The notes under the pieces: generated by a model
What the model was told of the DNA's origin: nothing
Databases searched by the model: none
The model's input: the letters and a program-made list of their open reading frames with translations, nothing else
Assembly: GCF_964204645.1 (NCBI RefSeq)
Contig: NC_134033.1
Location: forward strand, 826,131-890,130
Length of the DNA: 64,000 nucleotides
Direction of reading: 5' to 3'
DNA from: Tubulanus polymorphus
Lineage: Eukaryota > Animalia > Nemertea
Program-made: the position numbers and the translations under genes
Shown here: positions 1-64,000 of the stretch, in pieces
How the letters are laid out: each line of letters opens with the position of its first letter
Numbering within the stretch: the stretch's first letter is position 1

Positions 1-80
1 CTACTCGGTACTGGTCAAGTTCTGTCCACCCTACTCGGTTCTGAATACTCGTAAATCAATAAAATTCAACGCCAAGAATA

Positions 81-155
81 GAAAGTCTGAAATGTTTCCT
101 TGAGCTAATGTAGTTGATTCAACGTTTCGACTTTATCCGAATAGTAATCTTCAAG
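81..155 (-). ncRNA. Degenerate minimal hammerhead ribozyme, Penelope-like pLTR remnant
   Basis: Minus strand reads TTGAAGA-TTACT...AGT-CGAAAC-GTT, i.e. a CUGANGA/GAAAC core with C3 mutated. It is followed by tagctcaaggaaacatttcagact, which recurs at about 5190 and 5297. Confidence 0.55.
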
Positions 156-964
156 TTTACCGTGTATTCGAACTAGTGTAGTTTCGACTAAAGTTTAATT
201 CATATACAGAATTCTACTGAATTTTCAGTCGTCTTGTTAGTATACAGGAATTTTGGGACGGGGATTTAAGCCATTACAGCGCGCTAGTAACAACCGGCCT
301 AGGCCTATTATTATATATATATATATATATATATAAATACATTCGTACATAAAACCGGGAAAATGAAAGTTCTAACAGCGATATACACCGTGCGTGGCGT
401 ATATAGATATTATTGAAACAGCGAGTACAAGTTGTTGTACTGCGAGTCTCTACAGTGTCAGCACAGTTATAGAGAACCCGATCATTGATTGGTATATAAC
501 CGCTATAAAACCGCTTCTGGTTTTACCTCCAGAACATATCAGAATAAAACATTTGGAATATCTATCGGAAAACACTTCCACCGGACGGACCTAATTTCAT
601 GAATTTATATACAGGGGATGCCGAGGGGTGGGGGTACGCAAGGCCCTCCCCCCCGCGGCCCGGAAATCCGCACGGTCATTGCGGTCAATTCGCCCACAGA
701 TCGGCGATATTGTAGCTAGCTCCCCAAATCACATCCCCGCTTAGACATTCCCCGAAACATATATACAACCGAAAAATACTACCCCGCCCAGAAATACAAC
801 CCAGACATAACATTATGCGTCGGTTGTATTTTTGTATATCTGATAATAAAGGCTAAATATCGGGGATATTTTCGAAGAAGGAGTTCATCGTTTAAACCGC
901 TAAAATAAAAAAAAATTAAGCGTATTCGAAAACAGTTTAAAATTTCTCGGTTGAAGGCGAGGCG

Positions 965-1069
965 CGAGCCTCTCCGCGCCTCTCCGCGCCTCTCCACGCC
1001 TCTCCGAGTCTCTCCGCGCCTCTCCGCGCCTCTCCGCACCTCTCCGAGTCTCTCCGCGCCTCTCCGCGC
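965..1069. repeat. 10-bp tandem repeat (CCTCTCCGCG)n, about 10 copies
   Basis: Directly visible periodicity; explains the RRGE/RRGA ORF at 779..1039. Confidence 0.9.
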
Positions 1070-1989
1070 ATTCCCAGAAATCAGGGTTTTATTTCTGAGC
1101 AGCGGCTTTACTCAATAGATTGAATTCAAAAACCTCGAACCTGACTGGAAAAATATCGAAATAAATCGGGGGCGATATTTCTGAATCCCGATTCCTGACT
1201 CCAATATACGAAAAAACCGTGGCGAATAATTTAATATCTTCAATTTATTTTTCCATTTCAACCTTGGGCTGCGGGGGGTGCTGCACAGAAACACCGTAAC
1301 AAACACGTTCGATCTCGGAAAAATTGTCACCGAAACAGCATGTTTCTTGTTTCCGCGCCGTTGATACGACCACCACACGACGGGTAGAAGCATTGTAGCG
1401 GAAACATTGTTTCTGTTTCCTGTTTCTGCGTTTCCCCGCGTCGAGTGCGTTAGTTTTTATACCCAAAAGGCGGATCTCAGGATTCTTTGAAGTGGACCTT
1501 TAAATTTGGTACCTTATTTGAAAAGGGCACATAATATGGCAATACGAGGGCAAGCAAAACATTGATGGAGGTTCTGGTGGTCCCCCCCCCACGGAGGATT
1601 CTGGACAAACAGAGGCTTTTCTCGCCCTTATCTCTCATCACGGCCCATCGGATTTATTTGTTAGTCTTTTAAAATTCTTTTGGCCGATCACCTGCTTCAT
1701 ATCACGCGGAATAGTTCGCCGCGGACTTTGCCAACACGACAGACAGCGCTCCTTGTTGTACAAAGACCGGCCGCATAATGTGTTGTAAAATTTAAAAAAA
1801 GCTCGATTTTATAGACGCGCGACACAGACGACTTCAGCTTGTACGACGCGTATATACCCAGCGTTCAGAACGGACTGTAATAGTGCGCGTCATAGCAATG
1901 AGTAAAACATGCGTCGTCAATTCGCATATTCCCTCAAGAGAATTAAAAAATAATCCAACTGCAATAATTCCTATATATCACATTCCTAA

Positions 1990-2406
1990 TTCCCCTCACT
2001 CCCTCACTCCCTATTACTCTCCCCTTCCCTAACACTCTCCTCCCCCAACACTCTCTCCTCCCTATTCACCTCTCTCTCTCTCTCCTTTCTCTCGCCCTTT
2101 CTCCTTCCCCCTCTCTCAGTCTAGCCTCCTCTCCCACTTTCTCCCTCTCCTCTCCCCTCTCCTCTCCTCCCTCCTCTCCCCTCTCCTCTCCCTCTCCTCT
2201 CTCCTCTCTCCTCTCTCCTCTCTTCTCTCCTCTCCTCTCCTCTCCTTTCTCCTCTCCTCTCTCTTCTCCCCTCTCACCTCTCTCCTCACTCCTCCCTCCT
2301 CTCCTCTCTCCCCTCTCTCTTCTCCCCTCTCACCTCTCTCCTCACTCCTCCCTCCTCTCCTCTCTCCCCTCTCTCTTCTCCCCTCTCCTCTCTCCTCTCC
2401 TCTCCA
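1990..2406. repeat. Polypyrimidine (CT-rich) low-complexity tract
   Basis: About 400 bp of almost pure C/T; explains the ERRGE ORF at 2116..2445. Confidence 0.95.
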
Positions 2407-4418
2407 CATTCCACACTCACCGGGTATACGAATCGACTCTCGCATTATTTATATACTTAATTATTAAATCAATTTTTGAGAATGAGCGCATAGTAAAAAT
2501 AAATCATACATAGGCTTTTTTAAAACGAAAATGGAAAAAACCAAATCGACTGCCAAAACATCCCCATAGTGTTGCGGGTCAGGTTCGAGAGATTATGGGT
2601 TGTTTTTCTCTTGTCGTCATAGCGTCAGCGTCATAGCGTCTGTCGACGCTTTTCAATATTTCATATACACGCGCGACGGTGCTTTATTTCGTTGTTTTTT
2701 TTTTTGCTCGGCAATGCAACGTGACAAACATCCGCGACTGAAGAGTTGTTTTATCACCCGCAGACGTAGTCATCGTTCGAAAAGGAGAATTTCAGCGCGC
2801 TGCGCGGCGATAGAAAAAAGGCATTTCGTGAATATTAGAAATTCGAAATTTAGGGAATAAAAATAAGTCTTCGACAAAACTCCCGATTCAGACAAGATAA
2901 TAATAACCGAACGCACTATAGTTCGGTCGTAACGTATTTCACAGTGTCGGCCATCTTGAAATCGGTGCGAACTACAGCGATCGCGCTCGATCCCGTGGTC
3001 GAGTATTTTCGGACTATTATCACAGTTCCGACTAAACTGACATTCGGTTTCATTGGGGAACATGCAGAATTCACGAATTCGGCTATTTCCTCGCGACGTG
3101 GACTTGTGTCGTTCAAAAACAGTTGAAATAACAACTCGAGCCGCACTCGAATGTGGTTCATTATCAGATTTATTGGTGTCATAATATGAAATCAATCGAT
3201 GAAATAGAATGAGGGAAATTGTTATCATATTCTAAAGGAGGTATACAACAGACTTCATATAGGCCGCATGAATATCTGCCCACGTCGCGGCGAAATAGCC
3301 AAAGTCGTGAATTATAAATGTTCCATTTCGTCGACTTCGCGGTTCCGATAACCGAAGTTCGCTCGAACTGTTGAAACTGGGGAAAACCCAATCGTCTATA
3401 CATAAACAGGACCCAGTTGTTGCACAATTGCTGAGTTTACGTTAGACCACAAATTCTTTAAGACTTAACGTGTTGGTTTTGTTGTAAGGGACACCAAACC
3501 AAAACGAAATCAAACGAAATCTACTTAACAAATACTTAACGGGATCCATCCCTATTTTCAGACCAAAAAGTAGCTAAACTCATAGAAAATGAAATGATTT
3601 CGGCAACTCTGGCGAAACACTCGCAATTTCTACTCGAGAGTCCGTTGCTCGTATGGTACCACCAAATCGAACGGAACAGTTTTCCTATCTTTTTTTTTTC
3701 TCGCGCATTTCAAAACGGCGGCCGAAATCGGGGACGAATAATTTCGAAAGTATTTTCGTGCGACCGTTCTTTTTTCCTCGGTTGTCGTAGAGAGTATATA
3801 TATATATACGTGTAAGCTAGGAAAGCGACGGCTTTTAACACAGTATATAGTTTTAGTATCGGCGGAGTTCGAGAGCCAGCGATATCGTACACACCACGCG
3901 TATAGGGAGTGCATGTATTGTACACGGACTCGTATAGGCTTTAATAGGACGACTTATCATTTACCAACCAACAGATTCTTATATATCAGCGAATATAGAA
4001 ATCCCATACTAGGAAAGTCCGCAATTCATACAGTCAAGTCTCTATGTATAATTTCGGAAGTGATAGTAAAGATGTTACGAATGACAGAAAAAGTCGGCAA
4101 TAATTCCTTGAGCAGAGTTTAGTTCAATTAAATTTATGGTATAATTTATAGCCACGTCTATTTATTTTATAGATAGTTTATGTACTGCCGAAGCTAGTAC
4201 ATTTTGGTAGATTTTTGTTTTGATTTGGTGTTCCGTACAAACCCACCACGACACCACGCACGAGTTGGTAACTAATATTTGCCCATATATTCAAGTATTC
4301 ACGCATTTATATCTGATGAGTTTTTTCTGCGCTCCAATTGAGGAAGCGTCTTTACGCCGAGCAAAATCAAACTAAATCCTCTGAACTTTAGAATAGGCCA
4401 CCTTACTCAAACGCGCTA

Positions 4419-4588
4419 CAGTCAACCCCCAGATTTACCGCCCACATCGGCGCAGAGCGATTTTGGCGGTATAGAGAGTATGGCAGTATATCGGGGGTAT
4501 TTTACTATTGAGATGTAGCCTAAATTAAGAAAACCTCGTGGTAGGCGGGGTGGCGGTATATGGCAGGGTGATATATCGGGGATGACTG
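4419..4588. mobile_element. Tc1/mariner (pogo-like) MITE
   Basis: TA|CAGTCAACCCCCAGAT ... ATCGGGGATGACTG|TA: terminal inverted repeats starting CAGT, flanked by a TA duplication. Confidence 0.75.
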
Positions 4589-4686
4589 TATTTTGAAATA
4601 AAGCTTCTCGCTGTTAAAATTGTTAGACTTTATATACAAGTTAGAAAGAGAATTCATTCATTCAATCGAATTAAAATTCAAAAACA

Positions 4687-4730
4687 CGCAACGTTTCGAT
4701 CTAACGCTATATAGAGATCGTCGTGTCAGG
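4687..4730 (-). ncRNA. Minimal hammerhead ribozyme-like motif, Penelope type
   Basis: Minus strand CTGA(CA)CGA-CGATCT-loop-AGATCG-AAAC-GTT: a 6-bp stem II, palindromic AACGTT stem III, and a 2-nt insertion in the core. Confidence 0.55.
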
Positions 4731-5101
4731 TGGAAGTGTATATAGTGCAGGCTTTCATCTTAATCACTGATTTTCGACCGTTCAGGAAATACTTTTGTTA
4801 CGGAATAACGGATTTTTAAATGCCCAAAACAAAGACGCTGATTGCGTAATAAGATTTGGACACAAACTAGGGGTAATTTACAACTTAAAACAGTTACATA
4901 TTATATACTAACTAAACATATTAAGAGCAGAGTCAAGCTATAGGGTATAGGGGGATACTCTTATATACACTCTAGTGCTGAAAACGTGTTGTAAAATTCA
5001 ATGAAACGTTGAATTATAAACAGCTTGACGCGGGATTCTATATACCATTTACAACACGGACTCAGAGTGTTTCATCAATGGTTATAATGAGGACAACATC
5101 A

Positions 5102-5325
5102 GTATTCCTGAAGATGACTATTATGATAAATTTAAATATATATATAATTCTAGAATGGAAACCTTAAACATAGTCGAATAAACTACACTAGCTCAAGGAA
5201 GAAATTTCATAGTCTTTTTATTTTCAGAATGGGATCGTATATTATTTAAATGTATAATTCTAAAATGGAAACCTGGAACATAGTAGAAACGTCGAATAGC
5301 TCAAGGAAACGTTTCAGACTCTTTT
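5102..5325 (+). ncRNA. Hammerhead ribozyme relic with internal duplication, Penelope-like pLTR
   Basis: tattc-CTGAAGA-TGACTAT ... ATAGT(A)-GAAAC-GTC-gaata. Stem I tattc/gaata and the GUC triplet are intact; stem II is interrupted by a local duplication of about 110 bp. Confidence 0.55.
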
Positions 5326-6880
5326 TATTTTTTTATTCTTAGCGTGCATGGGTTTCATATTAGCTTTACAACACAGACTCAGAGTGTTTCGTCAATGGTT
5401 ATGCTTGTTTTTTTCACAGAAACTATCAAAACTTAAAGATCCTACGCCCGCAAACCAGCTCCCCGACCTCTAACCCCCCGCCTTTAAGATCAGGTAATCC
5501 GGGAACCAGCAAACATTTTCTATTACAAATTTCAAACTAGTTACATTCATGAAGAGAATCTTATGAAGAATGTAAAATTGATTTAACACTGGACCCAGTT
5601 CCACATGTGGGTTAAAGAATTTTAAAAATTAAATCATTTTAACTCTGACGAGTCCAGGATAATTCACAATACAGTGGAACTGTTTAGAAAAAAAATATTC
5701 GTAGCGCAATATTCATATGAAAAGGAAAAACCCAACGGGATTTAATTGCACATTTTGCGGTGGTGTTGTGAGGTTTGAACGAAGACCAAGGTATTTCGAT
5801 TCAAGTACGAATTCAACCCCCGGCTCAAGAATTTTGTCATTTTAGAATTTTTTTTTTGGGTTTGAACTCGTTCGCGACGACAGCGAAGTCGAATTCAAAA
5901 CCGATAACTGGGAAACACACTGTGGTCCATTGTCAAGTTGGTTCTAAAAATACCGAACTAAATTTCGTTCGAGTTTCGCTTTTATATTTTTATAATTCAA
6001 TCAACACATTTTCACCAAAGTTCATGTATTTTTATCTGGATCCAGTTCCACTGCCACTCAAGGCCGATTCTTACTAACAGCGAATTTCAGCCGAATTCTG
6101 CGGTGTATTTAGTAGGCCAGTTCCACGGGATTTGTGAGATTTGTATCAAGTGTTTTTTTAGTCCTGTTTTGTTAACAAAGATAATTAAATTGGCACATTC
6201 AGCGTGGGAGTTCACCTAATACTGACTTTTTGGACACAAAAGTACCCTTTTGGAATGTGGCAAGCCCTCCGAAATTGGCCTCTAATGATCCGCCCCTTCG
6301 GTGGCTTTTCCCTGTCCAATATTCAGCTTAACAGACGGTCCATTAGGCCCTTTTCAAATCAAAATATTACCACTTTGGAATAAATCAGTTTTGAATATAA
6401 TCAGTTTGGAAAATGCCTCATATAATTTAGTCAAAAAACGCTAAGACCCTTTTTGATTGTAGAGAGGGTATAATCAAATAATCTTTTAGTCTATTTCGAC
6501 GATTGACTGCATTTGGATATTGCTGCCCCTAATCCTTGAGTGTCTGCGTTGGCAGAAATCTTCTACAGCCAAGAAGACACGCACGCAAAGGCCCCGATAG
6601 TTTGTCTTCATTTTCGAGTGATCGTTCTTCGATGTCTAAATAATGAATTAGGATCCAGTTCCAAAGTTCCCAGTTAACATAGAGTTAAAATAAATTGATT
6701 TCAAATAAACTGATTTTAACTCAGAGTTAACTCACAACTGTGGAACTGGATCCTGCGTTCAGAGTTAACTCACAACTGTGCAACTGGGTCGAACGAATCA
6801 GTTTTGAATAGCATTGATTCGTCACTATTTTCTTCATATAATTTGCGTGTGCAGTTTTTTTTCCCGGTAAGATACGAACC

Positions 6881-7650
6881 TTCTTTTTACCTGAGCCCAA
6901 AGGGCGGCCTTTTTTACCCGTGGTCAACTTCCTCTTGAAAGCGGTGTTGGCGGTCGTCGGCGGCATTTCAAGTTGTTGTATCGAGTCGTCTGCCGCTGGT
7001 ATTGTTTGTAGCGGTTTGTCTGGCTCGGCTGCTGGGGGAGGAGTTGTCGGCGGAGCTGACGGAGTTGCCGGTAGTTCATCGTGTCGCAATACGTATCGGT
7101 CATTCGCTAACCGTTCGATGTTACCGGACTCGACCTCGCGCGCCAGGGCCATACTCAAATGCGTTTTCAACCAGGACGAACTTTCCGCGTTGCCTTCCAA
7201 CCACTGTTCTATTTCTGAGTAACTGGCGCCGATTTCTTCCTCGTGACGGTTCGCGTCGCGATCCGGGCCGGCGTCCGGGGGATCCGACCCGATCGCATCC
7301 CCGCCGTCGTCGTCAACAGACATCACTTTACCGTCGCTAACAATCGCTTTGATCGCCTGATACAAATCAGACCGAGTTTGAGTCGAGTTTATTTTTTCGT
7401 CGGCCGACAAATATTTTTTCTTCCATTTCGCCGCATTTCTATAACTGGCGCTGCCCTTGTAGTCGACTTTTATCGCTAAACCGAGCGAAACGAGCGATTC
7501 TATCGCGTTCTGCGTATCGACGAAACTCAATCCGTACCGACGTTGAACAAACCGAGAAATGTGTTCCAAGTCCGGTCGCGCTTTTCTATTTCGCAACTGG
7601 TCAATAGCGCCCAGAATAAACTCTTGCTGTTTCGTCGGTTGCGGCGTCAT
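6881..7650 (-). CDS. First coding exon of a SAMD1/KAT6-type winged-helix chromatin protein; the gene continues toward or beyond the window start
   Basis: ILGAIDQLRNRKARPDLEHI...KVDYKGSASYRNAA matches the SAMD1-type CpG-binding WH. A second H15-like WH (GASYSEIEQWL...ALAREVESGNIERLANDRYVL) and KKGRP follow. ATG at 7650; donor AG|GTAAAA (about 6891) or AG|GTTCGT (about 6880). Confidence 0.85.
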
Positions 7651-8850
7651 CTTGTTCTGTATCCGCGGATTTTTTTCGGCGTTAAAACCGTCGCAGTTTT
7701 TAGCAAGGCGACTCGTCACAGGTCCGACAGTATTTACCGAGAATGCGCGGCTCTCGTTCTATCAATCTGCGTTGTATATCTTCGATACAGGCACAAGCCG
7801 CGGTGGTTCAATGCCTGTGTGTGTGTGTGTCTGTGTGTGTGTGTGTGCAGAGTGTCTGTGCGAGGCGTATAGCCAGCTCTAGCTTTACTCATGTAACGGA
7901 AGATTGGCATTGCGCACGCGCATACGCGGTTATCGTCTGCTGACGGCTGTTACACGCAGACACATGTACGCGCGTACGTACACATATACCGATCATTAAA
8001 AAGTCGATTTTTGATCCGCAGTTTAGTCGGATCTGCACCAGGAAGCAGGCCACTTATTTGATTGATTCTGTTTGCGAAATAATAGTAATAAGTCAGAGAG
8101 CTATGTGTCACACCACGGGGAGATATACAAGACACGGACACGCGTCTCACTCACCCGCGCCGCGATCTGCATAGGTATATTTAGACTTTTCTCTCCGCGC
8201 GTTTCAAGTCGTCGACGCTCCATATTCTGAATTGTCCCTTATCTTTCCTTTTATCGCGAGCTGGCGGTGGGTTTTATTTGCTAAAATCTCTTTTCATCGT
8301 CTCGACGCGATCCCGGTTTGTATGTACGTACACCCGGCCTCTCGGATCGGAATGTCGAAGGGTGCTCGCGGATCGCGGCATACCCGACACCGACTGTTTT
8401 AAAACATCGCTATAATAAACCAAACATCAACTCACTATATCCGACATTCTACGTTTCGTTAAAAAACGAGGAAGAAAGAGTCTATTGAAAACAAAACGAA
8501 TCGGTCTAAAAAAAGTGTCGATGTAATTCGATTTTGGAAAACTGATAGAATATGTTTGAGGACCTCTTTGTGGATGGATGGATGTTGAGAAACTCGGAGA
8601 CGTTGCTGAATGAAATAAAACGAATATAACTTTTAGAAAAAATACACCATTTATCAACTTGACAATAAAAATATCGATTATTCGTGCATAGAAATATATA
8701 CATATCATTTGAGGTATGATTATCCTATGCTTGAAAGTTGCGTATTGGTAAAAAAGGATTTTATTCGAAAAAAAACTTATTTTTTATTTTCTACTTGTAA
8801 AATATTTTTCTAGAAAAGATTCTCGCGACTCGCGGCGGTTTATTTTTTAT

Positions 8851-11128
8851 TTAGACGAGAGTCTCCAGTAGACTGGACGACCGATCCGCTGACGTCACTG
8901 CGCTCAAAACGATGACGTCACTACTATCCGAAGCCGATCGATGATGATGATGCACGTCAGCCACTGACGTCACTATAGACCGTTCCAGAAGTTCGATAGC
9001 CTCCAGCGAGTTGGAACCGGAGTTACCGGAGCCACCCGCTCCCCGAGTCAACATCGTTCTGACTCCACCGCGTTTACCGGCGATCATATCCCTGATCTTC
9101 GACGAGCGATCGCGTGCGCGACCTTTACGCTTGCCGTCTGCAATTGCCAAGGTCACCGCTGCGGCGATCTGCTTACCGGAAGTGTGCTCGTCAGCGCCAC
9201 CTGTTTGTTTAGTAGCTAACTGTTTAGGCGGGCGCAGAATTTGCGCGGATATCGACGAGGAACTGGACTCGCAGGGTATCGAATACTTCCAACTAAGCAA
9301 CTTTCTCATCAACAATAATTCGAGTTTTTCAACTGCCTTTTTATGTTTCAATAAATCCTCCATCAGCCGATTCCCGTCGTCTTGTTTTTTCAGTTTTCTG
9401 TATCTGCGCAACAGGTCCGACGACGATAGATTTTCACCTACGAATTTCTCAATCGTATTCGCGTCTGAAATAAACATGATATGCACATTGATTAATGCCT
9501 AAGTTGTTTTCGAATCAAAATATGCGCGAAGAAATGATTTCCTCCCGCGAGAACTGAATAAAATATATATTAGGCAGTGAATTCTGTGACGCCAGTTTCT
9601 TTTCACTCTCGCTGTATGTTACATCTTTATAGATGGATTTCCGTCAACCCACACCTGCACAGGATTGTGTCTTATGGGTCTACGTTGTGATAAGTGAAAA
9701 TACTGTAGTCAAGTACTTTTGTTACTATCGGTTCATATGAGACTTACAGTCTGTCACACCTACTCTCCGTGCGACGTTTTGGTCCGTAATTTCGTTAATA
9801 ACCGATTTATCTACCTTTATTATGCATCAATTTGTTCAGTGAGGAATTTGCATTCAGAAATAAACAACAATTTTCACTTAAGTTGTTTTTGTTTTCATTT
9901 ATGAGCGATAGTTTACTCAGCATACGCTCGCGTAATGCTGAAAAATCCGCTCCGCGGACGCTCGGAAACGTTACAGTGACGTCATCACCTGCTCATTAGC
10001 ATATCAAAATACAGTAGGTGGCGCCACGTGACGGGCCATAAAAGCCGTTTTTCAGCATTACGCGAGCGTATGCTAGGTAAACTATCGCTGATAGAAGAAA
10101 ACACAAACAAATTTCTGCCAGTTCATGATTTATTTCTGAATGCAAATTCCTTACTGAACAAATTGATGCATAATATTTACAGATCAACCGATTATTAACG
10201 AAATTACGGACCAAAACGTCGCACGAAGAGCATCTTACATGTTTAAGACCGATCTAAGCTCATTCTATTTCAATAGCCAATTCAAAAACTCAAGCCCAGT
10301 CTATTCCTATTTTGATTTGACAGCCTATCTAACAACTTAAGACCAATCTTAGGATTCAAAAAGATCATTTTTTATCTTAAGTATTGACTATGGAACCTGG
10401 CCCCAGTGATAAAGTCTGCTCTACAGATAAATTTGGCTCATAAGACACGTTGAAAATCAGCCAATAATAACGTATTAACTCTACAGTCAAACTTTACCGA
10501 CACACACTGTTGATGTATATCAGATTAGAATCTCTTATTACCTGTATCTATGGTTTTAGCGATTTCGATGTGGGTTGTTTTCTGGTCTAGTTGTACCGCT
10601 AATATTGATCGGTTTACGAGGTTCATCTGTTGTACGACCGCGCCCAATTCCTTGTGCAACATTTCAAGGCGTTTTTGTTCTTGCGACAATATGTTACAAC
10701 GACCCCTATATTCGAATAGAAAAAATAATGTTAGGCCTACCCTTTCTATCTTTCACTTCATCGCCCTTTTTCATGAATCATGATTTCAAAAATGAATCTG
10801 AAAAATAATTTTGCAAATCTTGGATTGCATACTTGAACGATTCTAGATTTTTGTCGAGGCACTTTTGAGCCGCTGCCAAATCATCTTCCAGTTTTTTCAA
10901 AATCGATCTAATTTCGGGATTTTGTTCGGCTTCGAGCCAGTTGTAAATGGAATCGTTTTTTATCGGGTCGACTTTAACGCCTCGACGATGATGATCCGGA
11001 CTCTTTTTCTTCGCGTTGTCCTTTTTGTTGAGCAGCATATTCTGGTTAGTATTCGACTTTAAGGTTAACGTCGGAACGCGGGAGCCTGGACCGCAGTTTA
11101 ACCACCTGAATTGCTGCAGAAATTCCAT
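8851..11128 (-). CDS. 3-exon uncharacterised coiled-coil protein (exons 11128-10833, 10705-10542, 9464-8851)
   Basis: GT-AG introns with compatible phases (2, then 1) join ..NLESF-K-GRCNILSQEQKRLEMLHKEL..AKTIDT-D-ANTIEKF.. into one ORF with a heptad-rich middle and a Ser/Gly-rich tail. Confidence 0.7.
9763..10230. mobile_element. Foldback MITE with about 180-bp inverted arms
   Basis: 9763-9945 is the reverse complement of 10047-10230 (the peptide YYASICSVRNLHSEIN appears in both a + and a - ORF). Ends are CTCTCCGTGCGACG / CGTCGCACGAAGAG; left flank is TA. Confidence 0.85.
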
Positions 11129-11761
11129 TTCTAGCCAGAACCGTTTTTTGGTTTGGTAAAATTGAGCCTGCTTTCGAAGGGAAAACAGTCTTCAATTGTT
11201 GAATATTGCAAATTATGGAAACCATGGTTATTCACTATGGCCTGAAAACTTTGGAGGCAGCTCCAATAACGTCAACAATAAAAGTTATAGTCCATTCATG
11301 GTGAAGCTGGTCCGTCAACTCCATTCGTGGTCAATATACAGGTCAAATACTGCTGCGTCTTTGGTCAGTAATTCTTCATCGTGGAAAGTTATTACAGCGT
11401 ATAATATACACATTTAATGTTTTGAAATTGCAATGTGGACACATAATAAAGTAGAACAATATGATACATACAAGTAGCTGTTTTTTTAATGATTTCATAT
11501 CAGATTTATCGGGCAGTCACGACATTTATTTTCAGATAAATTAATTTCATATTTACAGCAGTTTTTACATCGCGCGGTGTAGACACGATCGAGAAGCACC
11601 CGATACACCTACTCTATTACTGTACTCTAGTAAGTAATCGCACATTGAAGGAAATGATGTCAAAATACCCTTTTTCAGTATAGGCTTCTTCGTGTCATTT
11701 TGAAAGTCTGGGCTGACCACATCTTTGTGCGTAGGAATTCACAACCTGGGCGGTGTGTCTC

Positions 11762-12456
11762 GTGACCACTCTCCCAGTCTGGACAGTGTCTCCTGGTGGA
11801 TAGGAAACCACTCTTCCAGTCTTGACGGTGTCTCCTAATGGGTAGGAGACCACTCTCCCAGTCTGGACGGTGTCTCCTGGTGGATAGGAGACCACTCTCC
11901 CAGTCTGGACGGTGTCTCCTAATGGGTAGGAGACCACTCTACCAGTCTGGACGGTGTCTCCTAATGGGTAGGAGATCACTCTCCCAGTCTGGACGGTGTC
12001 TCCTAATGGGTAGGAGATCACTCTCCCAGTCTGGACGGTGTCTCCTAATGGATAGGAGACCACTCTACCAGTCTGGACAGTGTCTCCTGGTGGATAGGAG
12101 ACCACTCTCCCAGTCTGGACGGTGTCTCCAAATGGGTAGGAGACCACTCTCCCAGTCTGGACGGTGTCTCCTAATGGGTAGGAGACCACTCTCCCAGTCT
12201 GGACGGTGTCTCCTAATGGGTAGGAGACCACTCTCCCAGTCTGGACGGTGTCTCCTAATGGGTAGGAGACCACTCTCCCAGTCTGGACGGTGTCTCCTAA
12301 TGGATAGGAGACCACTCTCCCAGTCTGGACGGTGTCTCCTAATGCATAGGAGACCACTCTCCCAGTCTGGACGGTGTCTCCTAATGGATAGGAGACCACT
12401 CTCCCAGTCTGGGTGGTGTCTTCTAATGGGTAGGAGATCACTCTCCCAGTCTGGAC
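11762..12456. repeat. 42-bp minisatellite, about 16.5 copies, hairpin unit
   Basis: Unit taggagaccactctcccagtctggacggtgtctcctaatggg; the 14-aa periodicity in ORFs on both strands is a by-product. Confidence 0.95.
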
Positions 12457-12459
12457 TCC

Positions 12460-13189
12460 ATCAATAAATGGGTCGAAGAAAAAACGTCCGGTAAAATCAA
12501 GGACCTAATCCCGCCCGTTGCGCTACCCGTATTCACTAAACTCGTCTTGGTGAACGACATCTTATTAAAAGGTAATTGGGACAAGAAATTCGAGGTCTGG
12601 GCCACGCGTAAAGGCGAGTTCAAGGTCGACGGTGCCGAATTGAAATTCGTCGATATGATGAATAAGGAGGATCGATTTCCGTTCTGGTTCGATCGTGAAT
12701 CCGGATGTAAAATACTGGCTTTACCGTACATGAAAGAGGAGCTCAGCCGGAGGCGGCCTAGCCGACGTGGAGCGCCGCCTAACGGTCGAATTCTTGAACA
12801 GACTGGCGAATAGCGTCGGTGCCTGGAAAAGGAAAGTGAAGGTCTCGCTGCCGAAATTCAAATTCGAGAAGAAGGTTGCGTTGAATGACGTGCTGGATGC
12901 GATGGGGATCAGGAAGTTATTCACGGAGCCGACCTGAGCGGTATGGACGGTACTGACAACTGTTTGTCAGTCGCGGCATTCATAAAGCGTTCATTGAAGT
13001 GAACGAAGAAGCGGAGGCCGGAGAACCGTTTTTATAATTACTAGTTATTCCTTGCCGCCTGAATTCAGAGCTGACCGTCTGTTTATGTTCTTCATTCGTG
13101 CAGGGAAGTGTGATGAGATAGTGCTGATTCGTTATAGTCGCACGAAGGCCTTACTGTTTATGGGAAGAGTGACAGACCCGACTGCTTAG
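12460..13189 (+). pseudogene. Serpin pseudogene (5'-truncated, intronless, frameshifted)
   Basis: INKWVEEKTSGKIKDLIP, LVLVN..KGNW.KKF, KILALPY, VSLPKFK, ADLSGM, IHKAFIEVNEE, FRADR.FMFFIR and LLFMGRVTDP are serpin signatures spread over different frames. At least 3 frameshifts, and the reactive-loop hinge is degraded. Confidence 0.9.
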
Positions 13190-13745
13190 AAATATCTAAA
13201 CCAATCCGAACCAGAAATTTATCAGCCTAAACCGATATATAATTCACATTGAACAATATCATATCAAAGCTTTGATGATAAGACGACCTAAAATGAAATT
13301 GTGCCGAAAAAATGGATAAGACTATCACGGTTCTGATTTGGGGAGGGGCCTGACTCGCGAAAACGATTGATTGACGCGTAATATAACAATGCGAGACCAG
13401 GGGCTGATTGAGTCTGTTATCCTGAGTTTGAAGACATTATCACAGCACCATTTTTTTCTACATGATTGTGGTCGTATTCGGCTCCAGATTTGTTTGCTGC
13501 TTGTAACCAGTGTATGACTAATTATTGTTTCATTCTAAATAGATATATAAATATATATATATATCAAATAATTTTGATATATCACATCGATTATGAAAAG
13601 AGAAGATGATGACTGATTGTAACCAATAAAGCATTCCATAAACATTTGTTTTGTCCGATTCTTTTAGAAAATCTTAGTTTTGTTTGGAGATCGTTGAAGA
13701 AAACGTCAGAACAGCAGCAAAAATGACCAAAACAAAAACAACAGG

Positions 13746-13852
13746 ACCCAGTTCCACAGATCTGAGTTAAGATTTGACTCTGAGTTAAGTCATTGAAAAT
13801 TAACTAATTCTAACTCAGAGTTAAGTCTAACTCACAACTGTGGAACTGGATC
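13746..13852. mobile_element. Palindromic about 110-bp Harbinger-like MITE (family A)
   Basis: CAG|GACCCAGTTCCACAG ... CTGTGGAACTGGATC|CTG, with internal GAGTTAACTC-type palindromes. Confidence 0.75.
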
Positions 13853-14256
13853 CTGAAAAGCAGTAAGAAATGACAAAAAAACAACTCTTGAGTTTAGAAT
13901 GATTTTTTAATTCGTGTTTCTTATATTTTTCCTTCCAGGGCATTTTTACGAGTCACTCACTAAATCACACGTGTATAAGGTATATACCATAAACCATTCC
14001 GTTAATGTACCCTAAATTAGTGAGAGATAACCACGCCCCACCCCCCCCCCCACCGTGTCAGCTAAGAGAGAAATAAATTGAAATCTAACCCGTGACATTT
14101 GAATTGAATATTAAAACCAAACACGAAAATTGTAGTTCTAAGTGTAGGCAGACTTTGAAACCATGTAGTAACGTTATGAAAAACAATTAGGCACGATGCG
14201 TTAGATCGAACTACCGAATTGTAATTTTGTAATTTCGACCAGAATAAAGCTTCTCT

Positions 14257-14270
14257 CCACTAGGGGGCGC
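14257..14270 (+). promoter_or_regulatory. CTCF consensus motif
   Basis: CCACTAGGGGGCGC matches the CTCF core consensus. Motif match only. Confidence 0.45.
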
Positions 14271-14289
14271 TTGTGCCTTGGGTTTTTGA

Positions 14290-17200
14290 TTATATCTTCA
14301 GCGGGTATGAACAGAATGATACCAGCTTTGTGCAACAACTCAGGTCGTTCCACTCCCCGACTTGTCTCATCTCCACGCAGTCCTCGTTACCTCCGCGATT
14401 GTTCGGTGCATTCCGCGCCCAGTTGGTGTACCGATCCTGCGTGAGATTTGAAATTAACATCACGAAATTAGGGTTCAAGTCGTTAGGCTACTGGCTGTTT
14501 CGTTCTAGAGTCGAACCTCGTTAAAACGACCTCACACATACCGATTTAGCTGTTTCTACAAATCACTCGTCCAAAATCGCACAATTCTAATAATTTCATA
14601 CTGAATTTAAACGAACTATCAGTTATAACGAACTGATTTTCTGGTCTCCTGAAGTTCGTTGTAACGAGGTTCCGCTGTATATAGAACTATCAGTTATAAC
14701 GAACAGAATTTCTGGTCTCCTGAAGTTTGTTGTAACGAGGTTCCGCTGTATATAGAACTATCAGTTATAACGAACAGATTTTCTGGTCTCCTGAAGTTCG
14801 TTGTAACATCGTAGCTCCACGAAAAGATCTCGGCGTTATTTTCCCTCACGACCATCAGTTGACTGCCAGTGCAGAATTGGACACAGTCAACCAGTTTAGG
14901 TTGATGTGGGACATAATTTTTGTAGTTAATTCATGGCGAAAAAGGATTTGACATCCTTAAAATATGGTTTTTTTAAGTCGCGTAATTTCATAGTGTTGTG
15001 CATGCCCAAATAAACTCAAAATCTCATAAACTCAGGACGTTATGAACTGGGGAACTCGGGAACTCAAGATGTCGTCTCAGGGCTTCCATACTCACGTTCT
15101 AAAAGCGATACTTACAGCGATTGTAAAATGACCCTCGTTTACGATGTCGTCCAACCCGATTCTAATGTGGTGTCTTGCCGGCTTTTCGAGACCTTAAACG
15201 AGAAAAGCGGAAATGAGGCACCGGCGCACCGCTACTGTGGTAAGCGAGGATTATGTGAGCATCTTCCAGGTGTCGCTAGTGGCACTGAATTAGCACGCTT
15301 CGATTTCTTGCTAACAAACTTGACCATAGTCATCATCTCTCTATCTATCCAAAAATTAGAAAGGGCACTTTTTGAAGGCGATGTATTTCCAACAGAAAGA
15401 AATCATTCTTCAGGGCCTGGTTTCATAGACTGAGTATCAAAGTTATCCCTTGGGGTAAATCCTCAATCTGGGTGACAACCACCATAGTAACAATGAGAAA
15501 CTATGGTAATAACTGACAAATTTCAAAATGTTCCCAGAGACTATTTTTCTTCCACATCTATGAAACCAAGCCCAGGATTTTATCTTTATTGCCTAGAAAC
15601 TACATCTCAATGCGTAGAAAGTTGCGCCGGGACTTCATTCATTGCTTGGAAATTGCACCAGAAAGCAGTAAATTTCCAAATGTCCTGGGAAGGACCACCA
15701 GACCCCCTCGTTTGTCGTGGATTATGTCATTAATAAGTTCTCCTAACCTCAACACCGGAATCTGTCCCTACTTCACTTACTTCTAATTAACGCGTCCTCT
15801 TCAGAGCTTTCTACCTCGACGATGCGACCTAACTGTTTTTTACAATTGGCCCGAGCGGCGCTGTAAGTAGTCAGAGCCGGGAACAGTTTCAAACTCTTCG
15901 CGCCGTATTTCACCCAACCGGGCCGTTCACCTGAGAGCGAACAACAAGTATAAAGTCTATTTATTCGATGTAGAAAATGCCTTTTTTCCAGTGAATACCG
16001 GGACCCGTTTCTACAGTGAGAGTTTAGTTAAAATCAGTTCATTTTCAATTTCATATAACCCTAAAGACAAATTTAACACAGAACTGCGGACCAGGATTCT
16101 GTCTTAGATGCAGAGGCTATAGTATAGACCAGTTTTAACTCAAAGTAACCCACGGGCTAAGGGTAATTCATTCACTCGACCGGGAAGTTTTTATTTACCG
16201 GGTGCCATTTTGAAGCGGTCCCGCGGGTCCCGCATTGTCGGAGTTATAACGCTAAAACGTTCAACGCGATTAAATATCGTCCAATTAATGGAAATTTATT
16301 CAGATTGACCTAAATTGACGTATAAAGGACCGATTCAGGACCCCCTAATTCCACAGCTTGGTTCGCAGAATCCAGAAGTTTTAGGGCGAAGTGCCAACTC
16401 AGTCCCCTGCAGTATAGCCGATCTCATTCGGGACTGAACTTTTACTCCTCACAGTCCTAGCAGACAAATTAGTTCAAAGCTCATTAAAAATTATCCCTTG
16501 TGCCAGTGTTTTATAGACTAAACTTTGAAATAAGTAACGAGACAAGTAGATTAGAACTTCATCAGGTAAATGAAGCTGATCAGAAGCTTCTATACATTAG
16601 TATAAATTTAAAACCTCGAATTTTCGATTTCATGCTGAAAAGCATTTTCACTCTTGAAAATGGTTTTTAGCATATAACCGAAAATTCGAGGTTTTAAATT
16701 CAATTTCAATAGTTTTGATGTTTTAAAATCTTTTTCGATCATGTGATTGTGGGACTTATATTTCATTCGTCTCTCCCGATTCATTGCATAGTTTTATCTA
16801 TCATTTATTCTAAACCCGGTAAACACCAGGCTACTCTACGATGGACCAAACTTTAGAATTTTTAGTCCATGGCGTCATATACAACGTACCCCATATCTGA
16901 CAAACATACGGGTATTTTCCGTTCACGTTGATGTCATTCCATTTCGCAGTAGTTAAAATATGAACGGAGTCTTCTACGTTTCCGAGGTTATTCGGTTCAC
17001 CGCGATTCCATTGCCCGATGAAAATGTTACCCTGGAAATAGAATCAACATTAAGAGATTCAGGCGCGGATCCAGGATTTTTTCAACGAGGAATAAAGAGT
17101 GTTTATGTTGAACCGCCGTCTAAAATATCTGATGCCAAACATAAGATGATATGATTCTGATTATTTGGGACTGTTCGCCCGTTTTGTCTTGAGTTCATTC

Positions 17201-20200
17201 CTTCAAGAAAACGATTAAAAATTTTTTTTGGTGGCCGAGCAGGGGATGGGGCACGACCCCTGAACACCCCCACTAGATCCGCGCCTGGAGATATTCAAAC
17301 AACTCGAACCCTACATTGTTACATAATATACTGGACCCAGTTCCACAGTTGTGAGTTAGAGTTAACCCCGAGTTTAAGTTAGTTCATTTTCAATGAGTTA
17401 ACTCAGAGTTAAACTCTAACTCACGACTGTGGAACTGGGGCCGTGATTTGAAACTATTGATTGAGTTCAGAGATCTCAAGCCCGCTTAATCTTAGTTCCT
17501 GGTAAAGCGGGCAATAGATTATCTGTACGTCCTATATCTGACTATCTTATCCCTTACGAGTCAATTTACCCTCAAAACCGTTGTGAAGACCGACTATAGT
17601 GTGCCCGGATGTAAGTATATTTACCGCATTAGTGAATGTTCCTTCCTTGTTTTTATCATTGAACACTATCCACGCTGAACCGGCATTGTTAACAACTAAT
17701 GTGCCTGAAACAAATTCATTCATTCATTCTAAACACGCCCGTATGTTGCGCATATTTGGGAGTATGGTTTAAGCCCAACGCACACGGCACCGACGTTTTC
17801 GATGTTTTTTGTTGTGCCGTGTGCGGGGGAGGCAAAACACAAAACGCCGAACTGATATTCGTCGTGGATTCGAAGTCCGCGGGCAAGGCACTTATCCTCA
17901 TTGCCTCTTTCCACCCAGGAGTAAATGGGTACCTCATGCTTTAATAGATGACTCCTGAGCGCCTAGCAGCAGCTCGGTGTTACTTCTCCCCAGGGAGAGA
18001 TGACTGATATATTGACTAGAGTTATAGGCTGGAGGTCATAATACCAATTATTCATGGATAATTCCGTTGCACATTTTATCACAGTGAAAAGGGCGCTATA
18101 TAAATTGAATAACTTAAAATCCCTAAATAAACAATATCTGGAGGGGAAGATGTCGTGTTGTTCTATAGAAATGCAGTAAATGCCCTCAATGTTGGATATT
18201 ATATTACCTTGTAATGCCTCGTGTTCAATGAGGCTGCTAACCCGTGCCAGTTTAGCCCCGTAACGGTGACAACTAAGAGCCGCTTCAGCGTTCGACATCT
18301 TCCTCTTTTGTAAGAGGAAACATTTATTGCCGGCGTGGAACCAACCGGCCTTACACCCGGCTGGAAAAAAACAACAACATATAAGAACATCACAACCTCA
18401 TGGAGTCGACGAGGACCAGTTCAAACTGATTCTAACTCTGAGTCAGGCCTCACTGTACAGAACTGATTCCACGAGGACCGGTTCAAATTGATTTTTACTC
18501 TGAGTCAGGCCTCACTGTACAGAACTGATTCCACGAGGACCGGTTCAAATTGATTTTAACTCTGAGTCAGGCCTCACTGTACAGAACTGATTCCACGAGG
18601 ACCGGTTCAAATTGATTTTAACTCTGAGTCAGGCCTCACTGTACAGAACTGATTCCACGAGGACCGGTTCAAACTGATTCTAACTCTGAGTCAGGCCTCA
18701 CTGTACAGAACTGATTCCACGAGGACCGGTTCAAATTGATTTTAACTCTGAGTCAGGCCTCACTGTACAGAACTGATTCCACGAGGACCGGTTCAAACTG
18801 ATTTAACTCTGAGTCAGGCCTCACTGTACAGAACTGATTCCACGAGGACCGGTTCAAATTGATTTTAACTCTGAGTCAGGCCTCACTGTACAGAACTGAT
18901 TCCACGAGGACCGGTTCAAATTGATTTTAACTCTGAGTCAGGCCTCACTGTACAGAACTGATTCCACGAGGACCGGTTCAAACTGATTTTAACTCTGAGT
19001 CAGGCCTCACTGTACAGAACTGATTCCACGAGGACCGGTTCAAACTGAATTTAAATCTTGAGTCAGGCCTCACTGTACAGAACTGATTCCACGAGGACCG
19101 GTTCAAACTGAATTTAACTCTGAGTCAGGCCTCACTGTACAGAACTGATTCCACGAGGACCGGTTCAAACTGATTCTAACTCTGAGTCAGGCCTCACTGT
19201 ACAGAACTGATTCCACGAGGACCGGTTCAAACTGATTTTAACTCTGAGTCAGGCCTCACTGTACAGAACTGATTCCACGAGGACCGGTTCAAATTGATTC
19301 TAACTCTGAGTCAGGCCTCACTGTACAGAACTGATTCCACGAGGACCGGTTCAAACTGATTTTAACTCTGAGTCAGGCCTCACTGTACAGAACTGATTCC
19401 ACGAGGACCGGTTCAAACTGATTTTAACTCTGAGTCAGGCCTCACTGTACAGAACTGATTCCACGAGGACCGGTTCAAACTGATTCTAACTCTGAGTCAG
19501 GCCTCACTGTACAGAACTGATTCCACGAGGACCGGTTCAAACTGATTCTAACTCTGAGTCAGGCCTCACTGTACAGAACTGATTCCACGAGGACCGGTTC
19601 AAACTGATTTTAACTCTGAGTCAGGCCTCACTGTACAGAACTGATTCCACGAGGACCGGTTCAAACTGATTTTAACTCTGAGTCAGGCCTCACTGTACAG
19701 AACTGATTCCACGAGGACCGGTTCAAATTGATTTTAACTCTGAGTCAGGCCTCACTGTACAGAACTGATTCCACGAGGACCGGTTCAAACTGATTTAACT
19801 CTGAGTCAGGCCTCACTGTACAGAACTGGTTCCACGAGGACCGGTTCAAACTGATTTTAACTCTGAGTCAGGCCTCACTGTACAGGACCCAGTTCCACAG
19901 TTGTGAGTTAGAGTTAACTCTGAGTTAAAGTTAGTTCATTTTCAATGTTTTAACCCAGGGTCAAATCTTAACTCAGAACTGTGGAACTGGATCCAGAACT
20001 GTTTCCACAGGTACAGATCCCTGTGGACAAGCGAGACTCTTGTAAAATTCCATCAACTTTTCGAGTGCCATTTTCTATTTTTTCAACAACGGTGATTAAT
20101 GTATCTCAGTGCAGGGTGCACGTGATATTGTCTTTTTGGACATCAAAGTGCCCCTATGGGATGTGCCAGGTCCTTGAATTACTATCAATATACAAGTCCT

Positions 20201-20398
20201 TCAAAATTGGCCTCTGGATCCACAACGCTGCAAACTGGGTCCTGAACCGCGAACTGGGTCCAGAATTTCTACATTTTGCGACATATCTTTTGTCTCAAAG
20301 ATTAGGCCTAACGAAATGGTCTTTGAAGAAAGGTTTGGAATCTTACCTCGCGCGACAGCAGCCAGTGCGGCCACAAATACCAGAATAACCAACTTCAT
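14290..20398 (-). CDS. Secreted tandem two-domain C-type lectin, 7 exons (20398-20347, 18360-18208, 17704-17625, 17031-16890, 15930-15781, 15192-15116, 14436-14290)
   Basis: Signal peptide MKLVILVFVAALAAVAR. CTLD1: CKAGW..KCF..SC..GAKLA..WIVFND..WNRGEPNN..WND..YVC. CTLD2: PGW..NC..IGLDD..WARNAPNN..EDC..WNDLSC..FC. All junctions are GT-AG and in phase. Confidence 0.9.
14507..14810. mobile_element. pogo-like MITE with its 3' end tandemly repeated (72-bp unit)
   Basis: GTCGAACCTCGTTAAAACG ... GTTGTAACGAGGTTCCGCTGTA; the last 72 bp are repeated about 2.5 times. Confidence 0.6.
17060..17287. mobile_element. TIR MITE (hAT-like CAGG ends)
   Basis: CAGGCGCGGATC ... GATCCGCGCCTG, a 12-bp inverted terminus; no clean TSD. 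Confidence 0.6.
17335..17442. mobile_element. Palindromic Harbinger-like MITE (family A)
   Basis: GACCCAGTTCCACAGTTGTGAGTTAGAG ... CTCTAACTCACGACTGTGGAACTGGGGC. Confidence 0.75.
18411..19885. repeat. 62-bp tandem satellite, about 24 copies, in lectin intron 1
   Basis: Unit gaggaccggttcaaactgattttaactctgagtcaggcctcactgtacagaactgattccac; copies are near-identical. Confidence 0.97.
19886..19993. mobile_element. Palindromic Harbinger-like MITE (family A) with CAG target duplication
   Basis: CAG|GACCCAGTTCCACAG...CTGTGGAACTGGATC|CAG. Confidence 0.8.
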
Positions 20399-23232
20399 TC
20401 TGTAACTTCCTAAAATTGAATAAAAACGCAACGCGATATGATGAAAACGCGAAGGAAGAATTCGCCCGAAAAATACTGAATATTATATTTCCTTGATTCC
20501 AGTCAGAACGATTCAATTTCCTCGAGTAGGAATTTCTCTGCGGTTAGAATATTGAGTGTAAATTAGATTTTTGAAGCAGAAACTGAATTCCTGGATCCCG
20601 GAATGGAAAGAATACGAATAGAACTTACTGTTTCGACAGCTGAAGTGAGACGGGTTGGGCGTAAATAACAGATTTATATAGATACACATATCTGGAGTAG
20701 ACAGCCGTTAAATTCAAATATTCGAAATAAAACCGGCGGTTATAAACGTTTGAACTAATTCCGACGCTCAATAAACTGATAATTAATAATTTCAATTTTG
20801 TAATTCGGTCAATTTTGATATCGCTGTCGCACGCGGCAATGACATTAATCTTACTATCATAAAAAACGGATATTTTTGAAACGGTAGGCCTAACATCTGT
20901 ACAATAAATAACGTTTTGCATATAGTGTCAACGTTAGTTTCATTTTATTGCCAAAACATTCTATAAACCGAAAAAAAACGTTTTTATCAACACAAGGTCT
21001 AGGATGTTTCATTAAAAACCAGCGGAATTTCCCGAGCACCCTCAGCCCAGACCAGCGATGACTATGTAGCGATGACTTGGGTTAGGCCTATTTCAATAAT
21101 TAAATTTCTAAAAATATATCCTCATGTATTCTCAGGCGTGGATATATCTCAAAAACAACCATGCGAATCACACATTGTATTAGTTGCAGACATTTTTGGA
21201 GTTTGAAGTTCGAAAAGTATGGAATGCGTGAGTCCTTTCTTTATAACGCTACTGTTGGGGCCGATGTACAGCATGTCGTTAAAAAGACATTTGGCAAAGT
21301 TATTTAATAATGATAATTTCATTGATTAGGCAAATTTGTCCTCTGAACAATGATGTTATCGTTTTGTGAGCAGTGACATTACGGACGGCAGCTTTACAGG
21401 ACTTCGTAAGGGTAAGCATGGACCAGGGTTCACCACAAGAGCCCTTGTGTCTGATGATGGTGCCACAAGACAACTTGAGAGCGATGCCTGTCTCATCGCT
21501 GAACAGCGCATCATTTTTGTATCTTAATTTTATCGTACTAAAATCAGCTTTATCCTCGAACAAATATAATGGACAAACACAAAGCGTCATAAGGTTAGTG
21601 TAGATAGTTTATTCAACAAAATCGGTTGGTTATTTGCCGAGATGTTGCAGTTTGAACACTGCCTACCGAACAGCAGTCACGCGGAATGTCTGGGCGCGTG
21701 GGTACACTAGGATCGTAGAGAGCGACTAAGATCACTGAGGAGACATCCACACTGCGCCATCAGGACTGAGTAAAGGACCAGCAGGGTAGCTCAGCCGTTT
21801 TTTGTTCCAGCCGCCAAACCTCAGTTGACAAATTGCAGCAGGTTTGGGAGAATATTCCGACGAAAAAAACAACCCCAAGTGAACTGAAGAACTATCTGTT
21901 TTTTCATGTACAAGTCTTGCGTATTTTTTATTATCGAAAATCAACGCGCAAAGAAGCCACAGAGTGAGATTAATATTAATATTCAATTATTATTATTATT
22001 TACTATAAAAAAAGTTTACCTCGAATAATAATTCTCGATCAATATATCGATCATAATTACACATCTTTATCACAAAATATTCAAACTTGGATCCGGTTTC
22101 ACTGAAGCGACTCCCAAGAGTCATCATGCATTAGTTTATCGACTCGGTCCCCGACTCCGAAGAGTCATCGGCGTCGACTCAGAATCGGATTCAGTTCCTC
22201 AGTTTCAGTCGCGTCCGAGTCTTATATGGAGTCGAAATAAGTTTATTGTCAATGGATCCGACTCAACTCAGGATCCAGTTCCTGAGTTAAAATCAGTTAT
22301 TTTCAATCAGGGTCCAGTTTCAGTTCGGAGTTAACATTTGACCCCCGAGTTAACTCATTGAAAATGAACTAACTTTAACTCAAGAGTTAACTCTTAACTC
22401 GCAACTGTGGAACTGGGTCCTGGGTTATAGAATAGAATACTTTAACTCAGAATGGCAGAATTGGGGCCCGGGTGGTAAAATGTTCAAGCGAATTTAACCC
22501 AGAAACTGATTCATATTGTCAGTTTATAAGTGTTAACTCAACTAGAGGCAAATATCACCAGTAAAACTGGACTAAAAAACTCAATGACTCTTTTTAAGTC
22601 AAAATGGGTTAATTTCCGATAAAACGACTCCGGGAGTCGCCAAATAACCACGAAACCGGATCCGATGAATTGTATTACGTATTTGCGAAAATCCTAATTA
22701 CAAAATCCATATCCGCGTTTTTAGGTTTTCAAGAAGTCGCGAAAAATACGACGATTTCCCGTTCGGCAAAAATGTACAGTTTATAGTTTTCTCCTCCCCG
22801 TAAATATTTCCACCACACCGCCGCCGACAAGGTCAAGGTCGACCGAACTGGAAATAATTTTTTCGGAATTTTTGAATGACTTTGTTATCGTACATTGATT
22901 CTGTTATATATTATTAAACAATTAATTGCCTCTCAATAAGCTCAACCGTTTTCAACAGTTAAACACATTCCCCGGTTTCATGACAAATATTCGATATAAC
23001 CACTTAACCTCCCCCCTCCCCCCCAGACACACAGTAACACATAAATAACATCTTACACGTGAAATCATTGCAAATTTGTGCGACAAAAATCACCGAACAG
23101 AAAAACATCCAAAAACTACAAAATCAGCGACATTTTTTTCGATTATCGATGATTTAAACTTCTTATTTTTTTCGAACTCAAAACTTCATGTAAAACATTT
23201 ACAACATCGAAAATTGTCCCAATTACGCTCAA

Positions 23233-23524
23233 CCCTTTCAGTGCGTCTACACCGCAGTGCGGTGTATAAATCAGCGATAGAGTTCGCTGGTACACCGCAC
23301 TGCGGTGTATTGATGTAATTAGTAAATTAGTTTTTATCTCTATTCAAAGATGGCAGCACGTGTCTAATGTAGTGAAATACTAGTAACTAACGATACACCG
23401 TACTGCGGTGTAGATGTGATGTAGCGGTATTCCCGTTATTCAACGCACTAGGGCGGAATTTCTCAAAATTTTCAAATCATCTCCATCACTACAGGGTATT
23501 AATTTTAAGTCAGCGCTGAAAGGG
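23233..23524. mobile_element. piggyBac-type MITE
   Basis: tcaa|CCCTTTCAG ... CTGAAAGGG|ttaa; inverted homolog of 39631-39909. Confidence 0.8.
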
Positions 23525-23674
23525 TTAAACAAGTTCATCAAATAAGGAACCAAAAACATCGCAGCAGAATTTAATACAATCTTTCGTCGTCCACCAATCA
23601 AGAGGTACATCCGGTTTCCGCACTCTCTCGACCGATCCGGGGCAGACGGACTCGCTGGTCGTCGTCGCCGTCGG

Positions 23675-23823
23675 TTACACGGTTTCGTAGCTGCTCTTGG
23701 ATCGGCGGCGACCGATGATGTAAGCGATCAGCACGATGACGACCAGAACGGCTAGAGCGATTCCGACAGCTATCGGTACGATATTACTCGTTTTATTTTC
23801 AGCATCGGCCGGGCATATTTGAT
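23675..23823 (-). CDS. LAMP alternative terminal exon B (TM plus tail ...IGRRRSKSSYETV*)
   Basis: Acceptor ttcttccgacag, phase 1 matching the donor at 28773. Encodes NQICPADAENKTSNIVPIAVGIALAVLVVIVLIAYIIGRRRSKSSYETV. Confidence 0.9.
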
Positions 23824-24513
23824 CTGTCGGAAGAAAAAAATAATCATTTGATCAAAAATCATAAATTCAATTCCGCTTTGAAACTATCCTTTTCAACGTT
23901 TTACAAACTGCCTCTTAATCTTGAGGAATCAAGGTTTGTTTTTTTTTTTTGTACGACAAAAAATTGCTATTCTCATTTTTGGCGAAAGACATTTTACTTG
24001 AATGTTCACATTTTTAAGAAACTAATCTAAATTTAGACGAAATATGAAAAAGTTTTAATAGCGTGCGTGTGAGTTTAATAGAGAACGGATCGTGAATTAA
24101 AGAGGCTTGAAATAAAAACAGCTTAAAACTAAAACTATCAGTTATAATTTCTAAGACTCTGAAAATAGAAGCAACGGTTATAAATAGAAATGACAGTGAA
24201 ACTCGCAGCTGCGACGAGATCATTACGTCGACGACATCAAAACGATTGATTGCGCTTAGAATTGAAATTAGAATTTAAAATATTTAAATCGAGGTTCAAA
24301 CGTAGAGATGACTTCCGTTAATGTGACGACTTTTCAAATGAGTTTCACTGTACACACAGCAAACGAAGGAAAAATCCGAGACCACATCAGGGGCCCAAAC
24401 ATGATACACAGAATCTAGTTCCACATTTCCGGACCCGGTTTCACAGCTAATCTACCCAGTTACACGGTAGTTGGTTAAGTCGGACTGTTAAGTCAAAATT
24501 AGTTCATTTCTGG

Positions 24514-24603
24514 ATCCAGTTCCACAGTTCTGAGTTAAGATTAGACTCCGAGTTAACTCATTGAAAATGAACTAACTTTAACTCACAAATGTGGAACTGG
24601 GCC
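24514..24603. mobile_element. Palindromic Harbinger-like MITE (family A)
   Basis: GATCCAGTTCCACAG ... GTGGAACTGGGCC, surrounded by further terminal fragments. Confidence 0.7.
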
Positions 24604-27567
24604 CTTATGTTTAATTAATCCTAGATTCAAAATCATAACCAGAACCGTGGAACTTGGTCTACAAACTGTGGAACTGGATCTACAAACTGTGGAACTGGAT
24701 CCAGTATTCTAGGGTGATATGTTTGGACCCCGAATCAAGTCAAACGAAATAAATGTTAATTTATGTTAATGAATGAGCGATTTGCATGCATAATTTACAG
24801 TGAGTTTCATAAAATTCGACCGCGGACTCTTTGAACCCACAAGACTTCACTTAAATGGACTCAAACAATTTACCAGGGTAAAAGAGTAATTATAAAGACT
24901 ACCCACTATTAGATCATGCATGCAACATCACCACGAACACAATATAACAGTAAACACAAGCGCATTACATTTCAATTCAGTTAGAAATCGTATTTTTGGA
25001 AGTGAAAAAGTGGAAAAATTCATCGAAGATTTGCACGAAGTGTCGCTCAGAGTTTATCAGCAGAGTTTACTATACAAAAGTACAAGACAAACAAACGACA
25101 AGAACCGTAAAACAATAGTTTAACAGTTCACAGTGTCTACTACTCCACAGAGACTACAGTAGGGGTTCACATTAGGGGTGGATCCAGATACTGTAGGTGG
25201 TATTAAACTACACCTGAAATATCAGGCGCTTTTTCGAAACCAGCTTGGTGCCATTTGGATTTGAGTACTTTAAAATTTCATAAACGTTTTCCCTTGGAGA
25301 ATGGAATGGAGGATATATGGTTTGTGTTGGAGGACTGGATCCGCCCGGCTGAAACCTGTATTATTGAGTTATAGATTTAAGAAACACACAAATAACATAA
25401 ACATAGAAAATAAAGCGAAGCAGCAAAACTGAATACGGACAATTAGAGATTGATATATTGTAGATAGATATTTGAGGGGTTTGGATACCTACCCGAGCTG
25501 TGTGTGGTGGTGTGAGGGGTTTAAACACTGCGATCGGGAGATATACGAGAGACTAAAACTATTGTATTTTACAATATTCTCGTGCTGCATGTCGCACAGT
25601 ATGTCAGTGCATACTGCTGCATGTAGGAGCATGTTTCCGCATACTGCTGCATGTAGGAACATGTCGCCGCATGCAGGAGCATGTTACCGCATATGGCTGC
25701 ATGTAGGAGCATGTCATCGCATACTGCCGCAATGAAGAGATAAATTACTAACGAAGCTCTTTAAAATGAAATGGAAATTAGTGGCAAGTTCTACAGTAAA
25801 TAATATCAAATAAATCGTAATCACTCAGAAATAAAAATTAAATGGTTCAGTGGGAAATAATATCAAAACAGCATCACAAGATGTGGGACTGGGTAGTGAG
25901 TAACCTGTGGAACTGGTTCCACAGCTTACTGTAAAATAAGGTGCCTTGCATATGAGTTTGTAATGGTAGTCTGGTAATTCATACTATGATGAACTGATAA
26001 TCGACCATAATCTGATGACATCAATTCTATTATTATTTCAGGTCACCTGCTATAATTATAAATCATTCTAGATTGAATCATCTATTCAATGACTCCCGTG
26101 TGACTGACTGACTTTCACATGACTCCCACGCGACTGACTGACAGTCTCTCACTTGAGTCAATGAGCCAACAGTCACATTTTAATTTTAAGTTTGTGATAT
26201 ATCTGCGATAAAAAGTCCGAAGCAATTCTTAACATGAAAAAGCGCCACCTACGCAATATTTACAAAAGTTTTGAAGAGCAAACGGGCAAAATTTGCCCTT
26301 GACCTCGTTACAGGCATTCACCTAAACGGAATAGCCAAGGTCAACAGCTCAACCAATCACATGTGTCAAGAAATTATATATATCATTATATTATCATTAA
26401 GCGCTTTGTCATTTTATACAAATTTACAAAAAAATTATTTGTGTCGTTTATTACTTGGGAGTTATTGTCAAGATAATTACTCCAAATTCATAGCTAGCAC
26501 ATTTTTGAAAATATGGGGGCCACGCGTGCTTAAAATGTGCACAGGAGTAACTACCGTCTGTTTGTACCTATATTAAATGTGTTCTTAGAAAAGTGCTCGA
26601 AACAAATAATCCTTTCTTCATCAAAATAACCAACAATCTAAATTGAGTTTCTAAAATCTGAATTAATATAAACTATTGGAAAAACCGGCCCGCCCCCCAG
26701 ATCCAGTCCGACTAACAGGTATTAGCTAAGCTTGGTTAGAAAAATAAGTTCATTTCAGCTGAAATTCTAACCTTACAGTAAAATCCTAACCCAAAACTGT
26801 GAAAGCAGATCCTGAATTGAAATCATAAAATCCCCTATTTCATTTCAACCAAAACCCTCCCATAAATCCCCTAGTTTGCTATTTCGACCCAAACCTCCCG
26901 AACCGCGTCTGTCAATCGCAGTTCGGAATTTCGAAATACGGCTTGATTTTTAGATCGCACACTCGACCGAGAATGTTTTCTAATATCGACCTATCCTATG
27001 ACCAAAAACGTTATCGCACAAAATATTCGAAAACTCGATACGTAAGAACTAGAATTCGACCCCTAAACAGGTTAAAAGGTTTCTATATAATATCTTATCT
27101 TCACCGTTTAAAGTTCAGTTGCTTTTATCTATCGAAGTGAGTCGCCAGAATATCAAGCGTATGAAATACATGTATTATCATCTAGCGCATGGAGTTCCTC
27201 AAAATATAAAGCAACCTAAATGAACGACGTACTATTATTTGTTGGGCAATCTAGCCAAGACTTATATATAAATTATTATCGCCTAAAGACTGCCCCCCCC
27301 CCCCCAAGCAAAACATCTGATTTCAAACTGCTGGCCGCGTCATTAACTTATAAAACAAAGTCAACAAGTAAAATTAATATTTGATTTTCAAGTGCAGGCG
27401 TCCTACTACTATTAACCTGGGAAAACTACAGGAGCCAGTAGCACAGAGTCATGGCTTACGATTTACTGGTCCGGGACCAACTTAGTTCCATATAACAACT
27501 TGGACCAATCTTTAGATTAAGGACCGATTTTGGACTTAAAGAGTCATGACTCAACGACTGACTCCTG

Positions 27568-27704
27568 GTCCCGGTTCCATAGTCAAGACTTAAGACCGAA
27601 AGTGGTATTAAACCTTAAGATTGGTCCAAGTTGTTAGATTGGCTATAGAACTAAGTTAGTCTTAAACCGATCTTTAGTCTAAGCCTTGACCATGCAACCG
27701 GCCC
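27568..27704. mobile_element. Palindromic Harbinger-like MITE (family B, CTTAAGACC type)
   Basis: CTG|GTCCCGGTTCCATAGTC ... CATGCAACCGGCCC|CTG. Relatives at about 10250-10405, 29760-29850, 53133-53270 and 58195-58333. Confidence 0.65.
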
Positions 27705-27806
27705 CTGGTTTCACGAGCATGATCTATATCTAATGAGGTTCTATTCTCAGATCTAAATTCTACGACGCCGACAGCGATTGGGGAGGAATGAAATTAGCGG
27801 AATGTT

Positions 27807-30800
27807 TTAAAGAGCTTCGTAGCCGGTGTATTTTTTCCGACGACCGATCAAATAAGCGACGAGCACGATGACAACGAGCGCGGCTAGGGCGGCTCCGACT
27901 GCTATCGGCACGACGGTGCTAGTCTTTTTATCTCCCGCGCAAACTTGTTCTGTAAATCAAGAGAAAAAATAGAAACGTAACGATTTTAGAACGGGATCGA
28001 ATCCGAATTCGATTCGACGGTTTTCCGTTTCCATTCAAAAATGTTCGAAACGCAGATTCAGAAAACTGTCGAAGCGGAATTCGTTATTCTTTTCGCGGTA
28101 TTTGAATCGCTTGCAATGATCATCGCGTACGAAGGACGGGTTGAATTTCAGGTTGTAAAGAATTTCGCGACGAAAGATTTCAGTTGTAAATTTCGAGTAA
28201 TCAAAGTTCATTTCGACTAATTACGCGGTTTGATTTTGAGGGATGAAAAAAAATGTTTTCCGTAAGATTAAAAACACAACAATTCTGGAATATTCACATA
28301 TTCGTGAGAAGCAAAATTATCGGTGCAAAATTATCTTGGCGAGATAAGATTTAACCAAATTTCTTAATTTCTTCGTCGACTTGTCATACAGAGGCTGGTT
28401 TTGATTTCAAGACCGGTATTAACTTTAACCGGGGCTGGAAGCGGCAACTCAATTGTAAATGAAAAGTTATCCCGGGATTAGTTAAAACCAGTCTATAAAA
28501 CCAGCTCTGGGTGTTAAATTTAGGGTCAGAGAATCAGCTCATTTCCAATAATTTGACCAGTCAAATCGACCAACTGAGTCCAAAACCTTCTCCAGTGGAA
28601 CCTCCGTCAGAGGAACTCGGATAACCACAAGTTTAAGAAGACAATTTTGATAATTGGGTTAAAACCGATAAGAATTCGCTGGTTCCACTGCTAAACCGCT
28701 TGCGGACCCTAGCGACTTGCGCCCGGTTTTTTCGCGCAACCGGGAAATACAAATATTTCGAAAAAAACTTACTTCCGCCGGTGAAAGTCGTGCTGTTGTC
28801 CGTTTTGAAAGCCTGTGCCGTTAAATTGAACGTATCCATTTTAACGCCGTCCAGTTTGATTTCAGTTTTCGATACGCACGTGAACGAATTCGCGACGCCC
28901 GTTTTGAATTCGCCGAGGTTTACCGCATTCACAGTTCGTACACCTGTAAACCGAACAATATATTATTGTAATCCCCGATCATTTTTTTAACAGATTTTCT
29001 GATGATTTTAATTTTTTCATGGAACCCCAAGGAATTCAGGAACCAGTCATATCACTAACTGCCAATCAATAGGTAAGACATAGACAGAAGCTGTTCAATT
29101 TCACCCGCGATCTAATAACAATCGAAATAAATGTCCCTAAAGTTTATTTTTCAGCATTCATTTATACAAAATTCCCGGCGACGTTCTCCAAGTTTGAATA
29201 TTTCCCTGAATTCCAGGAAGGTGGCCCCGGCAACCTATCATTATGAGCATGGTATACATCTGATGGTCGACGTGAACCGATATCTAAGCGCTCCCGCCGC
29301 CCAAACCTTACCTGGCGATTTAGGGTCCTTGAATCTAGTCGCGTCGACGACGTACGTCATCGTGATATTGTCTAAAGCGTACTGTTTCGCGGTGGCGCCA
29401 GCGGTCAACTGATCAGTCACGACCTCTCCGAACTGTAGCTGTATCGACCATTTATTGTCGAAGAATTTCAACACGATAGTATCGGTGGAATTACCGCAGG
29501 TGCCTCCGGTGACGACCGCTCCCTTCGGTAGATTGACGATCGAGGTCGAGTTCGTGCCCTGAAAATAGTGTCAACCGTCAGTTAGTTATCGAGATGAGTC
29601 CAATCTTTCTGGATCGTAAACCACTTTCATTCTAAATATGTATTCAAAAACATTTTCTAAGGAACAATTTAAGAATTTGAGGGATATACCTCAGAATTTG
29701 AAGGTTTTTGTACTCGAATTCAATTTTAGAATATGAGGGTTGGATTCTATGGATTTGATCTTCTTAAATCTTGAGACTGGTCTTAAGTTGTAAGATCGAG
29801 TATAGAACTTAGTTGGTCTTAAATCTAAGCCATGACTATGCAACTGGCCCCAGGGTTCCACTGAGTCTGACGACCCGTGGATATGGATCCATGTCTTTGG
29901 TTAAATTAGACGAAAGAGTTTCGCAGAACTGAATCCAAAAACTAAGCAAATTATCAGAGAAAAAATAAGTCCCATGAATTATTCGGTTAATTTCCGATGT
30001 TTCGCTTGATTGAGTGAGACTATTCGATCCATTAAAATTCGAATCATATTTTTCTGTTAGCCAGTGAAAGGTTTTCGATCAAGTCGTGATTAAAACATGG
30101 TTTCGGACTGCGCGCTTGATTATACCTTTGACGTGACGTAAGGAATGGTGAATTGGGCTCCCATCTCTAGCACCACGCAAACGGTTACGTTATCGTCAGC
30201 CTTTAAGCTCCAGTGGCCAGTAGGGGGCGTCGGTGATGTCGTCGGTTTAGGTGTAACAGTTGTGACGGGTGGAGGTTGAACGGTAGTCGACACGTCCTGA
30301 TCGCATACGGCCTCTGGAAAAAACACGAGATCGGTCGTAACGATTCCTTCACGATCAATGACAATGAATATCTGAATTGAATTGAACATAATAATTCTAC
30401 CGAAACACTATCAACACAACTTCCAAAATCCAGAAACTATCGGGTGCTCACGTGAGCGGCCTTTAAAGCTCCGCGCAGCCCGTGTGGAGAAATGCTCTTT
30501 AATAAGAGTTCGCGGTCATTTTAAACGGTCATTTCTTTTACTTTTCTATGAAATGAATATCGAATTGAATCGCGTTAAGTTTAACTGGCTGAATATGTAG
30601 AAATTATTTTCGAAAAACGATGACGGATAGCAGTATTGAAAATAAACTGTTATGATGTGTCGTGTATTTGTGGCCTAGTGAACTGTGTGGCAATGTTAAA
30701 TTTCAGGATTCCCCCGGAATTCCCCGACCTTCATCACATTCCCGGATTTCCCTGCAGGGAATTCATTTTCACCTCTTTATTTTGAATCAAACAACTTAAG

Positions 30801-33129
30801 AACGGTTTAAAGATTTGCGGTTGTAAAGTCCGTTCCGAGTTCGTTTTCATCCGAACAATTCAATCCTAAAAATGTTAATACTCACTTTCTTTACTGTAGG
30901 TATCTTTTTTCACGTTATAAACCTGTATTTTCAGTTTCTTGAAGATGATCGATCCGGAATCAGAGTTCGAATCGTTCTGTAATTTCCGCGTTATCGGGCT
31001 GTTACATTCGAAATACTGCTTCGGGGTGGACATCTTTAATTTCTGAATGCCGCTCGCGTACAACATTTCTACAATAAATAACATGGAATTAGAGATCAAC
31101 GTAATAAAACATTTTCCCCGGAAAAAAAAAAACATGATATTTTCGAGTTTTCGTGAATTATTGAATGTCCTTCTGCACACTAGCGACACCTAGTGGATCC
31201 TCACTTGCCACAAGCGGAATCATTTATTGCTGCAGTAGTTGATGTCCTACTGCACACTAGTGACATCTAGTGGATCCTCACTTGCCATAAGCGGAATCCT
31301 CTATTGCTGCAGTAGTTGATGTCCTACTGCACACAAGTGACACCTAGTGGATGCTCACTTGCCATAAGCGGAATCCTCTATTGCTGCAGTAGTTGATGTC
31401 CTGCTGCACACTAGTGACACCTAGTGGATCCTCACTTGCCATAAGCGGAATCCTCTATTGCTGCAGTAGTTGATGTCCTACTGTACACTAGCGACACCTG
31501 GTAGATACTTAAGTACACTTACTGTTTTTTGCGTCAGTTGGAAGAGTCATGTTGAGGGACGCGTCAGTCAGGTACGCGAATCCAGTTTGTTGATCGAACA
31601 TCAACGTCAGAATATTATTACCGAAAACCAACTGGAATTCAGCCTTGGTAGAATTACCGGCGGCGCACGAACCGGGCGCGTTATCGCCAGCAGACGCAGG
31701 CATGGCTACCGTCGTCTGTAAATAGATTCTAACACGTCAACCACAAACCCTGTAACTAACTGTTACCCTCTAAGCCCTAGTCGACCTGATACACTAAGAA
31801 CTCGCTGGACTGCGCCCAGATTTCTATTCTATCCATGAAATAATATGTTACATGGTCCAAGAATATTTCAGGGAAAGCCTGTCTATTGATGCTTTTAAAT
31901 ACTATCTCATAACTTACATTTTTAGAACATTTGAAGCATAATTTTTTTAAATATATCTATGTCTTATCTGTTAAATGTTTTTATACTTTCTAAAGCACCG
32001 CAATTAAATCAAATTCAATCAGTATGGCACTTTATAAGAATATTCATTATTATTATTATTATTATTATGATTATTATTATTACTTACTGTTTTCGTTGTA
32101 TCTATTATTATTATTATTATTACTTACTGTGTTCGTTGTATTGGTTTTAGATTCGTAAGTCGCGAGAATTGACACTTCTAGATCCGCGATCAAACACACT
32201 TTTTTGCCATCTCTAATCTCGACGTGGATCGACTGAGACGTAGCTGTAGGAGAAGGAGAAGGAGAAGGAGGAGATAATGTGGTTACGCTCGTCGAGGTAG
32301 GAGTTGGGGTAGGAGCCGATGTCGGAGTTGGGGGAGGAGCCGATGAAGGAGTCGCGGGAGCTGCAGTAGTTTCAGGCGCCGCTGCGGTGCTGGTGGTATT
32401 CGCAGCTGATGCAGCTGAGGGATTTGGATAAAGGTAGCAAGCAGCGGGAATGTGTGCAAAAAAGAAAACAGAGATAAATCATGCATTTTGTGTTAGGTTC
32501 ATGGTTACATAAACTGAAGTCACTCCTAAAATGGTTAAAATTAAATCGATGAAGAAGATTTTAGGGTCTGGGGAAAAATAAACAAAAAAACAGTACAGTA
32601 CACAGTGCAGGGGGCCAAGTGAGGTATAGAAACTAGAGTTGATAGTGGTGTCCAGGAATTTTGACAAGTGCAGGGCTCAAGAACCTGGAATTTAGGGGGG
32701 GGGGGTCAGCTGAATCTTGACAATAGCAGTGCCAAGATCTGGAATGTTGATTTTGTCAGGGGTCCATGGGAATCTTGACACGTGCAGGGCTCAGGAATCT
32801 GGAAAGTAGGGTGTCCAGCACACTGCACAGCAGGAATTGACAATTGCAACACTCTGATCTGGATCCCAGGATCCCAGGATCTGGTGGATCTTGAGTTTGA
32901 CAAGAAGTGCCCAGATCCGGATTCTTTTCCACACATTGATAGGATAGGCCTACACAAATCCGATTGGGCCTAATCCGAAATCGAAAATGTGAAGTCGAAA
33001 TTTGTAAAAAATCGAAACAATGTCAATGACACGTTAAAACAAAATGACAACCGTTGAAGTAAACTTGAAATGAATGAACTTACCGGCCAGACACAGCACT
33101 AACGCGATTAGACTCCTCAGGTGTTGCAT
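27807..33129 (-). CDS. LAMP: Lysosome-associated membrane glycoprotein (LAMP1/2 family), isoform A. Exons 33129-33084, 32414-32128, 31715-31523, 31068-30886, 30313-30126, 29558-29312, 28943-28773, 27949-27807
   Basis: Signal peptide [15 protein letters not shown]; Thr/Pro mucin region; two LAMP domains with 4 Cys each and many NxS/T sites; Pro/Thr hinge; [25 protein letters not shown]; tail [11 protein letters not shown] (GYxxΦ). All junctions are in phase. Confidence 0.93.
31173..31505. repeat. 77-bp tandem repeat, about 4.3 copies, in a LAMP intron
   Basis: ctgcacactagcgacacctagtggatcctcacttgcc.. repeats at 31173, 31250, 31327 and onward. Confidence 0.92.
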
Positions 33130-33719
33130 TTTGCTGTTTTTTTTACGATCTGTTTCGGGATTTGTGAGGCGGATCTCTATGAAATTGTGAAGCTGTTACA
33201 CCGACTACGGCAGTCGAGTTCACCCCGCCGAAATCTCCCGGAGTAATCGACGAAATGCGCTTCAATTTCAAAAAAGGAACGACAGTGATATTCAAAAATT
33301 AGAAATATTTCTTCCGAATCTTTAGAAATTATCAGCTATGAAGATGAAGAATATTTTAAATGACGGATTAAACATTTTTGGAGGAAATAGGCGGGAGGAC
33401 AATCGTAGGAATAGCCGCGAGTCATATGACTGTCATGTGGTGTTCACCGCTAGGTGGCGATAAAAACCCGGAAATGTTGCGTTAAACTGTAGAGAGTTCG
33501 AATCCCGATTTGATTTATCTATTTATTGAATTTGTAAATAATCTAATCATTGCTGATAATAAAGGCTATTGTTGGTCCAACTGCGGTTTTTATTTTGATT
33601 TTAAGATTTCCGATTTTCTGTCGACTAAATATTGAATTGAATTGAATAGACGCCATCTTGGATTTCATCGCTAGTCTGTGTCAACTTTCTATTCTATTTT
33701 GTGCGCAATTCTTCAGAAA
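33130..33719. promoter_or_regulatory. Bidirectional promoter LAMP/COPS9
   Basis: Divergent ATGs are 590 bp apart. Contains GTCATATGAC and TCATGTG E-box-like motifs (33421-33439), CTCF-like CCGCTAGGTGGCG (33447), CCGGAA, B-box GTTCGAATCCC (33496) and YY1 CGCCATCTTG (33651). Confidence 0.7.
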
Positions 33720-34419
33720 ATGAAGCCAACGTCGAACCCTCCCGTCCCCGATGAGATGTTCCCAGAAGGAGCCGGACCCTATATGGATATTGAGGAAGTT
33801 ATTGAGGTTCGTTCGCGTTTCATTTCGTCATTTAACTCTGGTCAATTATTCCTACTTCAAATTCAATTCAATGTTTCTTTATTGCGTCGAATAATCATGA
33901 GCGCGGTAATAATTGTTCTATATTTGTATTGAACTGTAGGCTGGCGGTTCAAGCGCGTTGCTGATGGATTTAGCAGCTAACGAGAAATCAGTTCATGCAG
34001 ACTTTTATAACGGTAAGAACTCGACGTCACAAGAACTTCAAATTCAAATTAATTAATTATTTATTGGCCCCTAAAATCAGCGAAACAAAATTGGATAATC
34101 TAGGTCTATAATTCTGTAATAATGAAGTCAACAAGACAAACAAGAAACATTAAGATTAAAAAAAGACAAAAATAGTCATCACAATACAAATACGATGGAA
34201 TCTTGATATTGATTATGGCCCTCATTTTGACGTCGAACTTCTCGTGAAATTTAATTACTAACCGATGATTTGGGGGTAGCACGTAACTGTACCACACAAC
34301 ACTGGAGGCGCAGGTTTGCCACACGAAGACTTGCCAAATGGCAAATTTGCCCATTCTTAATTTTCTCCCTTATATTTTCAGATTTCGATGATCTTTTTGA
34401 TGATGAGGATTTACAATGA
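33720..34419 (+). CDS. COPS9: COP9 signalosome subunit 9 (CSNAP/MYEOV2), 3 exons (33720-33797 or -33806, 33940-34012, 34382-34419)
   Basis: [19 protein letters not shown]|[24 protein letters not shown]|[12 protein letters not shown] is near-identical to the known COPS9 peptide. Confidence 0.96.
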
Positions 34420-35831
34420 GGACTTACTCTGCTGGGGGCTTAGTGTGAGGATTTACTGTGATGCGTGGATCAAACATTTTTAAGGGTTTAATCTGTCCGA
34501 ATTCGGCAATGTTTCACTCGGTAAATAACATTTTATGAGCAGCCATTCAATCTAGTTATCCGCGATGCTTCTTCTGTTTCTCGTAACCCAAAAAAATTGT
34601 GACCGCATTTCGAATTTCGACTCAGGCATTTCTCAGCGCGAGAAGGCGCTTCAATTGTTACCATCAGGAGGAACTCTTAGCAATAAAAACAAAATCGGCT
34701 CAAAAAAGGGTTTCCATGAAAAGGTTTTATATATGATTGTGTTTAAATGCCAGTCACCAAATAAACCTTAAAACTAAAATTTTGTTTGTCGCATCTAAGT
34801 CTGGCTCCAGTTTCACAGTTCACAAAAAATTGAACTCTTAAGAAAACGATTCTCTCCTTAAATTCAGTTTATCTTTTAATCGATTTAAAAGTTAGTGAAG
34901 CTGGGCCGGGTATAATTCTGTAAATATTTCATCTGCCTGTAAATACTGTTGTTTGTTGTCAATAAAACATTAAGCAATTTAAAGCTAAATGTAATAGAAC
35001 ATTTGTTCCATTTTACTTTATGTTAAAGAAGAGGCAGTAGTGAAATGGATGACCGTACAGTGCTGCCATCGGCGGAATTTATGTGAACTCGCAATCCAAA
35101 ATTACGTAATTTCCACTTTAAGAAGTTTCTACCAGGGACGACGACTGTGATTGTGATGTAACAGACGTAACAAGCAGCCAGGGCCAAATTCGGTGTTCAT
35201 GATATCTAGTAGACTTAGACTAGTGGTTTGAAACCAATAACCAAATGCGCTCGAATGAAGTTCCGACTATTAACTGGCATTCGGTTTCAGGTTCGACTTT
35301 ACAGTCGCGACGGTCGAATAACTCAGAAGTTGGTCTCTCGTCGAGAAAAATAAACATTTCAGTCAAATTTTCAAACGAAATGATTTTAGATAGAAATATA
35401 AACTTTATTCAGAAGTGACAGGCTGTATGCACATATATATATACATGACACCGAGGACCTTCTGAAACATACAAAACACAAGAGAGAGAGAGAGAGCAAA
35501 TTAAACACACCCGTTCGACCACTGTAATTCCACATCGATGATCCACTTCGCTTTGTTTAAGCATTGTTTAGTATCGAGTGAGTGGTTTGCGTGTGAACGC
35601 GTTCTCTAATTAGGCACGGGACAAATTTGGCCCGAGCCGGATACGGGCCAAACCGTCTCCGTGTGATCGCGGCTATAGACTCTATCGATAGTTTCGACTC
35701 GAAATGAGTTTGTTTCCAACAATAGATCCGCAGGCGCATACAATGGATCGATAGTAGTGTCACGTGTGCAAACTGATGAATTTGAATATAACACTTAACA
35801 CTGCTCACTTAAACACCAACAAATAGGCCTA

Positions 35832-36063
35832 CAGGGTCCGATCTAAACACTTGTCCGATTGCCCGGGACAAGTATATTATCATAAGGGCAAGTAGATTAT
35901 CATTATCACTTGTCCGCCGTGCTAGTGCAATTTTATGTCTCAAAGCATGCGATACAACAGTTGGACCGCTTGTGTAGGGCAAGTAGATTTTTGAGGGGGC
36001 AAGCGAAATTTCGGATATGCTTGCCCCCGGGCAGGCGGTTCTTATTCCTTAGATCGGACCCTG
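35832..36063. mobile_element. hAT-like MITE
   Basis: Perfect 15-bp TIR CAGGGTCCGATCTAA / TTAGATCGGACCCTG, with repeated GGGCAAG subterminal motifs. Confidence 0.75.
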
Positions 36064-38507
36064 AAATATATAAATGTAAAATACCACAAATCGTTGAAAG
36101 ACTAAAAAGTTTATTTCAAATACTAGAATTATTTCGGATGATGGTTCCTTATACTTTTAGAACTGAAGAAAATAAATTTTTAAGTCGTTTTAACTTATTC
36201 TAGGAATTTCACATTTATTCTTTTCATCGTGGATATTGTGATCTAACGCCGATATTTTTTAAAGAACTAATTGATATTTCGACACGTTCTAAGGTGGAAC
36301 CTTCAGGGGACCAGGTTCGTTTTAAATGATAGTTCACTGTACTATGAACTTAATTGATGTTGTCATATATTGGGACAAAATTCTAGTTTTGTAATAACCC
36401 GACAAATCGTCCAAACGAGGTTCCACTGTTTATAGTTTTTACAGTTTAACGATCTCGAAAAATGTATTTTTTTTTCGCGCGAAAACGAAATTTCGGCGAT
36501 AAAAAGACGATTCCTAGTGAAATAAACACGTAGCGATTCCTAGTGAAATAAACACGCAGTGAATCAACCATCGAAGAAATAAATGTAATTTTCAAACGGT
36601 TGATTTTGAAACCTCGTCAGAATCAACTATTCTCTCTAAAATTCGCAGAAGTGTAGTCTATACAGTGCAAAGCGTGCAAATTAAAATCGTTTTTAAAAAT
36701 CGTCTCTTTCATCTCCGCATAAATTGATAGTGAATTAAATATATATCTATTGATTACACTATTTGTGCTTGATAATAATTTATATATATATATATATATA
36801 TATATATGCAAATTCATAATTCTATTTACAATTTTATTGTTCGCAAAGACATATATATCACCTTAATACCAGATGGACATTTAGGGTACCTTAGGGAGGG
36901 GGGTTTGAGTTGCAGGTGAGCCAGGGGGAGGGGGAGGGAGGTGCGGGGAAACCAAAACCCTGTGAATGAAAATCCAAGCAGACACTAGTGATGGAGGGAT
37001 TTGACAATGATACGCGTGAACCATAGCTTGAAACCAGTTCCACAGTTGTGTAAGTAAGTTATATTTCAGCTTGTTGGGGATCCAGTTCCACAGTTCTGGA
37101 CCCAGTTCCACAGTTCTGGACCCAGTTCCACAGTTCTGGACTCAGTTCCACAGTTCTGTGTAAAATGGTACACGATGAAAATTATACAAATAATCTTTTA
37201 GATAGCCAGAGATGTATTAATGATATCATTGATTGGAAATATAATATTGTTGTTAGATTTCACTGAAATCAAGCGTTGTTTTTTTTTTTTTCTATTTACA
37301 TGCGCAGATAAAATAAATATCAATATTAATAAATAAATATATATCCTATAATGTAGAGGGACTTATATCGATCAACCTTAAATTCCAAGTTTCTGCAGGT
37401 ATTTATCTACAGCCTGTCCCTGCCTGCACCCCTCGAGGGAGTTAGCCTGACCCTGCCAGCACCCCTCGAGGGGGTCAGCCTGTCCCTGCCTGCACCCCTC
37501 GAGGGAGTTAGCCTGTCCCTGCCTGCACCCCTCGAGGGGGTCGTGGGGGTACGCATGGATACCGAATTCAAATCTTTATTTAGGGAAAGAAATTGTTTCG
37601 TGCTATTGAAGAAAAAAAAAGCAACTCAATTAAAATAACAGTTATTTACATTTCAGCATTGACGAACATTTAGACAAACCGGCTTAAGTCACGAGTCGCA
37701 CAGTCGTGACTACAGTCCAAAAATGGTCTGAAACCCTAATCTTGGTCTAAAAGCCGTTGAATCGGCTTTAGAACTAAAGATGGACTCAAAGCCATGACTA
37801 TATAACTGCCCCTTAATGTAATGATGACTGTTGATTTACACCAAGTAAATTGAATTGCAAATAAATGTATTTACTAAATATATTTACTATTTTATAAATT
37901 AGCATTAAAAAATAGAGATTACTTCAGTTATGTTACAAATTATCCAAATGATGACTTAACCAGGTTTGACTGTACAATTTGTTTCTAAAATTACAATGTC
38001 ACCACGACTAAGAAAACGTAAATATTTGTGTAACTATTTCAACAGCGAGTGACGTTATTTCGAAATAGCCCGATTGAATCCAATTTAAAATGGTTAACGT
38101 TGATATGACATTAAAATTGAGACCGAGGTTTTCAGGGGTGGGCCCAGAGGCCAGTTCTGAAGGATTTGTCACATCACAACAGGACATTGCGAAGTCCAAA
38201 ATGGCAATAAAACACACCCGCAATGTAGCTATTATCTTTTTCGACAAAAAAGGGCGCTCAAAAAAATTTCGATGGTTTTGAACAAGTCTCAAAAGTAACC
38301 TGTATTCAGGAAATTCAGAATAAATTCAAAAATTTGAATTCTTACTCAATCCTAACCGCAAAATTTGAAACTTAAAACTTGAAACTGGATTAAGAACCGG
38401 TACAAAGAAAGAAATTTCACAACGGGCAAAATGACATGGACAGATTATAGCATTGTGTCTGCTCACTAGGGGGCGTTGATAGGCCGTCTGCTCATCAGGG
38501 GGCGTTA

Positions 38508-40793
38508 CTAGTCGACTTTCACGACGCTGTATATTTTGCTGACGAACCAGAAACACGCGAAAAATCCGATCGTTCCTGAAGAAATGAGAGAAATTCCGTT
38601 AAAATTCTGAACGTCGGTTACGTTTCGGTTAAATTCGAAAATTCTAACTCGGCGACGACGTTTTTTTTTTTTACCTGTCAACAGGAAGAAACAGAACACC
38701 ATAATCAACGTGTATCCGAAATAAAGGAATGTACTCGCGGCGCCCTCTATCTCGAGTTTCGCGACGAAATAGTGGATGCAATAAACGAACAGGTAGAACG
38801 CGGTGAAACCGCTCGTCAGAAACGAACGCCACCACCAGTGATAATCCTGCAAAAATAAAATCAAATATTAAATATAGCCGCAAAGCAGCGATAACGGGTT
38901 TTCTGCTTTATTGATATAATCCTTCAAATGAAATATAGTGGCAAAGCACAGAATGGCCAGTTTCCAGTCTTTTACAAATCCCTTTTTCCCTGATTTTTCC
39001 ATGTTTATTACACAAAATTCCCCGAGAGTGAATCGGAGAAATTTCTAGGTTTGAAATGTAACAATCTATTCATTTTTCATTGAATCCCGTACGTGGCCAA
39101 TAGCATTATCCGAAATCCTGGAGTTTTACAGGTTTTTGGTGAAATTTATCAATTTCCAGGAGTTTTCCCAGATTTTTTTGTTTCCTGGGTTTTCGAGGTC
39201 AGTGGCGCCACCCTGAAGCAGCAATAATAGGTTTACTATTCAATAGATATCGCTGAAATATTCAATGGTGAAAGATACAATAGAATCAGATTGTAGAGAT
39301 CCCCGTGGTGGCGAAATATCTTAATGAAGTTTTCGCAGTCCGAAGTTTTTTTTTTTTAGAAGGCAAATGACACTCACCTCGGCGCAAAGATGGAAATAGC
39401 AAAGTAAAATGGTCGCTTCTGAACAGGTTATAATTAAAATGATGAAAACTAGAAACAGAAATCCGAACATGTAGTACATCTGATGTGACCTGAAAAACAT
39501 TTTAAAAAAACGCAAAAATGTCTTAGATATTTTTTTATCCAAACTCATCGAGAACAATTAAGACCCAAGTTCTCCTTTCGAAGATAGCAGTGAATTTTCG
39601 CAAGGAATTTCAAAGACTTAAACAACTTAACCCTTTCAATGCTGACTAATCAATACCCTTTAGTGCTAGAGTTAATTTGAAAATTTTTAAAAAATTCCAC
39701 CCTAGTGTGTTAAATAACGGGAATACCACTATAGTGCGTCTACACCGCGGCGCGGTGTATCGTTAGTTACCAGTATTTCACTATGTTTGACAGGTGCTGC
39801 CATTTTTCAAGAGAGATAATCAATGATTACATCAATACACCGCAGTGCAGTGTACTAGTAAAATCCATCACTGATTTATACACTGATTTATGTAGACGCA
39901 CTGAAAGGGTTAAAACATTATTGCCCTGATTCGTGACTGGATAAATGTATTTTTTTTGCGATTCCGACTGAAAAAGCAACTTAATTTTTAAGAAACTTTT
40001 CTTAAGAAACTTTTTGAAAGACCCAAACCAATAAACAAATACAGTCGACCACGCTGCACATAGATTAGGCTCAGTTACTCTTAAGCTACTAAGAAAAACA
40101 TGGTTTTAATGTCACTCGTGCGTCGGATGACTTTTAGTTATTTTCGGAAAACCGGGACCCGAGATTTTGAGACGCTTACCATATACTATTGAGAATGAAG
40201 AATAGCTGAATGAAGATACAGCCAAACGGTAAAACTCCTCCCATCAGTATCCCTGGTAACGGTTTAGTGTAAAACGATTGGTCGGGAATCTGTCGCGGAA
40301 TCTGATTCGTTCTCACCGGATGTTCCACTTGCTGCAAATCAACATACATTTACATACATTTACATACATTAACATACATTAACATAGATTTACATAAATC
40401 AGGCATCGAAATTATTCACAGAAGCCGAAAATCGTAATTTCGAATCGCGAATAGCGCTCACCCGTCTCTTGAAACCGAAATACGCGCCGACGAACGTGAG
40501 CGGTACCGACACGCCGAACCACAACGCCAACAGCGCCACCAGCGTACCGAACGGTATCGCCGCCGAGCTACTCTTCGCCCACAATATCAAATTCATGATG
40601 AAAAAGTCGACGAATACGAGACTGAAAAAACGTAACGAGAAAATTTCATTCGGCGATTATTCCTCGCGTTAAAACGAACGTTTTCGATTCGTAAATTCGA
40701 TGAAGTTTATTATTTACCCCGGACAAAAGAAAGCCGTTAATATCACATTACTTTTCCACTTCTCACCTCCAAACACTACAAATACATATACAA

Positions 40794-40868
<75 letters not shown>

Positions 40869-41199
40869 TTATCATTATTATTTTTATTATTATTATTATT
40901 AGCTTTATTATCTTCATATGTAATTATCACTTAGTTTAGTTTATTATTTTTTCAGGGCAATCCCCCTTTCAGGCCCAGCCCCTAGGGCTTGGGGTTGTCC
41001 TTCTTATTTATGTACCTATTTATCTATAAAATTATATCCAAAGAAATTATGTCTAATTATCTTGGACGTATTATAAGTAAATAAATAATTCATTCATTCA
41101 TTCATTCATTCATTCATTCATTCATTCATTCATTCATTCATTCATTCATTCATTCATTCATTCATTCATTCATGCATTCATTCATTCATTCATGCATTC

Positions 41200-41250
<51 letters not shown>

Positions 41251-44200
41251 GTACACATCGAAATCCCGAGACTGGGTGTTCTCTGGAACAAATTCCCCCT
41301 ATGACATCATTATTGACTTACTCTTATAGACGCGTGCTGATATATATCCAGCTGGAGTTCCTAGACACACATACAGAACAATAACGCAAGTCATCAGAGC
41401 GCCGCGATTGTTCGGAGATAAAAATCCGAAACACGCAAAACCTACAAAAACAACAAATCATAGATAAACATCGACGTAAAATTGACACATCAGCAGTTGA
41501 TACAATCAGAGGCGGCAGACGCTCAAAAAATGGTTAGATTTAACCGGTGGATAGTTGACATAGTCCGAAAACAGGTTCAAAAGATGAGTTATCATCCCGT
41601 ACACAGCCCCCATCTTAGGTAAAATCAACACATCTGCGGTTAATACAATCAGAGGCAGACGCTCAAAAAATGGTTAGAGTTAACCAGTGGATAGTTGACA
41701 TAGTCCGAAAACAGGTTCAAAAGATGAGTTAGCATCCCGTACACAGCCCCCATCTTAGGTAAAATCAACACATCTGCGGTTAATACAATCAGAGGCAGAC
41801 GCTCAAAAAATGGTTAGAGTTAACCAGTGGATAGTTGACATAGTCCGAAAAGAGGTTCAAAAGATGAGTTAGCATCCCGTACACAGCCCCCATCTTACGT
41901 AAAATTAACACGAACCAATCAGAGGCAGCAGACGCTCTTAAGTTGGTTAGAGCAAATAGTTAACACAGTGACAATTATAAGTTCATCGTTACTACGGTTT
42001 TTAATATATACCGGTTATTATCGACCAACTGGCCTCAGGAAGGATTATAACCTCATACTTAAAGACAATTTTAAAATTCATAAATTCTGAACTCCGCTGT
42101 ATACGGCATTAAAAAAGGGGATTGAAATATTTCGAGACATTTTTCGGTTTTTTTTTAAGATAACAATATCTAATAAATACAATAGATTAGGCGAATACAA
42201 AATTTAAATTCTAAATCGATACTAAAATCGTAGATATTTTACCTAATGTGATGAACGTCATGCAGAGTATTTGAACTCCGCTGCCGAGCAAAACCGACAA
42301 CATCATTCCTTTACGCGGGGGCCGGAAAACATCTCCGTGAACGAGTTTCCATCCGAATTCCTCCTGAGCGTCCTCCTGTAACCGCGGGAAACGAGACAAC
42401 AGAGAGAGAGTTAGAATGATTGATACTGAGACGGCAGCATTTCTACAGATCACTCATTCCTGGATGTAAGAAGGAGTCTTCGAGGAGTTATATATAAAAA
42501 AGAAAATTTAAGGAATGCCCACAATCACTTTCATATCCTAATCACTGTAGACACCTCCTAAATCCGTGTACACGGCCTATTTCGGTAAACCTATATTCTG
42601 TAAGCTAATTTCAATCCTTAACACAACCTAAATTTGGTAACCGATTGATAACAAATAGATCCTGCTTAGAACTGTATGGAGTTAGTCTAATGCACTTCTT
42701 TCTGCAGAATCTGATTGCTGCCTATTTCTCAAAATTGAAGGTGTTTCTAGTGTCATTTCGTTAAAACCTAAGGAGTTGTAGATAGTAGCTAGTTTGGCCG
42801 CAGGGCGGGGAATTGTAGGGAGTAGCTAGTTTGGCCGCAGGGCGGGGAATTGTAGGGAGTAGCTAGTTTGGCCGCAGGGCGGGGAATTGTAGGGAGTAGC
42901 TAGTTTGGCCGCAGGGCGGGGAATTGTAGGGAGTAGCTAGTTTGGCCGCAGGGCGGGGAATTGTAGGGAGTAGCTAGTTTGGCCGCAGGGCGGGGAATTG
43001 TAGGGAGTAGCTAGTTTGGCCGCAGGGCGGGGAATTGTAGGGAGTAGCTAGTTTGGCCGCAGGGCGGGGAATTGTAGGGAGTAGCTAGTTTGGCCGCAGG
43101 GCGGGGAATTGTAGGGAGTAGCTAGTTTGGCCGCAGGGCGGGGAATTGTAGGGAGTAGCTAGTTTGGCCGCAGGGCGGGGAATTGTAGGGAGTAGCTAGT
43201 TTGGCCGCAGGGCGGGGAATTGTAGGGAGTAGCTAGTTTGGCCGCAGGGCGGGGAATTGTAGGGAGTAGCTAGTTTGGCCGCAGGGCGGGGAATTGTAGA
43301 GAGTAGCTAGTTTGGCCGCAGGGCGGGGAATTGTAGAGAGTAGCTAGTTTGGCCGCAGGGCGGGGAATTGTAGAGAGTAGCTAGTTTGGCCGCAGGGCGG
43401 GGAATTGTAGGGAGTAGCTAGTTTGGCCGCAGGGCGGGGAATTGTAGGGAGTAGCTAGTTTGGCCGCAGGGCGGGGAATTGTAGGGAGTAGCTAGTTTGG
43501 CCGCAGGGCGGGGAATTGTAGGGAGTAGCTAGTTTGGCCGCAGGGCGGGGAATTGTAGAGAGTAGCTAGTTTGGCCGCAGGGCGGGGAATTGTAGAGAGT
43601 AGCTAGTTTGGCCGCAGGGCGGGGAATTGTAGAGAGTAGCTAGTTTGGCCGCAGGGCGGGGAATTGTAGGGAGTAGCTAGTTTGGCCGCAGGGCGGGGAA
43701 TTGTAGGGAGTAGCTAGTTTGGCCGCAGGGCGGGGAATTGTAGGGAGTAGCTAGTTTGGCCGTAGGGCGGGGAATTGTAGGGAGTAGCTAGTTTGGCCGC
43801 AGGGCGGGGAATTGTAGGGAGTAGCTAGTTTGGCCGCAGGGCGGGGAATTGTAGAGAGCAGCTAGTTTGGCCGCAGGGCGGGGAATTGTAGGGAGTAGCT
43901 AGTTTGGCCGCAGGGCGGGGAATGCGGTTCGTACTTACAGCATTATCCATCTGATTGTATCTAGCGATATCTTTATGTAACGTCCTCAGCAGAATCATAG
44001 CGACCATACCGGACAGGAACAACACGATCACTAACGAGTTCATTATACTACAAAACAATTAATATTCAAATCGTTAATTTCTCTGATCAGTCATTTCCGG
44101 ATATATCTGCGTCATTTTCATATCCTTCCTAAATCGGTACGGGTTATCTCGGTAAACATTTTATTCGATGGTTTTGTAATCAAAGTTTCGTTCTTAAGAC

Positions 44201-47200
44201 TAACTAAACTCTGTTTCTAATTTGGTAACCACCTGATTGGGTAAAAACAAATCCCAACTGGTACGATAACCACACTCAAACGTGGTGAACAGATGATAAG
44301 AGAAAAACCCACTATTTAAAAATTCAAAGAAATCTAAAATCGAGAATTTATCAATTGAAACAATCTAAAATATAAAAAGTTTCTGGCATTTTGCTCAAAT
44401 TGAGAGTTTCAAGCCCCTCATAGGACGTATGATATCATAGGACTTGTAAGGACCCTGTTAGTTAAAGCGACTGACCTGAACCACTGGATGTTTGTATGAG
44501 GCATCGATTCCAGAATGTAATCCCATCTCGACGACCATTTTATATTCGTCTCCTACGAACAACAAACAAAACCGTTAAAATTCGAATTCGTTTTAAATAG
44601 ATGGATTTCACAAGTATTTCAACTACTGGAACCGGGTTTTAAATCACGAATAAAACCACATGCCAGTCCGAAACTAGAACAGTTAAACCGTGTCCTGGTT
44701 TGTTCCTAGGACCAGTACAACAGTCAGGACTTAGCTTTAAGACCGATCTAAGATCATCCAGGACTATAGCCACATTCTCTGACAACTTTCTAAGACCAGT
44801 GGACTAAACACAGCGAAACTATGCTATGTGCTTTGGATAAAGATTTTTTGGTCTAAAATCAGACTTACAGTAAAAGAGACTGAGTAAGTGTATTTGATTT
44901 TCTCATTCTTCGAGAATTTAGAGTCTATAGCCATCGGAGCGGTTCCAGCATTACATCCTTCAGGACCTTCTTTAGTGTGTTTGATACTGAAATCATCAAC
45001 AAAATCACTATTAGTTACATGTTAGTTCAGATTCCCAGTCACTGCAGAGGACTTTTCAAGGAGAAAATTTCAAATTCCGAGGAGTGTATGCATCACTTTC
45101 ATATCTCAATCACAGTACCACCCCCCCCCCCTAGTTTGGTCAGGTTTATCTCAGTAAACCGTTAAATCATTGTAATCTGTACGTATAAGGCCTATGACTG
45201 CTAACTAGGCCTAAAACCTTAAAATTTTCTAATGGCCAATTTCTCAAAATTAGAGGAGTTTCAAGGACTTCCGGGCATTTTGCTCAAATTCAAGGATATT
45301 CAAGGACGTTGAAAATCATTTTTGGTTTAGAAGAGTTTTCAAGGAATCAAGTAGTCGTAGGGAGCCTGTAGTTGTATGTGGAACTGTATAATGAATCAGT
45401 ACGTACCTTTTTGGTTCCAGTTTAGCCGATATTAAACGTCCACTTTTACCGGACGGCGACGCCCATTCTTGACCGGTACTCGGATGATATCCGATCACTA
45501 TATTCACGTGGTTAAACACGTAATACGTATCGGCTTTACTGAAATCAGACTGAAAATAAAAAACAATATAGAATCATTTAAAGGGTAAACATTGTCTGCC
45601 GACCACATTCTGGGTTCTAGAGATTGTCTGCCGACCACATTCTGGGTTCTAGCTGTCAGTTTAGACCTTGACTCTTCTTTGACTGTTGAAAATGAACTAT
45701 CTTAAAATAGGTTTTAACTTTTAACTCCACAAGTGAGTTCCACAGTACAGACTGAACCCAGTTCCACAGTTCAGACTGAACCCAGTTCCACAGTTCAGAC
45801 TGAACCCAGTTCCACAGTTCGGACTGAACCCAGTTCCACAGCTGAGAATGAACCCAGTTCCACAGTTCAGACTGAACCCAATTCGACAGCTGAGACTGAA
45901 CTCAGTTCCACAGTTCAGACTGAACCCAGTTCGACAGCTGAGACTGAACTCAGTTCCACAGTTCAGACTGAACTCAGTTCCTCAGTTCAGACTGAACTCA
46001 GTTCCACAGTTCAGACTGAACTCAGTTCCACAGTTCGGACTGAACCCAGTTCCAAAGCTGAGACTGAACTCAGTTCCTCAGTTCACACTGAACCCAGTTC
46101 CACAGTTCACACTGAACCCAGTTCCTCAGTTATACTTACACTAGTGACGCACGCATCTTTTGCTTTGCCATCTTTAGTTACGAAGCAACCCATCGGAAAT
46201 CCGGGTGAACAGTATTTCTGATTACCTTCGACATCGTAACACCAGGTTACAGGCATGTTATCTATAATCCTACAAAAACAACAACAACAGATCAGTCATT
46301 CCTAGATATAAGTTTTAACAGGGTCCTTACAGATCGGTCATTCCTAGATATAAGTTTTAACAAGGTCCTTACAGATCGGTCATTCCTAGATATAAGTTTT
46401 AACAAGGTCCTTACAGATCGGTCATTCCAAGATATAAGTTTTAACAAGGTCCTTACAGATCGGTCATTCCTAGATATAAGTTTTAACAAGGTCCTTACAG
46501 ATCGGTCATTCCTAGATATAAGTTTTAACAAGGTCCTTACAGATCGGTCATTCCTAGATATAATTTTTAAGGGCATCCGAACAGATCAGTCATTCCTGGA
46601 TTTAAGGAGTTTTTTAAAGGAGCAAATTTCAAATTTCTACATAACATTCATATCTCGATTACAATAGACTCCTCCTCAAAATCAGTACGGTTTATCTCTC
46701 CATTGGATGTAAACCATTAAAGAATTCAAGGAAATTGAAAAACATTTTTGGTTAAGAAGGAGTTTTTAAGGAATCTAGGACCCTGTAAAGGAGAAAATTG
46801 ACAATTTCAAGGAAGCGTCTGCATCACTTTCATATACTATTCCTAATTACAGTAGACTCCTCCTAAATCGGTAATGTTTATTTCAGTAAACCATTTAATT
46901 CAGTGGTATTGGTATAGGGGTTAGGGTTAGGGGACTAACTCGATAAACCACAGTGATATTTACCAGTGATGTTGATAATTCATCAATATTCCCTTTTTAA
47001 TAAAAGCGAGCGACGTCGCTGATTTCGCGTCTCCTATTTTATACTCCTTCGTGCACAGCGTTTTACATTTCTCCGCTTTCAAAAACTCGATCTAGAAAAA
47101 ATCGAACAAAAATCGGTTAAACAGGTCTAGAAAACCGCGTCTTACCCGGACAAGGTTTCCAGCGGTGAGGCCAGGGTAAAAAGAAGTACTAAGACGGACT

Positions 47201-49293
47201 TTTTCGGCAATTTTAACCCCAAAAGGAGGGACTTTTTTGCTCGGAAAGAAGTAATTTCCAGTATAATGAGGGCCCATAAGGGTGCATTGCTTTTGCCGGA
47301 ATACTAGTCATGTAGACCAGTCATACATGTCAGGGTAATTCCATAGCACTTTCCTGTAGATTCAATCTTACTGATAATTGAATTACCAGGTCTGAGTAAT
47401 AAAATACTTCAACGGTCGAATACGCGTCAAAATTGCGCGCGAAAATACATAAAAATTAAATTTGGAAGGACTTTTTTATCAAAAGCAAGGAAATAGAGTA
47501 AAAAAGATGACGTTTGTCCAAACTTTTTCCAAAACGACAACGAAGCACTTGGTGAACCGCAGAGAGACGCACTCAAAACCGGCGCCCTTGGACCAGTACC
47601 CGCACCCCCCCCTGCCCCGGAGCTCGCTGATTATCATTTACCTGGTAAGGTGACGATTGAATTCTCTCTCCGAACACGACTTGACCCAAATTCTCAACGG
47701 GAGTCTGAATCGTTTCACTCGTACAAAAATCAAACCTGACCAAAAAAAAAAAAACAAAAACATTCAACATGCGACGATCATCGAAGGGATTAATCTAGAA
47801 CAGGGTGGCGCCACTTTCCGGTCATTCACAAACACCCAGGGCCCGGTTTTATAGACTAGTATTAACTTTAACCCGGGGGCTAGAACTCGATTCATTTTCA
47901 AATGAGTTAACCCCCGGGTTAAAGATGATACCAGTCTATAAAACCGGCCCTAGTTTTCCAGGTTTCCAGTTAAATCAGTCAAATACTTGAGTTTCCCCAA
48001 ATCTTTTCCTAGAATTTTCTAATTTGCTGAGTTTTGCAGGTCAGCAGCCACGGGAGGGGGGGGGGGGTTAATAAGAAGAACAATGTCTCGAGGGAGGAAC
48101 AGGGAAGGGGAACAGTGTCAATCCGTCAATCAGTCGTAAGTCTAATGTAAACAGCTGGCGTCTCTGATTTATGAAGTAACATTGATTTCAAAACCGTATT
48201 TGAAGCTGTAATTCGAGCGACACATGTCGACCGGGGGCGAGTGAGTAGTGTGCGTGTGACATGTTGAAATCAATCAATATGACTATGTACTGTTACTGGC
48301 TAGAAGGTAACACTGACACCTTTCTGATTCCATCGACACATCACTGAAGTCAGCTCTATTTCTAAATACCGAACAAGGCTAAAACCACAATTCTCCTCAA
48401 ATCAAATTTGTCATTACAGTCAAAGCTTGTATCCCCTCACTTGACCCTGGGATACCCACTCCCCGGGGGTACTCACTTCTCGGGGGGTACTCACTCGTTT
48501 GAAATGACATCCCTCACTCCCTGGGGTTCTCACACTGTAATGGCATTCCCTCACTCCCTAGGGGTACTCGCTCCCCGGGGGGTACTCACTAATTTGTAAT
48601 GGCATCCCCTCATTCCCCGGGGGGTACCCACTCCCCAGGGGTACTGACTTGTTAGTGATGGCATCCCCTCACTCCCCAGGGGTACTCACTTGTTATATTC
48701 ATATGGTATTATTGATTCCACTGAATCCAATCTATTCACGAATAACTTGATTTCAGACTGAAAAATAAAACGACGAAGACTTTCAGATGTTTATCCAAGG
48801 GCAATAACAACAGTCCGACGGAATGAAGGAGGGCTCCAAAGCAAAGGAAGGCTCCACACATACTTAAAATAGCCATTTCGTTACACGTGGCAACTAAACC
48901 CAACATGTCCAAACCCTCCTGTCTGTCTTAACTTAAACTTGTCTTGGACTTAATAAGATTTGGTTTGACGACTCCAAGCAGCAGAGTGGAGGGCTCCACT
49001 TACGACTTACTGCTTTCGCTATTCCTATTCATCCAGGTTCAACCCCCCTTCTTCACCGTGAAACCCATGAGAATCATAAACCCCAGTCCCTCCCTCCCTC
49101 CTCCTCCACTTTAAGGAAAGCAATAAGTCTGAACACGTACTTTGCAGTTATTCTTGTTGGAGCCAGACGCGACGGCCGTCGCAACTTCTTTAGCGCAGTA
49201 ATTCACAGGAGCCAGCCCCGGTAAATAGAATCCGTTTACTGCAGCAGCTCCCAGCATTAACCAACAACTCAAAGCTGCGATCAAACGATTCAT
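38508..49293 (-). CDS. TM9SF2: Transmembrane 9 superfamily member 2 (nonaspanin), 17 exons (49293-49141, 48757-48690, 47735-47642, 47091-46964, 46269-46140, 45549-45407, 44986-44869, 44552-44476, 44047-43939, 42375-42243, 41441-41322, 40775-40718, 40621-40462, 40331-40180, 39489-39378, 38846-38675, 38575-38508)
   Basis: [109 protein letters not shown]-terminal KIYSVVKVD. Confidence 0.96.
39631..39909. mobile_element. piggyBac-type MITE with TTAA TSD
   Basis: TTAA|CCCTTTCA ... TGAAAGGG|TTAA, with internal TACACCGC.G.GCGGTGTA palindromes. Confidence 0.88.
40793..40900. repeat. (TTA)n microsatellite
   Basis: Directly visible. Confidence 0.95.
40954..41250 (+). repeat. Probable LINE/SINE 3' end (GC hairpin, AATAAA) followed by (TTCA)n/(TCAA)n microsatellite
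   Basis: gggcaatccc...ggggttgtcc hairpin, then aataaataa and a tetranucleotide tail, as seen in CR1/L2-type 3' ends. Confidence 0.55.
41495..41950. repeat. About 140-bp tandem repeat, about 3 copies
   Basis: atacaatcagaggcagacgctcaaaaaatggttag recurs at about 41500, 41643 and 41783. Confidence 0.9.
42784..43923. repeat. 37-bp G-rich minisatellite, about 31 copies
   Basis: Unit agtagctagtttggccgcagggcggggaattgtaggg. Confidence 0.97.
45733..46131. repeat. 24-bp minisatellite derived from the MITE terminus
   Basis: Unit gaacccagttccacagttcagact; explains the [11 protein letters not shown]. Confidence 0.93.
46288..46600. repeat. 42-bp tandem repeat, about 7 copies
   Basis: Unit cagatcggtcattcctagatataagttttaacaaggtcctta. 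Confidence 0.95.
47841..47950. mobile_element. Palindromic Harbinger-like MITE (family C) inserted in a CAGGGTGGC-ended element
   Basis: GGCCCGGTTTTATAGACT ... AGTCTATAAAACCGGCCC; a relative is at 28394-28509. Confidence 0.65.
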
Positions 49294-49790
49294 AACTCCG
49301 TTCGATCAACCGTTAATCTCCTAAAATAGTCAGCGATAAATTCCGCAAAATCTGCGCCGGTGACAACCTGAAAACAAGATGGCCGACACGTCATCCGTGT
49401 GCATTCTGGGAGCGTTTAGTAATCAATTTTGGAAAAAAATTGAAATTTTGCTTTCGTTGAAATATTCTACGGTCGATTAAAAGATAGAATCTGATTCTAA
49501 ACCCGAAAAAGCGGGTCTTAGCGGGTCTTAAATCCGATAGTAGATCGGGTTAGTTCGAATCCCACCAAAACCATTTATTTATTTTGTTAGTCCTATATTT
49601 TATTCAGTCTAATTAATACGAACCAATTGAGATTTTTACGAACAAAGCATATTTTTATTCCGTTCCAATAAAATAATCGAGTGTGGTTTATAGGTCGTGC
49701 GCTGTGATGTCGTAATACCTCAAAATGGCGGACAATTGAAAACTTTTGAACTCAAACGGTACTTTTTGGATTATTTCACAACGTTGTAAG
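49294..49790. promoter_or_regulatory. Bidirectional promoter TM9SF2 / Grl-like gene
   Basis: YY1-type CAAGATGGCCG (49375) and CAAAATGGCGG (49721), ZNF143/SBS-like GCATTCTGGGA (49401), B-box GTTCGAATCCC (49553), and a + strand donor GTAAGT at about 49786 for a non-coding first exon. Confidence 0.65.
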
Positions 49791-50159
49791 TAACAAATTG
49801 ATTTCTAACGGTGGTTTGATTTAACTTCGAACTTCATAGTAAATGTTGAATTCGGTAGAATTGGATGACATTGCTCGAATTGAACGTATTTTTGGCAGTA
49901 AAACTTGAATCGAGGTCGGCCCCCTCCCCCACCCATCGCGACAGACAGTCTCCTCCTCGCGCACGTATCGTTTTTGACTGATATTTATTGTGGATGCAGA
50001 AGCTTCATTTTTTCTAACCTGGAAGGTATATCCTAGATATGGTTTTTAAATGATCTAAGTTTCAGTCTATTCTATATTGCCAGGTTTTAACTCTACACTT
50101 GATCAGCACTGGTCAGCTGGGACAGTAGTATGCAGCAGATTGACCAAATGATTCATTTG

Positions 50160-50842
50160 CTAACCCTAACCCTAGCTTCTGATTGGTCAGAGCTGGTCAC
50201 CTGGTATAAACAAACAGACCAGAGGCTTAACCCTAACCCTAGCTTCTGAGTGGTCAGAGCTGGTCATCTGGTATAAACAAACAAACCAGATGCTTCATGC
50301 TTAACCCTAACCCTAGCTTCTGATTGGTCAGATCAGGTCACCTGGGATGCAATTTGACCACTAACCCTAACCCTAGCTTGTGATTGGTCAGAGCTGGTCA
50401 TCTGGTATGCAAATCGACCACAAGCTTAACCCTAACCCTAGCTACTGATTGGTCAGAGCTGGTCATCTGGTATGCAGATTGACCACTAACCCTAACCCTA
50501 GCTTGTGATTGGTCAGAGCTGGTCATCTGGTATGCAAATCGACCACATGCTTAACCCTAACCCTAGCTACTGATTGGTCAGAGCTGGTCATCTGGTATGC
50601 AGATTGACCACTAACCCTAACCCTAGCTTGTGATTGGTCAGAGCTGGTCATCTGGTATGCAGATTGACCACATGCTTAACCCTAACCCTAGCTTCTGATT
50701 GGTCAGAGCTGGTCATCTGGCATGCAAATTAACCACTAACCCTAACCCTAGCTTGTGATTGGTCAGAGCTGGTCACCTGATATGCAGATGGCTACTAACT
50801 CTAGCTTCTGATTGGTTAGAGCTGGTCATCTGGTATAAACAG
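50160..50842. repeat. About 60-bp tandem repeat containing TAACCCTAACCC and CTGATTGGTCAG
   Basis: About 11 units, each with two telomere-type hexamers plus a CCAAT-containing palindrome. Confidence 0.9.
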
Positions 50843-51258
50843 TGTAGCATGGTCACCTACAATACAATTCCAATGTTTCATCTCCATATCACACCTACAA
50901 TACAATTCCAATGTTTCATCTCCATATCACAGTATATACCATCAGATACTCTATTTGATTAAAAACCTTAGAAGGTTCATATTTCAGGTCCCCTTTCAGA
51001 TTATCTACAATTATTGTACAACTGATATGGTATCTGAACTCGGGTATTTTCAAATCGCCCAGTTTCACATTTGAACACATACCAAAACATATAATATGCT
51101 ACATCTAAATCTTGTGACTGAAATCATTGTTATTCATGTATTATGAATAATGTGGTGTCATCAAACATAAATCTTTACAAGTTTCACATGTATCACGTGA
51201 ATTATGAGGAAAATGAGATAAAGTCCATGAGACACATAAAGCACCGCCCGGGTGGTAC

Positions 51259-51352
51259 GTAACAAGAAGAAATATCTGTCCTTCCTGAGGTACAAACTCT
51301 CGATGCCTGGCGTCCAAGGCAGACGATCTACCGCTGAGCTAAAGAGTATATT
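51259..51352 (-). mobile_element. tRNA-derived SINE-like head
   Basis: Minus strand TAGCTCAGCGGTAGA (A box) ... GAGAGTTTGTACCTC (degenerate B box/T arm). The cloverleaf is imperfect, so it is not called a tRNA gene. Confidence 0.5.
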
Positions 51353-51519
51353 CCCATTAGCTGAGCTAGTAGGAACCCGGTCGTACAACCTGCCACAGGT
51401 ATATGCGTGTATTACATGTACTATGATTACCACTATTATACCATTTATTTTCTACATAACACCTAATGATACCTAATATACATGTCAATGAATGTATGGT
51501 TTTAAAAAAGCATGGTTTT

Positions 51520-51672
<153 letters not shown>

Positions 51673-54029
51673 CAGGGCAGTGTTAACCTATTCGATCATT
51701 TGGTTCCAAGATAAATGATCAGGACCAGTGTTTATGTTTCTATCGTCAAGTCTATGCGCAATTGGTCCATTGGTCCTTGTGGTTACGATAAGTTCTATCG
51801 AAATATGTTGCGGTCATTTAATAATGAGAAGGTCGTCATTCGTAAAATCGTAATTTTACTGAATCGTTGAAGTCATTGAGAATGGAAATGTGGTCATGAA
51901 TAATGAATCATAATTTTGTTTACTGTATCTGAACCCTGAATTTGTGTAAAGTTTTGATCATCTAAATATCTTAGATCGGCGCCTTCTTCCTGAAGCGCGT
52001 AAAATTTGTAAGCGTAATATTTTGATAAAAATCTCAAGTAAAATGATAAGTGAGTCAGGTTATATTGATAATAAATAAAACACAGTTTTATATCAAAGTC
52101 TATTTTAACGGTAGTGTTTATTACTAACTCGAGGTCCCGGCGTAAAATCACTAATTTTGACATTTTCTCACATGACATTCGAGTCAGAGCAAGGAGGTGC
52201 GTTTATGATCGAAATGCAACGTCAAACACCGAGCTCTGAATTTGGGGATACGGATCAAATGTAAGTTCAAGAAAATTTCAAAGATTATTTTACACAGCTT
52301 CGTTAAATCGGTAAATTATTTAGCCTACTGGAAAGCTTGGGTCAATATTGATATACTGATGCGATCGATGGCTCCAAGATTCGGGGAAAAGTGGAAAGAT
52401 TATTTTAACAGGCCTCAGTTTGACAAAACTGAATTGAATTTCGCGATTGTAATCGTCTTTTTCAAAACGCTAATATTGATGTATGCACGTAATTCACATC
52501 CTCTCAAAAATAATTATCAAATTTTATCGAAAATAAAATAATAGTTATGAAGAGTTCACAATTGTAAATGCTGTTATTTCGAAACGCCAATATCGATGAC
52601 ATAGTGCACGAAACCTCTTAAACAACGCATACTAGGTATCAACATATGTCTAACATTTTTAACATGTTTGAGACTTTGTTGTTGGCTAATCGTAAATGTT
52701 AGATATATGATAACATGGCTCTATGGCAGCCATATTGAACTAGATATTCGTAATATGTGTTTCCTATTTGAAAAGGGTGTCAATTATAAGTATTGGAACT
52801 GGCGTTGATATCAGTGTTTATAAGTTCAACTGATAAGACGCAGTGTTCTGTAAGACATACGGGGGACCCTCTCTCTAACTCTCTCATTCTCGAGTTAGAT
52901 AGATAAATCATTAGTTTGAATATGCTTCGTGGCTCTCAAGTCAGGTAACTTTTTAACGTTTTCTAGTTTAAACGCGGAAATAATGTTTGATTCAACCGAG
53001 TCTAGTTTCACGGTTTAGATTGTAAACTTACTAAGACAAAAAGCCATAGAGTTAATAGTTTTATTAGTAGTTTAGACTATAACAAATTAAAGACTTATAT
53101 GATTATTCAAGTCAGTAATTGTGAAACCCCAGGGGCCAGTTCCATAGTCGAGACCTACGACCAAAATGGTCTTAAATCTTAAGTCTGGTCTTAAGTTGTT
53201 AGATTGGCTATTGAACCAAGATGGTCTTAGACTGGTCTTGAGACTAAGCCCTAAACATGGAACCGGCCTCTGGTCCAGTTTCAAGGTCCAGATTTTATCT
53301 CTAAGGCTACACAAAAACGATTTGAAAAAAGGGTAGATAGGCGGCCAGTCGTGTCAAGTTTTAAGCTCAGCAGAGCTGAGAAAAAAGGTATCAATTTTTT
53401 TTGCCGAAAATCTATTTAATTTCATCATCAATTCACGGTACTGTAAATCAATTTTGGAGTTTATTAACCAATTTGTCAAACTGTGAAATGAATTTTATTG
53501 TGTCTTTTAAGTCATCTCATTACACCAGGTCTAACTGTGGAAATCTGAGGTCAATTCTTTAGGCAAATCAGTTAAATTCAAGTTTCAAATTCGATTAACT
53601 TCTAACACGACTGTCGTGAACTGATATCAATCTCGGTCTAGAGTTACTAAAACTAAAATGATTTTAGTTTCTCTGATGGTGGGGTTTAGAAGAAACCCCC
53701 GAAACACTGATAGAAAATTAACATTTCTATCGACTGTAATATAATGTAATTTATTTCATCATCAATTATAATTACAAATAAAATGTATAACAAATAAGTA
53801 GATTGATGATGAGGGACCTGAACGGAGCCTTAAAGGCTGTACAATCACTAGGACGTTCAGGCCCCCTAGAAAAAAAAAAGAAGATTGATGGTAATCAGTT
53901 GATTTATTTGTGGGTTTTTATTTGTTGATTTGTAACGCGTTTTTCATCGGTTTTATGCTCTATTTTTCCAGTCTGTCTGAATTCCCAGTCGTTGATGTGA
54001 GCGATAAAGCAAAAATACTAAAAAACAGA

Positions 54030-57000
54030 ATGGAATTTGACGGCGTGAAAGAAGGAAGCCAGGAATCTACGATCGGCGTCGATGAGGACCGCGATGCGGA
54101 CCCGAATAAACTCCACGTACAGTATTCACCGCACAGGGGAAAGAGATCGGGCATTTTAACATCCGATGAGATATCGGATTCGAGCCTGGGACGCTCGAAT
54201 CCGTTACAAAATAGTTCAGGAGTTTTGGACAGTGATTGTATTAAAGTAGAGGTAAGAAGGAAATATCGCTGCTTTGCTGCTATATTGAACAGGAAAACTA
54301 AGTTTAAAGTATATCGACCCCTTGAAATATAAAACAAATAGTGCTTAATATTCTCAGCAATAAATAATATAATTATAGATTGAATTATTTCAAGAATTAA
54401 TTAAGTTAGACAGTGATTGTATTAAAGTAGGGGTAAGAAGGCAATCTCGCTGCTTTGCTGCTATATTGAACAAGAAAACTAAGTTTAAAGTATGTCGACG
54501 CCTTGAAATATAAAACAAATAGTGTTTAATATTCTCAACAATAAATAATATAATTATAGATTAAATTATTTCAAGAATTAATTAAGTTAGACAGTGATTG
54601 TATTTAAGTAGGGGTAAGAAGGCAATATCGCTGCTTTGCTGCTATATTGAACAAGAAAACTAAGTTTAAAGTATATCGACGCCTTGAAATATAAGACAAA
54701 TAGTGCTTAATATTCTCAAGCAATAAATAATATAATTATAAATTAAATTATTTCAAGAATTAATTAAGTTATTTTGGAATTGAAGTCCAGCCCTGATATA
54801 TTGATGACATATCCTCTCAAAATGATTATTTAAATTCATCCAATTGAGTTATGAAATATATTTGATTACAAAATTCATAATTGTGATAGTTATTTTGAAA
54901 TTCAAATATTGATGGAGAAGTGCACATCGACTCACAGGGAACCCCTCATACTAGATATCAATGTATATAAACATTATTGTTACGGTTTTTACGGCATCAA
55001 AAAATGTTTTATATCGAATTTATTTACAGATCACGGATATTCTGGATGAGAGTATTAATATGACGACCACCGCTCTGAGGAAATGTAAATCGCAAGTATT
55101 GCGGCCATATTGGAAATTATTGGTCTTCGTAAGTTTCAGCTCAATTCCTAATTCTTCCTAATGTTCAAAATATAGTCATTACTGCGGTGACTTTTTCGAG
55201 ATATTCTAGATCCAGTTGCTTTAAAAGTCAAAGTTCATTAAAATTTCCACAGTTGTGAGTTTGAGTCTGGAGTTAAAGTTATTTTAGATGAACTGATCTT
55301 GACTATAAGATTCAAAGTCAATTTCTGACTCATGTGGAACAGGTTCTAAGCAATGAAACCGGGGGATATAGGTTGTTCAAAATGGCAACACATTGTATGG
55401 ATATCGGCAGGTTTGTTGTTACCAGAATTCTCTTCTGGCTCATTCGTTTTGACCAGAATACACTCTCAGGAATAGTGTAATCTGTACACCTGATAGAAGG
55501 GGCCGGTAGAGTTTTAATCGACAAAACTTTAATGAACAACGTTTTAATTGTTTTCAGGTTGGTTGGCGTGGTTTCGGTCGAGAGTCGATTCAACCGTCTG
55601 CCCTAAAATGGAGAATACTGAACACGTTTTACGCTGTTTTTGTATTCAGTTTATTGATTTATGGTTATATTTACGAGGCTTTGTGCTGCCAATGGAAGCT
55701 GAATGTTAAACTAGATATACATGTAAGTGCCCCAGGACCCCAGTTAAAGGACTGCCCCAGGACCCCCAGTTTAATGACTGCCTCAGAACCCTACTTTGTT
55801 GGCTGTACATGTGTCAATATTTGATCTTTTCTATAAAAAGTCAGTACAGGATTTGATGATGTCATGGGGGATTTATGTTGGTAGCCATCTTTTCCTATTC
55901 CAACTGCCCCATAATTTGCTTTTCTCATGCAAATCAATTGTAATTGTATGCAAATTTATGCCATTTGCAGCTTAAATTTGTCATTTTCAGCCATTGGCGA
56001 TGTCTCCTCCATTTCATATATGCAAATCAATTCTAATGTATGCAAATTTATTCCATTTTCAGCCTAAATTTGTCATTTTTCAGCAATTTGCGATATTATC
56101 TCCTCCATTTCATATACGCAAATCAATTCTAATGTATGCAAATTTATGCCATTTTCAGCCAATCACGATTTCGCCCCCGATAATTCACAATCACACGCGC
56201 CACCACAAACATACGACGACTTTAAGTTATTACACGTTGGGTCCTGCAGAGACGAGACCGACATCCAGTTCGAATCCGTTCGATAACAAGAGTCATGAAC
56301 CGATCTGTCAACACGTCGTCACGACGTACATCATACCGAACATGCTTCACATGGTCGCGTACATCATGGGATTCGTATTCTTCCGTTTGAGAGACAATCA
56401 CGAACAGTTGTACGCTTTGATGGAACGGGTAAGTCAGCCCGGCGCCCACGCCCCCGGGCACAAGCCCAAGTTCAATTAACCAGTCAATCTGCGGCGCTTA
56501 AACCCTGTACCCCTCAGACATTAGACACATTTTATCAGCGCATTTTCAAAAACTGATTGTATACACTTAACACTATACATGTAATCAAAAATTCTGAAAT
56601 TTTGATGTAATAGCAAATATCTGAATGGGTGCCTCCAGGCAGCAGATTGTCAGAATGGGTGACTCCAGGCAGCAGATTGTCAGAATGGGTGGCTCCAGGC
56701 TGCAAATTAATACCTGCAAACAATAGTAGACGATGTGTTATTTGATTTCCTACTGTTTCTCAATTTCAGGTATTTTTGAATATGACGGCTCTACAAGGCC
56801 GTGCGATATCTCAGGCTAAAATGATCCGTAAACTGCGGTTATATTTAGTACTCGGTATAATGTGGGTTCTTCTCACGGTGGGTTTGTTGGTTCTGTTCCT
56901 GTTCGCGTTCGGTATCAACTCGATGTCGTCTGTTCACGCATGGAACATGAAACACGTCAGGTAGGCGCATCCGTCCTCGCTTACCAGGGGTCACTAACAG

Positions 57001-58048
57001 TCTCACTCAAACCAAAAACATTGCACTAAATCATAGAAAATTAATTCATAACTGTTGAACTGGACCCAGAACTGTGGAACGGGATTCAGAACTATGGAAC
57101 TGGGTCCACAACTGTAGAACTGGGTCTAGTAACTGTAGAACTGGGTTCACAACTCTGGAACTGGGACCACGTGGAACTTGGTTCAGTATCTGTGGAACTG
57201 GGTCCAGTGCTGTGGAACTGGGTCCACAACTGTAGAACTGGATTGAGAACTATGGAACTGGGTCCAGTGCTTTAGAACTGGGTCCGCAACTGTAGAACTC
57301 ACAACTGTGGAGCTGAGTCCAGAACTACAGATCTAATTCACGTTTGATATCAATAATGAATTGTTTTTTTCTCACAGTGTCGTCGGTAACTGGATAATGT
57401 TCTGTATACAGATGTTAGCCGAGATAATGATCAGCTCGGTGGCGCTAGCGGTCACGTTAAACTACGTTACGCAATGCGAGATCATTATATTCTACATTCA
57501 AGGAATCCATATGAAGATTTTGGATCGAAGCAGTGATTTAAAAGCGATCATGAAAGTAAGTCGCCTCATGAGGCATATGATACAACGATAATGACAACCG
57601 ATGTGGATAGATGGCGTATGGGTGTAGACTGCAGATATCAACTATGATAGATAAAGGGGGTAGCACCTTTTGGAGGTCAAACACCCGGGCTGGTACTGTG
57701 ACTTATAATGAACATGAAGAATTCAGCAACGGTACAGTATAACAAGCGTTCAAGGATTTCAGACTTGTTTAACTGTTATAAGTTATAAGTAACTTGATAG
57801 TTCAACCCCTATGCTTTCACCGTTAAAAATTGTTACAAATATTTTTCTTGATTCTTGTTTTCGTTTTAGAAGATAATTCTAAGTTCATTGTCACCTCCTA
57901 GTAGCCGGTTTCTTAGCATTAAATTATTTTCAAGTTTCTATTTCTAAGGATATCACCGGTGTGAGACATTCGCTCGAATTGTTGAACGGATTTATGAGTC
58001 AAATGACATCACTGCTGACCTTCACCTTTGCCGAACTCGTAGTTCTAG
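54030..58048 (+). CDS. Partial multi-pass membrane protein, gustatory-receptor-like 7TM ion-channel superfamily (GrlHz/DUF3537-like). Exons 53972-54251, 55030-55128, 55558-55722, 56159-56428, 56770-56960, 57378-57555, 57949-58048; 3' end not found
   Basis: In-phase GT-AG exons give ALRKCKSQVLRPYWKLLVFVGWRGF, TM1, CQHVVTTYIIPNMLHMVAYIMGFVFFR..EQLYALMERVFL, TM3, TM4 (NYVTQCE) and TM5. There is no signal peptide and the N-terminus is long. Exon structure is secure; the family is recalled from motif pattern. Confidence 0.72.
54228..54772. repeat. 181-bp tandem triplication spanning an exon/intron boundary
   Basis: gacagtgattgtattaaagtag(a/g)ggtaag occurs at 54228, 54409 and 54590. Confidence 0.92.
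57052..57330. repeat. Degenerate about 20-bp array of the MITE terminus (ctgtggaactgggtcc)
   Basis: About 13 copies of the family A terminal motif. Confidence 0.8.
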
Positions 58049-60101
58049 GTAGGTCAAGGCCTTTTCTATGTCTTAACTATACATAATTTATGATGGTGAT
58101 TACAATGGAATTCCTGCCGGGCCAATGGTTTGTACACGGTTTAACTATGACCTACGTTAGACCAGCTTTAAATTTAAGATCGGTCACAAACCAAGGGCTG
58201 AGTCTACAGTCATGGATTAGACTTAAGACAAGTCTAAGACCAACTTAGTTTTATAGCCAATCTAACAACTTGAGATTGATATTACTATGTAAGACCACTT
58301 TTGGTCTTAAGTCACAACTATGGAACTATAGCCTTACTTAAGGCAGGTCTGTTAAGTCCTCTCGGATGATCTCGGGTTTGAATAGTTTTCAAAGCAGTGT
58401 TGCCCTCTTGAGGTTTCTATTCGAGTCGCGGAGTGACGATGGTTATAGATTCGATACGTAATTACGTACACGGTAAAGGAACAGAAAAATAATCCATGGG
58501 AATTCTGGGATCGGTTTTCAGCTGTTGCCAATGACAACAAAATTCCATTATTGCAGTACGCAATGAATTACGAGATTTCTAATCTTGACTTCGAGTCGAA
58601 TGGTCTATGTAGAGTGGAGACTTCGATATTAGACCAGTTGAAGACCGTTTTAGTTCTTTAAACCAATTTAACAGCTTGAGACCAGTCTTGAACTTAAGAT
58701 ACACTGGGTCCTGACTCTAAAGACTTCAAATCTTGGGACTCCAACTGTTGAGACTCCAGTTCTCTGAACTATTTGGCTGATAGCTAGTTCTAGATTGATT
58801 TAGTTCACACTCAAAACCAATTTTGAAATTCATGCGTCAGAGTTCTAACAAACACTGACGCAGTGGCTCTTCAGTCTCTGCCTGAAGACTCTGATGACTC
58901 TCTGACTGACTCCTGAGTGATGACTCTGACTGACTTATCAACTGACTGACTCTCTGACCGACTCTCTAACTCTGACTCTGACTCTGAATGATCCTGTATA
59001 AATAGAATGATGTTTAACGGGTTTTCAATTTCAAGATCAGATGAAAACGACTGTTTTTAGCTGGCAGCCGTTTATATTGACAGACGGACGTTATCATCGC
59101 CGTGGAGACAATGAAATATCCAAAAATATCACCTCGACTTCTGATGTGTATCGATTTCAATCTCAAATTTCCGGTGAATATTTGATGAAATATCAATGGA
59201 TTTTCAACAATTTCCAATGAATTTTATAATGGATTTTTCTATATTATTGAAACTCGGTCGTCGTCGTCGTCGTACGTCGTGTCAAGTATCATTTAGAAAT
59301 GTTTCTCTTGAAGTTTGATTTTTGAATTTCGAAATCTTCTGTCAGTTATTACCATGGTTACTGTTCGTTACGTATTTATGGTCACCGGGTACCGTAATGA
59401 TGAATCTTGGGTAAATATCGTAATGAATTGTGGGTAAACCTGCTCGGAATGAAATGAAAAAAGGAACGTTTTTCTTTATGAGACATTTATTGAAACGTAG
59501 GTTTTTGTAAGCCCTGAATCCCTGGCTACCCCTCCCCCAGTCCCTCCCCCGGCTACCCAGTCCCCCTCCCCCGCTACCCCTCCCCCCACTACCCCTCCCC
59601 CCGGACTCACACAGCCGGAGTTCAAACAGGAATGATTGACAGTCATGGTATTGAATACTAATTATTGATTTTAAAATGTACCGATAAAGAAAATGTCTGC
59701 CCTCATCGGATCCCCCGATGACATCACTAATCACCGCATACTCTTGGGTACACTGCTTATGAGACTGACAGATATCAACTCGATGATGTCATCGGGGTAT
59801 TTCTGGAGACAATAAATAAAATGGATTCATGGTTTTGTTGATATTAAACTGAAGAGGTAGGGAGGTATTTGCATCACTACTCTGCTATCACGTTAACAAT
59901 ATCAAAAATTCAACTTTCACCAACATTTTTTTTTGGATAAAGTTTAACTTCTTTTTGAGTGATTTAAATACTTGATTTCAACAACGAGCTCCGCGACCTT
60001 GCTTCCACGTAGTCAGTGCACCTGGTTCCACAGTTACTGGATCCGTTCCATAGTTCACGATCCACTTCCACAGTAAGATAAGTTAATCTTCAATGTTTTA
60101 A

Positions 60102-60383
60102 CCTGTACCTCACGGTGCGGTGTATAATGCACCGATTCCCTATTGTATTTACACCACAGCGCGGTGTATCCTTACAATTATTATTTAGTTTAAATCTTTA
60201 TTGAAAGATGGCAGCACCTGTCAAACATTGCGTTATCAATGAACAATAATACACTGCACTGCGGTGTAGATGCACTTGAGTGCAATGTGATGTAGAGTAG
60301 AAGCTCTTTATCTGCCGCGCTTTTTCAAAATTTTCAAATTATCTCCAGCACTTTGAGGCATAAAACTGTTAGTACTAATAGGG
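60102..60383. mobile_element. Diverged piggyBac-type MITE copy
   Basis: TTAA|CC... GGG|TTAA; shares aaagatggcagcacctgtcaaaca and caaattatctccagcac with the copies at 23233 and 39631. Confidence 0.7.
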
Positions 60384-60556
60384 TTAATTAAATTCAAGAG
60401 TGGATTGAACTGTGGAACTGTGGATTCAAGAGTGGATTGAACTGTGGAACAGTGGAACTGTGGATCTAACTCTGACTGATGTCAGTATTGTCGCGGCCCC
60501 CGAGAGAGTTTCTCTGAGCGATCGTTTCATCTTTGTTTTTCTCTTCTCTATTTTCA

Positions 60557-63421
60557 TCACACGCGTGTTTCCGATATGTCGTTGGTCGGCGTGGTAACCA
60601 TTGTTGTTACGGGCGACGGTTGTAACGATCTCGGCACCGTCCACTCGTCCAACGAACCCGACGACCAATCATTGAGCGTTATCTGCGGCCGTAGCAACGG
60701 TTGCCGGGTGGAATCGAGCGAGCTGTTCGTCGACGACGATTGTTGCGTACGCGATTGTAATTTGGGTTTGCGTCGTTCCAACAATGGCTGCTGCTGTTGC
60801 TGCTGTTGGCACGGCGACGAATCGATTCCGTTTTTCAGGAACGTACGCTCGTCCCAGCTGACCGATAACTGGACCGGTCCTTGTTTTACGGATAACAACG
60901 TTCCGAATTCGAGTCCGAGCGAGTCGGTCAACGATTGTTGTTTACTCGGCGTTTTCATGATCGAAGGAGGTGGCGCCACCTGCTGGTGACCGACGGGTAA
61001 ATCGGGTTTGAGCGTGGATAGTTTGCGGCAGGATTTTAACGGCAGACTATCGGCGCGTACGAACAACTGCTGTTTGAATAATCCGCTAGAGATAATAGCC
61101 GGCTTACGACTCGGGACTCCGGAAACGCTGTCCGATTTTGTAAACGACAAACGTTTGTATTTCAAACACGGTTTTTCGCCAATTTTCAAATATTGTTCGT
61201 CGGTTTGCGCGCCGACGACGGTGCCGCCACCTGTCTGCGATATCGAATCCGATTTGTTGAACGAGCGATATTCGAACGGAGCGCCGAACGGATTGTCGCC
61301 GCGGTTCAACGACAACGGATCGCTCGTTTTATTGTACGCCAGCGGTGGTTGATATTTCGAGGGGCTTTCGATCGAAGAACTTTCCGAGTCGACTAGCGCT
61401 TTTTGTTTGCAGAGTACGAGCGGACTGGTGCTGCCGCGTCGGAATCTCCGTCTGTCCGTCGTCGTCGCGGTGGCAGACGCCGCCGTGTACATCCCGTTAT
61501 CGGATTTAGCGAACGATTGTTGGTTGCAGATTCCGAGCGTGTATCCGTCTGCCGGTCGCGACTCCAGCGGAGACTTCGCGAGGAATGCTCCGATTATCGG
61601 TCGGTCGCTCGTCACCGCTCCGAGCGAGTATTGTTTCGGTAACCGCGGGCGATGCTGCTGCTGTTGCTGCTGCGTTTCGGTCCCGAGCGATCCGAGCGAG
61701 ATGGTTTCGCCGCGCCGGAACGGAGTCCGCGATAACGATCCTAGCGATACGCTTATCGTGCGGTTTTCCGCGGTGATCGGCTGTTTACAAACCGAACACG
61801 TTTTTCTCATCGGCGGTCGACCGCAATCAGTCGACGGTCGACAGGTGGTCGATTCAGTCGAGGTTAATGTCTCGCTCTTGGCTAGCGACCGACCACCGGC
61901 TGATTCCAACGATTTGACGTCTTTCGTCAGCGGTGGTCGCCACGACGACCCACCGCCCGAGGAGTAAGTCTCGGCGCGCGTGTAAGGAGGGCGCCACGAC
62001 GACCCGCCTGACGATACGGTATCGGTTGCCACCAACGGGGGGCGCCACGATCTATACGACGCTAACGAAGAGTACGTCTCACCTTTCGCTAACGGAGCTT
62101 GTTTAAACGAGATGGCGTCGTCGAAACTTCCGCCGGCGTTAAACCGATTAAAAACGCGATCTTTCCCGACGTCGGTGGTTACTTTACTCTTTGCGCGGAT
62201 AATCTCGCGCCATTTCTTCCACTCGGCGCAGAGACGACGCTTGATTTTGTAATACAGTAAACACAGTAGGAAGAGTAGAAGCATTGCGCTGAGAGCAGAC
62301 GCCGTATAAACACCCATCATCGGGTCGTAGATCAGAGTGTATTTAGATTTATACGATTCAGTCGGGCGCGGGCGTCTTAACGGTGCGGGCGCGATCATAC
62401 CCAGCGCCTGTGGCTCGTTCGGGCGCGGGCTTCTGAACGGTGCGGGCGCGATCATACCCAGCGCCCGTAGCCCGGATGAGCTGGTAGGTCTGTACAGCGC
62501 GGTCGCGATGATACCCGGCGCCCGGGGCCTGGTTGATTCGGTCGGGCGCGGCCCTGTTGTACAGTTCAATAATTCGGCGGTTATTTCGTTTATTTCGTAT
62601 CCCTGAGTTACGCAAACGGGTATTTTAGATCGGGCGCGATCGAGATTAGGGTGGCTCCGGTACCAGACTATGAATGGAAGTATGTCACAGGTGCACGGCA
62701 GCGGGTTCGCGTCCAGGTTTAAAACGCGCAGCTGCTCGAGCCCGACGACGTCGCCGTCGACGACGAAACTTAAATCGGAAATCCCGTTCTCCGACAGATC
62801 GAGCGTTCGTAACCGTGACAACCGGCGGAAAAATCCCCGAGGAAATGCGCGACCGGTTAACGAAGTATTACGAGCGTTAAACGTGCGTAGTTGCGGTAGA
62901 TTGACGGCGTCTGCTCGTTTCCAACGTAACGACGGATTGTTGGATATATCGAGGTAAACAAGCGTTAGCGGCAGACGTTTCCACGCGATCGTCGTCAATC
63001 TGTTAGAATTCGCGTCGAGTCGCGCGACTTGGTCGTTTTCTAACCCGACGACCGTCGTCATGTCGACCAGGTTATTGTGACTGACGTCAATATCTCGTAG
63101 GTGGTGCTGTTCGGCGAACGTGGCGCCGGCGATCGTTTCGATTTCGTTACGTCGTAAATCGACTCGTCGTAAATTCGTCACTCGCGCGAAGTCGGTCGTT
63201 TTTAAAACGCGGATTCGATTCGCACTCAGATCAAGGACGGTCACGTTGTCGGGGATTCCCCGGCGTGGCACGGTCGTCAGTCCCGCTCCGCTACAGTTGA
63301 ATACTCCGTCATGACGATCGTATCGACACGCGCTATGCGAGGAGGAGGAGGAGGTCACATGACTGATCATCGTTAGAAGGTGAAGGACAAACAGCGTTGA
63401 ATCGCTGTTTATTGACATCAT
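60557..63421 (-). CDS. Single-coding-exon LRR type I transmembrane protein (LRRNT, about 8 LRRs, LRRCT, stalk, TM, about 560-aa low-complexity tail)
   Basis: Signal-like FVLHLLTMISHV, C..CSGAGLTTVP, repeated LxxLDLSxNxI, NPLPCTC..C..C, TM MMGVYTASALSAMLLLFLLCLLYY, and C-terminal ETRV. No TIR or kinase domain seen. Start codon approximate. Confidence 0.9.
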   Translation of the reverse strand: MMSINSDSTLFVLHLLTMISHVTSSSSSHSACRYDRHDGVFNCSGAGLTTVPRRGIPDNVTVLDLSANRIRVLKTTDFARVTNLRRVDLRRNEIETIAGATFAEQHHLRDIDVSHNNLVDMTTVVGLENDQVARLDANSNRLTTIAWKRLPLTLVYLDISNNPSLRWKRADAVNLPQLRTFNARNTSLTGRAFPRGFFRRLSRLRTLDLSENGISDLSFVVDGDVVGLEQLRVLNLDANPLPCTCDILPFIVWYRSHPNLDRARSKIPVCVTQGYEINEITAELLNCTTGPRPTESTRPRAPGIIATALYRPTSSSGLRALGMIAPAPFRSPRPNEPQALGMIAPAPLRRPRPTESYKSKYTLIYDPMMGVYTASALSAMLLLFLLCLLYYKIKRRLCAEWKKWREIIRAKSKVTTDVGKDRVFNRFNAGGSFDDAISFKQAPLAKGETYSSLASYRSWRPPLVATDTVSSGGSSWRPPYTRAETYSSGGGSSWRPPLTKDVKSLESAGGRSLAKSETLTSTESTTCRPSTDCGRPPMRKTCSVCKQPITAENRTISVSLGSLSRTPFRRGETISLGSLGTETQQQQQQHRPRLPKQYSLGAVTSDRPIIGAFLAKSPLESRPADGYTLGICNQQSFAKSDNGMYTAASATATTTDRRRFRRGSTSPLVLCKQKALVDSESSSIESPSKYQPPLAYNKTSDPLSLNRGDNPFGAPFEYRSFNKSDSISQTGGGTVVGAQTDEQYLKIGEKPCLKYKRLSFTKSDSVSGVPSRKPAIISSGLFKQQLFVRADSLPLKSCRKLSTLKPDLPVGHQQVAPPPSIMKTPSKQQSLTDSLGLEFGTLLSVKQGPVQLSVSWDERTFLKNGIDSSPCQQQQQQQPLLERRKPKLQSRTQQSSSTNSSLDSTRQPLLRPQITLNDWSSGSLDEWTVPRSLQPSPVTTMVTTPTNDISETRV

Positions 63422-64000
63422 GTATGTCACATGACCCGAATCAGCCTCATTTTCAACGGTGTTTTCCGTTCGTCTGCTGCCTTTATCTTCAATAATCAAC
63501 GCGACCTGTTTCTCAAGAGAGAGAAGTTTGTTTCATGTTTGATTTGTATCTAGGCCTCTATTCTTCGGTTCGTCCGTCTGTTCGTCTGTTCGTCCGTCTG
63601 TTCCTCCGTCTGTTCGTCTGTTCCTCCTTCTGTTCCTCCGTCTGTTCCGCTGTTCGTCTGTCAGCCTGGAATAGAAATAAACATAGATAAATTATTAATA
63701 TCAGAATTGATTTATGAAATCAGATACCATCTACTTTCGCTCCTAGGGAGATGAAAGGGGGGATGAGAGAGGGGATGAGAGAGGGGAGAGATCAGTTTCA
63801 TGTTTAACCATTGTCTTATTGATTTACGATCATAAGCAGTAAGTGCTTAAAAATAGACGATAATCAATATAGTGATTTCTGGATTGATTTTGTTATCGTT
63901 TTTGTTGCTGGTGTCAACGGTCTCGCGGTTGTTGAGGCGTGCGTGCTGTGGCTCAGTTCGAAGTGTGGCCATTGACCTATCAAACTAAGAAAATCTGAAA

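What the first reader, a model, noticed from the sequence alone, without database searches (positions are those of the whole stretch)
23675..28943. Invertebrate-type LAMP gene with two alternative TM/cytoplasmic-tail exons (LAMP-2-like isoform switch)
Seen: the last lumenal exon ends at a phase-1 donor (28773). Two paralogous terminal exons 4 kb apart each have a good acceptor, the same phase, the last Cys of the LAMP domain, a TM helix and a stop. Exon A ends ...[15 protein letters not shown] (27949-27807); exon B ends ...YIIGRRRSKSSYETV* (23823-23675). They are similar in protein but diverged at synonymous sites, and no second set of lumenal exons was seen between them. Known: vertebrate LAMP2 makes 2A/2B/2C isoforms in exactly this way, and both the Gly before Tyr and the last hydrophobic residue tune lysosome versus surface routing. 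Inference: this animal makes a canonical GYxxL lysosomal isoform and a Gly-less SYxxV isoform likely to traffic more via the plasma membrane. It would be either a convergent or an ancestral version of a system usually treated as vertebrate-specific, and it bears on the origin of LAMP-2A-type chaperone-mediated autophagy.
Basis: partly seen in the sequence, partly recalled or inferred. Interest (0 to 1): 0.85.

Follow-up and report, generated by a model that had tools for sequence, protein, structure and literature searches.

The report
Ribbon-worm LAMP gene, two alternative tails
The main lysosomal membrane glycoprotein (LAMP) gene of the ribbon worm Tubulanus polymorphus ends in two duplicated last exons that give alternative membrane anchors and sorting tails; a distant ribbon worm keeps the same pair, so it most likely arose separately from the LAMP2 isoform switch of vertebrates.

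Summary
On the minus strand, exon 7 of a two-domain LAMP gene (28943-28773, phase-1 donor) is followed by two homologous terminal exons. These are 8A (27949-27807, tail [11 protein letters not shown]) and 8B (23823-23675, tail RRRSKSSYETV). Both match Pfam's LAMP transmembrane model.

The genome is Tubulanus polymorphus (Nemertea). RefSeq annotates only 8B forms; 8A is unannotated.

Contigs of two runs from two studies carry the intron-less joint 28773->23823, so 8B is spliced to exon 7. For 8A the evidence is indirect. One contig stops exactly at the 8A acceptor with 29 letters left over, and the exon-7 contig breaks one letter past the donor.

Lineus longissimus has RefSeq isoforms with the same two tail types, in the same order and phase. 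dN/dS between orthologous exons is about 0.1.

Seven other invertebrate LAMP loci show one such exon. A land snail has its own, separate duplication.

The pair is therefore old within ribbon worms and probably convergent with vertebrate LAMP2. The exon tree cannot exclude shared ancestry. 8B is the major, ancestral-type exon, and its missing Gly is specific to Tubulanus.

Routing differences and any link to chaperone-mediated autophagy are untested. The scan noted other alternative last exons in this genome, but none in LAMP.

The parts
33084..33129 (-). Exon 1, coding part: start codon and signal peptide
   Evidence: Exact mapping of RefSeq proteins P0151 and P0001 on the window
32128..32414 (-). 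Exon 2: optional Pro/Thr/Ser-rich stretch, then the start of LAMP domain 1. A second acceptor at 32243 gives the short form (isoform X2).
   Evidence: X1 uses 32414, X2 uses 32243
31523..31715 (-). Exon 3, LAMP domain 1
   Evidence: weak PF01299 match
30886..31068 (-). Exon 4, end of LAMP domain 1
30126..30313 (-). Exon 5: Pro/Thr-rich hinge and start of LAMP domain 2
29312..29558 (-). Exon 6, LAMP domain 2
   Evidence: The loose end behind 28946 in run X1 codes for the end of this exon.
28773..28943 (-). Exon 7: last common lumenal exon, with a phase-1 donor shared by both terminal exons
   Evidence: PF01299 positions 105-147. The X3 contig starts one letter before 28773.
27807..27949 (-). 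Exon 8A coding part (proximal, unannotated): last lumenal Cys, TM helix, tail [11 protein letters not shown] and stop. The 3' UTR runs at least to 27628.
   Evidence: X3 record 23 lies on 27628-27949 and stops at the acceptor. It is orthologous to the Lineus A-type exon.
25493..27806 (-). Probable long 3' UTR of the 8A form; its end is not mapped
   Evidence: X3 contigs lie end to end on 25493-27949. None are listed on 27950-28772 or 23824-25492. No AATAAA or ATTAAA lies within 1 kb of the stop.
23675..23823 (-). Exon 8B coding part (distal, annotated, major): last lumenal Cys, TM helix, tail RRRSKSSYETV and stop
   Evidence: Joint 23823->28773 in runs X1 and X3. It ends both RefSeq isoforms.
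23371..23674 (-). 3' UTR of the 8B form, at least this far; ATTAAA at 23575
   Evidence: X3 record 17 lies on 23371-23823

Best explanation
This is the LAMP1/2-type lysosomal membrane glycoprotein gene of Tubulanus polymorphus. It has eight coding exons, two lumenal LAMP domains, a hinge, one TM helix and an 11-residue tail. Its last exon was duplicated in tandem before Tubulanus and Lineus diverged.

The donor of exon 7 (28773, phase 1) joins either the near acceptor (8A, 27949) or the far one (8B, 23823). Each terminal exon brings its own last lumenal cysteine, TM helix, tail, stop codon and 3' UTR. The choice is therefore an alternative-last-exon decision: splice and polyadenylate at 8A, or skip it and use 8B.

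8B is the main form and keeps the tail type common to invertebrate LAMPs. 8A is a minor, derived form.

The TM core barely changes (19 of 23 residues). The two forms differ in the lumenal juxtamembrane linker and in 7 of 11 tail residues around the Y-x-x-hydrophobic sorting signal.

Shown here: the exon pair, the 8B junction, and conservation with purifying selection on both exons. Inferred: 8A junction use, from contig boundaries. Inferred from vertebrate LAMP biology only: that the tails change adaptor binding and so the balance between direct and surface-mediated delivery to lysosomes.
For: Sequence and phase.

Pfam:
- PF21222 matches both exons.
- PF01299 twice plus PF21222 match the whole protein.
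- There are eight lumenal Cys.

RNA:
- The joint 23823->28773, with GT..AG ends on the gene's strand, is seen in X1 and X3, two studies.
- The genome holds no second copy of exon 7, so this is not a retrocopy.
- X3 record 23 ends exactly at 27949 with 29 letters over. This equals the 29-letter side of the 8B joint.
- X3 record 24 breaks one letter past the donor. That fits a fork in the assembly graph, since both exons begin with A.

Lineus:
- RefSeq X1 and X2 end in RRRSRSGYESV and RRKRYQGYEAL.
- Its locus has A proximal and B distal, in phase 1.

Orthologous exon pairs:
- A to A is 35/45 identical and B to B is 36/46, against 29-33 of 45-46 between types.
- dN/dS is 0.08 and 0.11.
- The A-type clade has support 93/96.

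Distribution: one TM exon within the gene plus 10 kb in Owenia, Branchiostoma, Acanthaster, Solemya, Saccostrea, Nematostella and Wyeomyia. The duck LAMP2 control showed all three of its exons.
Against: - The 8A joint itself was not among the 15 joints printed (38 were not shown), so 8A use in Tubulanus rests on contig ends.
- RefSeq models no 8A isoform.
- In X1 the listed contig over 8A is unspliced.
- No poly(A) hexamer was found near the 8A stop.
- The exon tree has 47 columns. AU tests reject neither a within-species duplication (p 0.17) nor other groupings.
- The runs' kind is not on record.
- Only one LAMP locus was checked per outgroup species.
- Nothing here tests protein routing.
Confidence: 0.8

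Rival explanations
1. The exon pair is ancestral to bilaterians and homologous to vertebrate LAMP2 exons. A-type would correspond to LAMP-2B (RRKxYxGYxxL, proximal) and B-type to LAMP-2C (RRxSRxGYxSV, distal), with losses in most invertebrate lines.
For: - Tails: Tubulanus A against duck 2B is 7/11 identical, and Lineus B against duck 2C is 8/11. The crosswise pairs are 5/11 (alignment).
- In both lineages the L-ending exon is proximal and the V-ending exon distal.
- The last intron has the same position and phase 1 in all taxa.
- The AU test does not reject a clade of nemertean A with LAMP-2B (p 0.36).
Against: - A single TM exon in amphioxus, sea star, annelid, two bivalves, sea anemone and mosquito would need many independent losses.
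- The best tree groups vertebrate 2B with 2C and keeps nemertean A apart.
- The likeness of B to 2C is the shared ancestral tail type.
- The snail's separate, younger duplication shows that this exon duplicates repeatedly.
- The literature dates LAMP2 to the vertebrate genome duplications (PMC9221867).
Confidence: 0.08
2. Exon 8A is an unused or nearly unused relic in Tubulanus. The gene in practice makes only the 8B protein, as RefSeq models it.
For: - Both RefSeq isoforms use 8B.
- No 8A joint is in the printed table, and the listed X1 contig crosses the 8A acceptor unspliced.
- No 8A-containing protein fragment is in the protein collection.
- No poly(A) hexamer follows it.
Against: - The frame is open, the acceptor is strong (82% pyrimidines) and the Cys, TM and tail are intact.
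- dN/dS against Lineus A is 0.08, with synonymous sites near saturation.
- The X3 contig ends exactly at the acceptor, and the exon-7 contig forks there.
- The Lineus A form is an annotated isoform.
Confidence: 0.1
3. Exon 8B belongs to another gene, to a retrocopy, or to an assembly artefact.
For: It lies 4.9 kb from exon 7, beyond another complete terminal exon. The runs that show the joint are not on record as RNA.
Against: - The joint with splice-site ends is seen in two studies.
- Run X2 has continuous contigs across the region.
- Exon 7 occurs once in the genome, so there is no retrocopy.
- Lineus has the same layout.
Confidence: 0.01

Closest known systems
Vertebrate LAMP2 with alternative exons 9B, 9A and 9C (LAMP-2A/2B/2C)
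   Same: - A two-domain LAMP gene whose last exon was duplicated in tandem. That exon holds the last Cys, the TM helix, the short tail, the stop and the UTR.
- The copies are joined alternatively to one phase-1 donor at the same place in the protein.
- The copies differ mostly in the tail, around the Tyr signal.
- The distal copy keeps the ancestral ..GYxSV type.
   Different: - There are two exons, not three.
- The gene is a LAMP1/2-type gene from before the vertebrate duplications, not an orthologue of LAMP2.
- No exon has a LAMP-2A-like tail (His-rich, ending in F).
- The exon tree and the taxon distribution favour a separate origin.
- No function has been tested.
Lineus longissimus LAMP1-like isoforms X1 and X2 (XP_064639577.1, XP_064639578.1)
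   Same: The orthologous gene with the same A-type and B-type terminal exons, the same order and the same phase.
   Different: - Both forms are annotated there. In Tubulanus only B is.
- Lineus B keeps the Gly (SGYESV).
- The introns are shorter (1.5 and 3.1 kb).
Single-tail invertebrate LAMPs (for example Drosophila Lamp1, amphioxus and oyster LAMP1-like)
   Same: - The same family.
- The same last intron.
- A B-type tail ..RxGY[EQ]xV.
   Different: - They have one terminal exon only.
- Fly Lamp1 has a single LAMP domain (bioRxiv 10.1101/2021.03.03.432938).
Tandem exon duplication-derived alternative 3' exons as a class (Nucleic Acids Res 2021, PMC8373072)
   Same: Homologous adjacent exons that swap a protein segment, both kept under purifying selection for a long time.
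   Different: That catalogue lists the LAMP2 event among human 3' triplets and does not name it among the events it traces to invertebrates. This is a parallel case in another phylum.

Membership tests
LAMP family, LAMP1/2 type | Two lumenal LAMP domains (PF01299) behind a signal peptide | tested here: met
   PF01299 scores 83 bits in two stretches on P0151. The exons match in order.
LAMP family, LAMP1/2 type | Four conserved cysteines per lumenal domain and a Pro/Thr/Ser-rich hinge | tested here: met
   Lumenal Cys lie at 89, 128, 197, 240 and at 282, 320, 404, 442 of P0151. The hinge is visible. The last Cys lies in exon 8A or 8B.
LAMP family, LAMP1/2 type | C-terminal TM segment of LAMP type (PF21222) | tested here: met
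   8A scores 58.8 bits and 8B 56.5 bits, against a cut-off of 27.
LAMP family, LAMP1/2 type | Tail of about 11 residues ending in G-Y-x-x-hydrophobic at the very C-terminus | tested here: met
   8A ends in GYEAL. 8B ends in SYETV: it keeps the length, the Tyr position and a hydrophobic end but has Ser for Gly.
LAMP family, LAMP1/2 type | Residence in lysosomes or late endosomes | not testable with these tools
   This needs imaging or cell fractionation.
Vertebrate LAMP2 (orthologue with 2A/2B/2C) | Orthology to the LAMP2 paralogue that arose in the vertebrate genome duplications | tested here: inconclusive
   - RefSeq calls the gene LAMP1-like.
- The terminal-exon tree does not group it with LAMP2 exons, but AU tests reject nothing.
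- The literature places the LAMP1/LAMP2 split inside vertebrates (PMC9221867).
Vertebrate LAMP2 (orthologue with 2A/2B/2C) | A LAMP-2A-type exon (basic, His-rich tail ending in GYEQF) | tested here: not met
   The alignment shows neither nemertean tail like the duck or fish 2A tails.
Tandem-duplicated alternative last exons | Adjacent homologous exons with the same phase, each with an acceptor and a stop | tested here: met
Tandem-duplicated alternative last exons | Each copy joined to the common upstream exon in RNA | tested here: inconclusive
   The 8B joint is seen in two runs. 8A is inferred only from a contig ending at its acceptor and a fork at the donor.
Tandem-duplicated alternative last exons | Both copies conserved under purifying selection in another species | tested here: met
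   Lineus has A-type and B-type exons, with dN/dS of 0.08 and 0.11.

The most novel reading that the evidence does not exclude
The proximal L-ending exon and the distal V-ending exon of ribbon worms are the same pair as vertebrate LAMP-2B and LAMP-2C. On this reading tail switching in LAMP predates vertebrates, and perhaps bilaterians, and was lost many times. LAMP-2A and chaperone-mediated autophagy would then have been built on an old isoform system.
Probability: 0.08. Interest if true: 0.8.

Novelty: new member of a known kind. Interest (0 to 1): 0.45.

Why it matters
Reviews treat alternative TM/tail exons of LAMP as a vertebrate LAMP2 feature and treat invertebrate LAMP as a single-tail protein (PMC9221867, PMC8373072).

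This case shows a second animal phylum keeping two LAMP tails under selection over a deep split. A snail has a third, separate duplication. Together they suggest that the phase-1 intron in front of a self-contained terminal exon makes tail duplication easy, and that cells gain from having more than one LAMP sorting tail.

It also offers a natural experiment on the roles of the Gly before Tyr and of the last residue. It adds an unannotated coding exon to the Tubulanus gene set. It gives no support for chaperone-mediated autophagy in invertebrates.

Tried and rejected
- **Pfam family over the whole genome:** nothing found. Single exons are too weak for this search, and the controls did not ring either.
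- **Run X7 (guessed RNA):** nothing was laid.
- **Protein search with exon 8A alone:** no Tubulanus fragment with a spliced 8A and no further A-type exon.
- **Tail-only search with the Lineus A form:** no A-type tail outside Lineus.
- **Gly-less ..SSYEALS tails from the representative search:** first considered as B-like alternative exons elsewhere. They are sponge LAMP-like genes (Amphimedon). On a metagenomic contig they are separate tandem genes.
- **Isoform labels in oyster, amphioxus and sponge:** the isoforms have identical tails, so their differences lie elsewhere.
- **Exon tree and AU tests:** too few columns to decide between one origin and two.
- **Poly(A) hexamer search after 8A:** negative. 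The contig end at 25493 has no clear signal either.
- **Look-up of the Saccostrea echinata protein:** not on record.
- **Joined exon 7 plus 8A protein:** All searches used single exons by reference or database proteins.
Full report
**What is in the sequence**

The gene lies on the minus strand. The last common lumenal exon runs from 28943 to 28773. It follows an AG and ends one base into a codon, before GTAAGT.

Two terminal exons follow:
- **8A** begins at 27949, behind a pyrimidine-rich tract (82% pyrimidines) and AG. In phase 1 it reads through a Cys, a TM helix and the tail [11 protein letters not shown] to a stop at 27807.
- **8B** begins at 23823 behind AG. In the same phase it reads through a Cys, a TM helix and the tail RRRSKSSYETV to a stop at 23675.

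Both match Pfam PF21222, the LAMP transmembrane segment, at 58.8 and 56.5 bits against a cut-off of 27. They are 63% identical. The differences are unevenly spread:

| Segment | Identical residues |
|---|---|
| TM core | 19 of 23 |
| Lumenal linker | 6 of 12 aligned |
| Cytosolic tail | 4 of 11 |

At the DNA level dS is 0.88 and dN is 0.26. The window has no third copy and no second copy of any lumenal exon. The whole genome has exon 7 once. It has just one further LAMP-type terminal exon, on another contig. Between 8A and 8B there are only repeats.

**Which gene and which animal**

A profile of the two exons, searched over 1.84 billion representative proteins, found a 430-residue protein that ends with 8B. 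It is XP_074658476.1, 'lysosome-associated membrane glycoprotein 1-like isoform X2' of Tubulanus polymorphus, a palaeonemertean ribbon worm.

Isoform X1 (487 residues) differs only by a 57-residue Pro/Thr/Ser-rich stretch behind the signal peptide. This comes from a second acceptor in exon 2, at 32414 against 32243. Both isoforms end with 8B, so 8A is not annotated.

Mapping X1 on the window gives eight coding exons. The protein has two PF01299 domains, PF21222, eight lumenal cysteines and a hinge. It is a full two-domain LAMP.

**RNA evidence**

No run is on record as RNA. Even so, contigs of X1 (2024 study) and X3 (2014 study) carry the joint 23823->28773. The skipped part begins CT and ends AC on the plus strand, which is GT..AG on the gene's strand.

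- Exon 7 occurs once in the genome, so the joined form is not a retrocopy.
- A loose end behind 28946 codes for the end of exon 6, so upstream splicing is seen too.
- Run X2 covers the whole stretch evenly and unspliced, as DNA would. This also speaks against an assembly artefact.

For 8A the joint is not among the 15 printed (38 were not shown), but the contig ends point to it:
- X3 record 23 (355 letters) lies on 27628-27949. It stops exactly at the 8A acceptor with 29 letters left over. This is the same length as the exon-7 side of the 8B joint in that run.
- X3 record 24 starts one letter before 28773. Both terminal exons begin with A, so a fork in a 31-mer assembly graph would fall exactly there if both joints are present.
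- Listed X3 contigs lie end to end on 25493-27949. None lie on 27950-28772 or 23824-25492. This suggests a long 3' UTR behind 8A. The tool warns, however, that holes prove nothing.

I read this as likely use of 8A at a lower level than 8B. It is not shown. I had only one lay of reads and could not print the missing joint.

**Conservation**

Lineus longissimus is a heteronemertean, far from Tubulanus within the phylum. It has RefSeq isoforms X1 and X2 of the orthologous gene that differ only in the last exon. They end in RRRSRSGYESV and RRKRYQGYEAL.

In its genome the A-type exon lies 1.5 kb behind the last lumenal exon, and the B-type exon lies 3.1 kb further on. Both are in phase 1. This is the same order as in Tubulanus.

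| Exon pair | Identical residues | dN/dS |
|---|---|---|
| Tubulanus A vs Lineus A | 35 of 45 | 0.08 |
| Tubulanus B vs Lineus B | 36 of 46 | 0.11 |
| A vs B (within or across species) | 29-33 of 45-46 | - |

Synonymous sites between the species are near saturation. A-type exons, including one from an unnamed metagenomic contig, form a clade with support 93/96. The AU test does not reject a within-species duplication (p 0.17).

Six tail positions differ between the types in the same way in both species. The pair therefore predates the split of these two lineages, and both copies have been kept by selection.

**Distribution outside ribbon worms**

I fetched LAMP loci with 10 kb flanks and searched them with all four nemertean exons and each locus's own tail.

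- **Control:** duck LAMP2 showed its three exons in the order B, A, C.
- **One TM exon only:** Owenia (annelid), Branchiostoma, Acanthaster, Solemya and Saccostrea (bivalves), Nematostella and Wyeomyia.
- **Shared intron:** the last intron sits at the same place, in phase 1, in all of the loci examined.
- **Tail types:** the single tails are of the B type (..RxGY[EQ]xV). 8B is therefore the ancestral type and 8A the derived one.
- **A separate duplication:** the land snail Bradybaena has a second TM exon 570 bp before the annotated one, and the flanking intron is duplicated too. Its tail has no Tyr, and an AATAAA follows. This is a younger, separate event.

Among the 150 best representative hits, only Lineus and one unnamed contig carry an A-type tail. 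Clustering at 50% identity could hide others.

**Convergent or ancestral**

The A-type tail resembles duck LAMP-2B (7 of 11 identical) and the B-type resembles LAMP-2C (8 of 11 for Lineus). In both lineages the L-ending exon is proximal.

The best tree nevertheless keeps nemertean A apart from a vertebrate 2B plus 2C group. With 47 columns, the AU tests reject neither a nemertean-only clade (p 0.20) nor a clade of A with 2B (p 0.36). Seven single-exon loci in six phyla make repeated loss the costlier story. I put common ancestry at about 8%.

**Function**

Both tails keep 11 residues, with Tyr at the fourth position from the end. That is the LAMP signal geometry.

From work on vertebrate LAMPs, the Gly before Tyr and the last residue shift the share of molecules that reach lysosomes by way of the cell surface. 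One source is Gough et al. 1999, J Cell Sci 112:4257, cited in PMC2173715. The role of the Gly is from my own knowledge of the lgp120/LAMP-1 mutagenesis literature.

It also applies to Tubulanus alone, because Lineus B has the Gly. Neither tail resembles LAMP-2A, so nothing here speaks for chaperone-mediated autophagy.

**Literature and earlier notes**

- A review states that LAMP2 and LAMP2A arose at the root of vertebrates (PMC9221867).
- A catalogue of duplicated alternative exons lists the LAMP2 triplet and does not name it among the events it traces to invertebrates (PMC8373072).
- No paper in the library joins 'lysosome-associated membrane' with Nemertea.
- The Lineus isoforms exist only as automatic annotation.
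- Earlier notes of this scan report alternative last exons in other trafficking genes of this genome, namely Rab11, Ral and AP-1 sigma. I did not test them. They are context only.

**Limits**

**Verdict**

This is a real alternative-tail LAMP gene that is conserved across the ribbon-worm phylum. It most likely evolved in parallel with vertebrate LAMP2.

Noticed in passing
window 32128-32414, minus strand: Exon 2 has two acceptors, at 32414 and 32243. The long form adds a 57-residue Pro/Thr/Ser-rich, mucin-like stretch right behind the signal peptide (RefSeq X1 against X2). The gene therefore varies at both ends of the protein.
   Followed up: partly
L013:28949-29095 (Bradybaena similaris, GCA_050415755.1): A land-snail LAMP gene has a second, unannotated TM/tail exon 570 bp before its annotated last exon. 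The frame is open, the tail ends ..SRRKQKHSISI with no Tyr signal, an AATAAA follows, and the intron sequence in front of it is duplicated too. It is a separate and younger duplication of the same exon.
   Followed up: partly
L003 (G000:C1:2235661-2235789, minus strand): This is the terminal exon of a second LAMP-family gene in this genome. Its TM is more divergent and its tail is ..KRKKRGYANVD, with one residue after the Y-x-x-V. No paired exon was found for it.
   Followed up: no
P0205, P0209 (Amphimedon) and L006:8567-12250: Sponge LAMP-like proteins all have Gly-less tails of the form ..SSYEAL or ..SSYETL plus one extra residue. A 928-kb metagenomic contig carries two such short genes in tandem. 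A missing Gly before the Tyr is therefore normal in some animals.
   Followed up: partly
window about 38500-45000, minus strand: The upstream neighbour on the same strand looks like a TM9SF (nonaspanin/EMP70) gene, judged from conserved peptide stretches in open frames.
   Followed up: no
window 23300-23490, 24446-24827, 27502-27692 and 25609-25731: Three short interspersed repeats have depths in the tens of thousands in several runs. A 30-base minisatellite carries a 30-base insertion in runs X1 and X2 relative to the assembly.
   Followed up: no
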